NCBI GenBank assembly: GCA_964355655.1
Contig: CAYHDT010000002.1
Location: 15,598-79,597 of the forward strand
Length of the DNA stretch: 64,000 nt
Direction: 5' to 3'
DNA from: an uncultured Candidatus Saccharibacteria bacterium
Lineage (GTDB): Bacteria; Patescibacteriota; Minisyncoccia; Phycocordibacterales; SBAW01
Shown piece after piece: positions 1 through 64,000 of this stretch. The translations under genes were made by a program, and so were the position numbers. The notes beneath the pieces are model-generated. The model saw nothing but the letters and a program-made list of their open reading frames with translations. It did not search any database and had not been told where the DNA came from. Numbering within the stretch: the first letter of the stretch is position 1; each line of letters begins with the position of its first letter.

Positions 1-1044
1 AATGCTCTTACCAAAAAGAGCGTTTTAGTCGCTAACTATCCGTTTGCCACTATCGACCCGTCGGTCGGGGTGGTGGCGGTACCAGACGAGCGGCTCGACA
101 AGCTTTCCGTATTCTCCAACACTAAAAAGAAAGTTCCCGCGGCGGTCGAGTTTGTCGACATTGCCGGCCTAGTAAAGGGGGCATCGGAGGGGGAGGGGCT
201 TGGCAATCAATTTCTTTCCCATATCCGCGAGGTAGACGCCATTGCCCACGTGGTGCGGATTTTTGACAACGCCAACATTACGCACGTCGATGTGGCTATC
301 GACCCGGTGCGCGACATTGAAACGATAAATCTGGAATTGGCGCTGGCTGATCTCGAAACTACCGGCAAGCGACTGCAGTCGCTCGAGCGCGACGTGCGTG
401 CCGGTAAAAAAGAGGCAATTGTCGAGCATTTGGCGACCGAGAAGGCCAACAAGGTGCTTGCCGAGGGCAAGTCCGCGCAGAGCGCACACTATACCGACGA
501 AGAGCGCGCCGCGCTTAAAGGCCTGCATCTTTTAACTATGAAGCCCATGCTGTATGTGCTTAACAAAGAGTCGGGCGGCCACAATCTCGACGAGCTGAAC
601 GACGGGCGCTTCCGCTCGCTAAAAGAGTATCTGGAGGAGCGTAGCGCCAAGTATGTAACGGTAGACGCGCATGTCGAAAGCGAGCTGCGCGAACTGCACG
701 CGGACGACAAGCAGACCTTCCGCCAGGAGTACGGGGTTTTTGACGACGGGATTAACGGGCTTATCCGCGGCGGTTACGAGCTTTTAGGCTTGATCTCGTT
801 CTTTACGACCGGTGAGGTGGAGACGCGGGCATGGACTATTGCACGGGGAGACACGGCCCCGGTCGCCGGCGCCGCTATACACTCCGACTTTCGAGACAAG
901 TTTATCCGCGCGGAGGTTATTAACTGGGCAAAGCTGTTGGAAGCTGGCTCATTTGCCAAAGCGCGCGAGCTCGGGCAGCTGCGCACCGAGGGTAAAGAAT
1001 ATGTCGTCCAAGACGGCGACGTGATGGAATTTCTCCATTCATAA
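1..1044 (+). CDS. ychF: Ribosome-binding ATPase YchF (Obg-family P-loop GTPase); 5' end lies upstream of the window
   Basis: The frame is open from nt 1 with no start codon. Its C-terminal TGS-like region (GEVETRAWTIARGDTAPVAGAAIHSDFRDKFIRAEVINW) is typical of YchF. The upstream P-loop is missing because the gene is truncated. Stop codon TAA at 1042-1044. Confidence 0.85.
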   Translation, partial: NALTKKSVLVANYPFATIDPSVGVVAVPDERLDKLSVFSNTKKKVPAAVEFVDIAGLVKGASEGEGLGNQFLSHIREVDAIAHVVRIFDNANITHVDVAIDPVRDIETINLELALADLETTGKRLQSLERDVRAGKKEAIVEHLATEKANKVLAEGKSAQSAHYTDEERAALKGLHLLTMKPMLYVLNKESGGHNLDELNDGRFRSLKEYLEERSAKYVTVDAHVESELRELHADDKQTFRQEYGVFDDGINGLIRGGYELLGLISFFTTGEVETRAWTIARGDTAPVAGAAIHSDFRDKFIRAEVINWAKLLEAGSFAKARELGQLRTEGKEYVVQDGDVMEFLHS

Positions 1045-1051
1045 ATAAAAA

Positions 1052-1076
1052 AGAGACGCGTGGGTTCGCGTCTCTA
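1052..1076. terminator. Hairpin between the convergent genes ychF(+) and the 1074-1475(-) ORF
   Basis: AGAGACGCG-tgggtt-CGCGTCTCT, preceded by an A-run (a T-run on the minus strand). The stop codon of the minus-strand gene lies within the 3' arm. Confidence 0.4.
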
Positions 1077-1475
1077 GAGCGGCGGGAGTTTTAAATCTTC
1101 CCGGATTTTCGCGCGCCGACACTTTTCTTTTTCTTGTAAGAATGTCCGCATGAAGTCAGGAGTGTGCGGATTAAGGGCCGCGAAGTACCAGACAAGATGA
1201 TACTTTGCGTCGCTGTGGATCATCCAATAGCCGATAAGCTCCGCCAAGCGGGGCGGGCAGAGCCGGTTGCCGAGTACGTTTGCCACCACTGCCGGTTCCC
1301 GGTCTTCAGCAAGACGTTCCAGAACATGCACCCGGTTTGTGCGGGCCGCAACACGCGCCCGCACAAACGGGCACGAATGGTACGAAAGAGCCTCCAACTC
1401 GATAGGGACTTCCGTCCGTATCGCATGGAGATAGTCGGCTGGGTATTGTAAGTCCCCGTTCACCGGCGCCTCCAT
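1074..1475 (-). CDS. Hypothetical protein with HEAT/PBS-lyase-like repeats
   Basis: VRARVAARTNRVHVLERLAEDREPAVVANVLGNRL resembles HEAT-like repeats. It is in the same frame as the upstream 377 aa ORF, separated by one TAA and 25 open codons. Confidence 0.4.
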   Translation of the reverse strand: MEAPVNGDLQYPADYLHAIRTEVPIELEALSYHSCPFVRARVAARTNRVHVLERLAEDREPAVVANVLGNRLCPPRLAELIGYWMIHSDAKYHLVWYFAALNPHTPDFMRTFLQEKEKCRRAKIREDLKLPPL

Positions 1476-1550
1476 GAGTTTGTTCTGCGGCGCACCATAC
1501 CAAATTTTTGCAACACCGACAATGCTTTTACAAAAAACGGCGCCTGCTGT

Positions 1551-2684
1551 TTAAGCAGACGCCGGGTGTTCGAGGTGAGGAATTAGTTGGACCACTTCCG
1601 GTTCCAACAAGACTTCGCTCCACAAGGGCTCCCGTAGAATCGCGGTATTTGTTTTGAGTTCGATTTTTGACCGGAGCCGCAGTACAAGCTGTCCCTTCCG
1701 GTAGTATGGCCGAGAGGGAATAGCGTAAGCGCACGTTTTTGTGAACGGGCATACCAGGCAGGTTTGTTCGAGGAGTTTGCGCCCCTTGTGCAGGACCCAC
1801 TGGTCGTGACTAAAAGTCTCTTCGACGCCATGGTGTGCAAACAAAGGTGTTCCGCCGTTCTGTTGTTTAGTAACAGTAACAGGCGAGTTGCCGCACATCA
1901 CGAGCGAGAAGAGCCAGAGCGCGTCGGCAACGGCAAGAGGGTCTGCCCGGCGCGTCTTAAGATACCGCATTACTACCGCGCGCCACGGCGCGGAAAGTTT
2001 TTCATTGGCGCTAAGCCGCTCGCCTTCGGCAAGTTCCACGACGATTACCTCGTTACCCAGTCCCAGACGAAAGTTATGGAAGTCCGCCGGAGACGGATAT
2101 AAGAAGCGCTTTTCGAGCCACCCTTCCCAGTCATAGAAGTAAATGAGCATCGAAACCATTTTGGGCTGGAAGCCGCGGAAGCCTTCGTTGCCAAGAGCCG
2201 CTTCGCGCAACTCCTTTTTAGTCGTTTTGTTTTTGATGCGGCACACTGCTTCGTCGTAGTCGCGCAGGCCTTTGAGCAAACAAAGCGGGTTTCCGCTCCA
2301 ATTGCGCGCGAGGCGCTTGGAGTTCTCCACCCAGCTGATGCTTGCGGATTTTGAGTCCCAACCGATGAACTTTTTTAACAGTTCCTGCACATTTTCGTGC
2401 CGGAGCCATTGAGCATAATGCGGATCAAAGAGCACCGGGTGCGCCCGCCACATCAGAATAAGGGCGTTGAAGGCCTGCAGACTTTCTATACCACCCCGCA
2501 TATAAATGCAGAGGTAGAAATAGAAACGCGCGAGTGTCAGCTTGTCCCGGCGGATGTCCTCCGGAATAATATTCTGCGGGATAATCGCGTCCGGTCGGTT
2601 GTACGGGTACTGCTTCGCCATCCAGCGTCCGACCAGTTCATCGAACAGGGCGAACGCTCTCTTTTCATCAATAGAGATGCGCAT
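1551..2684 (-). CDS. Hypothetical protein (377 aa) with a C-terminal Cys cluster CxxCx5C
   Basis: Long ORF. The CLVCPFTKTC motif is reminiscent of a partial Fe-S cluster loop as in HhH DNA glycosylases. No confident family assignment. Confidence 0.5.
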   Translation of the reverse strand: MRISIDEKRAFALFDELVGRWMAKQYPYNRPDAIIPQNIIPEDIRRDKLTLARFYFYLCIYMRGGIESLQAFNALILMWRAHPVLFDPHYAQWLRHENVQELLKKFIGWDSKSASISWVENSKRLARNWSGNPLCLLKGLRDYDEAVCRIKNKTTKKELREAALGNEGFRGFQPKMVSMLIYFYDWEGWLEKRFLYPSPADFHNFRLGLGNEVIVVELAEGERLSANEKLSAPWRAVVMRYLKTRRADPLAVADALWLFSLVMCGNSPVTVTKQQNGGTPLFAHHGVEETFSHDQWVLHKGRKLLEQTCLVCPFTKTCAYAIPSRPYYRKGQLVLRLRSKIELKTNTAILREPLWSEVLLEPEVVQLIPHLEHPASA

Positions 2685-2753
2685 GCCGTATTCCTTATTT
2701 TGTTTTAGACGAACGGTCTGCAGCGGTTATACCTTTTTAAAGTACGGTAGGTC

Positions 2754-2788
2754 AAATAAAAAAACCGCCGCTCCGTGAGGGGCGGCGG
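2754..2788 (-). terminator. Intrinsic terminator after the HNH endonuclease gene
   Basis: On the minus strand: GATGCCGCCGCCCC-tcac-GGAGCGGCGG followed by a T-run. Confidence 0.55.
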
Positions 2789-2790
2789 CA

Positions 2791-3528
2791 TCAGAAGGTT
2801 TCTTCAAGCGTAACTGCGGCACTTTGATTCAGAAGCGGCGGGAAAATAGGGTAGGTGACTTTTCCGCCGTTTTCGGGGAGTCCTCGATAACTGTGGAACT
2901 CTTTATGCCGGTTCAGGTACCAACGGTGAGCAGCTCTTTCTCCCTCCGGCGTTTTTGGCCATACTCGTACGGAACGATAAGTCACGCGGTGCACCATAAT
3001 CTGGCCGCCGTAGCGAGTGCCGCGGCGGCGCAGCTCGACGCCTTGTTTTAGTCCCGCATGAGTGGTGCGCCCCGTAGAACGACCGTTTGCCCGGTTGCCG
3101 CCGTGGTCGGTTACCCGCAAGGCTCGTTCGCGACAGTCGAGAGAAAGTCCGGACTTGTGGTCGACAATCACCGCCCTGCCCGCTTTTTTGATAAAGCGAT
3201 GCAGATAGACGTGAGTGCGCTTTCGTGCCCCTTTCTTTCTTGGAGGAGACCAACAGGCATAGACTTTAATAATCCGTCCCGTTTTGTCGTATTGGACGTT
3301 AGCCCACCATTTGCGTGTAAGGACACGGGCGGCCTCTTTTTTGTCGATAATGGCGAAGTACCCTTGCGTGAGAGGCACAACCGCGTAGTCGGGCTTAAAG
3401 TTGGCCCAATCGTACCGCTCCATCAGGAACAGCTCGTGCGACTCCCTCACGCTTATCGAGATGGAATGAGGCTGCTCCGGTACCAGGAGCAGCGAGTCGT
3501 CGCTTAACGCGTCGAGATGCTTCTCCAT
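2791..3528 (-). CDS. HNH endonuclease with a C-terminal AP2 DNA-binding domain (homing-endonuclease-like)
   Basis: HNH_3-type motif VIVDHKSGLSLDCRERALRVTDHGGNRANG. AP2-like segment YGGQIMVHRVTYRSVRVWPKTPEGERAAHRWYLNRHKEFHSYRG. Confidence 0.7.
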   Translation of the reverse strand: MEKHLDALSDDSLLLVPEQPHSISISVRESHELFLMERYDWANFKPDYAVVPLTQGYFAIIDKKEAARVLTRKWWANVQYDKTGRIIKVYACWSPPRKKGARKRTHVYLHRFIKKAGRAVIVDHKSGLSLDCRERALRVTDHGGNRANGRSTGRTTHAGLKQGVELRRRGTRYGGQIMVHRVTYRSVRVWPKTPEGERAAHRWYLNRHKEFHSYRGLPENGGKVTYPIFPPLLNQSAAVTLEETF

Positions 3529-3632
3529 TTTTTACCCCGGTTATTGAGAATTGGAACTTATAGCTTCTGAGGCCTAGTATACTCAAAAATGCTATACTGG
3601 TAAGGTTGATTAATCTTTAATCTCTTTTTTCT

Positions 3633-4580
3633 ATGGATAGACCAAAAGCGACGCCGAAGGACTTCTTTTTGTGGGCGGGAGCCGTTGTTTCGCTTTACGC
3701 GAGCATCGTGTCTTTTATCACGCTCCTGTTCGAATACATTGACCACACGTTCCGGGATACCGCCCTTGAGTCTTGGTATGACCCATACGCGGGAGGCGTG
3801 GCTTATGCCATGGCGTCTCTTATAGTGCTCGCGCCGGTGTTCCTGATATTGATGCGTGTCATCCGCCGCAACATTATCGCCGACCCGAGCCGCAACGAAG
3901 TGTGGGTCCGCCGCTGGGCGCTCTTTTTGACCGTCTTTCTTGCAGGGGCCACTATCGTCATCGACCTGATTGTCCTGTTAAACACTTTCCTTTCCGGAGG
4001 CGAGCTAACGACAGCCTTCCTGCTTAAAGTGCTGGTGGTGCTGTTGGTGGCCGGCGCGGGCTTTATGCACTTTCTTGCCGACCTGTGGGGTTACTGGGAC
4101 AAAAATCCGCACTACGCGCGCTACATCAACTGGGCTACCGGAGTACTCGTGGCACTGACCATTGCCGCAGGTTTCCTTATTATCGGCTCGCCGCAGAGCC
4201 AGCGCGCGCTGCGCATCGACAGTCAGCGCGTAAGCGACTTGCAGTCGCTCCAGTCGCAAATAGTGTATCTCTATCAGCAAAAAGAGCGCTTGCCTGCAAC
4301 CCTTGCCGAGCTTAACGACCCGCTCTCTTATTACACCGTGCCGATGGATCCGGAGAGCAAGGAAGCTTATGGCTACGCCGTCAAAGGTGCGCTGACCTTC
4401 GAGTTGTGCGCGGACTTTGCGACCGCGGGAACTGTCGACCAATACGGCAAAACAGTCGCGGCGCCTTCTATTTATGGCATGAGCGACAAATGGGAGCATA
4501 AAGCCGAGCGCACCTGCTTTAGCCGCACCATCGACCCACTCCTCTACCCGCCGTACTCTAAAGGCATTCCTGTCCGCTAA
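3633..4580 (+). CDS. DUF5671-like integral membrane protein, typical of CPR bacteria
   Basis: Multiple TM helices in the N-terminal half and a soluble C-terminal domain. Confidence 0.55.
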   Translation: MDRPKATPKDFFLWAGAVVSLYASIVSFITLLFEYIDHTFRDTALESWYDPYAGGVAYAMASLIVLAPVFLILMRVIRRNIIADPSRNEVWVRRWALFLTVFLAGATIVIDLIVLLNTFLSGGELTTAFLLKVLVVLLVAGAGFMHFLADLWGYWDKNPHYARYINWATGVLVALTIAAGFLIIGSPQSQRALRIDSQRVSDLQSLQSQIVYLYQQKERLPATLAELNDPLSYYTVPMDPESKEAYGYAVKGALTFELCADFATAGTVDQYGKTVAAPSIYGMSDKWEHKAERTCFSRTIDPLLYPPYSKGIPVR

Positions 4581-4615
4581 ACCGCCAAGGAGAGTCCTTG
4601 GAAACTGTGGATAAG

Positions 4616-4647
4616 TAAGAAAAAACCGTCGCGGATATCCGCGGCGG
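4616..4647 (-). terminator. Intrinsic terminator after the 4660-5496(-) gene
   Basis: CCGCCGCGGatatCCGCGACGG hairpin followed by a T-run on the minus strand. Confidence 0.5.
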
Positions 4648-4659
4648 TTGTCGTATAGG

Positions 4660-5496
4660 TCAGGCGTTGGCGCTATTTTCGCCGAGTGCCGGTTCGGACC
4701 TCATGATGAGTGCGTAGAGGCCGGCGACAATCGCCGAAGCGATGACACCGCCTACGAGCGGCACCATGCTGTATTCAAACAGCGTCGGCGAGACAGGGCC
4801 CGTGAGGACGAATCCTTCCGTAGCTATGCCGCCGCCAATCAGTCCGCTTATCATTACCATGAACCGTCTGTAAGAGGCGACGATGCGGATAAGCTTCCAG
4901 CCGCCCACAGGGATATCGCGGAAGCAGAAATAGAGAATCCCCAACAGAGTCCAGCCCGCAAGCTGGCCATAGCCGTATTCCCCGTCTGCAAGCACGAAGT
5001 CTTGGAAAAGCACGTATGGTTGTTGCTTATGCAGCGCAGCGTGTCCGATATCCGCAAAAATAGCGAATATAATGACACTGCAAAACCAGCATATCACCGA
5101 GGCGATAAAGAACAACGCTGTGATTCTCAGGGCATAGTGAGATTCGGGGTTCGGTATTCCAGGCACAAAGAAGAAGAGTGCTAGCGTTGCGAGTACTATT
5201 CCTGACGCAACCGTGTCGTACACGAACGGGTGTGGTTTACGAAACCATGCCCTGAATGCCGAGATCTCCTTCTTAAGGAATATGCGCGTGTTTCGCCCGG
5301 CGTCGACAGTTGTTTGAAATGCGACGGGGATAGCCCGCAACACATCGCCAAATTGGTACGCGAGGAAGCCGACTGAAACGCTCCCGAGTACCCCGAGCCA
5401 TAGTATCCCAGGAGCCCACAACAAGGACCCACCAACCAGCACGACGAAAGCAAAACCCGCGACAAATGCCGCCTGCATCAGCTTGCGAAGTTCCAT
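4660..5496 (-). CDS. Polytopic membrane protein, hypothetical
   Basis: About 7 predicted hydrophobic helices. No recognisable motif. Confidence 0.5.
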   Translation of the reverse strand: MELRKLMQAAFVAGFAFVVLVGGSLLWAPGILWLGVLGSVSVGFLAYQFGDVLRAIPVAFQTTVDAGRNTRIFLKKEISAFRAWFRKPHPFVYDTVASGIVLATLALFFFVPGIPNPESHYALRITALFFIASVICWFCSVIIFAIFADIGHAALHKQQPYVLFQDFVLADGEYGYGQLAGWTLLGILYFCFRDIPVGGWKLIRIVASYRRFMVMISGLIGGGIATEGFVLTGPVSPTLFEYSMVPLVGGVIASAIVAGLYALIMRSEPALGENSANA

Positions 5497-5611
5497 GACC
5501 TTCTCCTTATGTATGAGGAACCTATTCCAATCAGCAGGTTACTACGAGGGCGAGTTCGGTGTCAAAGAATAGATAGTAAAATCGAAATTCTGTGTTATTT
5601 TAAAAGGCATC

Positions 5612-8452
5612 ATGGCGGAAAAGTACGACCACAAAACCATCGAAAAAAAATGGCAGGAGCGATGGGAAAAGGAAGGCGCTTTCCGCGCGGAGGACACATC
5701 GGATAAGCCGAAACAATACATACTCGACATGTTCCCGTACCCTAGCGGCGACGGACTGCACGTGGGACACGTCGAAGGGTACACAGCGACCGATATCTAC
5801 AGCCGCTACAAGCGTATGAAAGGCTTTAAGGTTTTGCACCCGATGGGGTGGGACGCGTTTGGCCTGCCGGCGGAGAACTACGCCATAAAGACCGGCGTGC
5901 CACCGCAAGAGACGACTGATAAATCGATAAACAACTTCCGCAGGCAGATTAAAGCCCTTGGCCTTTCCTACGACTGGTCGCGCGAGATTGGTACGCACAA
6001 CCCGGATTACTATCGCTGGACGCAATGGCTCTTTGCCAAATTTTTTGAAAAGGGTTTGGTGTACAAAAAGAAAGCGCTGGTCAACTGGGACCCGGTCGAC
6101 CAGACCGTGCTCGCCAACGAGCAGGTCCTTCCCGACGGCACCGCCGAGAGAAGCGGCGCCAAAGTAGAGAAGCGTGACCTGGAGCAGTGGTTTTTTAAGA
6201 TTACCGATTATGCCGACGAGCTTGCCGACTCGCTCGACCAAGTAGACTGGCCCGAGTCGACCAAAATAAACCAGCGCAACTGGATAGGCCGCTCGGAAGG
6301 AGCAGAACTTACCTTCAAAATATCAAGGTCGAACCTTGATGTAAAAGTATTTACCACGCGGCCGGATACGCTTTTTGGCGCAACGTACCTGGTGTTGGCT
6401 CCTGAACACCAGGAAATCTCAAATCTCAAACAACAAATTACAAACTGGGACGAAGTACTTCGATATATCGAAGTGGCAAAAAACAAAAACGATATTGAGC
6501 GTTCTGCAGAAGGGAAGGAAAAAACGGGTGTTGAGCTTAAGGGTATTAAAGCGATTAATCCGGCAAATAAAGAAGAAATCCCCGTATATATCGCCGATTA
6601 TGTGCTCGGTCATTATGGAACAGGCGCGATTATGGCCGTCCCCGCGCACGACGAGCGCGACTTTGAGTTTGCTAAGAAGTTTAATTTGCCAATACGCGAG
6701 GTTGTAGTGCCGGACAGAATAGATCCAAAAAACCCTCCGCTGGAAGGAAAAAAGAATGTCCCACGCCGCACTGTCCAGGTGGTGTTGCGCCGCCCGGCTG
6801 ACGGCAAGATCGTCGTGTTGCACTGGAGCCACCACTCATGGAAGACGCTGCTTATCGGCGGAGTAGAGGAGGGCGAAGAATTGATAGGGGCGGCAAAAAG
6901 AGAGATTTTGGAAGAAGCAGGGTACAAGAATATCCGCTTTGTTAAAGAGTTGGGGGATATGTACGCGGGTTACTTCGCCTCGCATAAAGATGAGAATCGC
7001 CGCGCCTATGTAACCGGCCTGCTTTTTGAACTTGTTGACGAGGAAAAAGAAGAAATCTCCGCTGAAGAAAAAGCGAAGCATGAGCCGGTATGGATGACTA
7101 TTGAAGAGGCAAAGGCGATTGTCATTGGCGTCGAGCCCCCGATTTTCTTAGAGCGGCTGGAAAAAGATTTGTGGGTATATACAGGCAAGGGTACGCTCGT
7201 TCATTCCGGAGCTTTCGATGGCGTTTCAAACGAAGAAGCCAAGAAAAAAATAGCCGAGGCGGTAGGCGGAGTGATGAAGAAGACCTACCGCCTGCGGGAC
7301 TGGCTGATTAGCCGCCAGCGGTATTGGGGGGCGCCTATACCTATTGTGTATGACCCGGAAGGCAAACCGCACGCGGTGCCCGAGGAACACCTGCCTTGGA
7401 TGCTGCCTACCGACGTGGAGTTTAAGCCGACCGGTACCTCGCCTTTGGGGCAGTCAAAAGAGCTTTTGGAACGCACTGAAGCGTTGTTCGGCAAGGGCTG
7501 GAAGCCCGAGATAGATACCATGGACACTTTTGCCTGCTCGTCGTGGTACTTTTTTCGCTTTGCCGACCCACGCAATGAACGTGAGTTCGCAAGCAAGGAA
7601 CAAATGCAAAAATGGCTGCCTATCGACCTATACGTCGGCGGAGCCGAGCACACCGTGTTGCACTTACTGTACGCGCGCTTTTTTACCAAAGTCCTGCGCG
7701 ACATGGGGTACCTTTCCTTTGACGAACCGTTTCTTAAACTCCGGCATCAAGGGACCATCCTTGCAGAGGATAGCCGCAAGATGAGCAAACGCTGGGGCAA
7801 CGTTATCAACCCCGACGACATGGCCGACAGATTCGGCGCCGACGCGCTGCGTATGTACGAAATGTTTATGGGCCCGCTGGAGGCTATGAAGCCGTGGAGT
7901 ACCAAGAATATAGCCGGTCTAGAGCGTTTTTTGGAGCGTGTGTGGAAGCTCGGCGAAAATCAAGGACAGTCCTTGGAGAGCCCTGAGCTAAGGACTGTCC
8001 TTAGCCCGGCTCTTGAGACTCTGCTCAACCAAACCGTCAAAAAAATCGGGGAGGATATTGAAAATCTTAAGCTGAATACAGCCGTTTCGGCGTTGATGAT
8101 TTTGCTCAATGAGTTGGAGAAGGGAGCTCCTCGCGCCGCATACGAAACGTTTATACAATTACTTGCCCCTTTTTCTCCGCACATAGCCTCCGAGCTTGCG
8201 GAAAGGGCGGGTATCTCGATTGTGGAATGGCCTACGTATGACGAGTCTAAACTGCTTTCCGAGACGGTAAAAATCGCGGTTCAGGTCAACGGCAAGGTAA
8301 GGGTAACTCTGGAATTCCCGATATCAGTCACTAAAGAGGAAGCACTTGCTGCCGCCCGTCTAAACGCTATAGTATCAAAATGGCTAGGGGAGGAGGAGGT
8401 CAAAAAAGTAGTATACGTGCCGGGCAAGATTATTAGTTTTTCCACAGAATAG
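5612..8452 (+). CDS. leuS: Leucyl-tRNA synthetase carrying an inserted Nudix hydrolase domain (about aa 383-510)
   Basis: HVGH at the N-terminus, a TTRPDT editing motif, and GTGAIMAVPAHDERD. The inserted segment has a perfect Nudix box GGVEEGEELIGAAKREILEEAGY (GX5EX7REUXEEXGU). The sequence resumes with YRLRDWLISRQRYWG. Confidence 0.95.
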   Translation: MAEKYDHKTIEKKWQERWEKEGAFRAEDTSDKPKQYILDMFPYPSGDGLHVGHVEGYTATDIYSRYKRMKGFKVLHPMGWDAFGLPAENYAIKTGVPPQETTDKSINNFRRQIKALGLSYDWSREIGTHNPDYYRWTQWLFAKFFEKGLVYKKKALVNWDPVDQTVLANEQVLPDGTAERSGAKVEKRDLEQWFFKITDYADELADSLDQVDWPESTKINQRNWIGRSEGAELTFKISRSNLDVKVFTTRPDTLFGATYLVLAPEHQEISNLKQQITNWDEVLRYIEVAKNKNDIERSAEGKEKTGVELKGIKAINPANKEEIPVYIADYVLGHYGTGAIMAVPAHDERDFEFAKKFNLPIREVVVPDRIDPKNPPLEGKKNVPRRTVQVVLRRPADGKIVVLHWSHHSWKTLLIGGVEEGEELIGAAKREILEEAGYKNIRFVKELGDMYAGYFASHKDENRRAYVTGLLFELVDEEKEEISAEEKAKHEPVWMTIEEAKAIVIGVEPPIFLERLEKDLWVYTGKGTLVHSGAFDGVSNEEAKKKIAEAVGGVMKKTYRLRDWLISRQRYWGAPIPIVYDPEGKPHAVPEEHLPWMLPTDVEFKPTGTSPLGQSKELLERTEALFGKGWKPEIDTMDTFACSSWYFFRFADPRNEREFASKEQMQKWLPIDLYVGGAEHTVLHLLYARFFTKVLRDMGYLSFDEPFLKLRHQGTILAEDSRKMSKRWGNVINPDDMADRFGADALRMYEMFMGPLEAMKPWSTKNIAGLERFLERVWKLGENQGQSLESPELRTVLSPALETLLNQTVKKIGEDIENLKLNTAVSALMILLNELEKGAPRAAYETFIQLLAPFSPHIASELAERAGISIVEWPTYDESKLLSETVKIAVQVNGKVRVTLEFPISVTKEEALAAARLNAIVSKWLGEEEVKKVVYVPGKIISFSTE

Positions 8453-8459
8453 GGGTCGC

Positions 8460-8488
8460 TTGACCTATTTTGAGGGGCGTGATATACA
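8460..8488 (+). promoter_or_regulatory. Sigma-70-like promoter (TTGACC-N17-TATACA) giving a near-leaderless transcript of the sigma region-4 gene
   Basis: -35 TTGACC, 17 nt spacer, -10 TATACA. The ATG lies about 10 nt downstream of the -10 element. Confidence 0.4.
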
Positions 8489-8497
8489 ATAACACAC

Positions 8498-9544
8498 ATG
8501 GCAACACAAATAGCGGACAAAACGGGCTTTAAGCCCAAGGCAATCGTCAAAAAGCTCATGGTAGCGCTCCCGGAGCGCTCCCGCATTGTGCTTGAAAGCC
8601 GCTTTGGCCTAGGTGCTTCCCCCGAGCGGGTAACGCTCGAGGCTATCGGCAAGCGCTACGGCATTACCCGCGAGCGCGTCCGCCAGATAGAAAATCACGC
8701 TTTGGCAGCGCTTAAGAAGTCTCCCGCATTTGCCAGCGCCGAGGCGGCCTTTGAGGAGCTCGAGCGTATTATCGATGGGCTTGGCGGCATCGTCTGCGAG
8801 GACGACCTTTTGAACTTCATGACCAAGGACAAGTCGATGCAGAACCATATCTACTTCCTTTTGGTGCTCGGCGACCCGTTTAAGTTCCGCAAGGAAGACG
8901 ACGAGACTAATCGCTGCTGGTATGTCGATGCCGAACTGGCCAGCAAAGTAGAAGGCGCGCTTAAAACGCTCTATGGCGGGCTGTCCGACGAAGACCTTAT
9001 CCCGGAGGGCGAGATGATCGACCGCTTCCTTAAAGAGCTCCAAAACATCAACGACAAACACCGCAACCAGGAAGTGTTGCGCCGCTGGCTCACTATTTCG
9101 AAATCTATCGGCAAAAACCCGCTCGGGGAGTGGGGCCAGGCATCATCGCAGAATGTTAAGACAAAAGGCGTGCGCGACTTTGCCTACTTGGCGGTCAAAA
9201 AGCACGGCTCCCCGTTGCATTTCCGCGAGGTGGCGACACTGATTGAAAAGATGTTCGACCGTAAAGCGCATGTCGCCACTACCCACAACGAGCTTATTAA
9301 AGACGGGCGCTTCGTGCTGGTAGGCCGCGGCATGTACGCGCTGCGCGAGTGGGGCTACACCGAGGGCGTCGTGCGCGATGTTGTGCGCGAAGTTTTGCGC
9401 AAAAACGGTCCGATGACCCGCGACCAGATAATCGAAAAAGTGCTTAAAGAGCGCCATGTCAAACCGGGCACGATTGTCGTCAACCTCCAAAACCAAAAGT
9501 ATTTCAAGCGGGGCAAAGACGGCAAATTCTCCCTCGTTAAGTAA
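8498..9544 (+). CDS. Sigma-70 region-4 (HTH) domain protein, a CPR-typical stand-alone family
   Basis: TLEAIGKRYGITRERVRQIENHALAALKK matches the sigma-70 region 4 HTH. The rest of the protein has no sigma regions 2 or 3. Confidence 0.6.
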   Translation: MATQIADKTGFKPKAIVKKLMVALPERSRIVLESRFGLGASPERVTLEAIGKRYGITRERVRQIENHALAALKKSPAFASAEAAFEELERIIDGLGGIVCEDDLLNFMTKDKSMQNHIYFLLVLGDPFKFRKEDDETNRCWYVDAELASKVEGALKTLYGGLSDEDLIPEGEMIDRFLKELQNINDKHRNQEVLRRWLTISKSIGKNPLGEWGQASSQNVKTKGVRDFAYLAVKKHGSPLHFREVATLIEKMFDRKAHVATTHNELIKDGRFVLVGRGMYALREWGYTEGVVRDVVREVLRKNGPMTRDQIIEKVLKERHVKPGTIVVNLQNQKYFKRGKDGKFSLVK

Positions 9545-9574
9545 AAATCGCCCTTCGGGGCGATTTTTCGTTTA
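9545..9574. terminator. Bidirectional intrinsic terminator
   Basis: ATCGCCCttcgGGGCGAT flanked by an A-run and a T-run, between convergent genes. Confidence 0.6.
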
Positions 9575-9919
9575 GTGTCCGCCGGATTTGCCGGTCAGGA
9601 GGCCTTTGAGCCACGGCGCCCAGGCGGGGGAGAGCAATATCACTACCAACACAAGAGTGGACGAAGCCGGCACCTCGCCGAGCAAGACCCGGATACACTG
9701 CCATATGCCGAGTGTGACCATGCACAAATACAGCCCCCACAGCGCGCGCGTGCGGGCATGCTCCATATGGTCGGCGCTCTCATCATACGTAAAAATGTGT
9801 TTGATTCCGCCAAAAAATCCCGCAAAAAACAAAAGGGCTCCGGCGGCTCCAGCCGCGCTTAACAGATATCCGATATACAGCAGCGGGTTTTGGACAAGTT
9901 GCAGGATAAAGTTTTCCAT
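9572..9919 (-). CDS. Small membrane protein (about 115 aa), hypothetical
   Basis: Start chosen at MENFILQ... The upstream in-frame extension has no support. 3 TM helices. Confidence 0.4.
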   Translation of the reverse strand: MENFILQLVQNPLLYIGYLLSAAGAAGALLFFAGFFGGIKHIFTYDESADHMEHARTRALWGLYLCMVTLGIWQCIRVLLGEVPASSTLVLVVILLSPAWAPWLKGLLTGKSGGH

Positions 9920-9967
9920 AGGTTGCCGATGGTATGCACCTAAAGTATATCGTACAATACAGGGTAT

Positions 9968-11326
9968 ATGTTCCTGCATGATACTGCGCACAGTGCAAAT
10001 GCCTGGATAGACGGTTGGCACGTAGAAACCATAGTGGTGGCGGGGACGGCCATGTTTGTTTTTGTACTGACTGCTCTCGTGGTCGACCCCGATGCAGTGC
10101 TGGCTGCCGGGAGCGCGCTTGTGGCTCTCTCGCCGTTGTGGTTGCCGGTAACTCTATTTGTTATATTTTGGAAGATATGGATGCATTACATCCGCTATGC
10201 GTACTGGTTTCGCCAGCCGATGACTCTGTTGCATATCGAGCTGCCGCCCGAAGTAGCCAAATCGCCGCTTGCGATGGAGCTTGTATTGGTAGGCCTGTGG
10301 AATAACGGCAGTGAAACAACATTCATCCAGCGCATATGGAAGGGACAATTCAGAGCCATTTCAACGCTGGAGTTGGTAAGCAATGAAGGCCGTATCGGCT
10401 ACTATATCCACCTGCGCAAAAATTGGAAGGAGTTTATAGAGGCCAGAATATACGGACAATTTCCCGAGGCAAAAATTACCGAGGTGACCCGCGACTATGT
10501 CGATGAGGTGCCGTACAATACGGAAGAGTACGACTTGTGGGGAACTGAGTACGCAAAGGAGAGCAGCCTCGCCGAGGCGCTGCCTATTCGCACGTACATC
10601 GACTACGGCCTCGACAAAAATACCGACACACCCGAGATACACGTCGACCCGATGACTAACATTTTGGAATTTCTTTCCACTATCAAGACAGACGAGTACT
10701 TGTGGATACAAATCGTGATGAAGGCGCGCAAAAAAGACGAGTGGTACGGTTTTTATACCGGCAACCACTGGCTGGACGACGCTAAGACGAATATTAAAAA
10801 AATTACCGAAGCGGCCATCGAGCGCGCGCGGGGACTGACCTCCGACGAGGCCGAGCAAAAAAAAGTAGGTTCTCGCGGCGCGATGCTCCTGACCGGCGGG
10901 GAGAAGCTGATGGTTGAGTCCATAGAGCGCTCGCTCACAAAACAGGTGTTCGACTGCGGCTTCCGCACGGTGTATATAGTTAAAAAAGGAAAATTCGACC
11001 TTAGCCGCGTCAACAACTTGGTGCGCTTGTGGGACCCGTTCCGCGGAGAGAATACCAACAAGCTTAGTGTAGCGAGAGGCAAGTCTATATTCGATTATCC
11101 GTGGCAGGACTGGGACGGCATCCGCGCGACCATGATAAGCAAGAAGATGTTCTTTTGGTACAAGCATCGCGCTTATTTCTACGTGCCGTATGACCAAAAA
11201 GAAGTGTGCATGACCACTGAAGAGCTGGCGAGCATTTGGCACTTCCCGAACTCCGAGGTTAAAACACCGGCGCTGCAGCGCGTACCCAGCCGCCGGGCGG
11301 CGGCTCCGTCGGGACTCCCTATTTAA
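9968..11326 (+). CDS. Hypothetical membrane-anchored protein (452 aa)
   Basis: N-terminal TM helices followed by a large soluble domain. The antisense ORF 10361-11347 is rejected because its Leu/Arg/Val-rich composition is typical of shadow ORFs. Confidence 0.5.
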   Translation: MFLHDTAHSANAWIDGWHVETIVVAGTAMFVFVLTALVVDPDAVLAAGSALVALSPLWLPVTLFVIFWKIWMHYIRYAYWFRQPMTLLHIELPPEVAKSPLAMELVLVGLWNNGSETTFIQRIWKGQFRAISTLELVSNEGRIGYYIHLRKNWKEFIEARIYGQFPEAKITEVTRDYVDEVPYNTEEYDLWGTEYAKESSLAEALPIRTYIDYGLDKNTDTPEIHVDPMTNILEFLSTIKTDEYLWIQIVMKARKKDEWYGFYTGNHWLDDAKTNIKKITEAAIERARGLTSDEAEQKKVGSRGAMLLTGGEKLMVESIERSLTKQVFDCGFRTVYIVKKGKFDLSRVNNLVRLWDPFRGENTNKLSVARGKSIFDYPWQDWDGIRATMISKKMFFWYKHRAYFYVPYDQKEVCMTTEELASIWHFPNSEVKTPALQRVPSRRAAAPSGLPI

Positions 11327-11327
11327 T

Positions 11328-11411
11328 ATGGTCCCGTTAGAGGCCACAAGTTTTTTATGATCAATAAAAATATTACTAGTATAATAGGGCGTCTGAGCCT
11401 CTAACGGGATG
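11328..11411 (+). repeat. Palindromic element copy 1 (ATG-g-TCCCGTTAGAGGC ... GCCTCTAACGGGA-TG), ending at the mltG start codon
   Basis: 13 bp perfect stem at 11332-11344 and 11397-11409, with a 52 nt AT-rich loop containing a TAGTATAAT box. The element is flanked by ATG on both sides. Confidence 0.7.
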
Positions 11412-12413
11412 GCTTGGCATCATACCCACCTTCCAACTTTTCATCGTGTGGCGGACTGGTACCGCAACCGCGACACCTTCGAGAAAGCGGCTATTAATCT
11501 TATCGCATGGGGAGGTATTTTGTGGATTTTATACGCGGCATTTTTGTCGGCTCCGTTCGGTTTTCCCAGCGGGGCGTACATAAACATAGAAGAGGGGATG
11601 GGGCTGCGGACTATTGCCGCGCGGTTCGAAGAGCGAGGCGTTGTCGGCAACGCCAAGCTTTTTGAGCTTATAACCCGCGTGCTCGGAGACGATAGGTATA
11701 TACCTGCGGGGCAATATTTCTTTTCCCGCAAAGACAATATGGTTTGGATAGCGATGCGGATATTGAGCGGCGATTTTGAGACGTCGCCGATACGCATCAC
11801 GATACCGGAAGGCTCTGCCATAAAGGATATTGTCAAAATTATGGTCAGAAAAGTGCCGGGATTCAGCCGCCAACAATTTGTCGAGCGTGCGCGGGAAGGG
11901 TATATGTTCCCCGACACTTATTTTTTCCGGCCCGGGCAATCTACCGAAGCGATATTGAGCGTGTTCGAAAACAATTTCCGCGTCAAATTGCTTAAAGTGC
12001 AAAAAGAAATTACCGCTTCGGACCACTCGCTCGATGAACTGCTGACAATGGCCTCGATTCTTGAAAAAGAGGCGTCTAAAACAAAAGACCGGCAGCTGAT
12101 AGCCGGGGTCCTGTGGCATCGCATCGACATCGGCATGCCGCTGCAAACAGACGCGACGTTCCCGTACTATCTTGGCCGCAATACGTTTGAAGTGACACTT
12201 GAAGACTTGCGTGCTGACCATCCGTACAATACCTATACCAATAAAGGCCTCCCTCCCGGTCCGATAGGGAACCCGGGGCTGGACTCTATACTGGCCGCCG
12301 CCACGCCCACGAAGACAAAATACGTCTTCTTTCTGTCCGACCGACAGGGAGTCTTCCACTACAGCGTGACATACGAAGGCCACCTGGCCAACAAAAGAAA
12401 ATATTTAGACTAA
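11409..12413 (+). CDS. mltG: Endolytic murein transglycosylase MltG (YceG family)
   Basis: N-terminal TM helix. YceG-like motifs LTMASILEKEASK and PYNTYTNKGLPPGPIGNPG. Confidence 0.85.
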   Translation: MAWHHTHLPTFHRVADWYRNRDTFEKAAINLIAWGGILWILYAAFLSAPFGFPSGAYINIEEGMGLRTIAARFEERGVVGNAKLFELITRVLGDDRYIPAGQYFFSRKDNMVWIAMRILSGDFETSPIRITIPEGSAIKDIVKIMVRKVPGFSRQQFVERAREGYMFPDTYFFRPGQSTEAILSVFENNFRVKLLKVQKEITASDHSLDELLTMASILEKEASKTKDRQLIAGVLWHRIDIGMPLQTDATFPYYLGRNTFEVTLEDLRADHPYNTYTNKGLPPGPIGNPGLDSILAAATPTKTKYVFFLSDRQGVFHYSVTYEGHLANKRKYLD

Positions 12414-12418
12414 TCTGT

Positions 12419-12703
12419 ATGCACTTAACTTCTCTGGAAATAATTCTTATCATCTCTACTGTGCTTGAATTTAACCCGCTATTTCAAGCGGTCAAAAGTA
12501 TTCGGACCAAAAAAGTTAATGATCTTTCGGTGTGGACATTCTTGTCTATTTTTGTAATTGGGGGACTATGGCTGTATTACGGCATCACTATTATGAGCGT
12601 TCCTCTTATTATCGGTAACACCATAAAACTTTTTACCGCATTAGTGGTTATTTTCATTTATTTTAAATACAGAAATAAAAATTTGGCTATAACTGTCAAA
12701 TAA
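12419..12703 (+). CDS. SemiSWEET-like PQ-loop small sugar transporter (3 TM, 94 aa)
   Basis: Architecture matches bacterial SemiSWEETs (NPLFQAVKSIRTKKVNDLS ... WLYYGI ... PLIIGNTIKLFTALVVIF). It sits in a locally AT-rich segment of about 40% GC. Confidence 0.55.
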   Translation: MHLTSLEIILIISTVLEFNPLFQAVKSIRTKKVNDLSVWTFLSIFVIGGLWLYYGITIMSVPLIIGNTIKLFTALVVIFIYFKYRNKNLAITVK

Positions 12704-12816
12704 AAAGATAATTTGGTTCCAACATATTCCCATACTGCCAGCTCGACATTTTAAATATTTTGTTGTAGTGTTTACTTTAGATTAAAAACGCTTCTTCGGG
12801 AGAAAAGGGGAGTTTA

Positions 12817-13104
12817 ATGGACGACAAATATTTATATCCTACGCCCGGGGGATTGTGGGCCATCAGACGCTGGGTTGAGGGCAAATGGATAACCCTTGTC
12901 CAAGATTCTTACATGGACGAGCCGGGGGCTATAGAGGCTATTATGCGCGTGCTGCGCATCCCGCACACTCAAGCGAGTCTTGATCGGTTTTTCCCTGTCC
13001 AAGCCGAGGCGGGCCGGTGTCCAACGTTGGAGCTCATGGAGCTCTGTAATGTGCTGGATCCGACCAACCCGCATATCAAGAACAGGAAGGAGTATGGAGT
13101 ATAG
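12817..13104 (+). CDS. Hypothetical protein (95 aa)
   Basis: ORF only. No motif recognised. Confidence 0.35.
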   Translation: MDDKYLYPTPGGLWAIRRWVEGKWITLVQDSYMDEPGAIEAIMRVLRIPHTQASLDRFFPVQAEAGRCPTLELMELCNVLDPTNPHIKNRKEYGV

Positions 13105-13167
13105 CGCACCAGCGGCCGTTAACGGCCGCTTTTTCTTTTGCAGCACACGGTATGGTATAACTTGCCC

Positions 13168-14379
13168 ATGTTTCTGGGGGATAAGAAAATATCACGCAAA
13201 CCTAAAGTGTTTGTAGGTTTAAGCGGCGGGGTGGACTCGGCTGTTTCAGCCGCTTTGCTGCAAAAAGAGGGCTACAATGTGACCGGCGTTTTTATACGCA
13301 TCGCAATCGACGGCTACCCGTGTACCGCCGGAGAAGACAAGCTTGACGCCATGCGTGTCGCGGCGCATTTAAAAATACCTTTTCGTACAATTGATTTGTC
13401 GGAAGAGTACAAAAAGAAAGTTTTTGATATTTCAATAAAAGAATTTGAGAAGGGGAGAACCCCAAACCCCGATGCGTTGTGTAACCGTGAAATAAAATTT
13501 GGCCTCTTCTTCGACTGGTGTATGGAGCAGGGCGCCGCCTTGGTCGCTACGGGGCATTATGCGCAAATTGCTCCAGCAAAATCTGTCCAGAAAAAGGTCC
13601 TCGGGTCTCCTGTCTCGGCCAAGACGGAAGAGGCCGGCAGGCCAGACCATTTTTCTAAACAGATTTTGCTTCTGGCTGGTGCAGATCCCGACAAGGACCA
13701 GTCTTACTTCTTGTGGGCCGTACCCGAAACAAAGCTGCGTAAAACGCTGTTTCCTGTCGGGAATTTAACTAAGCCGGAGGTGCGCAAACTGGCGACAGCG
13801 TTTGGTCTGCCGAATGCCGCTCGGAAAGACAGTCAGGGACTCTGTTTTCTTGGGCCTGTATCGATGGACGATATGCTCCGGCAGGAACTAGCACTTGTCC
13901 CCGGTGATGTGATTGATATGCAAGGCGCCCCCATAGGCCGGCACGAAGGCGCGGCCGCCTATACGCTCGGCCAGCGGCACGGGTTTGAGCTTAATGCTCA
14001 TACTCCCGATATTCGACCTCACTTTGTGGTGGCAAAAAATGTCGCGGCAAACACTATTACCGTGTCTACCGAGCGGTTTCCTCAATCTGCGACAGAAACA
14101 CAAATCGAGTTAAGCGATACTAATTGGATAGGGCCTTACTCCGCTGAAGCTACGGAGGGCAAAAAGCTTGCAGCAAGGTATCGTTATCGGCAAAAGCTTA
14201 TTCCGGCTGAGGTAGATTTTGACAAAAGCATCGTTACACTTTTTGAGCCGCACTTTGTGCCGGAAGGCCAGTCGCTTGTTTTGTACGACGGGCAGCGGTG
14301 TCTCGGCGGCGGTGTTATACTAACTGCCAAGTATGGCGATATTCATCGCGAAAGCGGACGGCACGCAAGAGCCGTATAA
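13168..14379 (+). CDS. mnmA: tRNA-specific 2-thiouridylase MnmA
   Basis: PP-loop VFVGLSGGVDSAVSA, catalytic CNREIKF region, and GLCFLG motif. Start chosen at MFLGDKK. Confidence 0.9.
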   Translation: MFLGDKKISRKPKVFVGLSGGVDSAVSAALLQKEGYNVTGVFIRIAIDGYPCTAGEDKLDAMRVAAHLKIPFRTIDLSEEYKKKVFDISIKEFEKGRTPNPDALCNREIKFGLFFDWCMEQGAALVATGHYAQIAPAKSVQKKVLGSPVSAKTEEAGRPDHFSKQILLLAGADPDKDQSYFLWAVPETKLRKTLFPVGNLTKPEVRKLATAFGLPNAARKDSQGLCFLGPVSMDDMLRQELALVPGDVIDMQGAPIGRHEGAAAYTLGQRHGFELNAHTPDIRPHFVVAKNVAANTITVSTERFPQSATETQIELSDTNWIGPYSAEATEGKKLAARYRYRQKLIPAEVDFDKSIVTLFEPHFVPEGQSLVLYDGQRCLGGGVILTAKYGDIHRESGRHARAV

Positions 14380-15175
14380 TCCGGAAAAACTTGTTTCCTC
14401 ACTCATGCGCGCCGGCGCTGAACAGCAATTGGCCCGCGATATTTCCCGCGCCGTCGAGTCGGAGCTCTACGCGGGCATTACCACTCAGGAGATTTACCGG
14501 CACGCTTTTTCCAAACTGCGCGAGTCCAGGCGGGGAGCGGCCGCCCGTTACAGCCTAAAGCGCGCGATACTTGAATTTGGCCCGTCCGGATTTCCCTTCG
14601 AAGCTTATATATCGGAGCTTTTCCGCGCCGAAGGAGCACAGACGCAAATAGACCAGATAATTAAAGGAGCGTGCGTCGAGCACGAAGTCGACGTAGTTGT
14701 GCATCAAAACGGTGCGATAACCTACGTGGAGGCAAAATTCCACAACGCGGCCGGTTTTAAGACAGACCTGAAAACAGTTCTGTATGTTAAAGCGCGCCTC
14801 GATGATATTGCCGCGGCCCGCAAACAAAGAGGTTTGCACGAGCCCATGCGCGGGTTGGTGGTGACTAACACCAAATTTACGAGTGTTGCCGCACAATACG
14901 CTTCTTGCGCCGGGGTTGAAATTTTGGGATGGGAAGAGCCGGACGGCAAAACTCTCCACGACCGCATAGACGCGGCCGGATTGTACCCCGTAACGGCGCT
15001 CACAACGCTCAATCGGCGCGAAAAAATAGCTCTTCTTAGCCAAAAAATAGTGCTCTGCAATGCGCTGGGCGCAGACACCCGGGCTCTTGCCAGGACCGGT
15101 ATAACGGGACAAAAGGCCGATCATGTGTTGGAAGAGGTGGGAGCCTTGTGCGTACCGGGTAAGGATATAGAATAG
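14333..15175 (+). CDS. ATP-cone domain fused to an Mrr-like (PD-(D/E)XK) restriction endonuclease domain
   Basis: N-terminal ATP-cone (MAIFIAKADGTQEPYNPEKLVSSLMRAG...). Mrr_cat-like core VDVVVHQNGAITYVEAKF. Overlaps the mnmA 3' end by 47 nt. Confidence 0.65.
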   Translation: MAIFIAKADGTQEPYNPEKLVSSLMRAGAEQQLARDISRAVESELYAGITTQEIYRHAFSKLRESRRGAAARYSLKRAILEFGPSGFPFEAYISELFRAEGAQTQIDQIIKGACVEHEVDVVVHQNGAITYVEAKFHNAAGFKTDLKTVLYVKARLDDIAAARKQRGLHEPMRGLVVTNTKFTSVAAQYASCAGVEILGWEEPDGKTLHDRIDAAGLYPVTALTTLNRREKIALLSQKIVLCNALGADTRALARTGITGQKADHVLEEVGALCVPGKDIE

Positions 15176-15187
15176 GGACGGGCCCCG

Positions 15188-15224
15188 CCCGTACCGAACG
15201 GTACGTTCGGTACGGGAATTTTAT
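15188..15224 (+). terminator. Strong intrinsic terminator
   Basis: CCCGTACCGAACG-gta-CGTTCGGTACGGG (13 bp perfect stem) followed by AATTTTAT. Confidence 0.7.
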
Positions 15225-15252
15225 AAAAAACGTTTAAATACAGCACAGCGGT

Positions 15253-15900
15253 ATGCAAGAAAAAAACAGCGGCACAGAGAAACAGGGAGGTTTGTCATGG
15301 TCTACGCCGGCTTCCTCTCCGGCTCAACCGCAAAAACCGGCACAAGCGCAGCAGAAGCCCCCGGCTTTCAGTAAGCCTCCGGCGCCGGCTGCCACGGCCT
15401 CAAGTTCGACAAAATACGCGGGTATGATAGCCGCCGGTATTGTCGCGGGAGTTCTTATCGCATGGGGATGGAGCGCGCTGCGCACTCCCGGCAGCAGCGC
15501 GCAGCAAGCGCAAAATAACGCCGCAACTACCTCTACCGACACCGGATTGGGTATCGGCACAAGCACGGTGCCGGCACTGGGCTCTGATCCGGCGCTCACT
15601 ATTGTGAGCCCGCAGCCTGCGGGGAACTCCGTCGCGGTCGCCAAGGCTATTGTTTCGGGCCCAACATGGGTTGTTATATACGAAAACAAAGACGGCCAGC
15701 CCGGCAATGCTCTTGGGGCGGCGCTCTTTTGGCCGGAAAAACAAAATGGAACCGTTGAACTTTTGCGCTCGACCATGCCGGGCAAATCGTACTTGGCGGT
15801 CAAGCAAACAGACAACGGCGACCGCAAGTTCTCTCTTAAGGACGATCAATTTCTGAGCGAGGGCGGAGCGGTGCAGTGGGTAACGTTCGAGACAAAATAA
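15253..15900 (+). CDS. Membrane-anchored or secreted protein with a low-complexity Pro/Ala/Gln-rich N-terminus
   Basis: PAQPQKPAQAQQKPPAFSKPPAPAA followed by a TM helix and then a soluble domain. Confidence 0.5.
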   Translation: MQEKNSGTEKQGGLSWSTPASSPAQPQKPAQAQQKPPAFSKPPAPAATASSSTKYAGMIAAGIVAGVLIAWGWSALRTPGSSAQQAQNNAATTSTDTGLGIGTSTVPALGSDPALTIVSPQPAGNSVAVAKAIVSGPTWVVIYENKDGQPGNALGAALFWPEKQNGTVELLRSTMPGKSYLAVKQTDNGDRKFSLKDDQFLSEGGAVQWVTFETK

Positions 15901-15921
15901 TCCCAGGGTACAATTACAACC

Positions 15922-16380
15922 ATGGGACTTGAAAACGAGTTTGTGTGGAGGTTGGCGGCAGCGGCTCTACTGGGGGCGCTGCTTGGCCTTGAGCGCTCCT
16001 TGGCGGGCAAGCATGCCGGGATGCGCACGTACGCGCTCGTTTCGATGGGCTCGGCGCTCTTTACCGTCTTGGGAATCGCCGCCAGCTACCAGTTCTCGAT
16101 GTTCCCCGGAGTAAACCCGCTGCAGCTCGCCGGTTTTGTCATCGTCGGCATCGGCTTTATAGGCTCGAGCCTCGGAGGCTTGGGCGGCAGCCATCCCGCG
16201 GAGCTGACTACCGCGTCGGGCGTCTGGGTAGCCGCCGGCATCGGCATTGCAGCCGGTTTCGGGTACGGGTCGGTTGCTTTTGCCGCTACGGTATTTGCGA
16301 TACTTATATTTTCGGTGCTTGCCCGCGTTGAACATAAAATACGAACCAAATTCGGCGAACGCTACGCTCAGCACGAATAG
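15922..16380 (+). CDS. mgtC: MgtC/SapB family membrane protein
   Basis: WRLAAAALLGALLGLERSLAGKHAGMRTYALVSMGSALF is a typical MgtC N-terminus. Confidence 0.8.
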   Translation: MGLENEFVWRLAAAALLGALLGLERSLAGKHAGMRTYALVSMGSALFTVLGIAASYQFSMFPGVNPLQLAGFVIVGIGFIGSSLGGLGGSHPAELTTASGVWVAAGIGIAAGFGYGSVAFAATVFAILIFSVLARVEHKIRTKFGERYAQHE

Positions 16381-16414
16381 GGAAATCGCCCCTCTTACGC
16401 TAAAATAGACCGGC

Positions 16415-16502
16415 ATGAGTCCCGTTAGAAATTGTGGAAGTATTAACTGGCAGGATTCTTTATTAGTATTTGGAAGCAAAGCTTCCTATTTCTAACGGGA
16501 TG
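16415..16502 (+). repeat. Palindromic element copy 2 (ATG-ag-TCCCGTTAGAAAT ... ATTTCTAACGGGA-TG), ending at the start codon of the Cas4-like nuclease gene
   Basis: Arms at 16420-16432 and 16488-16500, with a 55 nt loop. The stem extension covaries relative to copies 1 and 3 (AAT/ATT versus GGC/GCC and GAT/ATC). Confidence 0.7.
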
Positions 16503-17354
16503 AGCCAGTACTACAAGCCGAACCGCCAGCCCGACTACAACTTCGGCGGTCCAAAGTGGCGCCTGTCGCGTTCTAAAATAGACCTCTTTTTAGAATGTCC
16601 GCAATGTTTTTATATCGATAATAAGCTCGGTGTCGCCCGCCCGCCCGGCTATCCGTTTAACCTCAACTCCGCGGTGGACGAATTGTTGAAAAAAGAATTT
16701 GATATCCATCGCGCCAACGGCACGCAGCACCCCTTGGCCAAAAGCTACGGCGTAGAGGCAGTCCCTTTTGACGATCCTAGGATGGACGAGTGGCGCGACG
16801 CTTTGCGGCGCGGGATACAGTGCGTGCACAAAGCGACCGGGCTTACGGTGCGCGGAGGTGTGGACGATGTGTGGGTAGACAAAGACGGCCAACTTATCAT
16901 TGTCGATTATAAAGCGACGAGCAAAAGCGGCAAAATAGAATCTCTTGACGAAGAGTGGCACCGCGGCTACAAGCGCCAGCTTGAAATATATCAATGGCTC
17001 TTTCGCCAGAACGGATTTAAAGTCTCCGACACCGGCTACTGGGTGTACGCCAACGCGAGCAAGGACCGCGCGGCTTTTGACGGCAAATTGGACTTCGAGG
17101 TGACGCTCGTCCCTTACATCGGAAATAGCGACTGGGTCGAGGGGGCGCTGATTAACTTGAAAGCGTGTCTAGACAGCGATAGTATTCCCGAAGCGCTGTC
17201 CGATTGCGACTACTGCCGTTACCGGGGAGCCGCAGGCAAAGCGCTGTTGGCGGCTAAAAGTAAAAATGCCCCGACGCGCGAAGCGGTCAGCGTCCCGGCC
17301 AAAGTGTCGGGGAAAAATAACGACCATGAAAAGAAAACAAATCAGCTTTTCTGA
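16500..17354 (+). CDS. PD-(D/E)XK nuclease, Cas4/RecB-like with putative Fe-S cysteines
   Basis: LIIVDYKATSK (D..YK motif), QLEIYQW (QxxxY), N-terminal CPQC and C-terminal CLDSDSIPEALSDCDYC. Start set at ATG 16500 (MSQYYK); the tracked ORF starts at an upstream TTG inside the repeat. Confidence 0.7.
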   Translation: MSQYYKPNRQPDYNFGGPKWRLSRSKIDLFLECPQCFYIDNKLGVARPPGYPFNLNSAVDELLKKEFDIHRANGTQHPLAKSYGVEAVPFDDPRMDEWRDALRRGIQCVHKATGLTVRGGVDDVWVDKDGQLIIVDYKATSKSGKIESLDEEWHRGYKRQLEIYQWLFRQNGFKVSDTGYWVYANASKDRAAFDGKLDFEVTLVPYIGNSDWVEGALINLKACLDSDSIPEALSDCDYCRYRGAAGKALLAAKSKNAPTREAVSVPAKVSGKNNDHEKKTNQLF

Positions 17355-17595
17355 AAAAGTATACAGAGTAGTGGCGCGTATTCCGCGCGGCAAGACCATG
17401 AGCTACAAGCAGGTGGCCGCCAAGGCGGGCAACCCCAGAGCGGCCCGCGCGGTAGGCACACTTATGTCGCACAACTACGACCCAAAAATACCGTGCCACC
17501 GGGTTGTGCGCAGCGACGGAAAAATAGGCGACTATAATCGCGGCGGTCCGAGCCGTAAAATAGAGCTATTGCTCGAGGAGGCGTATAAACGCTAA
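17326..17595 (+). CDS. ogt: Methylated-DNA-protein-cysteine methyltransferase (MGMT/Ogt DNA-binding and catalytic domain)
   Basis: Active-site PCHRVV motif, preceded by the HTH region VAAKAGNPRAARAVGTLMSHN. Confidence 0.75.
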   Translation: MKRKQISFSEKVYRVVARIPRGKTMSYKQVAAKAGNPRAARAVGTLMSHNYDPKIPCHRVVRSDGKIGDYNRGGPSRKIELLLEEAYKR

Positions 17596-18138
17596 GGCTT
17601 CTTCAAACACCGCATCTTTCGACTGAGTCGCGTCAATTATTTTAAAAGGAACGCCTGAACTGTGCGCGTACTCATTTTCCGCCCCCGCAGCTGCAAGACG
17701 CTTTTCTACATCTATGCGCGAGGGGTCCTCTCCGAGGCGCCGGCGCAGCTCATCTTGGTCGGCAATATAAAGGAACAGGAAGAGCACCTTATTAATTTTG
17801 TTAACTTCTTGCGCGTAGCAAAACAACTTTTTTGGCGCCGTACCCGCTAAGAGGGGTATATATACGCCGCTGTCGAGCGCTTCGTCCACGGCGCGCCTCC
17901 GGGTCCCGTACCAGTAGGTAGTGTTGAAAGGCTTTTCGGCCCAAAGGAATTCTCCCGCATCCAGCTGTTTCTTAAATTCACCTTCGGATATATACGTTAA
18001 TTCTCCTTCGACATCCGAGGCACGCTTGGATCGAGTGGTAAAGCTTTCGAGGGGTTTGGCCCCGGGAATAGCGGCTTGAAGCTGCTTCATAAGTGTCGTT
18101 TTACCGCTTCCTGAGGCGCCGGTAAGTACGATAATCAT
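17566..18138 (-). CDS. gmk: Guanylate kinase
   Basis: P-loop LTGASGSGKTTL. GMP-binding motifs ESFTTRSKRASDVEGELTYISEGEF and NTTYWYGT. Confidence 0.75.
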   Translation of the reverse strand: MIIVLTGASGSGKTTLMKQLQAAIPGAKPLESFTTRSKRASDVEGELTYISEGEFKKQLDAGEFLWAEKPFNTTYWYGTRRRAVDEALDSGVYIPLLAGTAPKKLFCYAQEVNKINKVLFLFLYIADQDELRRRLGEDPSRIDVEKRLAAAGAENEYAHSSGVPFKIIDATQSKDAVFEEALAFIRLLEQ

Positions 18139-18163
18139 AGGGAGAGTATACTACGGCAACGCG

Positions 18164-18841
18164 TTGACTATGATAAAAATTGACCCAAGCTGGAAAGAAG
18201 TTCTGCAAGCCGAATTCGGCAAAGATTATTTTGCGGCTCTGACCGCTTTTGTTAAAGATGAGTACAAAAAAGGCGGGGTGTACCCTGCGCCTAAAAATAT
18301 TTTCAGGACTTTTGACCTGACTCCGTTTGATAAAGTAAAAGTCGTCATTCTGGGGCAGGATCCGTACCACGGGAAAGGACAGGCAAACGGCCTGTGCTTT
18401 GCGGTCGGGGAAGGGATGGCGTTACCGCCGTCTTTGCAGAATATATACAAAGAACTCGAAAGCGACCTGCATAATCAAGGACGGTCCTTGATTAAAACAG
18501 GGGATTTGGAACGATGGGCTAAGCAGGGAGTATTGCTGTTAAATGCGACACTGACCGTGCGGGCCGCCAGCCCCGGCTCGCATCAAAAAAAGGGCTGGGA
18601 GGAGTTTACCGACACGGCGATTAAAGCGCTATCGGAAAAACGGGAACATTTGGTATTTATCCTGTGGGGCAATTACGCCAAGCAAAAAGGAGTGCACATT
18701 GATCGCACTAAGCATTTGGTTATAGAGTCGCCGCACCCGTCGCCTTTTTCGGCGCATAGCGGCTTCTTTGGCTCGCGTCCATTCAGCAAGACAAATGAGT
18801 ATTTAACATCCACCGGCCAGCAACCAATCAGCTGGTTATAA
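18164..18841 (+). CDS. ung: Uracil-DNA glycosylase, family 1
   Basis: GQDPYHG, LLLNATLTV and HPSPFSAH motifs. Confidence 0.9.
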   Translation: MTMIKIDPSWKEVLQAEFGKDYFAALTAFVKDEYKKGGVYPAPKNIFRTFDLTPFDKVKVVILGQDPYHGKGQANGLCFAVGEGMALPPSLQNIYKELESDLHNQGRSLIKTGDLERWAKQGVLLLNATLTVRAASPGSHQKKGWEEFTDTAIKALSEKREHLVFILWGNYAKQKGVHIDRTKHLVIESPHPSPFSAHSGFFGSRPFSKTNEYLTSTGQQPISWL

Positions 18842-18862
18842 ATAAAAGGTGACACCTTTTAT
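18842..18862. terminator. Bidirectional AT-rich hairpin between ung(+) and pepO(-)
   Basis: AAAAGGTGacaCCTTTT flanked by A/T runs. Confidence 0.45.
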
Positions 18863-20794
18863 TTACCAAACCTTGGCGCGGGAGGAGGGCTCGCGGTAGA
18901 GCTTGTCTCCTTTTTTAACGCCGAACGCCTGGTAAAACGGATCGAAGTTGGAGAGCGGGCCGTTGACGCGCCAAAAGCTTTCAGCATGGGGGTCGGTCAG
19001 GGCGGCGAGTTTTTTAAACTCAGGCCGCGCGACCTCCCGCTCCATTTGCGCGTAGCCAAAAAAGAAACGCTCTTCCGGCGAAAGGCCGGCGATAGTTTTG
19101 CGGCCCGCTTTTTTAAGATGCCGCTGGTATGCTTCGTACGCGATTACCAACCCGCCCATATCAGCCATATTCTCGCCGAGCGTTAGCTGGCCGTTGATAT
19201 GCACGCCGGGCTCTACTTCAATTTTGTTCGCCTGCGATACAAACAATTTGCTCTTTTGCATAAAGCGCTTGCGATCTGCAGCAGTCCACCAGCTTTTCAT
19301 ATTGCCTTTGGCGTCAAACTTCGAGCCTTGGTCGTCAAAGCCGTGCGTTATCTCGTGGCCGATGACCGAGCCGATGCCGGCATAATTGATCGCCATGTCA
19401 GCACGCGGGTCAAAGAACGGCCATTGTAAAATAGCGGCAGGAAAAACTATTTCATTGAGATTCGAGTGGTGGTAAGCATTGACCGTTTGCGGGTACATAA
19501 ACCACTCGGCGCGGTCTATCGGCTTGCGCAGCTTACTCATCTGCTTGCGGTGGTGCCACTGTGCCGCCCGCAACATGTTGCCGAAATAATCGCCCGAATC
19601 TATCGCCAGCCCTTTATACCTCTCCCACTTGGACGGGTAGCCTATTTTGCGCGCCATGGCGCGCAGTTTGATTACCGCTTTGCGCTTGGTGGGGAGAGAC
19701 ATCCAGTCGAGATTTTTTATATGGCTTTCATAAACGTCGAAAAGGTCGCTTACCAATGCGTCCATGGTCCGCTTAGAGGCCGCGGGGAAGTGACGTTTGA
19801 CATACAGGGCCCCAAGCGCTTCGCCGACGGCGCTGGTGCTTCCTAGCGCCCGGCGCCATGGCGCGCGCATCTTTTTTTGCCCGGTAAGCACGGAGGTATA
19901 TTTGAAATTTTCTTTAATAAACCGCGACGAGAGCAGGGAGGAGGTGCCGCTTATGACGTGCCACTCGAGATACGTCTTCCAGTCTTCAAGAGGAATGGTC
20001 TCAAGCATTGTGCTTACTGTTTTAAAAAAATTCGGCTGGCCGACAATGAGCGTTTTGATGCCCCGCGCATGAGTGCGGGCGAAGTAGGCGGCCCAGTCAA
20101 CCTGGGGCGAAAGCTTTTGCAGCTGCGCGACGCTCAACTTGTGGTACACCTTTTCAGAATCACGGGTGTCTTCCTGCCGCATTGAGGCTTCTGCCAGAGC
20201 GGTCTCTATCTTCATGACCGTTTTCTGCGCGCCCGTAATGCGGCTGGGGTCAAAAGCGGCGAGTTTCAGCAGTCGACCAATGTATTCAATATAGGCGGCG
20301 CGCACGCGTTTTTGCTCGGGTGCATCAAGCAGATAATAATCGCGCTCGGGCATCCCCAGGCCCCCCTGCCATAGATGGAGCAGATATTTCGAGGAATCTT
20401 TGGCGTCCTGGTCGACTACGCTGCCCCAGCAGCCCGAGACGCCGAGCACGTGCAGCCGCGCGATAACCCCCAGCAGGTCTTCTTTGGTCTTTATATCGCG
20501 CACCAGCATGCGCAGCGGAGCCATCGGCCCCATGTCGAGTTTGTTGCGGGTCTTCATGTCGATAGCGGAGCAGTAGATTCCGCTTACCAACGGGTGCTTT
20601 GTGCCCGTGACTATTTTTTTGAGCTGCTGCTCGGTCCGGTAGCGCAGGGCCGTAAAGGACCCCCAGCGCGACTCCTCAGGTGGAATCTTCGTCCTCTTAA
20701 GCCAGCTGCCGTTGGTGTAATGATAGAAATCATCCTGCGGCCGCACCGAGCGGTCGATGTCTTTCGTATCAAATCCCCAGTACTTTTTAGTCAT
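18863..20794 (-). CDS. pepO: M13-family zinc metalloendopeptidase (PepO/neprilysin-like)
   Basis: HEITH zinc-binding motif (VIGHEITHGFDDQG). Length and overall layout typical of M13. Confidence 0.85.
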   Translation of the reverse strand: MTKKYWGFDTKDIDRSVRPQDDFYHYTNGSWLKRTKIPPEESRWGSFTALRYRTEQQLKKIVTGTKHPLVSGIYCSAIDMKTRNKLDMGPMAPLRMLVRDIKTKEDLLGVIARLHVLGVSGCWGSVVDQDAKDSSKYLLHLWQGGLGMPERDYYLLDAPEQKRVRAAYIEYIGRLLKLAAFDPSRITGAQKTVMKIETALAEASMRQEDTRDSEKVYHKLSVAQLQKLSPQVDWAAYFARTHARGIKTLIVGQPNFFKTVSTMLETIPLEDWKTYLEWHVISGTSSLLSSRFIKENFKYTSVLTGQKKMRAPWRRALGSTSAVGEALGALYVKRHFPAASKRTMDALVSDLFDVYESHIKNLDWMSLPTKRKAVIKLRAMARKIGYPSKWERYKGLAIDSGDYFGNMLRAAQWHHRKQMSKLRKPIDRAEWFMYPQTVNAYHHSNLNEIVFPAAILQWPFFDPRADMAINYAGIGSVIGHEITHGFDDQGSKFDAKGNMKSWWTAADRKRFMQKSKLFVSQANKIEVEPGVHINGQLTLGENMADMGGLVIAYEAYQRHLKKAGRKTIAGLSPEERFFFGYAQMEREVARPEFKKLAALTDPHAESFWRVNGPLSNFDPFYQAFGVKKGDKLYREPSSRAKVW

Positions 20795-20904
20795 TGTGCT
20801 ACATCATAACAAAAAACACTCTCTGTTGCTCGGGAATGGATTGACAATAAGGCATTTTCTATTTAAAACTAAAGCAGGATCATGCTCTTTGAGAGGAGTC
20901 TGCA

Positions 20905-21660
20905 ATGGCAATCTATAAGGGTTCGACGGCGCAATGCCTCCGGCATTTCGCCCAGGCCGACTTTGAGGGCGATAAGCGGCGGGCGCTTATGGAGTTTGCC
21001 GGCGTTACGGCCAATTCCACAATCCGTCGCTGGCTCAACCAGGGGGAACTCCCTGCCGGGGAGCAGCTTCTGCGGATGCGCCATTACCTCGAACATCTGG
21101 GCTACGAAGTAACCGAGCTCCGCAAGCTCACGCCGTCTGTGCGCGAACTCGGGCGCCTCATTGCGTTCAACGTGCTTCCGATTGCGCAAGCCGCGGCAAG
21201 GATAGGCGTCCCTCCCGCCAAGAAGGGGGGCGGACAGCTCACGACCATCCTCTTGGGCGGTCAAGGAGTTTCGTCCGAGCGGAACAGCAGAATCGCAGCG
21301 CTTAATGCGGAGTTCAGCGACCTGCTCAAGAAGCAAGTCGCAAAAGTTCCGCATCTCACGCTTCGCGGTAGCAATAGCGCCGGCCCCGCTTCGGTGTCAG
21401 TACACCGTGCCGATCCGACTGTTCAAACGGAACAGCCTATCGACAAAGACAGCCTGATGAAAGGCTTTGCGCATATGGTGCAAGGGCTGCTTCATCAGTC
21501 GGACTTCATGCTTTCGGATGCCTTTACGGCAGACGACAGGGACAAAGTTCGGCAACTAACCGGAGGGGACGGGATATTCCTCCTTTCCAACCGACTCAAC
21601 CGTCTTTGCGGCGAGCGTGCTCGCCGCGAGATATCCAACGCTTCGGGAGACAACAAATGA
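20905..21660 (+). CDS. XRE-like HTH domain protein (251 aa)
   Basis: HTH-like segment LMEFAGVTANSTIRRWLNQGELPAGEQLLRMRHYLEHLGY. Its stop overlaps the next start (ATGA). Confidence 0.5.
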   Translation: MAIYKGSTAQCLRHFAQADFEGDKRRALMEFAGVTANSTIRRWLNQGELPAGEQLLRMRHYLEHLGYEVTELRKLTPSVRELGRLIAFNVLPIAQAAARIGVPPAKKGGGQLTTILLGGQGVSSERNSRIAALNAEFSDLLKKQVAKVPHLTLRGSNSAGPASVSVHRADPTVQTEQPIDKDSLMKGFAHMVQGLLHQSDFMLSDAFTADDRDKVRQLTGGDGIFLLSNRLNRLCGERARREISNASGDNK

Positions 21661-23348
21661 CGAAGAACACCAGCGAGGTGAACTTCAGCCAAGGAAGGGC
21701 TCTTTGCAAGATTGCAGGGGAATACCCGACTTTGTATGAAGTCATTATGGAGTCAGTACAAAACGCCATTGACGCGGGCGCGACCGACATCGAAATCTTG
21801 CTCAATCGCAAGAACTGCAACATCGTCATCCACGACAATGGCTGCGGCGTCGGCATGGCCGACTTTCAAAACGCGCTCAATCGCGTCTGCGAGTCGGTTA
21901 AGGAGCGGGGCAAGCTCGGCCAGTTCGGCATCGGGCTTATCTCGCCTCTCGGCAAATGCGCACGCTTTACCTTCACCTCTTGTCCGAAGGGTCTTGCGGC
22001 GCCGTATGTCGAGTGGACTTTCGAGACCGAGAAAATCCGCGAGCAGTCCGACCAGGTTACCGTGCCTCATCGGACGCGCAACGACCTCGTGCATGTCTCC
22101 GGACATGGTGGCGGCCATCGGCGCGGGATTACCCCCGTTGAATGGCGGACCGAGGTCGCGATCTACGGCTACACCAAGGACAAGGTCGTCAACCGCATCC
22201 AAGGTGCCGACGCTTTGCTTGAAGGCATTACCGAGCGTTATGGCGCCGCCATGCGGCGCAATGATGTCAAAGTCGGTATCGCCATTATCAACGAGGACGG
22301 CACCCAGGATCTGAAGACCGGCAAGGCCAAACGGTGGAGCGGAAAGAAGCTGGAAGAAAGAAAGGTCAACAACTATCACGGAGGCGACACCACCGTCCGG
22401 CTCTACCTGGCCAAGAAAACCGACAAAGGCTATCAAGGCCAGGTCATGATGGGCGAGGCGGACAACGACTTCCGTATTCGTCTCTCTCAGTTCGGCAAGT
22501 CTGCAGGGCAGCTTATCGACGCTGATGTCGTCGAGGTGCTGTCTTCCGGAATTTTTGAGGGGGAAATCCTCACTCAAAAAGCCCGGCTGCATGAGAACCG
22601 GCGCAGCTTCGTCCAAAACGAAGGCCTGCTCGGCTTCTGCGAGGGTATCGACGAGTGGTTTCGCCAGCACGGCAAACGCTACTACGACGATGCTCAGGAG
22701 CAGCAGGAGGACCAGCGCTACCAGGACTTGGGGCTGCGGTCGATGAAGAACATCGAGTCGCTGCTCCGCGATCCGATGTTCGCTGATGTGCTGGATGTCG
22801 TCGGCAAGTTCAAGCGCGGCAGCATCGGCGATGGCCATCAGGCCCCCGCCGGCGCCTCCGTCTTGGGCAAGCAGAAGGAGAAGTCGATTGCAATCGGAGG
22901 AAACCCCAACGGCCATGAGGGCTCCGATACAAAAGAGCGTCAGCCGGCTGAGAATCTATCGAACCATCATCCCTATACGGTCGCCGGTCCAAGTGGCCGG
23001 CACCGCACTGTGGTGAAGTCCGACAGTCTCGGCCTGCAGTTCTCCCACACCGCTATGGAAGGGTCGGATAAGTTGTTCGTGCTGGATACCCTCAACGGCA
23101 TCCTGCACTTCAACATCCGACATCCGATATGGGTGGCGTGTGACCGCGATGGCAAGGGCAACCGGGAGATCATGCAGCTCCAGGAATTCGTCACCATTCA
23201 GGCCCTCCTTTTGGAGACCCGGCCGGACGAATGGCGAAAAGTCAACGACTTCTATGTCGAAGACATGCTCAAGCCGATGGCGCACCTCATTTGCATGAGC
23301 GGCGCCTATCGGGTTATCGGCCGTCCAGCCAAGGCTGCCGAGAATTGA
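21658..23348 (+). CDS. GHKL-superfamily ATPase (HATPase_c / MORC-MutL-Hsp90-like Bergerat fold), 563 aa
   Basis: N-box ESVQNAIDAG, G1 box DNGCGVG, G2 box GQFGIG. The C-terminal roughly 350 aa are uncharacterised. Translationally coupled to the upstream HTH gene. Confidence 0.7.
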
Positions 23349-23373
23349 GCGACTTCTACGACAACCCCGCGGG

Positions 23374-23402
23374 CCCCGGCACCAGTGCCGGGGCTTTTTT
23401 AT
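23374..23402 (+). terminator. Intrinsic terminator
   Basis: CCCCGGCAC-ca-GTGCCGGGG followed by CTTTTTTAT. Confidence 0.7.
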
Positions 23403-23478
23403 ATCTATTGACGGCGCGATGTTTATTTAGTATGTTGCGTTTAGTAGCGTTTTTTTGACTGCAACCAGGGAGGCCTAT

Positions 23479-23958
23479 ATGGCCAAGCGGATTATCAAGG
23501 CTGACTTGGAGAAGGCTAAGGCAGCCGTTCTCTCAAGCCAGAAGGCCGATTACGTGTCAATGAAGACGGTCCTCGGGACCAACAGCATCAGCCACATCAA
23601 GCGCGCCCTCGAGAAGCTCGCCAAGCAAGGCGTCGTTGCTCAGGGCAAGCGCCGGCGTTGGCTGGTGTTGCTCAACCCGGACGGTACCAAGAAGGAAGGC
23701 ATCGTTCTGCCGCCCAAGAAGCGCCGGCGCAAGATTCGGCGCAACCGCAAGGCGGCGGCGAAGCCGGCGAAGGTTGCGGCAGCTCCTGTCCGCCGCCAGC
23801 GCAAGTTCAACGGCGTCTTCACGATGGAGCAGAAGCTCAAGAAGATCCACCAGATGACGGTCGGTGCGGGGCCCAACAGCACGACCCTCCTGCGCTCCAT
23901 TGCCGAGGATGTTTCGGCAGCTTATGTGGCCGGGGTGCACCCGGCACTCAAGGACTAA
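23479..23958 (+). CDS. Lys/Arg-rich small protein, possibly DNA-binding (histone H1-like or winged-helix N-terminus)
   Basis: Start preceded by a GGGAGG Shine-Dalgarno. Central KKRRRKIRRNRKAAAKPAKVAAAPVRRQRK tract. Confidence 0.45.
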   Translation: MAKRIIKADLEKAKAAVLSSQKADYVSMKTVLGTNSISHIKRALEKLAKQGVVAQGKRRRWLVLLNPDGTKKEGIVLPPKKRRRKIRRNRKAAAKPAKVAAAPVRRQRKFNGVFTMEQKLKKIHQMTVGAGPNSTTLLRSIAEDVSAAYVAGVHPALKD

Positions 23959-23967
23959 TCTCCAAGA

Positions 23968-23999
23968 CCGGCCCGCACCTCGTGTGCGGGCTTTTTTTA
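23968..23999 (+). terminator. Intrinsic terminator
   Basis: GCCCGCACctcgtGTGCGGGC followed by TTTTTTT. Confidence 0.7.
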
Positions 24000-24028
24000 T
24001 TGCATGAAATGCGGTACTTTTAAGCACA

Positions 24029-25867
24029 ATGACTCCGAATGAGGTTCGCAGGAAATACTTGGAATTTTTTAAAGCGCGCGGGCATGTGGTCATCCCGTCG
24101 GCCCCCTTGGTGCCCGAAAACGACCCGACGACGCTGTTTACCAGTTCCGGTATGCAACCGCTGGTGCCATATCTCCTCGGACAAAAACACCCGTCCGGCA
24201 AGCGCTTGGTGGACCTGCAAAAGTCGGTCCGTACCGGCGATATAGAAGAAGTGGGAGACAATCGGCACCTGACTTTTTTTGAAATGTTCGGAAACTGGTC
24301 CTTGGGCGACTATTTTAAACAGGAACAACTGCCGTGGGTATTTGAACTTTTGACTAAAGAATTAAATCTCGATGAAAAACGTTTGTGGGTGACTTGTTTT
24401 GAGGGCGATGCGTCGCTTAGCATACCTAAAGACACCGAGTCCGCGGAGATATGGAAAAGTCTCGGGATTCCGGAGGAACGCATACATTTTTACAATGCCA
24501 AGAAAAATTGGTGGAGCCGAAGTGGTACGCCGGATAAGATGCCTGTCGGCGAACCAGGCGGGCCGGATTCTGAAGTGTTTTATGAATTTACGCATATCGA
24601 ACATAAGCCGGAGTTTGGCGAGCGGTGCCACCCAAACTGTGACTGCGGCCGGTTTGTCGAGATAGGCAACTCCGTATTTATGGAGTACATAAAAAAAGAA
24701 GACGGCTCTTTTGGAAAGCTGGCCCAGCGCAATGTCGATTTTGGCGGCGGATTTGAACGCCTGGCGGCCGCTATCAATAACAGCGACGATGCATACGCCA
24801 CCGGCGCTTTGCAGTCTGAAATTAAAAAGCTCGAGGAGTGGTCGGGCAAAAAATACAGCGACCCGCAATATATAAAAGCTTTCCGGGTTGTTGCAGACCA
24901 CGTGCGCGCGGCGGTGTTTTTGATAGGGGACGGCGTGCGACCGGGCAATGTCGAGCGTGGGTATGTGGTGCGCCGACTCCTGCGCCGCGCGGTGCGGTTT
25001 TCCGATGTGTTGGAAGTGCCCGCTGGCAATTTAAAAAATCTGGTCTCTCTTGTCGCTGAAGATTACAAAGCCAGCTACATCAATATCACCGAGCAGTCCG
25101 CAAACATAACTCAGGAAATAGGGCAGGAAGAGGAACAATTTAGAAAAACGTTGGAGCGCGGGATGAAGGAGTTAGCACGGTTTATTCAAGGTGGTTCGCT
25201 TTCTGCGCGAGACACATTCCAACTGGTGACAACCTATGGCTTTCCCATAGAGCTTATTGCCGAAGAGGCGGGGCTGAAGGGGATTAAACAAATAGATTTT
25301 GAAGGTTTTAAAGAATTGCTCAAAGAACACCAAAATCTTAGCCGCGCGGGGAGCGAGCAGAAGTTTAAGGGCGGCTTGGCTGATACTAGTGAGAAGACGA
25401 CACGCTTGCATACCGCGCACCACCTTCTGCTTAAAGCCCTCCAGCAGGTGCTGGGGCCCGAAGTTCATCAGCGGGGCTCTAACATCACACAAGAAAGATT
25501 GCGCATAGACTTTAGTTACGGGCAAAAGATGACCCCGGAACAAAAGGCCGAGGTGGAGCGCATCGTGAACGAAAAAATTAAAGAAGATTTACCAGTGGTG
25601 CGTACCGAGATGGCTCTTGCCGAGGCGGAAAAGTTGCATGCCGAGCACGAGTTTGGCGCAAAATATCCGGAACGTGTATCAGTTTATTCTGTCGGTCCGC
25701 TGGACAACGCTTTTTCGATAGAATTTTGCGGCGGCCCGCATGTGTCCAGTACGGGTGAGCTCAGTAAGTCAGACTTACTGGGGAAGTCTGACTTACTGAA
25801 GTTTAGGATTTTGAAAGAAGAAGCGGTGGCCCAAGGCGTGCGTCGGATCAAGGCAATACTCCAATAA
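24029..25867 (+). CDS. alaS: Alanyl-tRNA synthetase, short form (catalytic, tRNA-binding and editing domains; no C-Ala domain)
   Basis: KYLEFFKARGHVVIPSAPLVPENDPTTLFTSSGM N-terminus. Editing-domain HxxxH (HTAHHLL) and CGGPHV. Only 612 aa. Confidence 0.9.
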   Translation: MTPNEVRRKYLEFFKARGHVVIPSAPLVPENDPTTLFTSSGMQPLVPYLLGQKHPSGKRLVDLQKSVRTGDIEEVGDNRHLTFFEMFGNWSLGDYFKQEQLPWVFELLTKELNLDEKRLWVTCFEGDASLSIPKDTESAEIWKSLGIPEERIHFYNAKKNWWSRSGTPDKMPVGEPGGPDSEVFYEFTHIEHKPEFGERCHPNCDCGRFVEIGNSVFMEYIKKEDGSFGKLAQRNVDFGGGFERLAAAINNSDDAYATGALQSEIKKLEEWSGKKYSDPQYIKAFRVVADHVRAAVFLIGDGVRPGNVERGYVVRRLLRRAVRFSDVLEVPAGNLKNLVSLVAEDYKASYINITEQSANITQEIGQEEEQFRKTLERGMKELARFIQGGSLSARDTFQLVTTYGFPIELIAEEAGLKGIKQIDFEGFKELLKEHQNLSRAGSEQKFKGGLADTSEKTTRLHTAHHLLLKALQQVLGPEVHQRGSNITQERLRIDFSYGQKMTPEQKAEVERIVNEKIKEDLPVVRTEMALAEAEKLHAEHEFGAKYPERVSVYSVGPLDNAFSIEFCGGPHVSSTGELSKSDLLGKSDLLKFRILKEEAVAQGVRRIKAILQ

Positions 25868-25895
25868 AAAATCTCCGGTTTTCCGGAGCTTTCAT
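25866..25895. terminator. Hairpin terminator between alaS(+) and the 25899-26306(-) ORF
   Basis: CTCCGGttttCCGGAG with flanking A and T runs. Confidence 0.45.
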
Positions 25896-25898
25896 CAT

Positions 25899-26306
25899 TT
25901 AACCCGCACTTTCGCGCGGAGGAGCAGGAAAGAGGGCGGCACACAGTGCATCGCCGACTTCGTTGCAAAGCGTTCCGCAGGCCTCCAGCGTACTGCGCGC
26001 GTCCTGATTGGCTGCAAATCCGAACACTCTGGTAAAAGCAGCCAATTCGTAGGGCTTTGACCATCCGAACGGCGCGGTATGTTCAAGAAGGCTGACGTCT
26101 TCCTGTAAAGATACGCGGTCGGCATCCGTGAGTCGGATAGTCTTGTTCAGCAGCCCTTTCGTATGGTTGAGGAACATGTCGCGCTGTCCTTCGCCGGCCG
26201 GTGCCGCGACCGCATACACCGCATATCCGACCGTGACCACCAGAATTTTGGCGGAAACGATGCCTAACGCAAGATATTTCAATCCCACACCAAGAGTAAG
26301 GGACAT
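25899..26306 (-). CDS. Hypothetical small protein with an N-terminal TM helix
   Basis: ORF only. Position fits a convergent terminator. Confidence 0.35.
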   Translation of the reverse strand: MSLTLGVGLKYLALGIVSAKILVVTVGYAVYAVAAPAGEGQRDMFLNHTKGLLNKTIRLTDADRVSLQEDVSLLEHTAPFGWSKPYELAAFTRVFGFAANQDARSTLEACGTLCNEVGDALCAALFPAPPRESAG

Positions 26307-26434
26307 TACAATCTCCTCTGTTATACCGGATACTCCGGCGACTAACTCCCCACACTATACACCCCCTATTTTTTGATTGAAATGAAGTCTCAAATAAGCC
26401 TTTATTTAAGGTGTTTTTAACCCTTTCGGAGCCC

Positions 26435-26463
26435 TTGACATAATTAGCACTATAGTGTAAATA
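26435..26463 (+). promoter_or_regulatory. Sigma-70-like promoter TTGACA-N17-TAAATA ahead of a ~115 nt structured leader
   Basis: Perfect -35. The leader contains TTGAC-N12-GTCAA and a GCCGCTCC-accc-GGAGCGGC hairpin. A strong RBS AAGGAG precedes ATG 26585. Confidence 0.45.
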
Positions 26464-26584
26464 CACAGATGGAACGGAGTGGGGGTAAAACGCCATTTCC
26501 ACCGGTTCGTTGACAACCTCATAACAGTCAACAAAACAGTTCAACCGCCGCTCCACCCGGAGCGGCAAAGCCAAGGAGATACTC

Positions 26585-27991
26585 ATGGCCCCTCAGGCCG
26601 CTACCACGCTTACCAAGGGCGGATTCGCTGAGTCGCAAGTCTCGCTTGCGGCGATGGAAACCGCGATGGCCGGCTTTGAACGGACGACACTGGCTGATCT
26701 GCTGACACAGCAGGAAACGCTGGTGAAACAATCCAACGAAGTCGCTCAGCTCGATGATGCGGGCGTGCGCGCGGCGCGCCAGGAGATCATCGACTCCAAT
26801 ATGGAAAAGCTCGCCGCAAAGATCGCCGCATACCGCGACGATACGGCCGAGCTCATCGCCGGACTCGAAGCTCAGTTCGAAAAGCTCGGAATGGATTTCT
26901 CGAACTTGCAGAAGCCGACGGCCGAGGACCTGCAACTCATGCAGACGGCTGAAACCTATCTGAAGCAGCTCGTGGAACTCGACGGTCCGACGGCCCGTGC
27001 GCTCTTGGTTCAGGCTATCGCCGACGCCAAAGGCAGTTGGAACCCGATCGGCAGGGACGCGCGCGTTCTTGACGCGGAAAAAGCTCTCGAGGCGTTTGAC
27101 ATCCAACAGGCGACGGATGTCGTCGCGGCTAAGACCGCCGTGGAAGAGACCAAGGCCGAAGTCCAACGGTTGCGCAATAAGCGCATTCGTGAAGCCGAGT
27201 TTGACTCGCAGTTCGAACGCTTTATCGCGTTCGCGCAGCAGATCATGCAGAAGCTTCTTGAAAACGTCCGCAACAGCGAGGTGCGGATGAGCGAGACCCA
27301 GAAGGCCTTCAACGATTCCCTTGTCCAAAAGGAGAAAAAGGCCGCTCAACTCAATAACCTGGACGTCAAGATCAAGCAGGCCGAAGACGCCGTCATGACG
27401 CTCCAGACAGAGCTGGGCAGTGCCGTCGATCAAGAAGCACGCGCACGTGTGGAAACCCGCTTGGGTGCGGCGAACCAAATCCTCGCCGATCTCAACGGCA
27501 CGAAGCAAGAGACTCAAGTGGCCCACAACGCCCTTGAGGCTGCTGCCTCCAAGCACGAGAAGATGCTGGCGACCCTGCAGGTGCAGCGCGACAATCAGCG
27601 GGCACATGCGGTCAAGCTGAACATCGACTCGAGGTCGCGGTTCACCCAGGCGCAAAATATCGTCAGGATTATCCAGAACACCACGCAAGAAGACGCCGCT
27701 TCGCGGCTTCATGTTGCCGGTTCGTCTCTGGACAAGATCGGTCTGGAGCTCTCGGTGCGGGCGCTTATCGCGTCTGAACGGGAGCGGCTGAAGATGCTGA
27801 CCGGTCATGAGGCCGATATGAAGCGGTTCGACGTGATCGGCGGTGCCCTCGCAGAGGGCCGCGCGCAGATCGCCATCGAAGACGCGGAGATCGCGGCTCG
27901 TATGCGTCAAAACTACGGCATCGATCCGCTCAAGGCCAGTTGGCTCCATGTTGCAGAGGGTATGGGCAACTCCGGCAATCCGCCAGCTTAA
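26585..27991 (+). CDS. Coiled-coil protein (468 aa), hypothetical
   Basis: Ala/Glu/Gln/Lys-rich with heptad-like periodicity throughout. The antisense ORF 26528-27949 is rejected as a shadow ORF. Confidence 0.6.
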   Translation: MAPQAATTLTKGGFAESQVSLAAMETAMAGFERTTLADLLTQQETLVKQSNEVAQLDDAGVRAARQEIIDSNMEKLAAKIAAYRDDTAELIAGLEAQFEKLGMDFSNLQKPTAEDLQLMQTAETYLKQLVELDGPTARALLVQAIADAKGSWNPIGRDARVLDAEKALEAFDIQQATDVVAAKTAVEETKAEVQRLRNKRIREAEFDSQFERFIAFAQQIMQKLLENVRNSEVRMSETQKAFNDSLVQKEKKAAQLNNLDVKIKQAEDAVMTLQTELGSAVDQEARARVETRLGAANQILADLNGTKQETQVAHNALEAAASKHEKMLATLQVQRDNQRAHAVKLNIDSRSRFTQAQNIVRIIQNTTQEDAASRLHVAGSSLDKIGLELSVRALIASERERLKMLTGHEADMKRFDVIGGALAEGRAQIAIEDAEIAARMRQNYGIDPLKASWLHVAEGMGNSGNPPA

Positions 27992-28029
27992 CCCGCTTCG
28001 TAACAGGGTTACGCACTACTTATCTACAA

Positions 28030-28058
28030 GGGCGCCGGATCCCCGGCGCCCTTTTTTC
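28030..28058 (+). terminator. Intrinsic terminator
   Basis: GGGCGCCGGatccCCGGCGCCC followed by TTTTTT. Confidence 0.75.
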
Positions 28059-28089
28059 TCTCCCGGCTAGAACTAGAAAGGAAAAGACC

Positions 28090-29172
28090 GTGCAAACTCA
28101 AAATAATGACGCGGTGCTTTTGGTCAATACCGGCGATGGACGCTACGCGCGTTACTTTGCCGAACTTGGCCGAGCACTCGGCATGGTCTCGTCTTGGGCT
28201 AAGCAGTGGTCCGGAGGGACGCTTGACGCATCCCAACACACAGACTATCTGCGCGGCCTTGTAGCATGCTTTAACATGCTACAGAGCCGGTTCAATTTCG
28301 AGACCAGCGACCCACTCATGGTGGATCTGTCCAACTCCGGATTTCCGCACGGCTATATGTTGGCGCGGATAGCGGCAGATAGGGCGGAGGCAACAGCCGA
28401 GCATCTCAAAGGAGACGCTTTCGGTCCGACCCAGCTCAAGCAGGTCTTCTTAGACGACTTGTTTGCGAGCGGCTCGGTTAACCAAGCGCTGCTCAACAGG
28501 ATCGCGTGCGCCAAATATGCCGAGGTGGTAACCGCCATGGACGTGGCGTTCGACCCTCGGTTTATGTGCGGTAAACCGCAAAACGGGACCGCTGATAAGC
28601 GGTACCGACTGCAGTGGAGCACGTTCGACCCGGCGCTTAATCTGCCGGTGTTGTGCGGCATGATCTTCGAATACGGAGGGCTCGATTTAACCCGGACCCT
28701 TGAGGGATTGAAGCTCGTGCTTAAGTATGAGACCAAGGCCGGAGTCTCGGTCGCGGCGCTCGCGCACAACATCGACACCGGTGTTGCGGATATCCGCGTT
28801 ATTGCCCTTAGTCGGGCAATCATGGGTCCTCTGCATTTGCCCGGCCTTACCGATCAAAGCGCTCCGTGCGCATTACCGAGCGTCAAGCTCGGGGAGGATA
28901 TCGTGGTTGATATAACCGTCGATCATACTCATTCGGTAAGCATCAAAAAGCCGACCACGCTTGCGGTGCGGTTTGGAGTAAGTCCGGCCGAACAACAAGT
29001 GTACTCGATTCGCACCGCAGATCCGCTGTGCTACATGCGGGGAGCGGATGCGGTCGAACGTATCGTTATCCTGCCGCACCGCATGCTGCAAGGCATGTCT
29101 GCGGCGGACAAACAAGACAGCATGGGCGAGTTTACGCTCGTGCCTTACATCAAGGAAGGAGAACTTCAGTGA
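28090..29172 (+). CDS. Hypothetical protein (about 360 aa), first gene of a three-gene operon
   Basis: GTG start 8 nt after an AAAGGAAAAG RBS. No recognisable domain. Its stop overlaps the next start (GTGA). Confidence 0.5.
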   Translation: MQTQNNDAVLLVNTGDGRYARYFAELGRALGMVSSWAKQWSGGTLDASQHTDYLRGLVACFNMLQSRFNFETSDPLMVDLSNSGFPHGYMLARIAADRAEATAEHLKGDAFGPTQLKQVFLDDLFASGSVNQALLNRIACAKYAEVVTAMDVAFDPRFMCGKPQNGTADKRYRLQWSTFDPALNLPVLCGMIFEYGGLDLTRTLEGLKLVLKYETKAGVSVAALAHNIDTGVADIRVIALSRAIMGPLHLPGLTDQSAPCALPSVKLGEDIVVDITVDHTHSVSIKKPTTLAVRFGVSPAEQQVYSIRTADPLCYMRGADAVERIVILPHRMLQGMSAADKQDSMGEFTLVPYIKEGELQ

Positions 29173-31091
29173 ACGGGAGCTCACGAGTGGAGATCAAGGA
29201 GAAGCAAATCGCAGAAAAACTGCGTAATGCCGACTCCTTGGTAACGAAAGCGGAGTGGCAGCCGCGAGCAAGTGCTCCTCCTCCGGGGGAGTTACATCGC
29301 CAGCGGTTGCTCAACCAAGTGCAACCGATGCCCAGCGCCTCGCTCCAAGAGAGCCTCAAGCTTGTCCGCAAAGACGGCTCGGCTATCTTGGGCGGCATGG
29401 AACATCGAGTGCTGCATGGAGTCCGTCACGGCATCCAGATAGCTCTGGCTGCGGCGGACGAATATCGGCGTCTGACCGGCATCGATCAGATGGGCGACCT
29501 CTCAAACCTGAGTACGGATAAACGGTCCGAGATTCAGGACAAGATGCGCACTGCGTCAGCCATCGTGCTCTTTACGCTGGCGCGCTTCGTCGAGGAAGGT
29601 CTCGGTGAAGTCAGTGACGAGGACGCGCACCGGGAGCACGTAATGCTTCCGGAATGCGTCTTCGACGAGCCGATTACAGCCCTGCGCTGTATCATCTTCT
29701 ATCTGTGTGCCAACCTCGCACACCCGAAGGTTAACAACGACAAGGCCCTCGGGGCTACGGTAGGAGTCTTCTTCGAGAAGGTCATAAGCGAGATTGAAAC
29801 CCGCAAAGCGACCTTCATGCACCTCGAGCAGTTCCAAGCGATCTCATTCGGGGTCGAAGGGAGCGAGTTCACGATCGAGGGACTTGTGCGCCACGACACC
29901 GGTGTCGTGAGCGTGGAATTTAAACGGAAAGAGCTTTCCGAAAACGTCGGCAATGCCGACGCCAAGCACTTCATTCGGCGCCTTGCGCGCCGTTTGGTAA
30001 GCTATAATCCGAAAGAAAAGAAAAATGTCTTCATGGAATTGGGCGGTATTATGGACCCGTGGATGGGCTACGGCAAGCCGGGTACCGGCAAGTCGGACCT
30101 CATCGCGATCCTTGCGACCATGCTCGATGATCTGTGCAAGGCGCGTAAAATACCGTTCCTGTTCAATCCGTTGCCGGACAATCTGATCGATTCGTATCAG
30201 GGCAACTCGGCCCGAAACATGGTCAAGTGGATGCTGCAGATGCAGGCGACCGATAAGATCGTCTACGCATCTATCGACGACGCCGAAAACGTACTCGAGG
30301 AGAGGACCCGTCAGGGCGTCTCCGAAGGTGTGCGTGCCGTTATCGGAGTGTTCCTCCGCTATACGGAAGGCGCCTATGCGATACGCCGGGGCAACTCGAC
30401 GATCGGCATCATGACCAATCTGCCCGAGCAGCTCGACGCAGCCGTTCGCTCCCGGGTACAGGGACGGATGGTCATCGACGGCTTTAAAACTGTCGAGGAT
30501 GCGCTCGATCAGTCTCATCTGTGGTGGAAGAAGCGGTACGGCGGACAAGAAGGATTCGTAAATCTCAAGGACCCCACCGCTTACATGTATCAGAGCGCCC
30601 AAAAGGAGCTCAAATCCGCCGCCGAGGCAGCGCAGACCCGCGACTCTCCGGAGCACGGGATTATGAAAGATATCTTTGAGCGCGTGCTCAAGGAAAACGA
30701 CCCCGAAAGCCACGAGTTCATTGCAAAATGGATGGTGGCGGTCATGGAACGGTACCCCGCGTTCTCTTCGCGAGACATGCGGAATATCCACTCCGCGGTG
30801 GACCTTCGCGTCATGGATTTCGATATCCCCGACCGTTGGTTCGAACCCGCGACACTGGGTGAGTTTCATGACCAGCCGTACGAGCAACAGCTGGGGATGG
30901 TCAAAGAACTTCGCACCGCCAATATGAAGGGGCTGAAGTTTGGCGACATGCTCCGGCAGGAAAGCGTGCGGTATCTCGACAACTACGCTCTGATTGCCGA
31001 TGCGCAATTCGACCGCGAGGTCGACGAGCGCATCAAGCAAATCCGGATCGAGCAGGAAGTCGAAAGACGTCTGCGGCAAAAAGCCGCGTAA
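29169..31091 (+). CDS. Classical-clade AAA+ ATPase with a long N-terminal extension (about 640 aa)
   Basis: Walker A GYGKPGTGKS, Walker B IVYASIDDAE, sensor-1 IMTN, SRH-like LDAAVRSRVQGRMVIDGF. GTG start overlapping the upstream stop. Confidence 0.65.
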   Translation: MNGSSRVEIKEKQIAEKLRNADSLVTKAEWQPRASAPPPGELHRQRLLNQVQPMPSASLQESLKLVRKDGSAILGGMEHRVLHGVRHGIQIALAAADEYRRLTGIDQMGDLSNLSTDKRSEIQDKMRTASAIVLFTLARFVEEGLGEVSDEDAHREHVMLPECVFDEPITALRCIIFYLCANLAHPKVNNDKALGATVGVFFEKVISEIETRKATFMHLEQFQAISFGVEGSEFTIEGLVRHDTGVVSVEFKRKELSENVGNADAKHFIRRLARRLVSYNPKEKKNVFMELGGIMDPWMGYGKPGTGKSDLIAILATMLDDLCKARKIPFLFNPLPDNLIDSYQGNSARNMVKWMLQMQATDKIVYASIDDAENVLEERTRQGVSEGVRAVIGVFLRYTEGAYAIRRGNSTIGIMTNLPEQLDAAVRSRVQGRMVIDGFKTVEDALDQSHLWWKKRYGGQEGFVNLKDPTAYMYQSAQKELKSAAEAAQTRDSPEHGIMKDIFERVLKENDPESHEFIAKWMVAVMERYPAFSSRDMRNIHSAVDLRVMDFDIPDRWFEPATLGEFHDQPYEQQLGMVKELRTANMKGLKFGDMLRQESVRYLDNYALIADAQFDREVDERIKQIRIEQEVERRLRQKAA

Positions 31092-31106
31092 GAAAGGGAG
31101 CCAAGC

Positions 31107-32372
31107 ATGCCCATCATGCATGAGCTTATCGAAGCGGGGTTGTTCGGCCGGGGACTTATCCCGGTCGACAACCCGATTCTGGTGGCGCGCTACAACGCGT
31201 GCCTCAAGGACATGGGTCTTGTGCCCACGCGATTGAAGCGTTTCCAGCTCGACAAAATGGGCTGGAGCCCCGAAATAGCGGCCGAGCAAGGCCATGATTA
31301 TTATCTATCGCACGGGGACGCAAATCCTCTTGCGATAGTGTTGGTCCCCGAGCAGAGCAGCTCGAAAGTCCCCATCTATTATCCGTTCCACTCGTACGAT
31401 TGGGATCTGATGGGAGCCTGGGGTACCGCAAACCGGACACCTATCTTCGAGTTAACCAAGGACACGGCGATCTGGCTCGATATTGATCAAGAAGTTGATC
31501 TTTATCAGACGCCGGCAGATCTGCGCAGTGTATATGAAGTTATCGTGCGTGCACACACGCCCGACAACATCATCGGAAAAGCTATCGAACAGCGTGATCT
31601 GGTTACCGAGTTCATCCGCAAGGAGGATTCGCATCAGGATATGGCGCTGATCGAGAAAATCCGGGATAGCCGCGAACGGGTCGGGGACCTCCAAAACCGG
31701 AGTCTCATAATCCGAGACTACACTTTTACCGACGTGCGCAACTTCTACTCGCGTGCGTTCGGCGGAGTGTTCGTACTCCGTTCTAGAGACGGCGAGGCTC
31801 TAATCTTCTGCCGCGACCCGAAGGTCGCCAAGAAGCATGGTCTCCTCGTGGCAAACACGAGCGCGCTCGATACGCTTATCGAACACGGGTATGCCGAGCG
31901 AGATACCGCCTGGTGGAGGGACAATCTCTATCGCCTGCGGATCATTGCGGAGTCGTTTCTGATGGAGGTGCTGGACGAAGAGGAACCGGAACTTGAGTTT
32001 CTCTCGCTTAATCGGGCGGAACAAAAGGCCGTCGTTCAAAAGTACGGTGACCAGCTCGGGATGTATGTGCAGCTCAACCGCTTAATTCGAACACTCGAGC
32101 AAGGCAAAGAACCTGCTGCGGTGCCGCCGGCAGTGGCCGACCTTCTGGTGCATCCGTCTCATGACCTGACTCCCGTATCGCGGGAAGTCGTGGGACAACT
32201 GCTTTCGTATATTTACGGCGGCAGGCTGGTACCGCTCTTCTACAGGCACCAGAAGACGGCGTTCGTCTCCAAGTACACACGGGTTTGGAAGACCCCTCGC
32301 AGACAGTGGGCCCTGGAACGCATCCGGGAGCACTACGATCTCGCAAGCAAGTCCTCCAACATCCCTTCGTAG
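31107..32372 (+). CDS. Hypothetical protein (421 aa), last gene of the operon
   Basis: AAGGGAG RBS. A weak GxxG...LDID arrangement, not convincing as a nucleotidyltransferase. Confidence 0.5.
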   Translation: MPIMHELIEAGLFGRGLIPVDNPILVARYNACLKDMGLVPTRLKRFQLDKMGWSPEIAAEQGHDYYLSHGDANPLAIVLVPEQSSSKVPIYYPFHSYDWDLMGAWGTANRTPIFELTKDTAIWLDIDQEVDLYQTPADLRSVYEVIVRAHTPDNIIGKAIEQRDLVTEFIRKEDSHQDMALIEKIRDSRERVGDLQNRSLIIRDYTFTDVRNFYSRAFGGVFVLRSRDGEALIFCRDPKVAKKHGLLVANTSALDTLIEHGYAERDTAWWRDNLYRLRIIAESFLMEVLDEEEPELEFLSLNRAEQKAVVQKYGDQLGMYVQLNRLIRTLEQGKEPAAVPPAVADLLVHPSHDLTPVSREVVGQLLSYIYGGRLVPLFYRHQKTAFVSKYTRVWKTPRRQWALERIREHYDLASKSSNIPS

Positions 32373-32394
32373 TTCTTTCGTTCCAACAGTCAAA

Positions 32395-32426
32395 CATGGA
32401 AGGTACCCCCTTCCATGTTTTTTTAT
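32395..32426 (+). terminator. Intrinsic terminator
   Basis: CATGGAAGG-taccc-CCTTCCATG followed by TTTTTTTAT. Confidence 0.75.
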
Positions 32427-32511
32427 TATATGGTATAATTGAGGCAGACTAGAAAGCCCAAAAAAGGCTTACGGCTCTTCAAAATATCAAACTCTCACAA
32501 GGAGAAATACG

Positions 32512-33114
32512 ATGATGCTTGCAGCTTTCGGTGCATGGTTTGCCAGTTACTTGGCACCGCTATTGGTGGTGTTTATGGTCGCAGGAGCGATCCTTGAGAT
32601 CGCGGACCGCTATATTGGCGTTCCGTTCTACCGATGGTACTACAACCGCGGCGACACTCACGGGAAACCGATGCCCGTCGACCAGATGGGCTTCTTCTAC
32701 GGCCGCACACTCAAACAGCAGCACAACCGCGCTCTGTTTCTGTCGGCCGCTCAAAGCGTGCTGGCAGTTTCCTTCGGCAATTACACGCCGTGGGAGATTG
32801 TCGCAGAAATTCCCGCTCTCTTTTTGGAGGGATGGTTCCTGGTTCCGGGCCTGTGGCTCGGAGACAAGATTTTTGTCCACGTCATCAGGCGACAGGATAA
32901 AATCTTCGATGCTCTCGACCACAGGGAGGAAACCGTCAAAAACCTGTTCTCATGGGTGCTTGGCCTTTCTTCGAAATTCCGGAGCATCATTCCAGCGACA
33001 AAGCCTGTCGAGCAACCTCAGCCGCCTGCGTCCGAGGTCACCTCGGCGCCGGCAAAGCCCACGCGGAACATGAGCGCAAAGAGCGTTCTGCAACGTCATT
33101 CCGACGGGAGATAG
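32512..33114 (+). CDS. Membrane protein (200 aa), hypothetical
   Basis: 3-4 TM helices. Pro/Ala-rich C-terminus. Confidence 0.5.
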   Translation: MMLAAFGAWFASYLAPLLVVFMVAGAILEIADRYIGVPFYRWYYNRGDTHGKPMPVDQMGFFYGRTLKQQHNRALFLSAAQSVLAVSFGNYTPWEIVAEIPALFLEGWFLVPGLWLGDKIFVHVIRRQDKIFDALDHREETVKNLFSWVLGLSSKFRSIIPATKPVEQPQPPASEVTSAPAKPTRNMSAKSVLQRHSDGR

Positions 33115-33117
33115 ATG

Positions 33118-34820
33118 TGAACAAAACTGCGCTCGATACCACCGACTGGGAATGGCGCAAGCCGTCTTTCAGAGTCTTTCTTGAAAGTCTCTGGGACGAC
33201 TTCGTGGAATTTCTGCGAAGCAAGTCCTGGCGCGAGTGGCACTGGGGGCTGCGGCTCGCTGTCGCAATACTCATACCGGCCGCTATCGTCAGCGTCTATA
33301 TCTTCCGTTATCTCTGGGAGCCGTATGCATTCTTCGTTCCGCGCATCTATGCCGGAGCGGGTTTACTGGCTCTCGTCTTGACGGTGGGTTGTTGGTTTGG
33401 GATCGGCACCTTCGTTGGGTGGCTGTTTCCTTCATCAAAAGTGCTTGTGCGATATTTGCGGCCGGTCGGAGCCTTGCTCGGGCTGGTGCTCGTACTATCC
33501 GGAGCCGGCTACGCAAAGCCGCTTCATACCTTCTTCTCGCAGTACTGGCGCTTTCAGACGTTGAACATAGTCGAGCCAAAGGTCGACCCTTTGACCGACC
33601 ATGAGCGCATCTGGTCGCTGGACGGAATTCAAACTTTTGTCCGCCGGCAGATGCGTGATACCGAAACGCCTTCGAAAGCACACCTCGTGCGCGAGGGCAG
33701 TGGGTACAACTGGACGATGGGCATCGAGCCCACGACCTGGCTGTTGCAGTACTGGGACCCTGTCGAGGAGGTGGTCAGGATACGTGCCGACATCACCTCC
33801 TTTGATCTGCATCGCGGCAGAAATGCCCGCTTTGCAACGGGGGAGAGCCTCAAGTTCTCGCGCAACATCTACACCTGCGTACAGAGGCGCTTCTGGTTTT
33901 GGAATTCCTTCAGCCACGAAGTCGCCCGCACTACCATGTATCTGAAAAATGATACAGGGAAAGAGGTGCAGGTGGTGCCCATTACTCGTTGGGCGGGCTG
34001 GGCTTTCCCCCGGCGGGAGTTTGGCGGCGTTATGGTCATCGATGAAACTCCTGAGCGGTCCTGGCTGGGTGAGCGTCTCGAAACTCTGAAAAGAGTCTTT
34101 TGGGGATGCGGCACCTGGGTTGGTCCCGACCAAATTGCCTCGTACCTGTACCTCGTGGGCCAAAATCTGGTACCCTTCGAGGTGACCCGCGACATGGCGG
34201 CGAGTCTGCGCTTTAGAAACGGTTTCTTTGCGCCGACTTGGTTTAGGAGAGAGGGTGATATCCGCATCGCGGACATGCCCGACGATCAAAACGAGCAGCC
34301 CTTTACTCTCTTCTTCCACATCCGGAACGACGAGGGCAAGGTGGTTGCTTCGAAGCTTTTCCAGTATGTGGCACTCGAGCCGTACGACTCTGCACACCAG
34401 GGTCACGCGGCCGAGTTTCTGCATCCCGGAGACGGCATCGGGCCGTCGTACGTATTCCAATTTTTCGGCGAGCGGGAGTCGCTTACAGGCGTCACCGCGG
34501 TGCCGGGATGGGTACGGTCGTCAAGGCGGAACTACGATTGGCCAACCAATCTGCCCAATGAGCACCGGCCGTATATCAAGGATATCCCGGACTCTAACGG
34601 CACCGTCAAGACGCGGCGCATGTGGCTGACGGCGGTTGTGACGATTGATAAGGAAAAGTACGACAAGAAGGATCCGAAAGGGTTCATCACCGGCAGTCCG
34701 GATATTGTCATCACCGATGCGCGAAAAAACAAATCGGTGTGGGTCAAGAGTGACAACCCGAAAGACTGGCCGGAGCAGCTGCACAAGGAACTTGGTCCGA
34801 TTTGGGCCGAGAAGCCCTGA
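33118..34820 (+). CDS. Large membrane-anchored hypothetical protein (about 567 aa)
   Basis: GTG start immediately after the upstream stop (TAGATGTG). The alternative ATG 32952 would overlap the upstream gene by 160 nt. Three N-terminal TM helices, then a Trp-rich soluble domain. Confidence 0.45.
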
Positions 34821-34856
34821 AAGCGCAAAGTTCTTTCGTCCGACCTCAAACAGCTG

Positions 34857-34888
34857 GGCGCCTCTACCAAGAGGCGCCTTTTTCTTTT
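34857..34888 (+). terminator. Intrinsic terminator
   Basis: GGCGCCTCtaccaaGAGGCGCC followed by TTTTTCTTTT. Confidence 0.7.
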
Positions 34889-34962
34889 CCTTCAAACGCT
34901 TGTGATTATACGAATTTCTTGTATAATATTTTTAGACGTCATCGTTATTTTAAGGGGGCCAA

Positions 34963-35943
34963 ATGGACTATAGCCAAGGCGGTTTTGAGCGCAACGGGTC
35001 GATATTCCGGCACTTGCGGCTTAAAAAAGAGATGCTCCAACATGCCGACGCCGGCCATCGGGAAATTCGCCCTGTCCTGCTTGGACTGTCAGGAGTTTTC
35101 CGCGGCGTGCGATGCGGGGCACAGCTGAAAGTGCTGCACGACCATGGATACAATGACTCGTTCGACCATGCAGTTGCGGTCTCGACGAGCGCTCCGGCCA
35201 TCGGCTACTCGCTTGCCGGCCAGCCAGCTTTGGGGTTGAGCATTTACTGGGACGAATGCCTTTCGGGCAAATTCATACCCACCCACTATTCGCAGCTGCC
35301 GTGGGAGGTCTTGAAGATGTTTTGGACGAAAGGCAAAGATCCGCTTATGGATATCGAGTATCTTTGCGACGTCTTCCGCGGCAAGGTGTCTAACAAAGCG
35401 CTCGACCAAGAAGCCGCGCGGCGATGCCGTACCCGTTTTTCTGTGGCGGTCACCCGCTGCAACGACGGGGAAGGGATGTTGCTGGACGCTAAAAAAACCA
35501 ATCCGGACATGGTCGAGGCTATCCGAGCTTCGATTGCGGTGCCGGGGGTATCTAATGGCAAGGTGCGCATTGACGGAGTCGAATATATCGACGGCGTCGG
35601 TGCGATGCCCTTCCCGATAGAGCTTATCTTGCGAGAATTGGATCCGACGGATATTTTGGTTTTGGCCAACCGCGCGGAAGACGAGAGTATCCATCTTGTC
35701 GAGCACTTGCTTACCAGTCTGGCGCTCCATTCGGAAGTTGCGCGCGTGCAGGAAGAATTTAGCACGCGCGAAATCCGCTTTGCTCAGAGCCTCGAGCTTT
35801 TGCGCAATTGGAAAGGCCGGTGGGGAATCGTGTGGTGTCCGCCGGATCTTCACGCGGTTGAAGTCAACCCCGACAAGCTCCAGCGCGCGGCAAAAGAAGC
35901 GGAGAGTATTATGACTACACTTTTGCGCCACGAAACTCAGTAA
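34963..35943 (+). CDS. Patatin-like phospholipase (divergent motifs)
   Basis: SGVFRGV (GGxRG-like), AVSTSAPAIG (GxSxG-like with a central Ser), and YIDGVGA (catalytic DGG-like) in the canonical order and spacing. Confidence 0.5.
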   Translation: MDYSQGGFERNGSIFRHLRLKKEMLQHADAGHREIRPVLLGLSGVFRGVRCGAQLKVLHDHGYNDSFDHAVAVSTSAPAIGYSLAGQPALGLSIYWDECLSGKFIPTHYSQLPWEVLKMFWTKGKDPLMDIEYLCDVFRGKVSNKALDQEAARRCRTRFSVAVTRCNDGEGMLLDAKKTNPDMVEAIRASIAVPGVSNGKVRIDGVEYIDGVGAMPFPIELILRELDPTDILVLANRAEDESIHLVEHLLTSLALHSEVARVQEEFSTREIRFAQSLELLRNWKGRWGIVWCPPDLHAVEVNPDKLQRAAKEAESIMTTLLRHETQ

Positions 35944-35953
35944 TTAATATGTA

Positions 35954-35980
35954 TGGCGTCCTCACGGACGCCATTTCTTT
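35954..35980 (+). terminator. Intrinsic terminator
   Basis: TGGCGTCCtcacGGACGCCA followed by TTTCTTT. Confidence 0.6.
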
Positions 35981-35993
35981 ATCCGGAAAGGCA

Positions 35994-36022
35994 TTGACAA
36001 AATAGGCTATAAGTCCTATAAA
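35994..36022 (+). promoter_or_regulatory. Sigma-70-like promoter TTGACA-N17-TATAAA
   Basis: Consensus -35 and near-consensus -10, about 50 nt upstream of ATG 36073, with an AAGGGAG RBS. Confidence 0.45.
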
Positions 36023-36072
36023 GGCAGGGGTATAGTCGCGCCTAAACGGGGCGCAGCACAAGGGAGATTTAG

Positions 36073-36594
36073 ATGTTGGACGTCAAGGAAGTCAAGAGAA
36101 CTTGGGAGAGCAACCCCATCTTTTGGACCATTGTGGCCGTCGTCGGCACCGTGCTCACGGTCATTCTGGTGAAATGGTTTATCAGCATCCTCTGGGCCGT
36201 TATCGGATACGTCTTCGGGTTCGGTATCTTTGGCATCGCACTCTATGCCTTGGATTTCCACACCTTCGGATTCCTCGGCCGGCGCCAGCGGCGCATCTAT
36301 GTCGCCGGCGGCATCGCCGTCCTCTGGGCCGGCCTGGCCTCGTCGAGCCTGCTGAGCTTCCAGTTCGCGGAGAACATTATTCTTGCGTTCTGGAGCACCT
36401 TCATCATGTTCGTGGCCTTCAGCATCGGCGCGATGATCATGAAAAATCGCGACACCATCGTGAGTCGGTTCGATGATGTCGTTCAGCGGCGCGCGAAGCC
36501 GCTGGATGTGCTCAAAGAAGCCGCCGACGCGACGAAGTCTTCGGTCAAGGGTGGGGTCGATGACGCCCGCAAGGCGACTTTCGGCAAAAACTAG
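36073..36594 (+). CDS. Membrane protein (173 aa), hypothetical
   Basis: 4 TM helices. The antisense acidic low-complexity ORF is rejected. Confidence 0.5.
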   Translation: MLDVKEVKRTWESNPIFWTIVAVVGTVLTVILVKWFISILWAVIGYVFGFGIFGIALYALDFHTFGFLGRRQRRIYVAGGIAVLWAGLASSSLLSFQFAENIILAFWSTFIMFVAFSIGAMIMKNRDTIVSRFDDVVQRRAKPLDVLKEAADATKSSVKGGVDDARKATFGKN

Positions 36595-36600
36595 TTTGAC

Positions 36601-36629
36601 GCCCCGCACACTGCGGGGCTTTTTCTTTT
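36601..36629 (+). terminator. Intrinsic terminator
   Basis: GCCCCGCAcactGCGGGGC followed by TTTTTCTTTT. Confidence 0.7.
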
Positions 36630-36681
36630 GTGGGGGCGGCGTATTCCGGGTTTCGCCAAAGGCGGTGCTATACTTTTACTA

Positions 36682-37671
36682 ATGACACCACTCTTCGGCA
36701 AAAAGAAAGGGGCCCAACAAGAACGGACGGTGCTTATTCTTGATATCGAAAACGGGAGTGCCGGCAGCGCGCTTGTGCGGGTGTCGCCCGGCAAGCAGCC
36801 AAAGCTCTTCGGCGAAATACGCGGCTATACGCCGCTTGGTTTTCGCGTCACGGGCGCGACCCTCTCCGGGGATATCGAGCGGGCCGCAACTTCCGCTATA
36901 CGCAACGCCGGCGCGGTTGCCGGCCGTCTCCGCAACACAACGGCGGGCGAGGCGCGGACAAAAGAGCTGCGGGACATGGGCACCATCGACACCGTAGCTG
37001 TTTTTTTGGCGCCGCCGTGGGGCAAACCAAACCTTGAGGCCGGGCAACCTGACTTTATGCCGGAAATGTCGCAGTATCTGCGCACCGAGCTGCAAAGCGT
37101 AGTCGATGACGCCCCTGTTTCTTTTTATACCGCCGCGGGCGCAGCCGCTTTTGGCACGCGCGCGCTGTTTGCTCCCGAACCCTGTTTAGTCTGCAGCGTT
37201 ACCGGCGAGGTTTCGGAATTATTGCGCATGGACGGCCATGGGGTACGGGCGCATGCCACTATCCCGACCGGTTTGCACTCATTGTTGCGCACCTTGCGCA
37301 CGCACGGCGGCCTTTCGGAGGAGGAAGCTCGTTCTGTGGCTAAACTCCCTTTTAACACCGGACATCCCGCCGCCGAGGCTGCGCGCAGCGCGGCGTCCGA
37401 GTTTGCCGGCCATTTTAAAGATGCCGCCAAAGAGCTGCTCGGCCCCGGAGACGTATTGCGGGTGCGCATTATAGCGCATGAGCCGGCGGGTGAATGGTTT
37501 GCGCAAGCTCTTTCTGCCGACGAATCTCTCTCTGAGCTGTTTCCTCACGGCGGGGAAGTACGCGCGGTCAGATCTCATCATTTAACTCCGCACATCGAAG
37601 CGCGTGCCGAAACACCCGACTTAGCGCTGTTGCTCGAAGCTCTGTTTGTGGACAATCATTTTAATAACTAG
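36682..37671 (+). CDS. Hypothetical protein; possible actin-fold ATPase (PilM/FtsA-like phosphate-1 motif)
   Basis: TVLILDIENGSAGSALVRV resembles the DxGxxxxK/R phosphate-1 motif of PilM/FtsA. Weak. Confidence 0.35.
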   Translation: MTPLFGKKKGAQQERTVLILDIENGSAGSALVRVSPGKQPKLFGEIRGYTPLGFRVTGATLSGDIERAATSAIRNAGAVAGRLRNTTAGEARTKELRDMGTIDTVAVFLAPPWGKPNLEAGQPDFMPEMSQYLRTELQSVVDDAPVSFYTAAGAAAFGTRALFAPEPCLVCSVTGEVSELLRMDGHGVRAHATIPTGLHSLLRTLRTHGGLSEEEARSVAKLPFNTGHPAAEAARSAASEFAGHFKDAAKELLGPGDVLRVRIIAHEPAGEWFAQALSADESLSELFPHGGEVRAVRSHHLTPHIEARAETPDLALLLEALFVDNHFNN

Positions 37672-37694
37672 CAATGCAGGTATAATCAAAATAT

Positions 37695-38987
37695 ATGCGC
37701 GACATCCGGAATGCCAACGAAGAGAGCGGCGAGCGGTCTATCCGGAATATTCCTTTGCATAAGCGCGCCCGGAACTCGGCCTCTGCCGACCGTAAAGAAC
37801 TTTCCTCCGACGGCCCCGCCGAACTGCCTCACCGCCATAAGCGCCGCAGGCCAAGGCGGTTTTGGTTTGTCGCGGCCGGCGTAGTGGCGGTTTGCGCCAT
37901 ATTCGGCCTTTTGCTTTCGACTGTATTTGCGGGGGCAACCGTGACAATCTATCCGCGCACTGAAACAGTAGGACTCCCCGCGACTCTTCAGGCCCGGCCA
38001 AATGCGCCGGCAGGCACCTTGTCCTATAAAATAATAACCGTCACCCGTTCCGCAAACCTTTCGGTGCCGGCGCAGGGAACAACCCGCGTTTCGCGCCCCG
38101 CAACAGGAGTCATTACGATAACCAACACCTACAATTCTTCGAGCCAGCGGCTTATCGCCAACACCCGATTTGAAGCTCCGGACGGCAAAATTTACAGGAT
38201 ACACGATTCGATAACCGTACCGGGAACGACCGGCACAGGGTCATCACTTAAACCGGGTACGGCCATTGTCACCATTTACGCCGACTCTCCCGGCCCCGAA
38301 TACAACAAGCCGGCGGGGACAACCTTTACTATTCCTGGCTTTAAGGGCGATCCGCGATATGCAAAATTTTCCGCCAAGGCCGGGGGAGCGCTTACCAACG
38401 GTTTTATAGGCGACGAACCTGCTGTAGCGGCGGCGGACCTTTCCACAGCTAAACTTTCTTTGCAAAAGAAACTCGATACCGATGTCAGGTCCGCCGCCAC
38501 GGCAGAAATACCAGCAGGCCACGCCGCAGTCCCCGGCACGCTTGAAGTGACGTTTGCCGATTTGGTACAAACACCTGGCGCAGACAAGACCGCGACTATC
38601 AGCCAGAGCGCCATGGCAAGCTGGGCTATTATCCGGCAAAGCGACTTAGCAAACGCTATTGCGCAGACAGAAGTAGACCGGTACCAAGGCGAAGCGCTAA
38701 ACTTCGGCGATGTATCTGAAATGGAAGTGACTCTCGCGTCTACCAGCAAGCGCAGCGATGGCATATTGACGCTTAACCTAAAAGGCAAGACGACACTGGT
38801 CTGGCAGTTTGACAAAGAAGCATTCCTTGCCGCTTTGGTGGGGAAGGGCAAAGTTGAACTGCAGGCGACTATACAGGCTTTCCAGCCCGCGATAGCCAAA
38901 GCCGACGCGACCATCCGGCCGTTCTGGAGAGGAGCGTTTCCATCCGACGCCGCCAAAATAAAAATAAAAATAGCAGGCGAGAAATAA
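37695..38987 (+). CDS. Membrane-anchored protein with a basic N-terminus, a single TM helix and a large extracytoplasmic Thr/Ala-rich domain
   Basis: RRRPRRFWFVAAGVVAVCAIFGLL TM anchor. No domain call. Confidence 0.5.
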   Translation: MRDIRNANEESGERSIRNIPLHKRARNSASADRKELSSDGPAELPHRHKRRRPRRFWFVAAGVVAVCAIFGLLLSTVFAGATVTIYPRTETVGLPATLQARPNAPAGTLSYKIITVTRSANLSVPAQGTTRVSRPATGVITITNTYNSSSQRLIANTRFEAPDGKIYRIHDSITVPGTTGTGSSLKPGTAIVTIYADSPGPEYNKPAGTTFTIPGFKGDPRYAKFSAKAGGALTNGFIGDEPAVAAADLSTAKLSLQKKLDTDVRSAATAEIPAGHAAVPGTLEVTFADLVQTPGADKTATISQSAMASWAIIRQSDLANAIAQTEVDRYQGEALNFGDVSEMEVTLASTSKRSDGILTLNLKGKTTLVWQFDKEAFLAALVGKGKVELQATIQAFQPAIAKADATIRPFWRGAFPSDAAKIKIKIAGEK

Positions 38988-38989
38988 TA

Positions 38990-39028
38990 TAAAAAAGAAA
39001 AGCACCCTCGTAGGGTGCTTTATTAGTT
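38990..39028. terminator. Hairpin terminator
   Basis: AGCACCCTcgtaGGGTGCT flanked by A and T runs. Confidence 0.55.
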
Positions 39029-39083
39029 GGGGGAGTATCCTGCCCCTGCTTTTGCACTTAAACAAATATATGAGTTGTTGGCA

Positions 39084-39128
39084 TGAAAAACGAAAGGGCG
39101 GACAGGTCAGTCCGACCTTCCGCCCCTT
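39084..39128 (-). terminator. Intrinsic terminator after the 39142-39681(-) gene
   Basis: Minus strand: AAGGGGCGGAA-loop-TCCGCCCTTTCGTTTTT. Confidence 0.5.
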
Positions 39129-39141
39129 ATAATATTCAGAC

Positions 39142-39681
39142 TCAGACGTTGATCAAGTCGGGCCGCCTTGTTTCTTCGGAGCCAAATTTAACCTCCACCG
39201 TCTTTCCGTGTGTGTGACCGCGGCCGATGACCCAATTTTCGGCGCTCGCATCACTGAGCCATCGGGCCGAATCGTGGGTCCAGATGACTGGCGTGACTGA
39301 GCCATGGTAGTAGTCAAAGCGAGCGATGTACTTCTTGTAGTCGCGGCCTTTTCTCCAGCCATCGCCGATGAAAATCTCGGGAATGGAAGTAGACTGTCCG
39401 ATGTTGCTCACCCGCCATACGTTGTCGGTGCCTCTGCGCACCGCCAGATTAAGCACTCCGACTTTGATCTGGGTGATTTCTCCGTCCGATTTGCGGACGA
39501 GGTAGACAGCGTCGAAGTTTTCGAGCACCTTTTCGTCATTGCTGTAGGAATAGATCGAAAAGGAAGTATGCTTCGGAAATACTTGGCACCCAGTGATAAC
39601 CTCAAGGGCCAACTCCACCGCGCGCAAGGCCGTATGGACTGCGGCGTATGTATCAATCTGCTTCTTCGTTTTGCCGAACAT
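39142..39681 (-). CDS. Hypothetical protein (about 179 aa)
   Basis: Start chosen at MFGKTKKQ. Followed by its own terminator. Confidence 0.45.
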   Translation of the reverse strand: MFGKTKKQIDTYAAVHTALRAVELALEVITGCQVFPKHTSFSIYSYSNDEKVLENFDAVYLVRKSDGEITQIKVGVLNLAVRRGTDNVWRVSNIGQSTSIPEIFIGDGWRKGRDYKKYIARFDYYHGSVTPVIWTHDSARWLSDASAENWVIGRGHTHGKTVEVKFGSEETRRPDLINV

Positions 39682-39818
39682 GATTGTATCCCTTCTCAAA
39701 GGACTGCATCTCGGACTCATTCCGAGCGCACCGCTTTTGCGGTACTCAATATGGTATCATATAAGTAAATGAAAGTCAAGTGGTCGAAAATACCCTTATT
39801 TTTGGGCTCCCGGGGGGT

Positions 39819-39847
39819 TTGACACTTATTACGGGGTAGGTTAGGAT
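39819..39847 (+). promoter_or_regulatory. Candidate promoter TTGACA-N17-TAGGAT for the infA/ribosomal operon
   Basis: Perfect -35, acceptable -10, located 15 nt upstream of the infA ATG. Confidence 0.35.
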
Positions 39848-39861
39848 AGGGAACGTCGTTA

Positions 39862-40071
39862 ATGGATAGCCAAGCACCAGAAACTCAAGGCGTCGTTGAA
39901 GAAGCCTTGCCTAATACGTTGTTCAAAGTCTCTTTGGAGAACGGTGAGGTGGTGTTGTGTTATCTCGCGGGCAAAATGCGGCTTCACCGGATTAAAGTGC
40001 TTGTGGGAGACAAGGTCCTGATGAAGCTCGACCCCTATGGGGGGAAGGCCCGCATCACGCGGCGATTGTAG
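39862..40071 (+). CDS. infA: Translation initiation factor IF-1
   Basis: TLPNTLFKVSLENGEVVLCYLAGKMRLHRIKVLVGDKVLMKLDPYGGKARITRR is an S1-like IF-1 sequence. Confidence 0.9.
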   Translation: MDSQAPETQGVVEEALPNTLFKVSLENGEVVLCYLAGKMRLHRIKVLVGDKVLMKLDPYGGKARITRRL

Positions 40072-40074
40072 TAA

Positions 40075-40165
40075 ATGAATCCCGTTAGAGATGACGACGT
40101 TAAAAATATGACCATTAGCAAAATAACTACGGAAATGCTTTGCATTTCCTATCTCTAACGGGATG
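40075..40165 (+). repeat. Palindromic element copy 3 (ATG-aa-TCCCGTTAGAGAT ... ATCTCTAACGGGA-TG) between infA and rpmJ, ending at the rpmJ start codon
   Basis: Arms at 40080-40092 and 40151-40163, with a 58 nt AT-rich loop. Confidence 0.7.
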
Positions 40166-40276
40166 AAAGTAAAAGCTTCGATAAAACCCCGGTGCGCTAA
40201 CTGCAAAATGGTCCGCCGCAAGGGGCGGATTTATGTAGTGTGCATCAACCCGCGCCATAAGCAGCGTCAAGGATAA
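40163..40276 (+). CDS. rpmJ: 50S ribosomal protein L36
   Basis: [37 protein letters not shown] (37 aa, zinc-ribbon Cys/His). Too short for the ORF track. Confidence 0.85.
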
Positions 40277-40285
40277 TTTTAATTC

Positions 40286-40663
40286 ATGCGTATTTCAGGT
40301 ATAACAATTCCTAATAAACGAGTCGTCTTTGCTTTGACGGCCCTTTATGGTGTCGGACCTTCACGCTCCGCGGCGATATTAAAAAAAGCGAAGATTGATT
40401 TGCAAAAGAAAGCGGACGATTTGACCGCCGAGGAAGAGAACGCCATCCGCCGCGAGCTGGAGGTTATCAAGCTCGAGGGAGACCTCAAGCGCGAGGTTTC
40501 AGGCAATATCAAGCGGCTCAAAGACATCGGCGCGTACCGCGGGCTGCGCCACACCAAGAGGCTTCCGGTCCGCGGTCAGCGCACTAAAACTAACTCGCGC
40601 ACCGTGCGCGGCAATGTGCGCAAAACGATGGGCTCCGGCCGCCGCAAGGAGAGCAAGACATAA
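40286..40663 (+). CDS. rpsM: 30S ribosomal protein S13
   Basis: MRISGITIPNKRVVFALTALYGVGPSRS and GLRHTKRLPVRGQRTKTNSRT. Confidence 0.95.
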   Translation: MRISGITIPNKRVVFALTALYGVGPSRSAAILKKAKIDLQKKADDLTAEEENAIRRELEVIKLEGDLKREVSGNIKRLKDIGAYRGLRHTKRLPVRGQRTKTNSRTVRGNVRKTMGSGRRKESKT

Positions 40664-40671
40664 TATTTTAT

Positions 40672-41097
40672 ATGGGAAAGAAACGCATAGTTAAAAAAGG
40701 CGGAGATTCGAGCGGCGCAAGCGCTGCTTCTTCCGCGCGCTCCCGCCGCAAGCTCGCCGACGGCATCCTTTTTGTCGAGGCGACCTACAACAACACCAAG
40801 GTCTGCCTGGGTGATAAGTCCGGCAACATCGTCACATGGTCGTCTTCCGGCTCCCTGGGATTCTCCGGAGCCAAAAAAGGCACGCCGTTTGCGGCCGCTA
40901 AGGTGGGCGAGGTTATCGGCGAACGCGCCACTGCCATGGGAGTAAAAGAAGTTTCGGTAGTCGTCTCAGGAGTAGGAGCGGGCAGAGAGTCCAGCATCCG
41001 CGCTTTTTCATCCAAAGGCATCCAAATTACCGCCATCAAAGACATGACCCCGGTGCCGCACAACGGCCCCCGTCCGCCTAAAGCGCGCCGAATTTAA
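40672..41097 (+). CDS. rpsK: 30S ribosomal protein S11
   Basis: ATYNNTKVCLGDKSGNIVTWSSSGSLGFSGAKKGTPFAA and TPVPHNGPRPPKARR. Confidence 0.95.
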   Translation: MGKKRIVKKGGDSSGASAASSARSRRKLADGILFVEATYNNTKVCLGDKSGNIVTWSSSGSLGFSGAKKGTPFAAAKVGEVIGERATAMGVKEVSVVVSGVGAGRESSIRAFSSKGIQITAIKDMTPVPHNGPRPPKARRI

Positions 41098-41126
41098 TAT
41101 GCACTACTTTAATTTGTCGCATTAAT

Positions 41127-41735
41127 ATGCTCCTGGGACCTAAATATAAAATCTGCAAACGCCTCGGCGCCTCTGTGTTTGAAAAGTGCCAGACGCAAAA
41201 GTTCCAGCTGGCGGAGGCTCGCGCCCCGCGGAAGGTCGCGCGGCGCCGCGGCGGCAGCGACTTCGGCGTGCAGCTGCTCGAAAAGCAGAAAGCCCGCTTT
41301 ACGTACGGCCTCTCCGAAAGCCAGTTTTCCCGCTATGTACACGAAGCGATGGAGAAAAAAGGTAAGGATTCTATTACGGGTCTTCTCACCCGTTTGGAGT
41401 CGCGCCTCGACAATGTCATTTACCGCGCCGGTTTTGTGAAGACTCGCCGCGCTGCGCGCCAAATGGTCTCTCACGGCCATGTATTGGTTAATGGCCAGCG
41501 CCTCAATATCCCGTCTTTTAAAGTAGAAAAAGGCATGGTTGTCTCTATCCGTCCCGAAAGCCGCGGCAGCGCGCTCTATACCAACCGCACTGAAGCTGTC
41601 GCCGAAACAAAGGCGCCTGCGTGGATGACTTTCGAAGACCAAGGTTTTGCTATCAAAGTGATAGCCGATCCGTCGGTCACAGAAGGGGAGGCGCCGTTTA
41701 GCGCCCCGGTTATCATACAGTTCTACAGCCGCTAA
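41127..41735 (+). CDS. rpsD: 30S ribosomal protein S4
   Basis: KYKICKRLGASVFEKCQ N-terminus and an S4 RNA-binding domain (RLDNVIYRAGFVKTRRAARQMVSHGHVLVNGQR). Confidence 0.95.
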   Translation: MLLGPKYKICKRLGASVFEKCQTQKFQLAEARAPRKVARRRGGSDFGVQLLEKQKARFTYGLSESQFSRYVHEAMEKKGKDSITGLLTRLESRLDNVIYRAGFVKTRRAARQMVSHGHVLVNGQRLNIPSFKVEKGMVVSIRPESRGSALYTNRTEAVAETKAPAWMTFEDQGFAIKVIADPSVTEGEAPFSAPVIIQFYSR

Positions 41736-41798
41736 CTGTCGCATAGTTAGCAAATAAAAGAGTTAATTATTAAGTTTTTAAGAATAAAAGATTGAGTT

Positions 41799-42749
41799 AT
41801 GATGGAATATTCTATAGCACTGCCCTCTAAACCGCGCGTGGTTTCTGAGGCCGAGTTTGAGGGCGTTTACGAGATAGACGGACTGTACCCGGGCTACGGG
41901 CACACGCTGGGCAACTCGCTGCGCCGGATTATCCTTTCCTCCCTCCCCGGAGCCGCCGTTACAAGCGTAAAAATCGAAGGCGTCGAGCATGAGTTTTCGA
42001 CCATTCCCGGCATCCGCGAAGACGTGGTTACTATCCTGCTTAACCTCAAAAAGCTCCGCTTTGAGATACTGACGAGCGAGGCGCAGACTATATCGCTGTC
42101 TATCAAAGGCCCTAAAAAAGTTTCCGGAGCGGACCTTACGGTGCCGGGACAGGTGCGCCTGCTCAATCCGAACTCCTATATTTGCGAGATAACCGACAAA
42201 ACAGAGCTTAATGCGGAGTTCCACATCGAGCGAGGCTTAGGCTATGTGTCGCGCGAAGCGCACAAGAAAGACCGTGTCGAGATAGGCGAGATAGCGGTAG
42301 ACGCGATATTTTCTCCGATACGCCGCGTTAATTACGAAGTAGAAAATATGCGCGTCGGCGACCGCACCGATTTTAACCGCTTGCGTATTTCTATCGAGAC
42401 CGACGGCACGCTTACCCCAAAAGCGGCGCTCGAACACGCTATCGAGATTATGATTACCCAGCTTAAGGCAGTGGTAGGCTTCCGCGAAGATGAAATAGCC
42501 TCCTCCGCCGCGGAAACAGCTTCAGCCCCGGTCTTGGCTGTAGACTCCACTGAAGCGATGAAGACCCGCGTCGAGGACCTCGAGCTCTCTTCGCGCACTA
42601 TCTCCTCCTTGGAGAAAGCAAACATCCGCACCGTCGGCGGACTTGCCCGAAAGAAAGAGGCTGACCTCGTCGACATTGAAGGCCTGGGCCCGAAAGCGAT
42701 ACAAGAAATCAAACGTGCTTTGGCGAACTTCGGAATTGTATTAAAATGA
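41799..42749 (+). CDS. rpoA: DNA-directed RNA polymerase subunit alpha
   Basis: GHTLGNSLRRIILSS and NTD/CTD layout. C-terminal HhH region LELSSRTISSLEKANIRTVGGL. Confidence 0.95.
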   Translation: MMEYSIALPSKPRVVSEAEFEGVYEIDGLYPGYGHTLGNSLRRIILSSLPGAAVTSVKIEGVEHEFSTIPGIREDVVTILLNLKKLRFEILTSEAQTISLSIKGPKKVSGADLTVPGQVRLLNPNSYICEITDKTELNAEFHIERGLGYVSREAHKKDRVEIGEIAVDAIFSPIRRVNYEVENMRVGDRTDFNRLRISIETDGTLTPKAALEHAIEIMITQLKAVVGFREDEIASSAAETASAPVLAVDSTEAMKTRVEDLELSSRTISSLEKANIRTVGGLARKKEADLVDIEGLGPKAIQEIKRALANFGIVLK

Positions 42750-42795
42750 TAACAAGGCGAAACCTTGTAATACAAGGTTTCACCTTGTAAACACT

Positions 42796-43143
42796 ATGAG
42801 ACACGGAAATGTAAACAGAAAATTCGGCAGAGAGAAGGGCCAGCGTGCGGCTTTGCTCAAGTCGCTTGCCCGCTCGCTCCTGCTCCGCGGCAAAATGACC
42901 ACCTCTTTGGCTAAGGCTAAAGAAATCCGCCCGATGGTGGAAAAAATGGTTACCAAGGGCAAAAGTGCTACGCTTGCCAACCGCCGCCTCCTTATCTCGC
43001 AGCTTGGTGATGAACGCCTGGTAACAAAACTCTTTAAGACCGCCGCGACTTACAAAGACCGTACGGGAGGCTACCTGCGCATCGTTAAGATGGGTCCGCG
43101 CAAGGGTGATGCCGCCGAGATGGCCGTAATTGAGTTCGTATAA
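42796..43143 (+). CDS. rplQ: 50S ribosomal protein L17
   Basis: MRHGNVNRKFGREKGQRAALLKSLARSLL. Confidence 0.95.
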   Translation: MRHGNVNRKFGREKGQRAALLKSLARSLLLRGKMTTSLAKAKEIRPMVEKMVTKGKSATLANRRLLISQLGDERLVTKLFKTAATYKDRTGGYLRIVKMGPRKGDAAEMAVIEFV

Positions 43144-43171
43144 TGTGTAACCCGTCTTCTAATAAAAAAGT

Positions 43172-43534
43172 ATGATTACTATCGACGCACAAGACAAAAC
43201 GCTAGGACGAGTGGCATCGGCCGCGGCTAAGGCGCTTATGGGCAAGCACAAAGTCGGCTTCGTCAAAAACCAGATAATGGGGGAGGAAGTGACTATCCTC
43301 AATGCCACCAAAATCAAGGTCACGGGCGCCAAGGAGCGCGACAAAGTGTACCTGCGCTACTCGGGCTACCCGGGCGGGCAAAAAAAAGAGACCTATGCTA
43401 TGTTGACAGCTCCGACCGAGACCACAAAAGCCCGTCGGGGACACAAAGAGGCAATCCGGCGCGCAATTATGGGCATGCTTCCGAAAAATCGCCTGCAGGA
43501 TCGCCGTATCAAGCTTTTGACGATACAAAATTAA
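43172..43534 (+). CDS. rplM: 50S ribosomal protein L13
   Basis: IDAQDKTLGRVASAAAKALMGKHK and YLRYSGYPGG. Confidence 0.95.
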   Translation: MITIDAQDKTLGRVASAAAKALMGKHKVGFVKNQIMGEEVTILNATKIKVTGAKERDKVYLRYSGYPGGQKKETYAMLTAPTETTKARRGHKEAIRRAIMGMLPKNRLQDRRIKLLTIQN

Positions 43535-43536
43535 TT

Positions 43537-43953
43537 ATGGCTGCCACTACTACAAAAAAAGATGAGCGCTACATCGAGGCTGTCGGCCGCCGCAAGACGG
43601 CTATTGCCCGCGCGCGCCTAACGCCGGCTTCTAAGATGTCCGTGATTATTAACGGCAAGGATATCAACGAGTACTTTAAGACAGCCGCTCTGCAGACAAT
43701 AGCACTCGAAGCTTTTCTTAAAGTCGGGCTTACGACCCAGTTTGCGGTTACCGTGGTGGTCAAGGGCGGCGGTATCGCCGGACAGGCTGTCGCGGTGCGC
43801 CACGCCATCTCCAGAGCCCTTATCGACTACGACATCAACCTCCGCGGAGCACTCAAGAAAGAAGGTTTCCTTAAACGTGACCCGCGCGCCAAAGAGCGCC
43901 GCAAGGCCGGCTTTGTAAAAGCCCGCAAGCGCAAGCAGTGGTCGAAACGCTAG
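43537..43953 (+). CDS. rpsI: 30S ribosomal protein S9
   Basis: AVGRRKTAIARARLTP and the C-terminal ARKRKQWSKR. Confidence 0.95.
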   Translation: MAATTTKKDERYIEAVGRRKTAIARARLTPASKMSVIINGKDINEYFKTAALQTIALEAFLKVGLTTQFAVTVVVKGGGIAGQAVAVRHAISRALIDYDINLRGALKKEGFLKRDPRAKERRKAGFVKARKRKQWSKR

Positions 43954-43963
43954 TTTGACAAAT

Positions 43964-43986
43964 TAGCCCTTCGGGGCTAGTTTTGT
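43964..43986 (+). terminator. Intrinsic terminator after rpsI
   Basis: TAGCCCttcgGGGCTA followed by GTTTTGT. Confidence 0.6.
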
Positions 43987-44221
43987 AACAGACTGTTTAG
44001 CGGCTGGTGTGGTTTTAACCTGTGAACCCCACAAACAACTAAAAGCGGGGCATTCGCCCTGCACCATCCGGCCGCTCTTTTTCTCCAATTTAGCCCAAAG
44101 CCAAAGGTGGATTCCTCAGCCCCCCAGCCCCCCACCATTGGCCTCGGCCCCTCGCGCGCACCTTGCGCGCGAGGGGAACCAATCAGCCGCTGTCTTTGAC
44201 AGCGGCGTTTTTTTGTTTACA

Positions 44222-44713
44222 ATGGTGTCTCGTATGGACTCCTCGGATGAAGAATTTGTGCCGGAAGAAGAGGCCGAAACCGGCCCCGCGGCGCTCAAAT
44301 CGATTCGCGAGAAGCTTAAGATAGCAATTGCTGAAAAGCAGGAGTATCTTGAAGGCTGGCAACGGGCGCGGGCCGACCTGATCAACTACAAAAAAGAGAC
44401 TGCAGCAGGACACGGAGAGTCGCGAGGGCGCATTAAAGCGGAGTTTATCGAGGAGCTGCTCCCGGCGCTGGACGTTCTTGAGCTTTCGGTCAAGCACGAC
44501 AAAAATCCGACGCTTACAATGCTCGAAAAGCAGTTTCTGGATTCATTAAAAAAATTAGATATAGAGCGGTTCGGTTCGGTAGGGGACGACTTTGACCCGC
44601 ACAAGCACGAAGCGCTCGCCGAGCGGGGAAAGAAGCACAAAGTTGAATCAGTGGAACGCAGCGGATACCGCGCAGGCGGCAAAATTATAAGACCGGCACA
44701 AGTAATTATATAA
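44222..44713 (+). CDS. grpE: Nucleotide exchange factor GrpE
   Basis: Coiled-coil N-terminus and the GrpE C-terminal beta domain (GDDFDPHKHEALAERGKKHKVESVERSGYRAGGKIIRPAQV). The tracked ORF start at 44009 is a 5' extension through structured noncoding sequence; ATG 44222 is used. Confidence 0.85.
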   Translation: MVSRMDSSDEEFVPEEEAETGPAALKSIREKLKIAIAEKQEYLEGWQRARADLINYKKETAAGHGESRGRIKAEFIEELLPALDVLELSVKHDKNPTLTMLEKQFLDSLKKLDIERFGSVGDDFDPHKHEALAERGKKHKVESVERSGYRAGGKIIRPAQVII

Positions 44714-44745
44714 AATAATCGAGGACCGTCCTTGATTTAAAATAG
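44711..44745 (+). repeat. Palindrome-containing repeat upstream of dnaK (AAATAATCGAGGACCGTCCTTGATT)
   Basis: 17 bp near-perfect palindrome TCGAGGACCGTCCTTGA at 44719-44735. An almost identical copy lies downstream of dnaK. Confidence 0.6.
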
Positions 44746-44751
44746 AAAAGT

Positions 44752-46659
44752 ATGGGAAAAATTCTTGGAATCGATTTAGGCACCACTAACTCCGCCGCGG
44801 CGATAGTACAGGGCGGAGAGCCTAGAGTGCTCGAAAACGCGGAAGGTGCGCGCACCACTCCGTCGGTTGTCGCTACCTCTAAAACCGGCGAGCGTCTGGT
44901 CGGCCTTATTGCGCGCCGCCAAGCGGTCACCAATCCTAAAAACACGGTCTACCAAATTAAGCGCTTTATCGGCCATAGCTTCGACGAAGCAAATGTACAA
45001 AAAGACAAGGCTGTTGTTCCTTTTGAGATGCGCAAATCCGCAAACGGCGGCATCGAGGTCAAAATGGGCGACCTGCCTGCCGGCGGGCAGGGGCATTGGG
45101 TGCGCCCCGAGGAAGTCTCAGCCATGATTTTAGGCAAATTGAAGGCGGATGCTGAAAAGCGCCTGGGCGAGCCGATAACTGAAGCGGTCATAACCGTACC
45201 GGCGTATTTTAACGATGCTCAGCGCGCCGCCACGCGCGACGCGGGCAAGATTGCCGGGCTCGAGGTTAAACGCATCATTAACGAGCCTACCGCCGCGGCG
45301 CTTGCCTATGGCTTTGATAAAAAGAAGGACGAAAAAGTAGTTGTCTTCGACTTTGGAGGAGGTACCTTCGACGTGTCGGTGCTGGAAGTGAGTGCTGATG
45401 TTATCGAGGTCCGCTCCACCGACGGCGACGCGCATCTTGGCGGCAAGGACATCGACCAAAAAATAATAGACTGGCTGGCGGTCGAATTCCAGAAAGAGTC
45501 CGGTATCGACGTGCGCAACGACGCGCTGGCCCGCCAGCGCCTCGACGAGGCGGCGGAAAAGGCAAAAATAGAGCTTTCTACCTCCATGGAAACCGAGGTA
45601 AATATTCCGTTTATTACCTCGGACGCCTCCGGTCCGCGCCATTTGCTCGTAAAGATGAGTCGCTCGAAGCTCGAAGAGCTGACGGCGGAATACATTGACC
45701 GCGCGCTCGCCATTACCAAGCGCGCCATGGAGGCCTCGCCGTTTAAAATAGGCGACATCAACGAAGTCATACTTGTCGGCGGCCAAACCCGCATGCCGGC
45801 TCTGCAGGCAGCGGTTGAAAAATATTTCGGCAAAAAACCGAACATGTCGGTAAATCCCGACGAGGTAGTGGCTATCGGCGCCGCTATCCAGGGCGGTATA
45901 CTCGGCGGCGAGGTGCGCGATGTGCTTTTGCTCGACGTCATTCCGCTTTCTTTAGGCATCGAGACTATGGGCGGCGTGGCAACCAAATTGATAGACCGCA
46001 ACACAACTATCCCCACCGCAAAATCGCAGACATTCTCTACCGCGGCCGACAACCAAACAAGCGTGGAGATACACATAACACAGGGCGAGCGCGCCATGGC
46101 CAGCGACAACAAAAGTCTTGGCAAGTTTGTACTCGACGGCATTCCCCCCGCGCCCCGCGGACTCCCACAGGTTGAGGTAACCTTTGATGTCGACGCCAAC
46201 GGCATACTCAGCGTCAAGGCAAAAGACAAAGCCACCGGCAAAGAGCAGGCTATCCGTATCGAGGCAAGCTCAGGGCTAGCCGACGCCGACATTGAGCGCA
46301 TGCGCAAAGAGGCCGAGGCAAACGCCGAAACCGACAAGCAGAAAGTTGAGCTGGTAGAAGCGCGCAACATGGCCGACCAAGCGGTGTACGGCGCGCGTAA
46401 AGCTCTTGGCGACAACAAAGATAAAATCCCCATGGAGCTCGCGACCGCAATCAACGAAAAAGTTTCCGCCCTAGAATCCATTAAGGGGGGAGATGACTTT
46501 GTAAAAATAAAATCCGCAACCGAAGAACTGTCGAAAGAATTGTCCAAAGTCTACGAAGCGGTGCAAAAAGCCGGAGGTACTCCTCCGCCTCCGCCGGCCA
46601 GCGGAGAAACCCCTCCGGGCACTCAACAAGCGCCAACCGATACTCCGGAGCAGAAATAA
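44752..46659 (+). CDS. dnaK: Chaperone DnaK (Hsp70)
   Basis: [17 protein letters not shown] and [11 protein letters not shown] signatures, with a full-length SBD. Confidence 0.97.
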
Positions 46660-46687
46660 TCAAGGACCGTCCTTGATTATTTTAGGT
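46655..46687 (+). repeat. Second copy of the palindromic repeat (AAATAATCAAGGACCGTCCTTGATTATTTT), immediately after the dnaK stop
   Basis: Perfect palindrome TCAAGGACCGTCCTTGA at 46660-46676 followed by a T-rich tract. It may also act as a terminator. Confidence 0.6.
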
Positions 46688-46732
46688 TTGTAGAAATACA
46701 AGCCTTTTCCTTTTCTGTCAAATCGTGCTATA

Positions 46733-48607
46733 ATGTACCGGATGCAGAGGGAAACGAAGAAATTGGCACCGCCAAAAGCGGTACTCAAGGCTTATTGGCC
46801 GTATGTAAAGCGGCACCCTTTTCTATTGTCTATAGTGCTCGGGAGCGGCGTGGCAATGCAGGTGGTAAGCCTGTTTGCGCCGTGGTACATGCGGCAGTTT
46901 TTTAACACACTCGCACTCGCACAACCGAGCGCTGAAGCCGCCGCGGCCTTATTTGCCACATTGTCTATTATTGCGGCATTGTGGGTGGCTGACCGGATTT
47001 TCCGCCGGCTCGAGGACCATGGCAATATTTATATGCAATCGCGGATAATGACCGAACTGTATGAAGACTCGTTCAGTTATCTGCTGGGACATTCGTACAA
47101 TTTTTTTGCATCCAACTTCGCTGGTTCGCTCACGCATAAAGTAAGCCGCTATACGCGTGCCTTCGAAACTATTGCAGACAATATCCTCATACAATTTTTC
47201 CCCACAACTCTCTTCGTTCTCGGGGCGGTCGGCGTGCTTTTTATGCGCAATCACTGGCTCGGAGCAGCGCTGGGCGCATGGTGCGTGCTCTTTGTCTGGT
47301 TCCAGATATTCATCGCCCGAGTGCGTCAGCCGGTGCGCGCCGCCCGCTCCGAGGCGGATACTCGGGTGACCGGCGTCTTAGCCGACGCCGTCTCAAATCA
47401 GTCGACTATCGCGCTCTTCTCCGGATTTGCATTCGAGAGCCTACAGCTCAAGGAAGTGGTCGCTGACTGGCATACAAAAACTCTCCGCAACTGGCTGGTC
47501 GATGGCTGGATGTGGTTTGCCATCGGACTCTTTGTGGTGGCTATCCAAGTGGGGCTCATGTGGGGCGCGGTTATTCTTTGGCGAGCGGGCTCGCTAACTC
47601 TCGGGGACTTCGTACTCATCCAATCCTACCTCCTCACGGTCTTCAATCAGCTGATGGGCATCGGATTTAACCTGCGCCGGTTTTACGACGCGTTTGCTGA
47701 TGCGGGGGAAATGGTGGCAATACTGCAAACTCCGCATACCATCACGAATAAAAAAGATGCAAAAAAATTGCAGGTAACCAAAGGAGAAATTTGGTTTGAC
47801 GATGTTTCCTTCGGCTTCAATGACGGGACGCCGGTGCTGGACAACTTTAACCTCAAAATAAAGGGGGGCGAAAAGATAGCGCTGGTCGGGCCCTCCGGCG
47901 CAGGTAAGACGACCGTTACCAAACTTCTGCTCCGTTTGTACGACGTAAAGAAAGGTGCCATAAAAATAGACGGGCAAAATATTGCCGAGGTGACACAAGA
48001 CAGTTTGCGCGACGCAATCAGCTTTGTGCCGCAGGAGCCGATACTCTTCCACCGCACGCTTATGGAGAACATCCGCTACGGCCGGCGCGACGCGAGCGAC
48101 GCGGAAGTTATAGCAGCCGCGCGTCAGGCGCACTGCCACGAGTTTATAGACAAACTTCCGGAAAAATATAACACCTTCGTCGGCGAGCGCGGCGTCAAAC
48201 TTTCCGGCGGCGAGCGCCAGCGGGTGGCTATCGCGCGCGCTTTGCTTAAGAACGCTCCTGTGCTGGTGCTCGACGAAGCAACCTCCAGCCTCGACTCGGA
48301 GTCCGAGGCGCTTATACAAGACGCGCTTGAAACGCTTATGCAGGGAAAAACGGTTATCGTGATAGCACACCGGCTCTCTACTATTATGAAGATGGACCGC
48401 ATAGTGGTCGTACAAGACGGCGGGATAGTTGCGCAGGGCACACACTTGGAACTGGTTAATCAGGAGGGCCTTTACCGCAAACTTTGGAGCATACAGGCAG
48501 GGGGATTTATCGGAGACGGGCATAAACCCGCTGATAATAGTGCGGAGGAAGTGCTTGATGAAGCCGAGGAAACAGACGACCTTGCGGACGAAGAAAAACC
48601 GCAGTAA
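46733..48607 (+). CDS. ABC transporter, fused permease/ATP-binding exporter (MsbA/multidrug type)
   Basis: Six N-terminal TM helices. Walker A GPSGAGKTT, signature LSGGERQR, Walker B VLVLDEATS. Confidence 0.9.
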   Translation: MYRMQRETKKLAPPKAVLKAYWPYVKRHPFLLSIVLGSGVAMQVVSLFAPWYMRQFFNTLALAQPSAEAAAALFATLSIIAALWVADRIFRRLEDHGNIYMQSRIMTELYEDSFSYLLGHSYNFFASNFAGSLTHKVSRYTRAFETIADNILIQFFPTTLFVLGAVGVLFMRNHWLGAALGAWCVLFVWFQIFIARVRQPVRAARSEADTRVTGVLADAVSNQSTIALFSGFAFESLQLKEVVADWHTKTLRNWLVDGWMWFAIGLFVVAIQVGLMWGAVILWRAGSLTLGDFVLIQSYLLTVFNQLMGIGFNLRRFYDAFADAGEMVAILQTPHTITNKKDAKKLQVTKGEIWFDDVSFGFNDGTPVLDNFNLKIKGGEKIALVGPSGAGKTTVTKLLLRLYDVKKGAIKIDGQNIAEVTQDSLRDAISFVPQEPILFHRTLMENIRYGRRDASDAEVIAAARQAHCHEFIDKLPEKYNTFVGERGVKLSGGERQRVAIARALLKNAPVLVLDEATSSLDSESEALIQDALETLMQGKTVIVIAHRLSTIMKMDRIVVVQDGGIVAQGTHLELVNQEGLYRKLWSIQAGGFIGDGHKPADNSAEEVLDEAEETDDLADEEKPQ

Positions 48608-48619
48608 AGTAAACTCATA

Positions 48620-49705
48620 ATGTCCGGTAAACGAGATTACTACGAGTTGCTGGGAGTCCAAAAAGGAGCCTCTAAGGAGGAAATTAAAAAAGCGTTCCAC
48701 AAGCTTGCGCACAAATTCCACCCTGATAAAAAAGAAGGGGACGCGAGCAAGTTTAAAGAGGTTTCCGAAGCGTACTCCATTTTGAGCGACGACAAAAAGC
48801 GCGCCGAGTACGACTCGTACGGCCGCGTCTTCGGAGGCGGGGGAGCCGCGGGCGCGGGGGCCGCGGGCGGTTTTAATACGGCGGGCTTTGATTTCTCTCA
48901 ATTCCAGGACGCCTTCAACCAAGGCGGCTTTGACATGGGGGATATTTTTAGCGATCTGTTTACGGGCGGCAATGTCCGGCAAAAGCGCGGCCGCGATATT
49001 TCTATCGACCTGGAAATAAGCTTCCGCGACTCGGTCTTCGGCGTTAAGCGCACTGTGCTTCTGGCCAAGACCAGCGTTTGCAACTCGTGCCAGGGCTCGG
49101 GCGCCGCAAAGGGTACAGAGACAGTTACCTGTACCCACTGCAACGGACAGGGCAAAGTGCACGAAACAACAAACTCTTTCTTCGGCACGGTTACGATGGT
49201 CCAACCCTGCAAACCGTGTAAAGGCAAGGGCAAGATTCCTAAAGAAAAGTGCCAGACCTGCCGCGGCGAAGGCGTCTACAAAAAGCAGGATGAAATAGAG
49301 ATAGCGGTGCCGGCCGGCATCGACGGCGGAGAGATGATACGCCTGACCGGCATGGGAGAGGCTGTGGCGGGCGGCTCCGCGGGAGACTTGTACGTCAAGG
49401 TGCATGTAAGCCCCGACCCACGCTTTAAAAAAGACGGTCCCAATCTTATTACGGAGCTTTCGGTCAAGCTGTCCGACGCACTGCTCGGCGCCAGCTATAA
49501 AATAGAAACGCTCGACGGCCAAGAAACGCTGGATATCCCGCAAGGAGTAACTCACGGCGAAATGTTGAACTTAAAAGGCCGGGGCGTACCAACCGCCCGC
49601 GGCAAGCGCGGCGACCTGTATGTTAAGGTTAAAATAAACCTGCCGAGCAAACTTTCAAAATCAGCCCGCGGATTGGTGGAGAAACTCCGAGAGGAAGGGA
49701 TATAA
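48620..49705 (+). CDS. dnaJ: Chaperone DnaJ
   Basis: J-domain with HPD (HKFHPDKK), G-rich linker, and four CxxCxGxG zinc-finger repeats. Confidence 0.95.
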
Positions 49706-49738
49706 AAAAACGGCGGCCCGGAGGCTGCCGTTTCGATT
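49706..49738 (+). terminator. Intrinsic terminator after dnaJ
   Basis: CGGCGGCCcggaGGCTGCCG followed by TTTCGATT. Confidence 0.55.
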
Positions 49739-49993
49739 GATCCAATATTCAGGGACAAACGACTGTCGCTGTCTTGGAGACAATCTGGAAGTTCGACTCG
49801 AAGTAGGCAATTGCTACCATGGAGGCCAAGAGAAATAGAGCAAACGGCCATTGGTTTACCAAGCTGCGGATCAAAGGCATCGAAACATCTCCCGTGAAGA
49901 TCTGACGGTATAGATTGTACTCCGTGTTGTTAAAAAGTCAATAGGCGATTAGAACTTCAGAAATAAGGGTTTTGTTGGTACACTAAGCCCCAT

Positions 49994-50965
49994 ATGGCAG
50001 GAGGCAAAAAGCGGCTTTTGACCGGTTTACAGTCGTCGGGCCGGTTGCATATAGGCAACTACCTCGGCGCGTTGAAGCCTTTTGTTAACTTGTACGCCGA
50101 GTACGAAAGCATGCTGATGGTCGCCGACTATCACGCGCTCACCTCGCTTAAAGACCCCGCGGCTGTGCGCGAGGGGATAGTAGACGTAGTGGCCGACTAC
50201 CTTGCCATAGGGGTAGACCCTACCAAAGCGACGATTTTTAAACAGTCGGACGTGCTGGAACACACCGAGCTGGCGTGGATTTTTGACTGCTTGGTAACCG
50301 TGCCGTTTTTGCAACAGGCGCATGCCTACAAAGACAAGGTTGCCAAAGGCTTGGAGGCCAATGCAGGGCTGTTTACCTACCCGATGCTCATGGCGGCCGA
50401 CATACTGCTGTACGACACCAATGTGGTGCCGGTAGGCGAGGATCAGCGCCAGCATGTCGAGTACGCGCGCGAGGCGGCTAAAAAATTTAATATCGCGTAC
50501 GGGCAAACTTTTATAGAGCCTGAGGAAATGATACTAAAAGGCGTCGGTGTTATCCCCGGTACTGACGGCAAAAAAATGTCCAAAAGCTATGGCAACACCA
50601 TACCGCTCTTTGGCAGCGACGACGACATCCGCACCGCGGTTATGTCTATTAAGACCGATTCCACCGCCGTGGGCGAGCCGCTTAACCCCGCCACGGACAT
50701 TACCTTCCAACTGCATATGCACTTTACCCCCAACCTGGCCGAGGTGCAGAAGCGCTATATGGACGGCACTATCGGCTACAAAGAATCTAAAGAGTTGCTG
50801 GCCAACAATATCATCGCGACCATCTCACCCATGCGCGAGCGCCGGGCGGCCCTAAGCCGCGAGGCGATTATTCAGGTGCTCAAAGACGGCGCCGAGGTTG
50901 CCCGCGCCCGCGCGAGCACAAAAATGAAAGAGGTGCGCGAGAAAGTGGGCGTCGGGTTGTATTAA
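49994..50965 (+). CDS. trpS: Tryptophanyl-tRNA synthetase
   Basis: LTGLQSSGRLHIGNYLGA (HIGH-like) and KMSKSYGN (KMSKS). Confidence 0.92.
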   Translation: MAGGKKRLLTGLQSSGRLHIGNYLGALKPFVNLYAEYESMLMVADYHALTSLKDPAAVREGIVDVVADYLAIGVDPTKATIFKQSDVLEHTELAWIFDCLVTVPFLQQAHAYKDKVAKGLEANAGLFTYPMLMAADILLYDTNVVPVGEDQRQHVEYAREAAKKFNIAYGQTFIEPEEMILKGVGVIPGTDGKKMSKSYGNTIPLFGSDDDIRTAVMSIKTDSTAVGEPLNPATDITFQLHMHFTPNLAEVQKRYMDGTIGYKESKELLANNIIATISPMRERRAALSREAIIQVLKDGAEVARARASTKMKEVREKVGVGLY

Positions 50966-51000
50966 AAATAGCAAAACGGCGGAGCTTGTGGGCTCCGCCG
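50965..51000. terminator. Hairpin CGGCGGAGCttgtggGCTCCGCCG; the T-run is on the minus-strand side, so it terminates the 51008-51379(-) ORF
   Basis: 9 bp GC-rich stem. On the plus strand an A-run precedes the hairpin. Confidence 0.5.
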
Positions 51001-51007
51001 CTGACGC

Positions 51008-51379
51008 TTAGTGCGCATATTTTTGATCGAAGTCTTCGCCGACATTACCACCAAGACCATAGTCCTGGGCAATGATGTTGTCGACGCTAAGACCAGCGAC
51101 CATCTTTTGTTCGCTGTTACACCTGGGCTGCATAGCGCCAACCAGCTTCCATTGGTCGTTGTCACCGGCAACGAGGTCACAGAGTACCGTGTCGCTATAC
51201 TGGACCCTTCCCTGATCGTTTGCGATCTGCAGGGTTGCCCGCACCCCTTTGGGACTCTTGTCTTGTGCCAAAGGCGGTTTCGGCATCTTCACGAATAGTG
51301 AGATCATCGTCTTGTCCTCTATGTGTGATGGAAAGGCGGCTTGTGGTGGCTCCGGACAAACCTGCTCTCCATTGTACAC
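51008..51379 (-). CDS. Hypothetical protein (at most 123 aa)
   Basis: Its stop abuts a terminator whose T-run is on this strand. The competing + ORF 51011-51298 is judged less likely. Confidence 0.4.
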   Translation of the reverse strand: MYNGEQVCPEPPQAAFPSHIEDKTMISLFVKMPKPPLAQDKSPKGVRATLQIANDQGRVQYSDTVLCDLVAGDNDQWKLVGAMQPRCNSEQKMVAGLSVDNIIAQDYGLGGNVGEDFDQKYAH

Positions 51380-51455
51380 CTGAAATACCTTTTTGTCAAG
51401 TATAATCCACCAAGCCAGGTAAGACTTTTTTTGCTATAGTTAACGGAACATTTAT

Positions 51456-52742
51456 ATGGAGCGCACTCTTATTGCCGATTTGCAAAACAAAAAAGGGGAG
51501 GCGGTAACCATCCAGGGCTGGGTTAGCGTGCGGCGCGACCAGGGCAAGATGGTATTTTTTGACTTCCGCGACCGCTCGGGCGTGGTACAGGGCGTTACCT
51601 TACCCGCTTCGCCGGCGATAGAAACCGCTAAAGAGGTGCGCAATGAGTACGTGGTTTCGGTCGAAGGCAAGGTCAACGAGCGCCCGGAAAAAAATCGCAA
51701 GGAGGGTGTGCAAAACGGCGATATCGAGTTGGAAGTACTGGGTATAGAAATAATCTCCAAGGCAGAAATTCCGTTTGAGCTGGGCACTGAAGTCAATCTC
51801 GATACGTATCTCGACCACATGCCCTTTACCCTACGGGCAGAAAAGGCGAAGCAGATTTTTAAAGTACAGCAGGCGATAATCGAAGGATTTCGAGAGGGAA
51901 TGAAAGCCCAGGACTTTACCGAATTTCAGGCGCCCGCGCTGGTGGGCGGCGACGCCGAGGGCGGAGCCGCGGCTTTTAAGGTTGACTATTACTACGAGCA
52001 AAAAGCCTACCTAGCAACCAGCCCGCAACTGTACAAACAAATAATGGTGGGTGTTTTTGAAAGGGCTTTTACCACGCCTAAGATATTCCGTGGAGAAAAG
52101 CACGCTACCACGCGCCACCTCAGCGAGTATACATCGCTCGACTTTGAAATGGGTTTTATTAAAGACCATACCGACGTAATGGCCGCGCTGGCGAAGACCA
52201 TGCGAATAATCGTCAAGAAAACGGGTATTGACGTTGCCATACCGGAACAGATTCCTGTATTAAAATTGCGCGAAGTGCAAAAGATACTTGGTGTGGGAGA
52301 GGAGCCCGACCTCGAGCCCGAGCATGAGCGCGCCATTTGCGAGTGGGCGCTGCGTGAGCACAACTCAGATTTTGTGTTTGTGACGCACTACCCCGTCAGC
52401 AAGCGGCCATTCTACACTTACGAAGACGAGGCCGACCCGGGTTTTACCAAAAGTTTTGACCTCCTCTTCCGCGGGCTAGAGATTACGACCGGCGGCCAAC
52501 GCATCCACAACTACGACGCGCTGGTGGCCGCTGCAAAGGCAAAAGGGCTCGACCCAAGCAAGTTTTCTTATTATCTGGAGACGTTTAAAGTCGGCATGCC
52601 GCCGCACGGCGGCTCGGCCACGGGGCTCGAGCGCCTGACCGCCCGCTTGCTTAACCTCCCCAATGTCAAAGAAGCAACTCTCTTCCCCCGCGACCTCAAC
52701 CGCATCGACATCCTCCTCTCGACAGATAAAAAAGAAGAATAA
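51456..52742 (+). CDS. aspS: Aspartyl-tRNA synthetase, archaeal/eukaryal type (probably non-discriminating)
   Basis: N-terminal OB fold. Class II motifs include FRGLEITTGGQRIHN, VGMPPHGGSATGLERL and TLFPRD, which match archaeal-type AspRS rather than AsnRS. Confidence 0.8.
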   Translation: MERTLIADLQNKKGEAVTIQGWVSVRRDQGKMVFFDFRDRSGVVQGVTLPASPAIETAKEVRNEYVVSVEGKVNERPEKNRKEGVQNGDIELEVLGIEIISKAEIPFELGTEVNLDTYLDHMPFTLRAEKAKQIFKVQQAIIEGFREGMKAQDFTEFQAPALVGGDAEGGAAAFKVDYYYEQKAYLATSPQLYKQIMVGVFERAFTTPKIFRGEKHATTRHLSEYTSLDFEMGFIKDHTDVMAALAKTMRIIVKKTGIDVAIPEQIPVLKLREVQKILGVGEEPDLEPEHERAICEWALREHNSDFVFVTHYPVSKRPFYTYEDEADPGFTKSFDLLFRGLEITTGGQRIHNYDALVAAAKAKGLDPSKFSYYLETFKVGMPPHGGSATGLERLTARLLNLPNVKEATLFPRDLNRIDILLSTDKKEE

Positions 52743-52750
52743 ACTTCTAT

Positions 52751-53518
52751 ATGCTTGAAAAAATTTCTTCAACAATCAAAGATTTTTTAGGGGATTCAAA
52801 TGAATTTATCGAATCAGCAACAATAGCCGCGGAAGACAGAATAACTTCCCCTTTTTACGGTTATTTCCTTATTTCCTGGTTTATATTTAACTGGAAAATT
52901 GTATATGTAGCTTTCTTTATTGATCAAACCAAACTTTATGAAAAAACAGGCTTGTTGCGTAATGAATATTTAAATTCTATAATCCCCTCGCACTTGAGTT
53001 GGAATTTTTGGTTCTATTTTGCTATTTGTCCTTTTTTACTGACGGTGTTCTTCTTTTGGATATCACCATATTTTACTCGACATTTCTTTAGGAAAAATAT
53101 CCGGAATAAAAAACAATTAAAAATAATTGAACTCCAAGAAAGTCAGGAGGTAAAGAAAGAGGAAAAGGCTTTAGTAAAAGCTGAAACCGCACTCATTGAA
53201 GAGAAGGTAGAAAAAGTTAAACGCGAAAAAAAAGCTGTAAAAGAAACTCCTGAAGTTATTTGGGAAAATGAATTTGAAATTTTTAGAAAGCACCCAATCT
53301 ATAGTGGAATGGATAGCCTAAAAAAAATACTTTATGAAAGAAGCGGCCTGACACGGGAATGGGATGGTAATCAGTATCGTCTCATGATTAACTCTGATAT
53401 CTTGGCTGCTGCAGACTCAAGAGGGCTAGTAGAAATTCAGGGTAGTGGAAAATTAGAAAAAATTGAACTTACACCAAAAGGAAAATTTTTTATGGCAAAA
53501 TTCTTGGAAGGAAAATAA
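52751..53518 (+). CDS. Hypothetical membrane/coiled-coil protein (255 aa) encoded in low-GC DNA
   Basis: TM helices followed by a Lys/Glu-rich coiled coil. Local GC is about 27-42%. Confidence 0.5.
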   Translation: MLEKISSTIKDFLGDSNEFIESATIAAEDRITSPFYGYFLISWFIFNWKIVYVAFFIDQTKLYEKTGLLRNEYLNSIIPSHLSWNFWFYFAICPFLLTVFFFWISPYFTRHFFRKNIRNKKQLKIIELQESQEVKKEEKALVKAETALIEEKVEKVKREKKAVKETPEVIWENEFEIFRKHPIYSGMDSLKKILYERSGLTREWDGNQYRLMINSDILAAADSRGLVEIQGSGKLEKIELTPKGKFFMAKFLEGK

Positions 53519-53524
53519 CGCCGA

Positions 53525-53878
53525 ATGAAACTCGTGTACAAAACTGCAGCAGAGGGTATATTTCTGCTCCACCTCTGCTTAGTTTTGCTTGTTGTGTTTT
53601 TTGGTTGGTATATACCCGCGCTGTGGCCCTGGTATGTGGCGGCGCTCGTTGCCACACTCGTCTCAGACCTCTTGTTCGGCTACTGCATACTCAGCAAATG
53701 GGAGTTTGATCTACGGCGCAAGGTCAACCCCGACACCGACTACGATTTTGCCTGGGCGACTTACTACACCTACAAAATTACCAACAAACGCATCTCCAAC
53801 GTTTTGTATTGGCGATTATCGATATTCTTTCTAACTGCGTCTCTCGGTATCAGTCTCTACTCCCGTTTTTTTATATAA
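53525..53878 (+). CDS. Small membrane protein (117 aa), hypothetical
   Basis: 3-4 TM helices. Lies in the low-GC insert. Confidence 0.45.
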   Translation: MKLVYKTAAEGIFLLHLCLVLLVVFFGWYIPALWPWYVAALVATLVSDLLFGYCILSKWEFDLRRKVNPDTDYDFAWATYYTYKITNKRISNVLYWRLSIFFLTASLGISLYSRFFI

Positions 53879-53936
53879 ATTAGCAAGATTTAGGAAAAAT
53901 TGACAACAAAAATTAGATAGTTTAAATTATCCCCAG

Positions 53937-54440
53937 TTGTTATCCAACCCAACCTGGGAGGAATTAATGTCCAAAATATCCGCAGTCGTGCCTGGTTTTA
54001 TATCCTACGAGGAGACTGACGGTCTGCTTGGTGTTGCCGTTGAGCTCTTTCGTGCCGGCAGTGGCGAAAACGTTGTCCGGGTTTCCCATGAATGGCTCAT
54101 GCAGATTAATAAAGTCGCCGGCTATAATTACGGCCGTCTTTCGGTGGTCATGCATCCGCAAGCTTTTACCGGCTACCAAGGCCAGCGCGGAATCTCTATT
54201 TCTATCGTACCGGGCAACTTTGACGGAAAGCTGAGCGAAGCCGAAAAAGACTTTCGAGAGCCGTTGCGGCCGTACCAATTGGGCAACTACGGTCATGCTG
54301 GTGGTTCTGGCTTCCATGAGGGAGTCTTTACCATCGATACCAACCTCGATGACGCCATTCGGTTGCATAAGGCTCTTGGCAAAGTCATCGCCAACGCGAA
54401 GCGTCTCGGCAAAAAACCGAAGCTCAAAAGCGCCGCCTAA
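53937..54440 (+). CDS. Hypothetical protein (167 aa)
   Basis: ORF of normal GC content. Followed by a terminator. Confidence 0.45.
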   Translation: MLSNPTWEELMSKISAVVPGFISYEETDGLLGVAVELFRAGSGENVVRVSHEWLMQINKVAGYNYGRLSVVMHPQAFTGYQGQRGISISIVPGNFDGKLSEAEKDFREPLRPYQLGNYGHAGGSGFHEGVFTIDTNLDDAIRLHKALGKVIANAKRLGKKPKLKSAA

Positions 54441-54452
54441 CTTGTTTCGAGC

Positions 54453-54477
54453 TCCTGTTTTTCAACAGGAGTTTTTA
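54453..54477 (+). terminator. Intrinsic terminator
   Basis: CTCCTGtttttcaaCAGGAG followed by TTTTT. Confidence 0.6.
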
Positions 54478-54480
54478 TAT

Positions 54481-54597
54481 AAACTGGAGCGCCTGACCGC
54501 CCGCCTGCTTAACCTCCCCAATGTCAAAGAAGCAACTCTCTTCCCCCGCGACCTAAATAGAATCGACACCCTGTTGAGTACCGATAAAGGAGAATAG
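54481..54597 (+). pseudogene. Duplicated 3'-terminal fragment of aspS (encodes ...LERLTARLLNLPNVKEATLFPRDLNRIDTLLSTDKGE*)
   Basis: About 72 nt are near-identical (2 mismatches) to 52625-52697. The tail encodes the same peptide with mostly synonymous, AT-shifted codons. No upstream catalytic domain. Confidence 0.7.
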
Positions 54598-54664
54598 GCG
54601 GTATATTGACTTATTCCGGTTTGTACGATTAAATACCCGCTAGGCAGAAAATGGGTACAAACAC

Positions 54665-55048
54665 ATGAGCACCTTCACGAGACAAGATTTCATTGATGCG
54701 GCTCTGCGCCTCAATTGGGAGTGGGTGGACAAGAACCTTAACGACGGGGACATCACCCCCGATGATATTCTTTGGGCCACAACTACCGGCATAAAGGACG
54801 CCAGCAAAGATATCCGCGACCTGGCGGCGACCTATCTCACCACATCGGTCCTGCCGCTCGCGCTTGAAGACGAGCGCAAGCTCGTACGGGTGATGCTGAC
54901 AGACCCGTACCATATCGTTCAATACCGCCTGGCGATCGCGCTCTACAAGCGCGGCAACCGCATCGTCGAAGTTGTAAATATGTTTCAGAAAGCTCTCGAC
55001 GACGAGGATGTCGGCCGGGTCGCGTTCACATATAAAGCCGCCGCGTGA
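54665..55048 (+). CDS. Hypothetical protein (127 aa), possibly helical-repeat
   Basis: ORF followed by a terminator. No motif. Confidence 0.45.
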   Translation: MSTFTRQDFIDAALRLNWEWVDKNLNDGDITPDDILWATTTGIKDASKDIRDLAATYLTTSVLPLALEDERKLVRVMLTDPYHIVQYRLAIALYKRGNRIVEVVNMFQKALDDEDVGRVAFTYKAAA

Positions 55049-55060
55049 GCGGCCTTATCA

Positions 55061-55083
55061 GCCGCCCAAGGGCGGCTTTTTTA
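55061..55083 (+). terminator. Intrinsic terminator
   Basis: GCCGCCCaagGGCGGC followed by TTTTTT. Confidence 0.65.
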
Positions 55084-55091
55084 CTTCGCAA

Positions 55092-55262
55092 AATAAAAAA
55101 CACCGGACTGAGCCGGTGCTGTGATAATAAGGCAGGTCCCCAAGGCTCGACGCGCTGGTAAGGAGGTAGGAACCGAGGGGACCCGTACTTTCTCCAGGAT
55201 CTCTCACCGGAGCGGGCAGGTTGGAACCTGGCCGTTTCACTCTCCTCCTCCTAGCTGAATCC
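55092..55262 (-). ncRNA. Candidate small structured RNA (about 170 nt) with its own intrinsic terminator; identity unresolved (SRP or 6S-like?)
   Basis: Minus-strand terminator CACCGGctcagtCCGGTG plus a T-run at 55092-55118. Upstream lie extended complementary segments (GGTCCCC/GGGGACC, CCGGTG/CACCGG). No ORF. Convergent with the + strand terminator. Confidence 0.35.
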
Positions 55263-55348
55263 ACAAACACTCTAGCATTATTTAATACAAAAACAAAAGC
55301 TAAACCGGCCTTTTGTTTTTGTTGAAAATGTTGTCTTTTAAAGGTATA

Positions 55349-56767
55349 ATGTTGCCTATGAAATTTCAGCCTAAAGCACCTAAAGGGGCCATTACTATCG
55401 AGGTTATCAGCGGCTCCACCGCGCGCTTCGATGGCAAGGTACTGTCTATCCCTTGCAAAGATAAAAATCAAACAAATAGGCGCAAGTTTGTCATAGTTAT
55501 GCGCAAAATCGTGACTACCGCCAAACAGCACAAGCTCAGCTCTGTTGCGATAAACTACGCTGAAATCAGGTCGCTGGCGCCTAAGGATATGCCTGACTAC
55601 GAAGTAGGGCGTGTCGCCGGCACCGCTTTTGCCATGGCGGACTACGAGCACAACACCTACAAAACCAAACCGAAGGAAGGTTGGAGCAATGTGGAAGTCA
55701 TTGCGATTCTTAAAACTCCCGAAGCAGGACAAGAGGGTTTTGCTGATGGCCTGATTATCGCAGGCGAAATTAACGCTACCCGCGAGCTTTCCAACACGCC
55801 GGGCGGGGACATGACGCCGAAACTTTTAGCCGCCGCGGCAAAAAAAGCAGTCAAAGGGACAAATAGTAAAGTAAAAGTTTTAGGGCTTAAAGAAATGACT
55901 AAGCTCGGTATGGGCGCCGTAGTCGGCGTAGGCAAAGGTGCGCAAGATGAGCCGCAATTTATCGTTATGGAATATTGGGGCGCCGGAAAACCCCGCGGAG
56001 GACAGTTCTCCGCAACTGGGGATAAGTCAAAAAAACCGGTGGTGCTGGTAGGCAAAGGAGTCACTTTTGATACCGGCGGACTCAACATCAAGACCAACCA
56101 TATGTATGAGATGCATATGGATATGTCGGGTGGCGCCGCGGTTATACACTCGGTTGCGCTGGCGGCAAAACTCAAACTAAAGGTAAACGTGGTAGGGCTT
56201 ATACCCGCGGTAGAAAACGCGGCCGGCCCGCAGTCTATGCGTCCGGGCGATATATTAAAATCGCTCTCGGGCAAGACAATCGAAATATTGGACACCGACG
56301 CTGAAGGCCGTGTCATTTTGGCTGACGCCATTACCTACGCCAAGCGCTACAATCCGGCAGTCGTCGCCGATGCGGCAACTCTTACCGGCGCGGCACTGAC
56401 CTGCTTTGGCGAGCACGCTAACGCGTTTATGACCAACCGGGACGAAATGATTATGGATTTCTTTAATCTCGCCGAAGAAAGCGGCGATTATATGTGGCCG
56501 ATGCCGCTGTGGAAAGAGTACGACTATATGGTAAAAGGGCGTTTTGGCGACGTCCCCAATATCCCCGCCACGGGCAACACCCGGTACGCGGGCGTTATTG
56601 GCGGAGGCAAATTTCTTGAAGTTTTTGCCAAAGAGCTGAATTGCCCGTGGATACACATTGACATGGCGCCAAAAATGACCGCCGCTCTGGACGAGTACTT
56701 GGCTAAAGGCGCCGCGGGCTCGCCGGTGCGCTTCTTTCTCGCGTTGATGGAAAAATATGCTGATTGA
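55349..56767 (+). CDS. pepA: Leucyl aminopeptidase (M17 family)
   Basis: NTDAEGRVILADAITYA M17 signature and VGKGVTFDTGG. The start is ambiguous among ATG 55328, 55349 and 55358, with an upstream TTG. Confidence 0.85.
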   Translation: MLPMKFQPKAPKGAITIEVISGSTARFDGKVLSIPCKDKNQTNRRKFVIVMRKIVTTAKQHKLSSVAINYAEIRSLAPKDMPDYEVGRVAGTAFAMADYEHNTYKTKPKEGWSNVEVIAILKTPEAGQEGFADGLIIAGEINATRELSNTPGGDMTPKLLAAAAKKAVKGTNSKVKVLGLKEMTKLGMGAVVGVGKGAQDEPQFIVMEYWGAGKPRGGQFSATGDKSKKPVVLVGKGVTFDTGGLNIKTNHMYEMHMDMSGGAAVIHSVALAAKLKLKVNVVGLIPAVENAAGPQSMRPGDILKSLSGKTIEILDTDAEGRVILADAITYAKRYNPAVVADAATLTGAALTCFGEHANAFMTNRDEMIMDFFNLAEESGDYMWPMPLWKEYDYMVKGRFGDVPNIPATGNTRYAGVIGGGKFLEVFAKELNCPWIHIDMAPKMTAALDEYLAKGAAGSPVRFFLALMEKYAD

Positions 56768-57488
56768 AGAAAAACTGAGCGTCAAAACACCCGTCTACGA
56801 AGGACCACTGGAGGTTCTTTTGGAACTTATCGAAAAAAGAAAACTGCTTATTAACGACATATCGCTCTCTTCGGTAACCGACGAATATATCGCTCGCGTC
56901 AACGCGCTTACCGAACTTCCGGTAGGGGAGACCGCGGAGTTTATCGCTCTGGCGGCCACGCTCCTTTTAATAAAGTCCCGCTCGCTTTTGCCGAATCTCG
57001 AAATTAGCGATGATGAGTCCCGCGATATCAAAGAGCTGGAGTACCGTCTGGCGCTCTACCAAATTATCAAAGAAGCTTCTGTAAATCTTGGAAGGAGCGC
57101 GGAAGTCTACTTGTACGAAGGCGCGCCGCGCGAGATGGAGGCGCTTTATATACCGGACCCTTCTGCCACGCCGGCGAGCCTGCGGGCGGCGGCGCAGACT
57201 CTTATAGACGGCTTTCCGTCGATGCCGGCGCTGCCGAAAGTCGAGGTCAAAAAAATAATGTCTCTTGAGGAGATGATAAACAGTATGGCCGCGCGTATTT
57301 CGAAAGCATTTAAAATGAGCTTTAAAGAATTTGCCGGCAAAAAAGAGCGCGGCGAGATAATCATAAGTTTTTTGGCGCTTCTTGAGTTGGTGAAACAGGG
57401 TATAATTAAAGCTGAACAGGAGGCGCGCCACGGAGACATTACTCTTGAAACGAGCGCCGTATCAACACCGTCTTATGGCTCACAATGA
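56757..57488 (+). CDS. scpA: Segregation and condensation protein A
   Basis: LEVLLELIEKRKLLINDISLSSVTDEYI is a ScpA N-terminus. Overlaps the pepA stop. Confidence 0.85.
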   Translation: MLIEEKLSVKTPVYEGPLEVLLELIEKRKLLINDISLSSVTDEYIARVNALTELPVGETAEFIALAATLLLIKSRSLLPNLEISDDESRDIKELEYRLALYQIIKEASVNLGRSAEVYLYEGAPREMEALYIPDPSATPASLRAAAQTLIDGFPSMPALPKVEVKKIMSLEEMINSMAARISKAFKMSFKEFAGKKERGEIIISFLALLELVKQGIIKAEQEARHGDITLETSAVSTPSYGSQ

Positions 57489-58089
57489 CCTTGCCCGAAA
57501 AATCGAAGCGCTGCTTTTTGCACTAGGCCGCCCCCTTGCCCGCAAAGAGCTCTCGCGGTTGCTTGACGCGGATAGAGGCGACATTTCGGCGGCGCTGACC
57601 GAACTTCAAAACACCCTGCAGGGAGGGGTGGTGCTGGTCGATGACGGCGATGAAGTTGAGTTGCGCGTGGGAGCCGAAAGCGCCGCGCTTATAGAAAAGG
57701 TGCGCAAAGATGAATATTCCCGCGATATCGGCAAAGCCGGCCTTGAGGCCCTGTCGGCAGTGTTGTATCGCGGCCCGCTGACCCGCAGCGAGATAGACTT
57801 CATACGCGGAGTTAACTCTTCGCAAACCCTGCGCACGCTTACACTGCGTGGGCTGATCCGCAAAGTAGAAAATGATGCAGGACGAACTCTGTCCGACTCG
57901 GCTCGACCGGCAGGCGGGGGCAGACGCGGCTCCTTTTTGTATGAACCCACGACCGAATTACTTGCAGAACTCGGCGTCTCCCGCATGCAGGATCTGCCCG
58001 ATTACGCGGACGTACGCCAAAAATTGCAAACGCTTGAAGAATCTTATCGGGTGTCCGGCCAAGAGCAAAAACAGTCCGAACAATCATGA
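57475..58089 (+). CDS. scpB: Segregation and condensation protein B
   Basis: IEALLFALGRPLARKELSRLL winged-helix ScpB motif. Overlaps scpA by 14 nt. Confidence 0.85.
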   Translation: MAHNDLARKIEALLFALGRPLARKELSRLLDADRGDISAALTELQNTLQGGVVLVDDGDEVELRVGAESAALIEKVRKDEYSRDIGKAGLEALSAVLYRGPLTRSEIDFIRGVNSSQTLRTLTLRGLIRKVENDAGRTLSDSARPAGGGRRGSFLYEPTTELLAELGVSRMQDLPDYADVRQKLQTLEESYRVSGQEQKQSEQS

Positions 58090-58991
58090 GCGATTTTTAT
58101 AAAAAAATAAATATGGGCATTGCGGCCGCGGCAATCACACTTTGCGCATTCGGCGCGGGAGTATACGGCGCGGTCAAAATCAATCCAAGCAGCTTAAGTG
58201 CCGCAGCCGCGGAGTCGCAAATGCGGTTGCCGGCAGTAGCGCTTGAAGACAGAGCGCTTGTGGCGAAGTCGGCCGTACTTTATGACCTCGGCACCAACCG
58301 CGTCTTGTATCAAAAAAATGCCTACGAGCAGCTGCCGCTGGCGTCGCTTACCAAGCTTATGGCGGTCGAGGTCGTGCTCTCCGTCAAATCACCCGATACT
58401 CCGGTCCAGATTACGCGCGACAATCTGCGGCCCGACGGCGACTCCGGTTTTAGGGTCGGGGAGACCGTGATGCTCGGCGATCTCATTAAATTCGCGTTGG
58501 TTGCCTCGAGCAACGATGCCATGGAAGCCGCGGCGGCGAGCCTCGGCGATGGCTCTATAGATAAAATGAACGCCGCGGCCGCCGCGATGGGCTTAACCCA
58601 AACACATTTTTTTAATGCCACCGGACTCGATGTCACGGATTCCGCCTCAGGCGCGTACGGTTCGGCCTACGATGTGGCCCGGCTTGCGGCTCTCTTTTAT
58701 CACGACCATCCGGATTACTTCGAGCTTACAACCCGGCCCGATATATCTATCGTCCAAAATGGCGAAGACCTTACAGCCGAGGCTACCGCGCTGCCATTAC
58801 AAACAATGCCCGGATTTGTGGCGGCTAAGACAGGATACACTGACCTTGCGGGCGGCAATCTGGTGGCGGTATTTGACCTGCAACCTGGACTGACGGTTAT
58901 AGCGGTTGCTATAGGCTCAACGCGCGAAGGGCGTTTTAGCGATGTTATAAAACTGATAGAAACCGCGCGCGCATCGCTGGCAAAACAATGA
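58086..58991 (+). CDS. dacA: D-alanyl-D-alanine carboxypeptidase (S11, PBP5-like)
   Basis: SLTK (SxxK) active site and a SNDAMEAAA (SxN-like) motif. N-terminal signal/TM segment. Confidence 0.75.
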   Translation: MSDFYKKINMGIAAAAITLCAFGAGVYGAVKINPSSLSAAAAESQMRLPAVALEDRALVAKSAVLYDLGTNRVLYQKNAYEQLPLASLTKLMAVEVVLSVKSPDTPVQITRDNLRPDGDSGFRVGETVMLGDLIKFALVASSNDAMEAAAASLGDGSIDKMNAAAAAMGLTQTHFFNATGLDVTDSASGAYGSAYDVARLAALFYHDHPDYFELTTRPDISIVQNGEDLTAEATALPLQTMPGFVAAKTGYTDLAGGNLVAVFDLQPGLTVIAVAIGSTREGRFSDVIKLIETARASLAKQ

Positions 58992-60040
58992 CTATAGACG
59001 TACTGCGCATTTTTATACCGGCGACGCTCGCGTTCCTTATCGGGATTGGTATTACACCGTTTCTGACGCACTTTCTTTATAAAAACAGGATGTGGAAGCC
59101 CAAAGCGGGGAAGACCGCCCTGGATGGTACTGAGGCAAGCGAGTTTAACCGATTGCATCAAAGCCGCGAAACCGGGACCCCGCGCTTCGGCGGGATAATA
59201 GTGTGGGCAAGCGTTCTATTAACCGCCGACCTTCTTTCGGCCCTTGCGTTTTTTTATCCCAGTGCCTTCGGCGATCTCGCTTTCATCAGCCGCAACCAAA
59301 CTTGGCTGCCGCTCGCCGCGCTCGCGATAGGCGCATTGGTCGGCTTTATCGACGACCTATTCGAGGTGGTGGGACGCCCCGGCATCAAACTGCGCGTTCG
59401 GCTGTTGGTAGTCGCCGCCGTAGCTCTATTTTGCGGATGGTGGTTCTACGACAAGCTGGATGTTACCTCGATTTCTTTTCCGTTTGTGGACGGACCGCTC
59501 CAGCTGGGGATGCTCATTATCCCTTTCTTTACGCTGGTGGCGCTCTTTATATACGCGGGCGGCGTAATAGACGGTATCGATGGACTGGCGGGCGGCATAT
59601 TCTCCTCGATTTTCGCCGCCTACGCGGGCATCGCCTTTTTCCAAAATCAAATGGACATCGCGGCGCTCGCGGCGGCTATCTCGGGAGGCCTGCTGGCCTT
59701 CTTATGGTTTAACATCCCGCCGGCGCGGTTTTACCTCTCCGAGACGGGTACTATGGCGCTGACGCTTACCCTGACGGTTATAGCTTTTTTGACAGACACC
59801 CTAGGCAATGGACACGGCGTCTCTGTACTTCCTATCATCGCGCTGCCTCTGGTCGTCACGGTACTGTCGAACATCCTGCAAATGTTCGGAAAAAAAGTGC
59901 TCGGCCGAAAAATTTTGCGCATCGCGCCGCTCCACCACCACTTCGAGGCGCTGGGGTGGCCGCCGTACAAAGTGACCATGCGCTATTGGATAGTCGGCAT
60001 AGTCGCCGCGATACTGGGGATGACCATCGCTTTGCTTTGA
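58988..60040 (+). CDS. mraY: Phospho-N-acetylmuramoyl-pentapeptide transferase
   Basis: GVIDGIDGLAGG and the HHHFE signature. 10 TM helices. Confidence 0.9.
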   Translation: MTIDVLRIFIPATLAFLIGIGITPFLTHFLYKNRMWKPKAGKTALDGTEASEFNRLHQSRETGTPRFGGIIVWASVLLTADLLSALAFFYPSAFGDLAFISRNQTWLPLAALAIGALVGFIDDLFEVVGRPGIKLRVRLLVVAAVALFCGWWFYDKLDVTSISFPFVDGPLQLGMLIIPFFTLVALFIYAGGVIDGIDGLAGGIFSSIFAAYAGIAFFQNQMDIAALAAAISGGLLAFLWFNIPPARFYLSETGTMALTLTLTVIAFLTDTLGNGHGVSVLPIIALPLVVTVLSNILQMFGKKVLGRKILRIAPLHHHFEALGWPPYKVTMRYWIVGIVAAILGMTIALL

Positions 60041-60041
60041 C

Positions 60042-61139
60042 ATGAAAAGTAAGTCCGCAGACACACCGTTCCTGCTCGTCTTTCTGGTTCTTATCGTATT
60101 TGGGCTCCTTATATTTACTTCCGCGGCACTGGGGCTGCTTGCCCGCGGCGGGGCAAGCTTTACCTCGGTGGCGGTATCGCAGCTGCTGCTCGGCTTTTTG
60201 TGCGGCGGAATCGCACTCGTCGTGCTTTCGCATATCGACTACCGGCTGTGGCGGCCTTATACGCCGTACTTCTTCGGGTTTGCGCTGCTACTAACACTGC
60301 TGACTTTCATACCCGGAATAGGGATAACACTCAAAGGCGCGGCGCGCTGGGTAAGTATGGGGCCCATCACTTTTCAACCCGCGGAATTGCTTAAATTCGC
60401 GGCAGTGGCTTTTATCGCCGGCATATACGCCTCGCGCATGCGCAGTGTAGGCACCCTGCGCGGCGGCGTGCTGCCGCTGGTGCTTATCGGCGGACTTTCA
60501 GCCGGAATTCTGCTCCTGCAGCCGGACACCGACGGTGCCGCGATTATTTTGCTCGCGTGCGCCGTAGTGCTCTTTACCGCCGGGGGGAAGGTATGGCATC
60601 TTCTTCTGCTCGGACTTATAGGGCTTTTGGCTCTTGGAGCGGTCGCGTATCAGCGTCCGTACCTCGCCGAGCGTTTTTTAACCTTTGTCAATCATTCCGC
60701 CGACCCGCAAGGCGCCGGCTGGCAGATACATCAGTCGCTCATTGCGGTCGGCTCCGGCCAGTGGTCGGGGAAAGGTTTCGGGCAAAGCATCGAAAAGTTT
60801 TCCTATCTACCGGAACCTATCGGCGACTCCATATTCGCCGTAGCAGCCGAAGAATTTGGTTTTGTGGGTTCTGTGGCGCTCGTCTTGCTATATGCCGGCG
60901 TGGCGCTCCTTGGGTTGCGCATCGCGGCGCGCGCGCCGGACCCTTTTGGCGGCCTGCTGGTAGTAGGGCTTATAACCGTAATCATCGGACAGTCGTTTAT
61001 GAACATAGCCTCGACCTTGGGGCTTATCCCTCTTTCGGGGCTGCCGCTTATATTTGTATCGCACGGCGGCACGTCGCTGGCGATAGCGCTCGCCGAAGTG
61101 GGCGTTATACTGAGCGTATCCAAGCGGATGCGAAATTAA
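60042..61139 (+). CDS. ftsW: SEDS-family peptidoglycan glycosyltransferase (FtsW/RodA)
   Basis: Polytopic. The C-terminal motif LPLIFVSHGGTSLAIALAEVGVIL is typical of SEDS proteins. Confidence 0.85.
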   Translation: MKSKSADTPFLLVFLVLIVFGLLIFTSAALGLLARGGASFTSVAVSQLLLGFLCGGIALVVLSHIDYRLWRPYTPYFFGFALLLTLLTFIPGIGITLKGAARWVSMGPITFQPAELLKFAAVAFIAGIYASRMRSVGTLRGGVLPLVLIGGLSAGILLLQPDTDGAAIILLACAVVLFTAGGKVWHLLLLGLIGLLALGAVAYQRPYLAERFLTFVNHSADPQGAGWQIHQSLIAVGSGQWSGKGFGQSIEKFSYLPEPIGDSIFAVAAEEFGFVGSVALVLLYAGVALLGLRIAARAPDPFGGLLVVGLITVIIGQSFMNIASTLGLIPLSGLPLIFVSHGGTSLAIALAEVGVILSVSKRMRN

Positions 61140-61143
61140 AGAT

Positions 61144-62271
61144 ATGAAAATACTTTTTACCGGCGGGGGGTCAGGCGGGCATTTTTATCCCATCATAGCG
61201 GTCGCCGAGGCTATCAACGACCTTACCCGCGAGCGCAAACTTTTGGAGCCTGAATTAATTTACGCCGCGCCGGACCCGTACGACCGCGAGATGCTTATCG
61301 CCAACGGGATACGCTTTGTGCCGACCTCGGCGGGCAAAATCCGGCGCTATTTTTCTGTGCTCAACTTTTTTGACTTCTTTAAGACCGGGTGGGGGATTCT
61401 GCGCAGTGTGCTGCGGATTTTCTTTCTTTATCCGGATATCGTCTTCGGCAAAGGCGGCTACGCGTCTTTCCCCACACTGCTCGCGGCCAAGCTTTTTAAA
61501 ATTCCGGTCATCATACACGAATCCGACGCAGAGCCCGGACGGGTCAACAAATGGGCGGGAAAATTCGCGGCCAAGATAGCGGTGTCATTCCCCGAGGCGG
61601 CGCATCATTTCCCGAAAGAAAAGGTTGCGTTTACCGGCAATCCTATACGCAAAGCGGTACTGGTGCCGGCCCGCGAAGGCGCGTTCGAATTTCTGAAGCT
61701 CAATAAAGAATTGCCGGTCATATATGTTACCGGCGGCTCGCAAGGCGCCCAGGCGCTTAACGAAGGACTACTTGCGGCGCTTCCGCAGCTCCTTAATAAA
61801 TATCAAATCATCCACCAGACGGGGGACGATAATCTTACAGACATTATCGGGCGCGCCAAGGTCATCTTGGGCGACTCCCCGAACGCCGAACGCTACAAGC
61901 CGGTTGGCTACCTTAACGACCTCGCCACGCGGATGGCCGCCGGCGCGGCAAGCCTTGTTATCTCGCGCGCGGGATCGACTATTTTTGAAATAGCCTCATG
62001 GGGAGTGCCGTCGATACTTATTCCGCTTCCGACCGCGGCCGAAGACCATCAAACCAAAAATGCCTACGCCTACGCGCGCGCCGGCGCCTGCGCCGTAATA
62101 GAGCAGAGCAATCTTACCCCGGGCCTGCTGGTCTCCGAGGTAAACCGGATATTGGACCACGAGCCCCTCAAACACGCGATGAGCAACGCGGCACGCGCGT
62201 TCTCGCGCGTGGACGGGGCGCGGCTCATCGCCGCCGCGCTGCTTGACATCGCTATCTCCCACGAGCAATAA
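61144..62271 (+). CDS. murG: Undecaprenyldiphospho-muramoylpentapeptide beta-N-acetylglucosaminyltransferase
   Basis: FTGGGSGGHFYPIIAVAEAI and the C-terminal GT-B domain GSQGAQALNE. Confidence 0.9.
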   Translation: MKILFTGGGSGGHFYPIIAVAEAINDLTRERKLLEPELIYAAPDPYDREMLIANGIRFVPTSAGKIRRYFSVLNFFDFFKTGWGILRSVLRIFFLYPDIVFGKGGYASFPTLLAAKLFKIPVIIHESDAEPGRVNKWAGKFAAKIAVSFPEAAHHFPKEKVAFTGNPIRKAVLVPAREGAFEFLKLNKELPVIYVTGGSQGAQALNEGLLAALPQLLNKYQIIHQTGDDNLTDIIGRAKVILGDSPNAERYKPVGYLNDLATRMAAGAASLVISRAGSTIFEIASWGVPSILIPLPTAAEDHQTKNAYAYARAGACAVIEQSNLTPGLLVSEVNRILDHEPLKHAMSNAARAFSRVDGARLIAAALLDIAISHEQ

Positions 62272-62299
62272 CAAGGGTTTTTTGGTACACTGCCCGAAT

Positions 62300-63604
62300 A
62301 TGGCCGACAAAGTAATTACGCGGTTTCCGCCCAGCCCTACGGGCCACTTGCACATCGGAGGGGTACGGACGGCGCTTTTTAACTACTTGTTTGCCGCGCA
62401 TAACGAAGGGCAGATGCTTTTGCGCTTTGAGGACACGGATAGGGAGCGCAGCAAACCGGAATTTGAAAAGGATATTGTAGACGGGCTCGCGTGGCTTGGC
62501 ATCCCGTATATGCTGGCCGAAAACCCGCGGCAGTCTGAGCGCCTGGAAATTTATCAACCGTACGTCGCCAGACTTATAACCGAGGGTCACGCGTACGAAG
62601 CGGAGGAATCCGAAAACACTCCCGGAAAAAAGGTCGTCCGGTTTAAAAATCCAAATAAAGCCGTCACCTTCCACGACGCGGTGCGGGGAGCGGTTACGTT
62701 TGATACGACCGAGCTTGGCGACTTTGTCATTGCGCGCACTATCGACGAACCACTTTACCATTTGGCGGTAGTTATCGACGACCATGATATGCGGGTAACG
62801 CACGTCATCCGCGGGGAGGACCATCTCTCAAATACCCAGCGGCAAATCCTGATAATCGAAGCATTGGGATTTATGCTCCCAGAGTACGCGCATATTCCTC
62901 TTATACTCGCGCTCGATAAAACAAAACTCTCCAAGCGCCACGGAGCGGTGTCGGTCAATGAATACCGGGCGCAAGGGTTTATCCCCGAAGCTTTTTTAAA
63001 TTATCTGGCGCTTTTAGGTTGGAATCCCGGCGGAGAAAAAGAAGTGTATTCACTTGAAGAGTTGGTGAGAGAGTTTACCCTCGACCGCGTGCACAAAGCC
63101 GGCGCGGTCTTTGATATCGAAAAGTTGAAATGGTTTAACCACGAGCATCTTAAAAAACTTTCCGACACCGAGTATGCCGCGCGATTGAAAGAATTTTCCG
63201 AGAAAGACGCTGATGCGCGGCTGGTGCCACTGCTTAAAGAACGCGCGCAGACGCTTAAGGAGGCCGCAACTATACTCGAGGGCGAGTTAGATTTTTTTGG
63301 GAGCATCTCGTACGAGCCCGCGCTGCTCCTGCAGGGCGGAAAGATTACGGCCGAGATTGCGTCAAATCATTTGAAGACGCTCTCCGAGATGCTGCAGCAT
63401 ATTCCCGATGAAGGATTTACCGCCGCACAACTTAAAAGCATCGTATGGCCGTACGCCACCGCGCAGGGCAGGGGAGACGTGCTTTGGCCGTTGCGCGTCG
63501 CGCTCTGCGGCAAAGAAAAGTCTCCTGACCCCTTCACGCTCTGTGAGCTTTTGGGCAAGGCCCGGACGCTCGAACGCATTGCTCAAGCGGTCAAAAACCT
63601 TTAA
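62300..63604 (+). CDS. gltX: Glutamyl-tRNA synthetase
   Basis: TRFPPSPTGHLHIGG (HIGH) and KLSKRHG (KMSKS). Start taken at ATG 62300, after the murG stop. Confidence 0.9.
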   Translation: MADKVITRFPPSPTGHLHIGGVRTALFNYLFAAHNEGQMLLRFEDTDRERSKPEFEKDIVDGLAWLGIPYMLAENPRQSERLEIYQPYVARLITEGHAYEAEESENTPGKKVVRFKNPNKAVTFHDAVRGAVTFDTTELGDFVIARTIDEPLYHLAVVIDDHDMRVTHVIRGEDHLSNTQRQILIIEALGFMLPEYAHIPLILALDKTKLSKRHGAVSVNEYRAQGFIPEAFLNYLALLGWNPGGEKEVYSLEELVREFTLDRVHKAGAVFDIEKLKWFNHEHLKKLSDTEYAARLKEFSEKDADARLVPLLKERAQTLKEAATILEGELDFFGSISYEPALLLQGGKITAEIASNHLKTLSEMLQHIPDEGFTAAQLKSIVWPYATAQGRGDVLWPLRVALCGKEKSPDPFTLCELLGKARTLERIAQAVKNL

Positions 63605-63614
63605 AATAAAGGGG

Positions 63615-64000
63615 ATGCACTTTCCCGTACGCGTGTTGGTATTGCTTTTGGCGGGTTTTTTGGCCGTGGGCGGAGGGCCGTTCGCCGCGGCGCAAACTCC
63701 CGATACGGCCGAGGAAACTTCGGCGCAAAAAGCCATACGGGAGGCCAACGAGGCGGCAGCGGCTGCGCGCGCCGCGGCTGAAGCTGCCGCGCAAGCGCAG
63801 ATAGACGCTACCAATGCCGAAATACAGCGGCTTAAAGATGAGATAGCCGCTCTGCAGCAAAACTTGAACTTAACCACCGCGCAAAAACAAACCTTGCAGA
63901 CGACTATCAAGGCGCTGGACCTCCAGATTCAAAAACTCCAAAAAAACGTCTCACTTACCACTACGCAGATAAGCCAAAAAGACAAAGAAATAGTTGTCAT
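63615..64000 (+). CDS. Secreted coiled-coil protein, 3'-truncated at the window edge (possibly an EnvC/M23-activator-like N-terminus)
   Basis: Signal peptide MHFPVRVLVLLLAGFLAVGGGPFAAAQ followed by Ala/Gln-rich coiled coil. No stop within the window. Confidence 0.5.
   Translation, partial: MHFPVRVLVLLLAGFLAVGGGPFAAAQTPDTAEETSAQKAIREANEAAAAARAAAEAAAQAQIDATNAEIQRLKDEIAALQQNLNLTTAQKQTLQTTIKALDLQIQKLQKNVSLTTTQISQKDKEIVV

Follow-up and report, generated by a model that had tools for sequence, protein, structure and literature searches.

The leucyl-tRNA synthetase (LeuRS) encoded in the stretch of DNA analysed here (the window, 64,000 nucleotides in length) carries a genuine Nudix domain inserted into its editing domain CP1; this is confirmed, the fold of the insert being confidently predicted and its motifs intact. 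We propose that the insert is an autonomous and catalytically competent Nudix pyrophosphohydrolase, carried by LeuRS as an exchangeable cassette and acting in trans, a proposal that in our opinion has about an even chance of being right. The features concerned, in the coordinates of the window, are the following:

5612..8452, + strand: LeuRS gene, 946 aa, bacterial type, without leucine-specific domain (open reading frame, TIGR00396, 1H3N alignment, AF2)
5759..5770, + strand: HVGH, the HIGH signature of the synthetic site, aa 50-53 (sequence; nearly invariant in alignment A1)
6275..6724, + strand: N-terminal part of the CP1 editing domain, aa 222-371 (PF13603 profile positions 1-146 of 185)
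6353-6370, + strand: TTRPDT editing motif, aa 248-253, within the N-terminal part of CP1
6617-6661, + strand: GTGAIMAVPAHDERD editing segment, aa 336-350, within the N-terminal part of CP1
6731-7192, + strand: Nudix module as delimited by the family HMM, aa 374-527 (match of 199.6 bits)
6746..7174, + strand: inserted Nudix domain, aa 379-521, about 143 aa (PF00293, gap against 1H3N, AF2, Foldseek)
6857..6925, + strand: Nudix box GGVEEGEELIGAAKREILEEAGY, aa 416-438 (exact fit to GX5EX7REUXEEXGU)
6971..7003, + strand: subfamily motif [FY][YF]AxHKxENR, aa 454-464 (aromatic pair plus K459, N462 and R463)
7175..7279, + strand: C-terminal remainder of CP1, aa 522-556, YTGKGTLVHSGAF hairpin and helix (1H3N alignment)
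7286-7330, + strand: YRLRDWLISRQRYWG, the return point from CP1 to the catalytic core (sequence)
7778..7792, + strand: KMSKR, the KMSKS loop, aa 723-727 (K723, M724, S725 and K726 conserved in alignment A1)

Judged from its sequence, the host enzyme is intact in its synthetic and editing motifs (HVGH, KMSKR, TTRPDT and GTGAIMAVPAHDERD are all present), as the first-pass annotation had claimed for LeuRS outside the insert. It scores 976.4 bits against the NCBIfam equivalog TIGR00396 (cutoff 548.4), in two stretches with the insert between them; T248, T249, R250, D252, T253 and D347 are invariant in an alignment of 109 relatives, and the AF2 model of the full-length protein has a mean pLDDT of 90.5 and a pTM of 0.81. 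The enzyme has in common with the LeuRS of T. thermophilus (1H3N, 2BYT) and E. coli (4AQ7, 4ARC) the HIGH and KMSKS signatures, the threonine-rich and aspartate editing motifs, the anticodon-binding and C-terminal domains and the overall fold. It differs in its missing leucine-specific domain (T. thermophilus residues about 580-625 are unmatched) and in having a domain of 143 aa where the CP1 loop of the T. thermophilus enzyme consists of one or two residues. Neither a second LeuRS nor another Nudix gene (that is, a possible paralog that would make the inserted copy spare) was found within the 64-kb window, and Rfam and tRNA scans of it were empty.

Aligned to T. thermophilus LeuRS (1H3N), aa 3-378 correspond to residues 2-374 and aa 522-719 to residues 376-580, so that the extra segment is aa 379-521; since the match to the Pfam editing-domain model PF13603 is broken at profile position 146 of 185, this segment lies within CP1. 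The claim of a Nudix-fold domain between the KKFNLPIREVVVP and YTGKG segments is borne out by Pfam, AF2 and Foldseek alike, although the limits first proposed (aa 383-510), which do fall inside the insert, were slightly too narrow. Each of the checks suggested in the first-pass annotation (an HMM search, a structure prediction and a survey of LeuRS in related genomes) gave a positive outcome. The Pfam NUDIX model PF00293 matches the full LeuRS at aa 384-500 (E=1e-12, 48.6 bits) and the segment 6758-7141 alone with E=1.3e-14 and 54.8 bits, for a gathering score of 21.1, and the module recognised by the family HMM includes a conserved N-terminal linker, PxxIDxxNPPxEGKKNVxR. The Nudix box, perfect with respect to the published definition (PMC10148737), is the only match to it in a six-frame translation of the window and contains the predicted metal-binding glutamates E431, E434 and E435, so the catalytic glutamates are indeed in place, as had been stated. 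The GC content of the insert resembles that of its flanks, which led us to reject a recent transfer marked by a shift in composition; only a purine-rich skew stands out, and it fits the many Glu, Lys and Gly codons.

When modelled alone by AF2, the insert folds as a Nudix domain with a pLDDT of 94.2 and a pTM of 0.87 (the helix of the Nudix box being predicted at aa 424-436), and within the full-length model its pLDDT is 92-97 throughout. Foldseek recognises the alpha/beta/alpha Nudix fold with probability 1.0, with TM scores (normalised to the target length) of up to 0.81, to 2AZW, and at the same probability retrieves M. smegmatis MutT1, M. tuberculosis Rv2985, RppH, the Aquifex Ap4A hydrolase, the T. 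thermophilus Ap6A hydrolase Ndx1, NUDT2 and DIPP. The top matches of the family profile are AvrM14 and the lupin Ap4A hydrolase, and this profile places other Nudix enzymes above the DIPPs; a single-sequence search of the PDB gives DIPP as its best but weak match (3MCF, E=4.9e-6, 30 bits, Foldseek identity 24%). With Nudix enzymes of the DIPP, ApnA-hydrolase and RppH kind (human NUDT3/4/10, flax-rust AvrM14, the lupin and Aquifex Ap4A hydrolases, T. thermophilus Ndx1, M. smegmatis MutT1, M. tuberculosis Rv2985 and E. coli RppH) the insert shares the alpha/beta/alpha fold, a canonical box followed by basic and aromatic residues, and a length near 150 aa. It is, however, only 15-27% identical to solved Nudix structures, and its subfamily has features of its own (the [FY][YF]AxHKxENR motif and the N-terminal NPPxEGK linker) and is found mostly inside aminoacyl-tRNA synthetases (aaRS), whereas those relatives are free enzymes. 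None of the NCBIfam equivalogs tested on the insert reaches its cutoff; the RppH models NF001938 and NF001936 give 25.8 and 20.4 bits for cutoffs of 116 and 118, and the insert is not an RppH ortholog, though it is structurally like RppH.

Among 225 copies of the family, 223 retain E431, 213 E434 and 224 E435, while 223 retain K459, 200 R463 and 192 N462; W494 and R385 are also nearly invariant, and the positions of Y454 and F455, at +16 and +17 after the box, are aromatic in about 95% of copies. A tyrosine about 16-18 residues past the Nudix box was reportedly described by Dunn and co-workers in 1999 as typical of asymmetric ApnA hydrolases, a criterion that is not specific. The subfamily motif would serve for base stacking and phosphate binding. 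The catalytic positions are not strictly conserved throughout the family: about one third of the copies deviate in the box, combining E422Q with A, M or K in place of R430; these copies still keep the three metal-binding glutamates and the conserved basic residues, and in the tandem pairs checked (P0003, P0004, P0006, P0008, P0017) a canonical copy comes first and a variant copy follows. Relative to the L005 ortholog, dN is 0.164 for the insert and 0.18-0.35 for the LeuRS body, hence no higher in the insert (the comparison is of dN and not of dN/dS, because synonymous sites are saturated at this distance). These substitution and conservation patterns indicate that the Nudix insert is under purifying selection.

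A survey of the best 150 cluster representatives (at 50% identity) found this Nudix subfamily in LeuRS in 111 cases and in a prolyl-tRNA synthetase (ProRS) in one, with a query that carried 14 aa of LeuRS flank on each side and so favours LeuRS matches. This dominance of aaRS among the hosts argues for some functional tie rather than for a random passenger. The named relatives of the Nudix-carrying LeuRS are Adlerbacteria, Kaiserbacteria and Paceibacterota; the module occupies several LeuRS sites, with two or three copies in some proteins, and in ProRS, for which the relatives with names are DPANN archaea, it sits at a non-editing position, in a linker. There are also complete free-standing genes of the subfamily, of about 160 aa (P0001 and P0002 were confirmed in their contigs), one of which, P0010, is 50% identical to the insert of the window; a free-standing protein of 160 aa is even misnamed "leucyl-tRNA synthetase" at NCBI. 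We looked for a vestige of CP1 that would identify such copies as excised from LeuRS, which proved uninformative because the stretch conserved at their N terminus is part of the Nudix module. Other domains use the same region of LeuRS: a HAD domain occupies the insertion site of the window in P0222, Ham1, HAD and alpha/beta-hydrolase domains occur at neighbouring sites in other LeuRS, and in P0201 and P0042 Nudix and Ham1 are inserted together in one LeuRS. The fusion is thus widespread, at several sites and in several copies, apparently exchanged between lineages and accompanied by other hydrolase inserts, all of which goes beyond the first-pass annotation. A link with defence systems was also considered and rejected, no family of the PADLOC-DB defence models matching the insert, P0001 or P0010; PHROGs gave generic Nudix families only.

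The histories of insert and body do not agree. The LeuRS of the window and P0154 are 82% identical in the body and 31% in the insert, while the figures are 71% and 75% with P0159, and 66% and 77% between P0161 and P0200. Insert-free LeuRS exist whose body is 83% identical to that of the window, and these sister enzymes keep the same editing residues. A single body cluster (at least 75% identity) contains five insert clusters as well as insert-free forms, and the Spearman correlation between body and insert identity is 0.14 (this incongruence is measured from identities and UPGMA clustering). Such comparisons indicate that the phylogeny of the insert is incongruent with that of the body and that the insert is dispensable in sister LeuRS, and together they point to gain, loss and exchange of a cassette; differential loss from ancestral tandem arrays could account for part of the incongruence. 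More tentatively, and with the balance somewhat against it, one may imagine aaRS surface loops (CP1 of LeuRS in Paceibacteria/Parcubacteria, the ProRS linker in DPANN-related sequences) as recombination-accessible docking sites for swappable hydrolase cassettes (Nudix from many sub-lineages, HAD, Ham1/ITPase, alpha/beta-hydrolase), so that ultra-small symbionts would carry a part of their nucleotide house-cleaning or salvage toolkit inside essential synthetases, the cassettes spreading between lineages, and possibly between both domains of life, via the ultraconserved flanks. These cassettes would be intein-like in their spread but, unlike inteins, would be expressed as working domains and not spliced out.

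According to the cassette proposal, the Nudix module would occupy a permissive surface loop of CP1 (at T. thermophilus LeuRS 374-376), while LeuRS proper would charge and proofread tRNA(Leu) as usual. The tethered domain would bind a divalent metal through E431, E434 and E435 on the Nudix helix, and its likely target would be the pyrophosphate bond of a small nucleoside polyphosphate, for instance ApnA, or of aberrant or non-canonical NTPs; this would be nucleotide "house-cleaning" in trans, outside the leucylation or editing cycle, with LeuRS as an always-expressed carrier with tolerant loops. In favour of autonomy are the free-standing genes, the variety of sites, copy numbers and hosts, the other domains found at the same or neighbouring LeuRS sites, and the insert-free LeuRS. 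Lineages would acquire the cassette, lose it or exchange it for another, plausibly when homologous recombination takes place in the ultraconserved flanks within LeuRS. The catalytic activity of the module, which conservation and purifying selection support indirectly, its substrate class, its action in trans and its mode of recombination are inferred, and the substrate class is a guess, since the closest neighbours in structure and sequence differ in specificity (8-oxo-dGTP, ApnA, RNA 5' ends, inositol pyrophosphates). The insert may also have an integrated interface with the editing pocket or the tRNA.

Several other readings have to be weighed against this one. The insert could clear away Ap4A and other ApnN that its own synthetase forms as by-products from aminoacyl-adenylate and ATP, which would put producer and destroyer on one polypeptide. 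This is appealing in that the hosts are almost only aaRS (LeuRS, and ProRS with DPANN named relatives), that ApnA hydrolases (3I7U, 1VC8, 9CXX, 4IJX, 1F3Y) and RppH bound to Ap4A are among the neighbours, and that a conserved aromatic pair lies 16-17 residues past the box, near the spacing reportedly seen for tyrosine in ApnA hydrolases. Moreover, aaRS are a main source of Ap4A, which Nudix hydrolases degrade (PMC10148737). LeuRS, however, is one of the synthetases that make little Ap4A, the strong producers being LysRS, PheRS and HisRS (PMC10148737), none of which was seen as a host. Furthermore, the insert lies in CP1, away from the synthetic site, close LeuRS relatives do without it, RppH and other NCBIfam equivalog models score far below cutoff, and such a coupling leaves the Ham1, HAD and alpha/beta-hydrolase inserts of the same loops unexplained. 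The Ap4A hydrolysis mentioned in the first-pass annotation is possible but not specifically favoured, and we consider a coupling to the synthetase's own by-products unlikely. The same annotation also suggested hydrolysis of misactivated aminoacyl-adenylates, that is, pre-transfer editing, for which the location in the editing domain is the sole argument. Nudix enzymes cleave the pyrophosphate links of NDP-X compounds, whereas an aminoacyl-adenylate is an acyl-phosphate anhydride of AMP, so that such hydrolysis is improbable on chemical grounds; in addition, sister LeuRS 83% identical in the body work without the insert and retain the same editing residues, and the module is also found free-standing and, in ProRS, at a non-editing position. 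We regard this suggestion as very improbable.

The LeuRS insertion sites in CP1 all lie on the domain that receives the acceptor end of the tRNA; one could think of an activity like that of RppH, Dcp2 or DIPP, by which the insert would remove a 5'-triphosphate or a nucleotide cap from tRNA(Leu) or from some other RNA bound to the synthetase, the more so as the hosts are RNA-binding enzymes, the top profile match is the decapping effector AvrM14, and the neighbours include RppH, Dcp2, DIPP and decapping effectors from oomycetes. We find this decidedly improbable, considering that nothing indicates that the tRNAs of these organisms retain 5'-triphosphates or caps, that free-standing Nudix copies exist, and that the other inserted domains (HAD, Ham1) are small-molecule enzymes. 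A module that has retained the Nudix fold as a structural spacer, or for nucleotide sensing or regulation, seems rather improbable to us: it would agree with the non-canonical box of about a third of the copies, with the canonical-then-variant order of the tandem pairs and with the free variation of insert type among near-identical LeuRS, but the glutamates are present in 213-224 of the 225 copies, the variant class included, together with the basic residues. As for a degenerate structural insert, which had been envisaged at first, it is unlikely for the copy of the window, because the box is perfect, its dN does not exceed that of the LeuRS body and the glutamates are near-invariant in the whole family. 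Finally, the unusual architecture, and nothing beyond it, might evoke an assembly chimera, a neighbouring gene with a frameshift or a selfish element spliced out in the manner of an intein. The reading frame is continuous, the identical protein (P0153) is present in NCBI/ENA on a contig of 114,893 bp, L005 (with conserved downstream gene order) and L006 independently show the same architecture, and so do dozens of independent assemblies, so that we reject an assembly artefact. An intein is rejected as well: no intein, Hint, LAGLIDADG or other endonuclease family appears among Pfam matches at E<=1, no direct or inverted repeats of note flank the insert, the Nudix fold fills the whole of it, and the AF2 model shows insert and host folded jointly at high confidence. 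The artefact and selfish-element readings are effectively refuted.

We return to the proposal of a Nudix cassette and its precedents. In the literature searched, no account turned up of LeuRS with a Nudix domain, or of such a domain in any other aaRS from CPR or DPANN organisms, and no NCBIfam model names a LeuRS of this kind; this agrees with the initial impression that the fusion had not been described, although UniProt and NCBI already contain the architecture without comment. An isoleucine--tRNA ligase with an N-acetyltransferase domain (NCBIfam NF040702) is a precedent for an essential aaRS carrying an extra catalytic domain, and AlaX, YbaK and INS are appended or trans-acting editing domains of other aaRS. 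Those are acyltransferase or editing domains, whereas the LeuRS insert is a predicted nucleotide pyrophosphatase; unlike them, it resides in an internal loop, at several sites and in several copy numbers, with apparent exchange between lineages. The concept of house-cleaning NTP pyrophosphatases (MutT-type Nudix enzymes, Ham1/ITPase) is said to come from Galperin and co-workers in 2006, and its two classic folds, Nudix and Ham1, are both found inserted in these LeuRS; the classical enzymes, however, are free-standing, and no description of their embedding in an aaRS was found in the literature searched.

The aaRS are among the most conserved enzymes, and domains added to them usually point to additional biology. 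If the proofreading domain of LeuRS does contain an active pyrophosphatase, this would be a new aaRS architecture, one that turns up repeatedly in a large radiation of very small bacterial symbionts and again in DPANN-related ProRS, in the company of Ham1, HAD and esterase-type inserts. The combination already causes annotation errors and would distort LeuRS-based phylogenies and length filters. It is unusual for a protein to evolve by exchange of cassettes inside an essential gene, as appears to happen here; if confirmed, the finding would show how genome-reduced organisms package housekeeping chemistry.

The leucyl-tRNA synthetase (LeuRS) of the window carries a Nudix domain (the insert) inside its CP1 editing domain, as the first-pass annotation had claimed; this is borne out by a match to the Pfam family PF00293, by an exact Nudix box and by a gap within CP1 in the alignment with the T. 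thermophilus (Tth) LeuRS structure 1H3N. The features concerned (amino acids numbered on the window LeuRS) are as follows:

5612..8452, plus strand: LeuRS gene, ORF of 946 aa (TIGR00396 bacterial-type leucine--tRNA ligase, 976 bits, cutoff 548)
aa 222-371, plus strand: LeuRS editing domain PF13603 (Pfam, profile positions 1-146 of 185)
aa 379-521, nt 6746-7174, plus strand: extra segment, about 143 residues without counterpart in 1H3N
aa 384-500, plus strand: NUDIX PF00293 (Pfam, E=1e-12, 48.6 bits, gathering score 21.1)
aa 416-438, nt 6857-6925, plus strand: Nudix box GGVEEGEELIGAAKREILEEAGY, exact GX5EX7REUXEEXGU

The alignment is colinear except for a single clean gap (query 3-378 = Tth 2-374, 522-719 = Tth 376-580), so that the extra residues break up CP1. 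The segment initially placed at 6758-7141 is real (scanned alone, it gives a significant PF00293 match, E=1.3e-14), its limits being slightly too narrow relative to nt 6746-7174 (aa 379-521). GGVEEGEELIGAAKREILEEAGY is the sole GX5EX7REUXEEXGU match in a six-frame translation of the window, and we found neither repeats flanking the insert in this LeuRS nor any intein features or break in composition. The remainder of the enzyme was described as intact, and it is: Pfam also matches the class I catalytic core and the anticodon-binding domain, while HVGH, KMSKR, TTRPDT and GTGAIMAVPAHDERD are all in place, with key residues invariant or nearly so in 109 relatives. The leucine-specific domain (Tth ~580-625) is absent from the window LeuRS and from 109/109 aligned relatives; its position corresponds to 7700-7800 of the window (LeuRS aa ~700-725), where some related LeuRS (P0012, P0122) have a HAD or Nudix insert.

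The fusion is found beyond this one stretch. NCBI/ENA lists an identical protein (P0153), encoded on a contig of 114,893 bp, and two independent genome assemblies share the architecture: the contig L005, with a LeuRS of 946 aa, an insert 74% identical and the same two downstream genes, and the Adlerbacteria contig L006 (insert 79% identical). In the AlphaFold2 model of the full-length LeuRS (109-sequence alignment, mean pLDDT 90.5, pTM 0.81) the insert has a pLDDT of 92-97, and modelled by itself (32-sequence alignment, pTM 0.87) it is predicted to fold as a Nudix domain with a pLDDT of 94.2. All its Foldseek matches of probability 1.0 in the PDB are Nudix hydrolases; they include E. faecalis MutT/Nudix 2AZW (TM 0.81, normalised by target length), M. 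smegmatis MutT1, M. tuberculosis Rv2985, RppH, the Aquifex Ap4A hydrolase, the T. thermophilus Ndx1 Ap6A hydrolase, NUDT2 and DIPP. Among solved structures, a sequence comparison puts the DIPPs closest to the insert (3MCF, E=4.9e-6), whereas the profile of its Nudix subfamily (the family HMM) ranks AvrM14, a decapping effector (E=1.2e-8), and the Ap4A hydrolase of lupin (E=6.7e-8) at the top. Every NCBIfam equivalog model falls well short of its cutoff. The insert is a Nudix enzyme of a separate subfamily, with a specificity not assignable from these matches.

The catalytic glutamates had been reported to look intact. The box is indeed exact in the window, and E431, E434 and E435 are kept in 213-224 of 225 near-full-length domain copies taken from all hosts; these and other conserved positions are listed here:

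Residues kept among 225 near-full-length domain copies
E431: 223/225
E434: 213/225
E435: 224/225
K459: 223/225
W494: 221/225
R385: 208/225
R463: 200/225
E486: 202/225

Positions 454 and 455 are aromatic in about 95% of these copies. The strict Nudix box is fitted by 160/240 domain copies, some of the non-fitting boxes being truncated fragments; the main non-fitting class combines E422->Q with R430->A, M or K and retains the three glutamates. This co-varying box marks a large sub-lineage family-wide (for example P0161, P0198, P0207), and in the tandem pairs checked the canonical copy comes first and the variant-box copy second. The window's copy is fully canonical. Between the window and its L005 ortholog, synonymous sites are saturated and the dN of the insert (0.164) is not above that of the LeuRS body, i.e. 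LeuRS without the insert (0.18-0.35); purifying selection on the window's insert is as strong as on the synthetase.

The architecture is widespread among related LeuRS, a survey of which had been proposed. An exhaustive HMMER search with aa 365-535 against 1.84 billion cluster representatives recovered 379 clusters at E<=1e-3, of which 177 reach E<=1e-10. Among the 150 best clusters, 111 are LeuRS or LeuRS fragments with the Nudix domain, 30 are short enough to be free-standing (<=200 aa) and 9 have other architectures, proportions somewhat biased toward LeuRS hosts by the 14 LeuRS residues that the query held on each side. PF00293 is present in roughly two thirds of the 120 closest LeuRS, whose source names include Candidatus Adlerbacteria, Kaiserbacteria, Paceibacterota, Minisyncoccia and Patescibacteria. 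The nearest named relatives of the window LeuRS are Adlerbacteria and Kaiserbacteria (Paceibacteria); given this, the title of the L005 record (CAZRJD010000008.1, 'uncultured Candidatus Saccharibacteria bacterium') may be wrong. P0001 and P0002 are complete free-standing genes of the subfamily (160-161 aa) with unrelated neighbours, and P0010, also of free-standing size, is 50% identical to the window insert, N-terminal linker included. The 160-aa P0001 (L001 2951-3433), which sits among phosphohydrolase-type genes (CYTH, HAD, low-molecular-weight phosphatase), is called 'leucyl-tRNA synthetase' at NCBI, probably an annotation spill-over from the LeuRS-Nudix fusions.

At the window's site, close relatives show three states: a Nudix insert of 144-153 aa, a short loop of 2-23 aa, or a deletion that also takes out the adjoining YTGxGxLxNSGxF hairpin. 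P0162, P0163, P0167, P0170 and others, with about 83% body identity to the window, lack both the insert and this CP1 hairpin, a loss that could reflect the overshooting deletion of a former cassette. Body identity is decoupled from insert identity among close pairs:

Identity of LeuRS body and insert in selected pairs
window vs P0154: body 82%, insert 31%
window vs P0161: body 77%, insert 30%
window vs P0159 (L005 protein): body 71%, insert 75%
P0159 vs P0199: body 80%, insert 22%
P0161 vs P0200: body 66%, insert 77%
window vs P0162: body 83%, no insert

Measured by identity and UPGMA clustering, not by a likelihood test, body and insert are incongruent: Spearman rho is 0.14 (2080 pairs), inserts are <45% identical in 57/98 pairs with body identity >=78%, and a single body cluster (>=75% identity) contains five insert clusters as well as insert-free forms. 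Since comparison of the window with L005 shows no intrinsically fast evolution of the insert, this decoupling indicates that it has probably been gained, lost and replaced repeatedly. A plausible route, as we infer, would be homologous recombination via the highly conserved flanks (AHDERD... and ...RLRDWLISRQRYWG); differential loss out of ancestral tandem arrays could contribute part of the decoupling.

The subfamily also occupies other LeuRS positions, immediately ahead of CP1 or at its beginning (window aa ~209-212 and 237-244) and around aa 586-633. Tandem pairs occur as well, with as many as three copies in one protein (P0003, P0004, P0006, P0017). According to Pfam, other hydrolases accompany or replace it: Ham1/ITPase with Nudix (P0201, P0042), alpha/beta-hydrolase with Nudix (P0221), Nudix with HAD (P0012), and HAD in place of Nudix at exactly the window's site (P0222). 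These domains lie in internal LeuRS loops, and some of the proteins reach 1150-1330 aa. In the ProRS P0107, Pfam places a Nudix of this subfamily after the anticodon-binding domain and ahead of the C-terminal one; a search with this protein gave five insert-bearing ProRS clusters (P0107, P0280-P0283; 146-187 bits against the family HMM), which sit among ProRS that lack the insert and bear the names Nanoarchaeota or Woesearchaeota (DPANN archaea). This placement suggests that the module may have crossed between two domains of life.

The neighbours of the window LeuRS are housekeeping genes, none of which hints at the function of the insert:

70-1044: YchF GTPase
3633-4580: DUF5671 membrane protein
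8498-9544, plus strand: Sigma70_r4 (sigma-70 region 4) + HARE-HTH protein, directly 3' of LeuRS, an arrangement kept in L005
11409-12413: YceG/MltG homolog
13138-14379: MnmA
14333-15175, plus strand: ATP-cone + Mrr_cat protein
18863-20794, minus strand: M13 peptidase

An ATP-cone and an Mrr-type restriction endonuclease catalytic domain in one ORF (14333-15175) is an unusual pairing. The whole 64-kb window (1-64000) contains neither tRNA genes nor matches to Rfam families at the gathering threshold.

What might the insert do? It is not required for LeuRS function, because sister enzymes manage without it. The reading that best fits the data is an autonomous, predicted active Nudix pyrophosphohydrolase carried by LeuRS, because the module also occurs at other positions, in other hosts and free-standing, and because other small-molecule hydrolases sit in the same or nearby loops. 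Its substrates would be nucleoside polyphosphates, such as ApnA or aberrant NTPs, in a house-cleaning role, since its sequence and structure neighbours and the co-embedded Ham1 point there. The first-pass annotation had offered three possibilities. That a Nudix domain would hydrolyse misactivated adenylates is implausible on chemical grounds, and a purely structural or degenerate insert is unlikely in the case of the window's copy. A domain dedicated to clearing the Ap4A made by aaRS is an attractive idea, nearly all hosts being aaRS, but LeuRS produces little Ap4A (Goerlich et al. 1982, as cited in PMC10148737), which weakens it. Action on the RNA 5' end of the bound tRNA, which the decapping-type relatives of the insert would favour, is a minority possibility.

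Full-text literature searches turned up no account of LeuRS, or of any aaRS from CPR or DPANN organisms, with a Nudix domain. Precomputed Pfam annotations already show the architecture, as do UniProt and NCBI records; A0A1F4Y1K9 and A0A1F4XWZ1, both LeuRS with the Nudix insert, are labelled just 'Leucine--tRNA ligase' in UniProt. It is not a new kind of system: Nudix hydrolases and aaRS with an accessory domain are both known. What is most surprising is the apparent exchange of the cassette, together with its recurrence in ProRS related to those of DPANN archaea.

Follow-up and report, generated by a model that had tools for sequence, protein, structure and literature searches.

Three palindromic copies at gene starts

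The window, meaning the whole 64,000-nucleotide stretch of DNA that was analysed, contains three copies of a perfect 13-14-bp inverted repeat (TCCCGTTAGAnnn / nnnTCTAACGGGA), each adjoining the start of a gene. The genes are those for MltG/YceG, a PD-(D/E)XK nuclease-family protein and ribosomal protein L36, and each copy lies between two ATGs, the second being the start of the gene (ATG pairs at 11328/11409, 16415/16500 and 40075/40163), just as the first-pass annotation had described. The arms consist of 10 fixed base pairs, TCCCGTTAGA, followed by 3 that are variable but complementary. All 6 exact occurrences of the 10-mer in the window fall within the three pairs, and with up to one mismatch there are 9 matches compared to 3.1 ± 1.7 in shuffled sequence, a count reached by 0 of 100 shuffles. 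When folded, all three hairpins are more stable than shuffled sequence (z = -2.8, -3.9 and -6.4). The target duplications that flank the copies are, in order, TGG, TGAG and TGAA.

Copy 1 (11332..11409, + strand, 78 bp) has the 13-bp arms TCCCGTTAGAGGC / GCCTCTAACGGGA and sits in the start codon of the MltG/YceG gene. Its left target duplication, TGG, can be read directly at 11329..11331 (+), and the right one, also 3 bp, at 11410..11412 (+). The upstream ATG1 (11328-11330, +) opens a short ORF1 (11328-11360) with the peptide MVPLEATSFL*, and the rebuilt start ATG2 (11409-11411, +), made of the element's terminal A plus TG, opens the MltG ORF (11409-12413). The 13-mer arms are identical in sequence to those of an autonomous element in L155, described below.

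Copy 2 (16420..16500, + strand, 81 bp) has the arms TCCCGTTAGAAAT / ATTTCTAACGGGA (..AAT / ATT..) and sits in the start codon of the PD-(D/E)XK gene, which has a leaderless-type promoter (TAAAAT, 8 nt, ATG1). ORF1 of this copy (16415..16495, +; ATG1 at 16415-16417; peptide MSPVRNCGSINWQDSLLVFGSKASYF*) crosses the left TGAG duplication (16416-19) and the entire loop and stops at the right-arm TAA (16493-95), 4 nt upstream of ATG2. The host gene (16500..17354, +) restarts at ATG2 (16500-16502), with the right TGAG duplication at 16501-16504. In the full element, the nuclease ORF has a 3' end that matches the right subterminal sequence of this copy, GCTTCCTAT.

Copy 3 (40080..40163, + strand, 84 bp) lies at the infA-rpmJ junction and has the arms (A)TCCCGTTAGAGAT / ATCTCTAACGGGA(T) (..GAT / ATC..). 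Its ATG1 (40075-77) follows immediately on the infA stops TAG TAA and opens an ORF1 (40075..40158, +) of 27 residues, which crosses the left TGAA duplication (40076-79) and stops at the right-arm TAA (40156-58). The rpmJ gene for L36 (40163..40276, +) restarts at ATG2 (40163-65), with the right TGAA duplication at 40164-40167. The 13-mer arms of this copy, along with TTCCT, recur unchanged in the autonomous element of L149, and the N-terminus of ORF1, MNPVRD, is that of the 94-aa forms of the nuclease.

Empty sites and spread of the family

Orthologous loci with an empty site were found for all three window copies, a comparison that the first-pass annotation had proposed. The site of copy 1 is empty in the related strain L120 (..ctatttaatATGGcttggcat). 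For copy 2, L132 has an empty site, L123, L124 and L133 have a mini hairpin of 29 nt, and L131 has an 81-nt copy that differs from the one in the window. The site of copy 3 is empty in L160 and L161 (ttgTAAtcGTGAAAGTAAAAGC), with a GTG start; the start of rpmJ is thus GTG at the empty site and ATG after insertion.

The duplicated target is TGNN, more generally TNNA, and in two thirds of copies its first base is the T of a start codon (A|TGNN). An exact 4-bp target-site duplication (TSD) flanks 87 of the 132 copies listed. One of two explanations offered earlier was a MITE-like element that inserts at ATG with a 3-bp duplication, and of this the MITE, the ATG site and a short TSD have stood. 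The ATG itself is not the duplicated target: the target is the 4-bp TGNN (TGG, 3 bp, in copy 1), and the second ATG takes its A from the terminal base of the element. This terminal A restores an ATG at the downstream duplicate and so keeps the host ORF intact.

The family is large, with hundreds of copies across phyla. In a census based on exact matches to the 10-mer arms over a limited range of loop lengths, the arm pair was found in at least 119 species-level genomes, mostly of Patescibacteria/CPR, plus a few other uncultured phyla. Lengths range from 29 bp to about 170 bp, the longest being compound forms. Such nested or compound elements have their outer left arm at an ATGAA some 90 nt further upstream; left flanks of the type ACYTG, once considered a second kind of target, are those of the inner members. 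Identical 63-bp copies occur at two different genes of one contig (L108).

The three window hairpins are non-autonomous, MITE-type deletion derivatives of a very small mobile element. This identity follows from the TSDs, the three empty sites, the identical copies at different genes and the presence of copies across phyla. The copies are short and have no transposase gene, they have terminal inverted repeats (TIRs), TSDs and empty sites, and an autonomous relative with the same ends exists. The mobile element is apparently undescribed. Searches of the literature for the arm sequences, for start-codon MITEs in CPR bacteria, for GIY-YIG genes with TIRs or in transposons and for the peptide RFLSLTG returned no description of such an element, and Rfam gave 0 matches at the gathering threshold in the 64-kb window and chance-level matches (E > 1) in a permissive search of copy 3. 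The suspicion voiced in the first-pass annotation, that this was not a described element, agrees with these searches.

Placement in the start codon

About two thirds of the copies (~66%) sit exactly at start codons, often those of leaderless genes, and the terminal A of the element plus TG opens an ORF of at least 60 aa in 87 of the 132 copies listed. Of 57 bases adjoining the duplication on its 5' side, 53 are A, 3 are G and 1 is T, the last two kinds corresponding to GTG and TTG starts. Start placement was observed for 57 of 87 copies compared to 7.8% under a null taken from the window (17 start sites versus 201 intergenic A|TNNA sites), with p about 1e-41, a value that, like the other p-values here, is optimistic since the copies are phylogenetically non-independent. 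A -10-like box lies 4-9 nt 5' of ATG1 in 26 of 57 copies compared to 7.3 ± 2.4 in shuffles. The remaining copies include some in -35 boxes, at stop codons and in gene interiors, where they are in frame within long ORFs (e.g., L003, L021 and L049).

Stem and loop of the short copies

The first-pass annotation had noted, from three copies, that the nucleotides extending each stem covary. This pattern persists in 85 non-redundant copies, in which positions 11, 12 and 13 form Watson-Crick pairs in 80, 83 and 73 cases, respectively, with four pair types at each position. Pairing at position 14 (23 of 85) is at the level of chance. The first mismatch is G·T in 16 copies and A·C in 23, i.e., G·T is not in excess, and selection on the stem at the RNA level is unsupported. 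The covariation of arm positions 11-13 without an excess of G·T points to a stem that would act at the DNA level, as a DNA hairpin.

The loops had been described as AT-rich and unrelated to each other. They are not featureless: an open frame is enriched in them and they carry sense-specific motifs. In the frame of ATG1, 34 of 57 loops have no stop; the corresponding numbers for the two remaining frames are 13 and 10, and shuffled loops are stop-free in the ATG1 frame in only 12.7 ± 2.9 cases, with 0 of 2000 shuffles reaching 34. Most of these open frames end at the right-arm TAA, 4 nt 5' of the host ATG. Read from the sequence, the open ATG1 frame and the TAA 4 nt before the host ATG suggest translational coupling between the interior of the element and the host gene. 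A stop lies inside the loop in 23 of 57 MITEs, window copy 1 among these, so coupling cannot be the sole route to expression of the host gene. The interior peptide is not conserved except for the part encoded by the arms.

The length class of the loops varies with their context (chi-square p = 0.0013, likewise optimistic), and the loops have a polarity: CGGGA occurs 27 times in sense and 2 times in antisense, and GGAG 23 times versus 1. A Shine-Dalgarno-like GGAGG lies 9-13 nt 5' of ATG2 in some copies. The box TAGTATAAT, which had been singled out in the loop of copy 1, is not a family feature, and a promoter in the loop was rejected as one: TATAAT occurs in loops 9 times in sense and 7 times in antisense, without strand bias. 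Ribosome hopping of the T4 gene 60 type was considered as well; with a normal start at ATG2 and an open ORF1 there is no need to invoke it.

A full element with a nuclease gene

A search of metagenomes with the ORF of L049 led to the parent. The full element is 276-290 bp long and has the same 13-bp perfect inverted repeats around one ORF of 86-95 aa, which codes for a GIY-YIG nuclease of the SLX1/UPF0213 branch. In L136, the arms, the GIY-YIG ORF and a TGAA duplication are found together at a start codon. The same arrangement is found at three other host genes in L141, L149 and L155, where the next gene overlaps by ATGA. The C-terminus of the nuclease (..LSLTG) is encoded by the right arm, and the TGA of the duplication serves as its stop, overlapping the restored start codon of the host as ATGA. 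Roughly 30% of copies have a nuclease ORF that opens with the ATG of the host gene and enters through the left arm (MNPVR..). The 86-88-aa forms lack a Shine-Dalgarno sequence and are not in the frame of the host ATG1, so a "borrowed start codon" is literal for only about 30%.

The homologues make up 2975 clusters in all. Among the best 120 homologues, 112 end in LTG, LxLTG is C-terminal in 118 and the start MxPVR is present in 36. Deletion intermediates between the full element and the short copies are represented by L049/L134 and by L135. In the window and in about 1 Mb around the MITEs, no autonomous copy was found save one truncated copy. Viral contigs, searched for an arm followed by a GIY-YIG start, gave one match, a chance one to a gene outside the GIY-YIG group. 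Related genes of the GIY-YIG type that lack arms also occur in the genomes under study (L039, L137, L139 and L140).

The assignment of the protein rests on several comparisons. It matches the Pfam GIY-YIG family PF01541 (E = 1.2e-16, 61 bits versus a cut-off of 22.6) and, by sequence, the UPF0213 structure 1zg2 in the PDB (E = 1e-9); NCBIfam has no family model matching it. The AlphaFold model (pLDDT 89.8) has as its best PDB folds UPF0213 1zg2, At-HIGLE 7wme and Slx1 7cq2, followed by I-TevI and UvrC. The residues Y5, Y16, G18, R24 and E50 (the Tyr of GIY, the Tyr and Gly of YIG, and the Arg and Glu) are invariant in 36 sequences. The enzyme class is an unconventional one for the parent of a MITE. 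A GIY-YIG nuclease parent within the same arms lay beyond the reach of the first-pass annotation.

How the element may move and be expressed

Taken as a whole, the explanation that we regard as probable is that the copies are MITEs of a GIY-YIG-coding element of about 280 bp that sits in start codons, with the nuclease as its likely mobility enzyme. The 13-bp arms would form a hairpin or cruciform in the DNA, and this would be the substrate of the nuclease. The element would take the promoter and the start codon of the host gene for expression of the nuclease, and ribosomes would be returned to the host gene via termination-reinitiation. The MITEs may retain the same logic, with interiors that are stop-free in the frame of ATG1 and mostly end at the right-arm TAA 4 nt before ATG2. 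A stronger claim, for which we see the case as about evenly balanced, is that the arms and the 86-aa GIY-YIG gene make up a new class of autonomous prokaryotic transposable element, at about 280 bp the smallest known. Here hairpin-forming DNA would be mobilised by a structure-specific GIY-YIG nuclease and not by an enzyme of the DDE, HUH, serine or tyrosine class; the element would be adapted to, or would target, the first codon of (leaderless) genes and express itself from host start signals; the host gene would be restored by termination-reinitiation at ATGA or TAA-N4-ATG; and the window hairpins would be its MITE progeny.

Of course, TIRs with a TSD are the classic signature of a DDE transposase. 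One could consider the copies ordinary MITEs moved by such an enzyme, of the IS1380/piggyBac type, with the GIY-YIG ORF as a passenger or a second parasite within the arms. Elements of this type have 4-bp TTAA-type duplications and CCC...GGG ends. The TIRs and the 4-bp TNNA duplication seen here resemble DDE chemistry, and the ends, (T)CCC...GGG(A), recall those of piggyBac and IS1380. Known GIY-YIG enzymes nick or leave 1-2-nt 3' overhangs, and none is known to transpose DNA or to cut with a 4-nt 5' stagger. However, no arm-bounded unit of transposase size was found in about 1.2 Mb of loci, where the search turned up nothing but separate MITEs paired at neighbouring gene starts. The GIY-YIG ORF is the only coding unit found inside the arms, and its termini are built from the arms in 118 of the 120 best homologues. 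A separate end-binding protein would not need positions 11-13 of both arms to match. A DDE transposase is for these reasons an unlikely mover.

The GIY-YIG fold is also a classic fold of homing endonucleases, so a free-standing enzyme that cuts empty alleles, with the element copied by recombination of the flanks and new sites arising rarely and illegitimately, has to be weighed. CPR bacteria are generally thought to take up DNA readily, and at the start of the PD-(D/E)XK gene the form present varies between related lineages, with one lineage having an empty site. Homing makes no TSDs, however, and TSDs flank most copies. A free-standing homing endonuclease has one cognate site and neither TSDs nor terminal repeats; the sites here are hundreds in number and unrelated, with A|TNNA alone in common, and non-coding copies sit at different genes within one contig (L108). 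With 86 aa, the protein is too small for the DNA-binding domains with which enzymes of the I-TevI type bind long sites. We consider homing improbable, more so than a DDE transposase. Least probable is a hairpin selected by the host, in which the arms would control initiation as RNA leader or as DNA cruciform, with spread as a secondary matter; the first-pass annotation had raised a conserved structured leader or cruciform that masks start codons. The hairpins are stable and have AUG2 at the base of the stem, one orthologous site shows strict conservation of the arms while the interior changes, and the GGAGG before ATG2 in some copies looks like a Shine-Dalgarno sequence. As a primary explanation it is largely refuted by presence/absence polymorphism between close relatives, by host genes that are unrelated, by the copies in frame inside ORFs and in -35 boxes, by a stem without an excess of G·U-type pairs, by the absence of an Rfam match and by the existence of a nuclease-coding parent.

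Comparison with known systems

One analogy is with the REPIN/RAYT system, which also consists of short, multi-copy, non-coding palindromic hairpins and one small nuclease gene flanked by the same repeats, and in which a DNA hairpin apparently matters. The enzyme differs, since RAYT is of the HUH/Y1 type and the one here is GIY-YIG. REPs have a GTAG/CGTC head, are extragenic and have no TSD, whereas the arms here start with TCCCG, the TSD is 4 bp, copies are placed at start codons and the enclosed gene is a GIY-YIG gene; the family is thus not one of REPs or of REPIN-RAYT. Elements of the IS200/IS605 group and the PATEs are likewise very small, with hairpin ends and non-autonomous palindromic derivatives. 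IS200/IS605 elements use an HUH Y1 transposase, have no TIRs spanning the element and no TSD, and insert 3' of a fixed tetra- or pentanucleotide. The piggyBac/IS1380 elements share the 4-bp T..A duplication and an apparent resemblance in the CCC...GGG ends, with the difference that no DDE transposase was found here in about 1.2 Mb of loci. The cores of integron attC sites (RYYYAAC/GTTRRRY-like) were rejected as a match: the polarity of the two cores is reversed and TSDs are present.

The Rickettsia palindromic elements, whose intragenic copies preserve the reading frame, were compared by behaviour only, as summarised in PMC10969869. They too are small palindromic mobile elements that persist without breaking frames, and a subset of the copies here is in frame inside ORFs. 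They differ in being about 100-150 bp long, with a conserved peptide, in Rickettsia only and with no known coding parent. The main niche of the family described here is the start codon, its interior peptide is unconserved save for the arm part, and a nuclease-coding parent is present.

The Seg genes of T4-like phages are reportedly selfish GIY-YIG genes wedged between host genes, expressed from host signals and sometimes translationally coupled. They are alike in being selfish GIY-YIG nuclease genes between host genes. They have no TIRs, TSD or MITE progeny, and their proteins are much larger, with DNA-binding domains, compared to the 86-aa protein here, which is nearest the structure-specific SLX1/UPF0213 branch. 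With the UPF0213/YhbQ/SLX1 nucleases themselves the protein shares sequence (1zg2), fold (At-HIGLE, Slx1) and the catalytic Tyr/Tyr/Gly/Arg/Glu, but those are regarded as housekeeping enzymes or as of unclear function, and no inverted repeats have been described around them.

Significance

If the GIY-YIG protein moves the elements, it would represent a sixth enzymatic route of prokaryotic DNA transposition, and autonomous mobile elements could be as small as about 280 bp. Such a result would also give a concrete role to part of the small UPF0213/YhbQ/SLX1-like nucleases. Genes for these are among the commonest CPR genes annotated as "hypothetical" or mis-named "excinuclease ABC subunit C".

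Whatever the enzyme, the element is a parasite within a start codon, one that rebuilds the codon with its own last base and has a layout that would allow ribosomes to pass on to the host ORF. The architecture is the DNA-level counterpart of an intron or intein, in which an insertion is rendered harmless. The system provides a natural setting in which to examine how leaderless genes initiate and how ribosomes reinitiate in bacteria otherwise difficult to work with, and the copies are polymorphic markers between close CPR strains. There is a practical side as well: short upstream ORFs (MNPVR...) and, occasionally, extended N-termini arise from the copies, and gene callers misplace the starts of copy-bearing genes. 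The start of P0001 was called 13 codons short.

Mobile palindromes in the window and its relatives

Three short palindromic elements (copies 1-3) are present in the window where the first-pass annotation had placed them, and each, as it had claimed, sits between two ATGs, the second of which is the start of a real gene. As read from the sequence, copy 1 (11332-11409) is followed by the MltG/YceG gene (11409-12413), copy 2 (16420-16500) by the gene of a PD-(D/E)XK family protein (16500-17354), and copy 3 (40080-40163) by the ribosomal protein L36 gene (40163-40276). The names attached to the closest MltG homologues point to a Kaiserbacteria-like organism within the Parcubacteria. The terminal inverted repeats, or arms, are perfect over 13-14 nt (TCCCGTTAGAnnn / nnnTCTAACGGGA). 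Their 10-mer has six exact occurrences in 64 kb, always in the three pairs of copies 1-3; if one mismatch is tolerated, the count rises to 9 versus 3.1 +/- 1.7 in shuffles. The folding check proposed earlier came out in favor of the hairpins, since all three regions are more stable as RNA than shuffled controls (z = -2.8, -3.9, and -6.4).

The annotation had also suggested looking for empty orthologous sites, and the unoccupied form of all three is present in relatives (L-numbers denote loci or contigs from relatives, other species, metagenomes, and viral contigs). The copy 1 site is empty in L120, whose MltG (P0001) is 98% identical to that of the window; it reads ..ctatttaatATGGcttggcat.., which is the window sequence with both 78 bp and one TGG removed. 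Five more relatives are empty at this site. The copy 2 site is empty in L132 (..taaaatggtctggcATGAGCCAG..), whereas L131 has an 81-nt copy there whose interior is unrelated. In L123, L124, and L133, it holds a 29-nt mini hairpin, TCCCGTTAGAAGC-GGG-GCTTCTAACGGGA (10181-10209 in L123), with a 13-bp stem, a GGG loop, the duplication TGAG as in the window, and the start codon of copy 2. This means that the arms alone persist after near-total loss of the interior. The copy 3 site is empty (..ttgTAAtcGTGAAAGTAAAAGC..) in contigs with an identical IF-1 protein; the rpmJ start is GTG at the empty site and becomes ATG in the window through the last base of copy 3.

The arm pair was likewise to be sought in related genomes, and a scan with TCCCGTTAGA-N44-74-TCTAACGGGA, one genome per species, finds at least 119 loci. 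Almost all of the matches listed are from Patescibacteria (Saccharibacteria, Nomura-, Kerfeld-, Yanofsky-, Levyi-, Doudna-, and Kaiserbacteria), with a minority from Omnitrophota, Planctomycetota, WOR-3, and others. When the flanks of 132 copies among the matches listed are aligned, a direct repeat lies directly outside the arms. This target-site duplication (TSD) is 4 bp long in 87 copies, 3 bp in 12, 2 bp in 16, and 1 bp in 1, with none in 16. The commonest among these matches are TGAA/TTCA (41), TGGA/TCCA (11), TTGA (10), TGAG/CTCA (8), and TAAA/TTTA (7); the window has TGG (copy 1), TGAG (copy 2), and TGAA (copy 3). Copies 1-3 belong to a mobile element whose insertion duplicates 4 bp of target. 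The two flanking ATGs of the annotation stand, but its 3-bp duplication of ATG does not. The upstream ATG (ATG1) is the original start codon, whose TG is duplicated together with the next two bases, and the second (ATG2) is the terminal A of the element joined to the TG of the duplication. Recent movement within a genome is evident in L108, where two genes carry identical 63-bp copies.

Compound elements of ~150-170 nt, with one copy nested in another, are seen at L018 3211-3381, L115 412-581, L079 7140-7295, and L015 4620-4789; the outer copies of L018 and L115 each have a small subterminal hairpin whose loop holds the inner one. Five viral contigs from IMG/VR (L126-L130) carry copies as well; at least two of these copies, in L128 and L129, are at gene starts and have GGAGG immediately internal to the right arm.

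Insertion sites

Among the matches listed, the terminal A plus TG opens an ORF of at least 60 aa in 87 of 132 copies. The base 5' of the TSD in the 57 listed start-associated copies with an exact TSD is A in 53, G in 3, and T in 1, which corresponds to insertions at ATG, GTG, and TTG starts. A -10-like box lies 4-9 nt 5' of the start codon in 26 of these 57 listed targets versus 7.3 +/- 2.4 in shuffles, peaking at 6-7 nt, and a Shine-Dalgarno-like sequence is found in only 6. Because the box is so close to the start and Shine-Dalgarno sequences are rare, the target genes are typically leaderless, with insertion at +2 of the transcript.

Non-start copies among the matches listed have a TNNA TSD in 24 of 30 cases, in a palindromic, A-TNNA-T-like context. 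The TTGA class includes clean insertions in -35 boxes, with TTGAC(A/T/G), then 17 nt, then a -10-like hexamer (for example, L020, L064, L065, L012, L017, and L085). Several other non-start copies preserve the frame of the long ORF in which they lie (for example, L003, L021, L049, L048, and L112). The window offers 1558 A-TNNA sites, 17 of them at called ATG starts and 201 at least partly intergenic. Even with all intragenic insertions lost, a start share of ~8% would be expected; the observed share among the matches listed is 57 of 87 (p ~1e-41, an optimistic value since the copies are non-independent). This excess may come from targeting or from stronger selection, and the sequences are compatible with either.

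The stem and the interior

The stem covariation noted between the window copies is borne out in 85 non-redundant, gene-oriented copies among the matches listed. Arm positions 11, 12, and 13 form Watson-Crick pairs in 80, 83, and 73 of them, and A-T, G-C, T-A, and C-G all occur. Position 14 is paired in 23 of the 85, as by chance, so the functional repeat spans 13 bp, of which 10 are fixed and 3 can vary as long as the two arms stay complementary. The first mismatch is G·T in 16 of these listed copies versus A·C in 23, and this lack of an RNA-type wobble excess points to DNA-level pairing (a hairpin or cruciform, or one arm copied from the other) and away from selection on an RNA helix. In a variant arm family, CCCCGTTAGA...TCTAACGGGG (L030 5908, L048 7077, L080 6834, L102 3985, L123 4559), the outermost pair is C-G, not T-A, and the right junction consequently reads GTG, not ATG.

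With the copies among the matches listed oriented by the downstream gene, CGGGA occurs in loops 27 times in sense versus 2 in antisense. GGAG occurs 23 times versus 1, mostly 5-11 nt from the loop 3' end, which places it 9-13 nt 5' of ATG2; TATAAT is without bias (9 versus 7). The frame from ATG1 (ORF1) reads ATG NNT CCC GTT AGA ... and is stop-free in 34 of 57 listed loops, against 13 and 10 for the other sense frames and 12.7 +/- 2.9 in shuffles (0 of 2000 reach 34); antisense frame 0 is open in 24 of the 57. Element lengths are biased, which results in three frame outcomes. In 30 of the 57 listed copies (p = 0.002), ORF1 stops at the right-arm TAA (TC TAA CGG G ATG), 4 nt 5' of ATG2; the other two outcomes are a TGA that overlaps ATG2 and a fusion in frame with the host gene (..S-N-G-M..). 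ORF1 is complete in window copies 2 and 3 (26 and 27 codons, stopping at the right-arm TAA), whereas that of copy 1, in a different frame owing to its 3-bp TSD, stops within the loop. Among the matches listed, length plus TSD is divisible by three in 25 of 45 non-start copies, and length class differs between start-associated and non-start copies (chi-square p = 0.0013).

The parent element

A full-length parent element carries a GIY-YIG nuclease ORF inside the same arms; the short copies are non-autonomous (MITEs). In L049 (5361), 44 codons for the N-terminal part of a GIY-YIG protein begin 8 nt after a long "unpaired" arm, in a segment ending ..AACGGGATG. A metagenome search with this ORF as the query leads to L136, where a complete unit lies at a start codon: ATGAA, then TCaCGTTAGAgatgatt ATG..(86 codons)..ctg tct cta acg gga, then TGA A. 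The product of its ORF has a GIY-YIG domain (Pfam E = 1e-16), and the unit is followed 3' by a tandem MITE and then the host gene. L135 and L049 are deletion derivatives of this unit, intermediates toward MITEs. Four arm-bounded elements lie within 900 bp of L136 (819-1713): the GIY-YIG element, the tandem MITE, and two others with TSDs CGAG and TATG, located just 5' of a tRNA gene and at the rpmG (L33) start, respectively. The host gene after the tandem MITE begins ATGAATCCCATTATT (MNPII), resembling ATGAA plus a decayed left arm, a hint that arms may with age turn into coding sequence for an N-terminus.

A search for nuclease homologues returns 2975 clusters. Among the best 120 of these, 112 end exactly in L-x-L-T-G, meaning that the ORF takes its last codons from the right arm (xCT CTA ACG GGA) and its stop from the duplicated TGA; in 118, LxLTG lies at the C-terminus or close to it. 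The N-terminus is M-x-P-V-R in 36 of the best 120, that is, host ATG plus left arm in frame, and M-I-P-L-E in 3, the 3-bp-TSD register; the 86-88-aa forms, unlike the MNPVR forms, are out of frame. Three more families (L141, L149, and L155) have, in their DNA, the arms, the duplications, and the 4-nt ATGA overlap at three different host genes. The 13-mer arms of L155 are those of window copy 1 and the arms of L149 those of copy 3, and copies 2 and 3 share their subterminal (GC)TTCCTAT with the final nuclease codons.

Invariant in 36 diverse members of the nuclease are Y5, W15, Y16, G18, R24, H30, E50, and the C-terminal R-F-L-x-L-T-G. Among proteins of solved structure, BH0048 (E = 1e-9) and EF2693, both UPF0213, are nearest in sequence. 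The confidently predicted structure (pLDDT 89.8) most resembles UPF0213, At-HIGLE, and Slx1, with I-TevI and UvrC ranking behind them. The UPF0213/Slx1 branch consists of structure-specific nucleases, which cut junctions, flaps, and stem-loops. Such a specificity would fit the need for a 13-bp complementary stem.

Classification and proposed mechanism

On every feature that can be judged from sequence, the hairpins qualify as MITEs, and the window feature is filed as a MITE, with a niche and a parent that appear unprecedented. Rfam has no model for the element. In literature that includes a 2024 prokaryotic MITE review and a 2006 survey of the GIY-YIG superfamily, and covers subscription journals thinly, arm-bounded GIY-YIG elements are undescribed, as are start-codon MITEs in CPR bacteria. 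The parent does not fit a DDE insertion sequence, since no transposase-sized ORF was found between arms in ~1.2 Mb of loci; it also departs in a defining feature from REPIN/RAYT systems and from classical homing endonuclease genes. We give even chances to the parent being a categorically new class of transposable element.

The anatomy, duplications, polymorphism, coding parent, arm-built ORF ends, ATGA overlap, and open MITE frame can all be read at the DNA level. In the mechanism we propose, nuclease transcription would start at the host's own signals, as would translation in the MNPVR forms. Ribosomes ending at the TGA (parent) or the arm TAA (MITEs) would then reinitiate at the rebuilt ATG, 0-4 nt off. 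Reinitiation would keep the host gene expressed and would be essential for leaderless genes without another ribosome-binding signal. The nuclease, in turn, would act on the hairpin-forming ends, and the element would move.

Other features of the window

At gathering score, Rfam gives no hit in the whole 64 kb, tRNA, riboswitch, and leader families included; the window spans a ribosomal-protein operon. In the related strain L120, the MltG start (2067) is called 13 codons 3' of the true ATG, giving 321 instead of 334 aa, and P0001 is thus an example of start mis-annotation near element junctions. L120 lacks ~790 bp between MltG and MnmA (12414-13203), a stretch with two small ORFs, one membrane-like (12419-12703, 94 aa) and one at 12817-13104 (95 aa). 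An unrelated palindrome at 13575-13670, inside the MnmA-like ORF 13138-14379, has 21-nt arms (AGCAAAATCTGTCCAGAAAAA / TTTTTCTAAACAGATTTTGCT) that are 90% complementary around a 54-nt spacer. The window is ~65 nt longer than L120 at this spot, so the palindrome may represent an in-frame insertion of a second, distinct kind.

Follow-up and report, generated by a model that had tools for sequence, protein, structure and literature searches.

Correia/NEMIS elements of Neisseria, ERIC/IRU elements of enterobacteria, and RUP/BOX elements of the pneumococcus each occur within one genus or family, and the copies of each share their interiors; Correia elements duplicate TA. Rickettsia palindromic elements (RPEs) are found within coding regions and appear in the translated protein. 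Elements of the IS200/IS605 and REP/RAYT types make no target duplication, have asymmetric ends, and insert 3′ of a fixed tetra- or pentanucleotide. Coupling of translation in operons involves ATGA and TAAnnATG junctions, the melting, by upstream translation, of structure that covers the next start, as in MS2 coat-replicase, and scanning by 70S ribosomes after termination. Ribosome bypassing in T4 gene 60 and the mitochondrial “byp” inserts proceeds between take-off and landing codons.

We analyzed a palindromic element that precedes a nuclease gene in a 64,000-nucleotide stretch of DNA (here called the window) from an uncultured Saccharibacteria bacterium. The nuclease protein also occurs on ENA contigs of sample ERZ1292616, which places the window in a Patescibacteria (CPR) genome from Hainich groundwater. 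Like the Correia/NEMIS, ERIC/IRU, and RUP/BOX elements, it is shorter than 200 bp and non-coding, with terminal inverted repeats and short target duplications; it occurs as many dispersed copies with presence/absence polymorphism, has the features of an mRNA hairpin, and sometimes carries promoter or processing signals. Unlike those elements, it has 10-nt ends that are identical across phyla, with unrelated interiors. To our knowledge, no MITE of the Correia/ERIC/RUP type occupies and rebuilds start codons, and a search of the literature found no report of one on start codons that it rebuilds. The element resembles RPEs in being a mobile palindrome that persists in essential genes while the reading frame is kept usable, and one mini copy (locus L123) is in frame. 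The copy in front of the nuclease gene (copy 2) differs from RPEs in preceding the protein, out of frame, and in being closed by its own TAA. A Rickettsia-type in-frame element was ruled out for copy 2, since its two ATGs are 85 nt apart, and hence out of frame, and the TAA closes the frame.

Like coupled genes in operons, the element has frames that either stop 4 nt short of the next ATG or overlap it as ATGA, its downstream start is structured and has no Shine-Dalgarno (SD) sequence, and ribosomes apparently enter its upstream frames at a leaderless AUG or from the preceding gene's stop. Here, however, the module is delivered by a transposable element instead of having evolved between genes, and the upstream frame has no conserved peptide. 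The byp inserts of Magnusiomyces mitochondria and T4 gene 60 are similar in concept: an insert in expressed sequence, with matching codons and a hairpin, is tolerated by translation. In contrast to those systems, we propose translation, termination, and restart at an initiation codon; no sign of hopping was found. Integron attC sites are likewise imperfect palindromes of 60 to 120 bp at gene boundaries with GTTAGA/TCTAAC-like cores. An attC site was rejected because the core order is reversed (GTTAGA...TCTAAC on both strands versus RYYYAAC...GTTRRRY), duplications flank the element, and there is no integrase or cassette array, the neighbors being housekeeping genes. An IS200/IS605-derived or REP/RAYT element is ruled out by the variable 3- to 4-bp duplications and the symmetric 13-bp ends. 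Unlike all of the families compared, this element sits on and rebuilds start codons or -35 boxes and has a built-in stop/start relay, an unusual and possibly adaptive design.

Three copies in the window

The features of the three copies in the window and of the region around copy 2 are as follows.

11332..11409, forward strand: copy 1, 78 bp; target-site duplication TGG; precedes a YceG/MltG-like gene at 11409-12413
16401..16406, forward strand: -10-like hexamer TAAAAT, 8 nt upstream of the ATG at 16415
16415..16495, forward strand: upstream open reading frame (uORF) of copy 2, 26 codons plus TAA; its start is the gene's original ATG, duplicated through insertion
16416..16419, no strand: left target-site duplication of copy 2, TGAG; empty orthologous sites read ...ATGAGCCAG / ...GTGAGCCAG
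16420..16500, forward strand: copy 2, 81 bp; AT-rich interior without relation to the interiors of other copies
16420..16432, no strand: left terminal inverted repeat of copy 2, TCCCGTTAGAAAT
16472..16486, forward strand: inner hairpin of copy 2, GGAAGC-AAA-GCTTCC, adjoining the right repeat
16488..16500, no strand: right terminal inverted repeat of copy 2, ATTTCTAACGGGA, including the uORF stop TAA at 16493-16495
16500..17354, forward strand: nuclease gene, PD-(D/E)XK (Cas4/RecB-like), 284 aa; Pfam PF12705, E = 4.5e-13
16501..16504, no strand: right target-site duplication of copy 2, TGAG, as read from the sequence
40080..40163, forward strand: copy 3, 84 bp; target-site duplication TGAA; between infA and rpmJ (40163-40276)

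The three copies have only their ends in common, TCCCGTTAGAnnn and nnnTCTAACGGGA; the AT-rich interiors cannot be aligned. All have perfect 13-bp terminal inverted repeats, with three variable end positions that are complementary within each copy, and all are flanked by direct repeats, each after an A (TGG, TGAG, and TGAA in copies 1, 2, and 3, respectively). The inner hairpin of copy 2 recurs in shape, not in sequence, in copy 3 and in the copies of loci L050, L074, L078, L086, and L107. The last base of the right repeat of copy 2 is the A of the nuclease ATG (16500). This ATG is the true start of the nuclease, because MSQYYKPNR is the N terminus of all close homologues.

A first-pass annotation, made from the sequence without database searches, had described a 26-codon frame running from the ATG at 16415 to the TAA in the 3′ arm, 4 nt (CGGG) before the ATG at 16500, and the same layout with a 27-codon frame in copy 3. 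We confirmed both. The copy 2 frame encodes MSPVRNCGSINWQDSLLVFGSKASYF, and the copy 3 frame spans 40075-40158, with the junction TAAcgggATG at 40156-40165; the same junction is present in copies 1 and 2. The annotation was also correct that copy 1 is out of frame; its frame differs because the flanking repeat is 3 nt instead of 4 nt. A first frame in copy 1 (uORF1, 11328-11360, 10 codons) stops at the TGA at 11358, which overlaps an internal ATG (ATGA, 11357) that opens a second (uORF2, 11357-11404, 15 codons), and this second frame ends at the arm TAA at 11402, 4 nt before the ATG at 11409. The stop codon of the preceding gene (TAA, 11324-11326) lies 1 nt upstream of the first ATG of copy 1. 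At copy 3, the infA stop (TAG, 40069-40071) is followed by a TAA and then by the upstream ATG, which begins 3 nt after the infA stop. All three window copies can be read, from their sequences, as relays of coupled frames. What the annotation missed is the mobile nature of the element: the flanking repeats are a target-site duplication, the upstream ATG is the original start, and the terminal repeat supplies both the TAA and the last ATG's A.

The predicted hairpin of copy 2 has a free energy of -35.4 kcal/mol (z = -4.5), and its stem pairs the A of the gene's ATG. None of the window copies has an SD sequence, and in all three (3/3) the ATG lies inside a stem of -30 to -35 kcal/mol.

A dispersed family with empty and occupied sites

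We scanned 185,579 species genomes with the pattern TCCCGTTAGA-N40-70-TCTAACGGGA. Arms had to match exactly over 10 nt, terminal T and A included, with 40 to 70 nt between them, so that the sample is biased to intact copies of medium size. At least 119 loci were found in species genomes, versus ~17 expected by chance by our estimate. Most of the listed loci are in Patescibacteria (Saccharibacteria, Nomura-, Kerfeld-, Levy-, Kaiser-, and Yanofskybacteria, and others), and some are in metagenome-assembled genomes labeled Omnitrophota, Planctomycetota, WOR-3, or Nitrospirae. Copies measure 61 to 90 bp in the scan and ~117 to 120 bp in L160 and L186; they contain only frames of 10 to 40 codons, with unconserved peptides. 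The target-site duplication is 4 bp long in 87, 3 bp in 12, and 2 bp or less in 32 of the 131 copies listed. Its sequence varies (TGAA, TTGA, TGGA, TGAG, TAAA, and others), with a site consensus of approximately A-TNNA-T, the hyphens marking the boundaries of the 4-mer. Of 90 copies, 52 have a perfect outer ungapped stem of 13 bp, and in most of the others the stem is 12 to 17 bp long. The interiors of ATG-duplicating copies are unrelated (67 copies form 64 clusters), and the copies can therefore be counted as nearly independent. Besides the three copies in the 64-kb window, there are three each within 8 kb in L014 and in L112.

Orthologous sites differ in whether they hold the element. Among syntenic MgtC-nuclease loci, L125 and L126 (89% amino acid identity) are empty and read ggcatgcATGAGCCAG, and L128 (80%) is empty and reads ggcgaGTGAGCCAG. 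L127 (78%) is occupied by an 80-nt copy with a different interior, and L123 and L124 (81%) carry a 29-nt mini copy that consists of the two arms only and is in frame. The mini copy of L123 lies at 1501-1536, and the protein there (P0002) is annotated as MSPVRSGASNG-MSQYYK, with an N-terminal extension. Further homologous nuclease loci in the metagenome set were empty in 68 of 74 cases (plus two more); in this set, L160 and L186 are occupied by longer copies, and L129 and L162 have decayed copies. These independent occupied orthologues behave like the window copies: in L160, one uORF spans the 117-nt element and ends at an ATGA overlap, and in L186, two ORFs form a relay whose last stop is the arm TAA. 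At the infA-rpmJ junction, L101 has a copy, and L049 and L071 have none. As a separate observation, extensions of the form MxPVR- may be a general annotation artifact in Patescibacteria, as with the mini copy of L123 and L124.

Because the copies are short, dispersed, and polymorphic in their insertion, with perfect terminal repeats and target duplications that vary, we conclude that the palindrome is very probably a non-autonomous, MITE-like mobile element. Every testable property of a MITE was found, except a known parent transposase. No pairs of arms 0.3 to 4 kb apart and enclosing a transposase were found in ~1 Mb of loci; a candidate autonomous copy in L086 proved to be a chance match inside murD/murC, and lone arms likewise yielded nothing beyond chance matches in these genes. 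Viral contigs gave only 6 matches, none of which pointed to a transposase. The covariance models of Rfam 15 matched no element copy in positions 11000-17000, even at E ≤ 10. Literature searches with the arm sequences, for MITEs in CPR/Patescibacteria, and for MITEs in connection with start codons or translational coupling found no relevant description, and the family is apparently undescribed. A model with a 6-bp duplication (ends CCCG...CGGG) was rejected, as it demands that every 4-mer be preceded by A and followed by T, and both bases are present in only 33 of 99 copies. An enzyme that mobilizes the family would have to recognize the same 10-bp end in several phyla.

Stem pairs show no excess of G.U over A.C; with only 4 non-Watson-Crick pairs among 291, they are too few to separate an RNA-level from a DNA-level stem. 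In the orthologous copies L115 (782-846) and L117 (7081-7145), two inner hairpins are kept by compensatory changes (GACATC/GATGTC versus GGTATC/GATACC), which suggests that the inner structure is constrained after insertion.

Start codons and -35 boxes as insertion sites

In 90 of the 129 distinct copies listed, an ATG made up of the terminal A and the next two bases, TG, begins an ORF of 30 codons or more; the ATG is duplicated on both sides of the element in 68 copies listed. We reconstructed empty sites by removing the elements and then scored ATGAA sites by position; gene calls in these statistics follow simple ORF rules. Occupancy of ATGAA sites was as follows.

ORF start: 24 of 232 sites occupied, 10.3%
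Intergenic: 6 of 334 sites occupied, 1.8%
Inside gene: 12 of 2155 sites occupied, 0.56%

By these occupancies, the start-codon bias is more than avoidance of coding sequence. This six-fold preference for start codons over intergenic sites of the same sequence may be due to active targeting of initiation regions, and not to the survival of harmless insertions alone.

Another ~10 copies (about 10%) lie in a -35 box, in the arrangement gATTGA-element-TTGACA followed by 17 nt and a TATAAT-like hexamer. These insertions rebuild the promoter box as the start-codon copies rebuild the ATG. They are found in L015, L020, L023, L047, L071, L084, and L089, of which L023 (1795-1864) is the clearest; the copy in L071 (7162-7229) precedes infA. 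A further group of ~13 gene-start copies has neither a duplication nor an upstream ATG and shares the left flank AC(C/T)TG directly before TCCCG (L013, L017, L019, L021, L028, L032, L036, L040, L064, L085, L118, and L213). The frame from the YTG of this flank closes after 3 codons, at a TAG in the left arm.

A -10-like box 4 to 10 nt upstream is present at 19 of 67 occupied starts versus 103 of 828 background starts (P = 0.001), an enrichment that points to leaderless genes. The sequence cgcTAAAATAG before the upstream ATG of copy 2 is conserved in the orthologues L127 and L128. From the TAAAAT hexamer 8 nt upstream and the conservation of motif and spacing in orthologues, the nuclease mRNA at copy 2 is probably leaderless or nearly so, with the upstream AUG at its 5′ end. 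Scanning for consensus promoters gave no canonical -35/-10 pair at either copy 1 or copy 2. Among empty, element-free nuclease orthologues (loci L130-L208, 20 nt upstream of the ATG), 40 of 64 have a TAnAnT hexamer (mostly TATACT, also TATAAT) 4 to 10 nt before the ATG, mostly at 6 to 7 nt. Those 40 have no SD sequence, and a conserved repair nuclease thus appears, as far as motif and spacing indicate, to be expressed from a leaderless mRNA across Patescibacteria.

We tentatively suggest a broader picture, for which the odds are somewhat below even: a tiny transposon family, spread across several phyla, that is built to be translationally transparent. The repeat would encode the A of the start codon and a stop, so that insertion at an ATGAA-type site automatically creates a relay of old ATG, short ORF, TAA, 4 nt, and rebuilt ATG, and the family would colonize the start codons of essential genes, especially leaderless or coupled ones, together with -35 boxes in gene-dense Patescibacteria. 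If true, this would be a new lifestyle for a selfish element in streamlined genomes with almost no spare DNA, in which the element takes up the start codon and brings along the signals for continued translation of the gene. In Patescibacteria, short upstream ORFs numbering in the hundreds would then be by-products of the element and not peptides. Gene callers add false N-terminal extensions at such sites, as in the P0002 protein described above. Copies would also flag the true start codons and -35 boxes of uncultivable organisms, and they would offer a natural, compact test case for termination-reinitiation and leaderless translation.

Reading frames through the element and expression of the downstream gene

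We favor, with a probability of roughly 0.6, the explanation that a mobile element inserted on the start codon and that the gene is reached by a relay in which ribosomes translate through the element, terminate, and reinitiate. A staggered cut in the start codon of the nuclease gene would have led to duplication of TGAG on insertion, and the terminal A of the element, with the duplicated TG, would restore an ATG in its native downstream context. The original ATG would stay upstream with its native signals, namely the -10 box at copy 2 and the stop codon of the preceding gene at copies 1 and 3. In the mRNA, the arms would pair in a hairpin of about -35 kcal/mol that sequesters the A of the gene's ATG, with no Shine-Dalgarno sequence at hand. 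Ribosomes starting at the upstream ATG would translate across the element and melt the hairpin, terminate at the TAA of the right repeat 4 nt upstream of the gene's ATG, and reinitiate there. Insertion would be nearly harmless while the interior remains stop-free, and in the third frame it would yield an in-frame N-terminal extension. For the window copies, we put translation of the uORF, with reinitiation as its role, at somewhat better than an even bet.

The repeat sequence fixes the geometry in each frame. In frame 1, the right repeat provides a TAA at -7; in frame 2, the junction GGA-TGA usually gives an ATGA overlap (+1); and frame 3 is in frame into the gene. An element length that is a multiple of 3, combined with a 4-bp duplication, yields the TAA frame. 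Such lengths occur in 40 of 90 start-codon copies versus 6 of 39 others (P = 0.0014). The check proposed in the first-pass annotation, a look at further copies, favors the ATG-to-TAA arrangement seen in copies 2 and 3. The TAA frame is used by 34 of the 67 distinct ATG-duplicating copies listed (22 expected), and 23 of those 34 are open up to the arm TAA, versus 10 when the elements are reverse-complemented; in 26 of the 67, the first frame meets a stop within the element, and only some of these are rescued by a nearby restart codon. The remaining first frames include 7 that end at the ATGA overlap and 9 that continue in frame into the gene. When one restart within the element is permitted, the endings at -7 rise to 26 of the 67. 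When restart at an ATG beside the internal stop is permitted, 45 of 67 copies reach the gene's ATG, versus 26.3 expected (z = 4.9). Only 9 to 12 of the 67 copies are in frame and open into the gene.

Raw read-through is similar in gene-start and non-gene copies (61% versus 63%), a comparison that misleads, since the non-gene copies are GC-rich (55% versus 36%). For this reason, we compared each copy with shuffles of its own interior instead, with the following results.

Gene-start copies, sense: 44 of 90 stop-free, 26.7 expected, z = 4.3
Gene-start copies, antisense: 37 of 90 stop-free, 35.2 expected, z = 0.4
Non-gene copies, + strand: 24 of 39 stop-free, 22.6 expected, z = 0.5
Non-gene copies, - strand: 25 of 39 stop-free, 21.4 expected, z = 1.3

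Of the three sense frames of the gene-start copies, which are independent and come from genomes other than that of the window, the uORF frame is open in 44 and the others are open in 17 and 31. The uORF frame therefore looks, on these counts, to be under selection in start-codon copies. The first-pass annotation had allowed that the layout “may be chance”; with an excess of stop-free sense frames and none in antisense or non-gene copies, chance is not borne out. Its proposal of termination-reinitiation fares less evenly. The geometry exists, and stops are depleted only on the sense strand of start-codon copies, but the internal stops just described, the copies with their own SD sequence, and an occupied locus (L127) that has no upstream ATG do not fit a single obligatory route.

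These exceptions bear on the most serious competing explanation, in which the element is the same mobile DNA, the uORF is a mere by-product, and the gene initiates independently at the ATG at 16500, by breathing of the hairpin, by RNA processing, or, in other copies, from an SD sequence in the element. Since the repeat always supplies both the TAA and the A of the ATG, the termination-reinitiation geometry arises automatically. An internal SD of the GGAGG or AAGGAG type, 5 to 22 nt before the ATG, is present in 15 of 90 copies in the sense orientation versus 1 of 90 in antisense; in L127, the upstream ATG is gone and a GGAGG lies 16 nt ahead of the ATG; an SD has also arisen in the decayed L129 copy; and the 26 internally stopped frames add to this side. 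We nevertheless think independent initiation with an idle uORF unlikely, at about one chance in four. Against a mere by-product, stop depletion is confined to the sense uORF frame of start-codon copies, TAA-frame length classes are enriched only at gene starts, and the window copies lack an SD, with the ATG buried in a strong stem. Copies with an internal SD show no significant tendency to dispense with the uORF. The uORF is not obligatory, given the internal SDs and L127 without an upstream ATG, and reinitiation is one of several ways in which copies keep the gene expressed.

The hairpin could instead be mainly a regulatory RNA or DNA device recruited by the host, with the uORF modulating it: an RNase III site, an operator, a thermosensor, or an attenuator formed by the inner hairpin and the T-rich arm. 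The structure is strong and statistically unusual, copy 2 has a terminator-like inner hairpin (GGAAGCAAAGCTTCC) followed by TATTTCT, and the inner hairpins of L115 and L117 change in a compensatory way. Elements also have polarity relative to the gene, as an internal YGGGA motif (a partial or complete second right arm) occurs in 30 copies versus 2 in the opposite sense; from its sequence, this motif could form an alternative structure with the 5′ arm, freeing the start. Against a regulatory role, the downstream genes have no common theme (besides the nuclease, they include MltG, L36, and hundreds more), conservation of the arms extends to their sequence and is not limited to pairing, with no G.U excess on the sense strand, and the target duplications and empty sites indicate insertion instead of a conserved leader, with no match to an Rfam family. 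We regard such a device as distinctly improbable. Still harder to credit is a scheme in which ribosomes hop over the hairpin from the first AUGAG to the identical second AUGAG, or in which the element is removed from the RNA, so that reinitiation is unnecessary. The identical 5-nt repeats flanking a stable hairpin do recall T4 gene 60 and the byp inserts; yet target duplication accounts for the repeats, hopping would not select the open interior frame that is observed, and known cases need peptidyl-tRNA and nascent-peptide signals and cover ~50 nt. The translate, terminate, and reinitiate relay is the reading we retain for copy 2.

The window holds other repeats. A 96-nt palindrome at 13575-13670 lies in frame inside the mnmA ORF (13138-14379; tRNA 2-thiouridylase), with 21-nt arms that are 90% complementary and 54 nt apart. 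It coincides with ~29 extra residues (query positions 137-165) that have no counterpart in solved MnmA structures and looks like a palindromic insertion of the in-frame Rickettsia type; its arms (..TGTCCAGAAAAA / TTTTTCTAAACAG..) bear only a faint resemblance to the start-codon element. A second small repeat family is a near-identical, perfect palindrome of 21 to 25 nt, AATCAAGGAC(C/G)GTCCTTGATT, at 18469-18493, 44713-44737, and 46654-46682. Two of these copies are in intergenic gaps after genes and are terminator-like, and one is inside a uracil-DNA glycosylase ORF. Finally, a 111-nt direct repeat occurs at 52626-52736 and 54484-54594, with 86% identity between copies 1858 nt apart.
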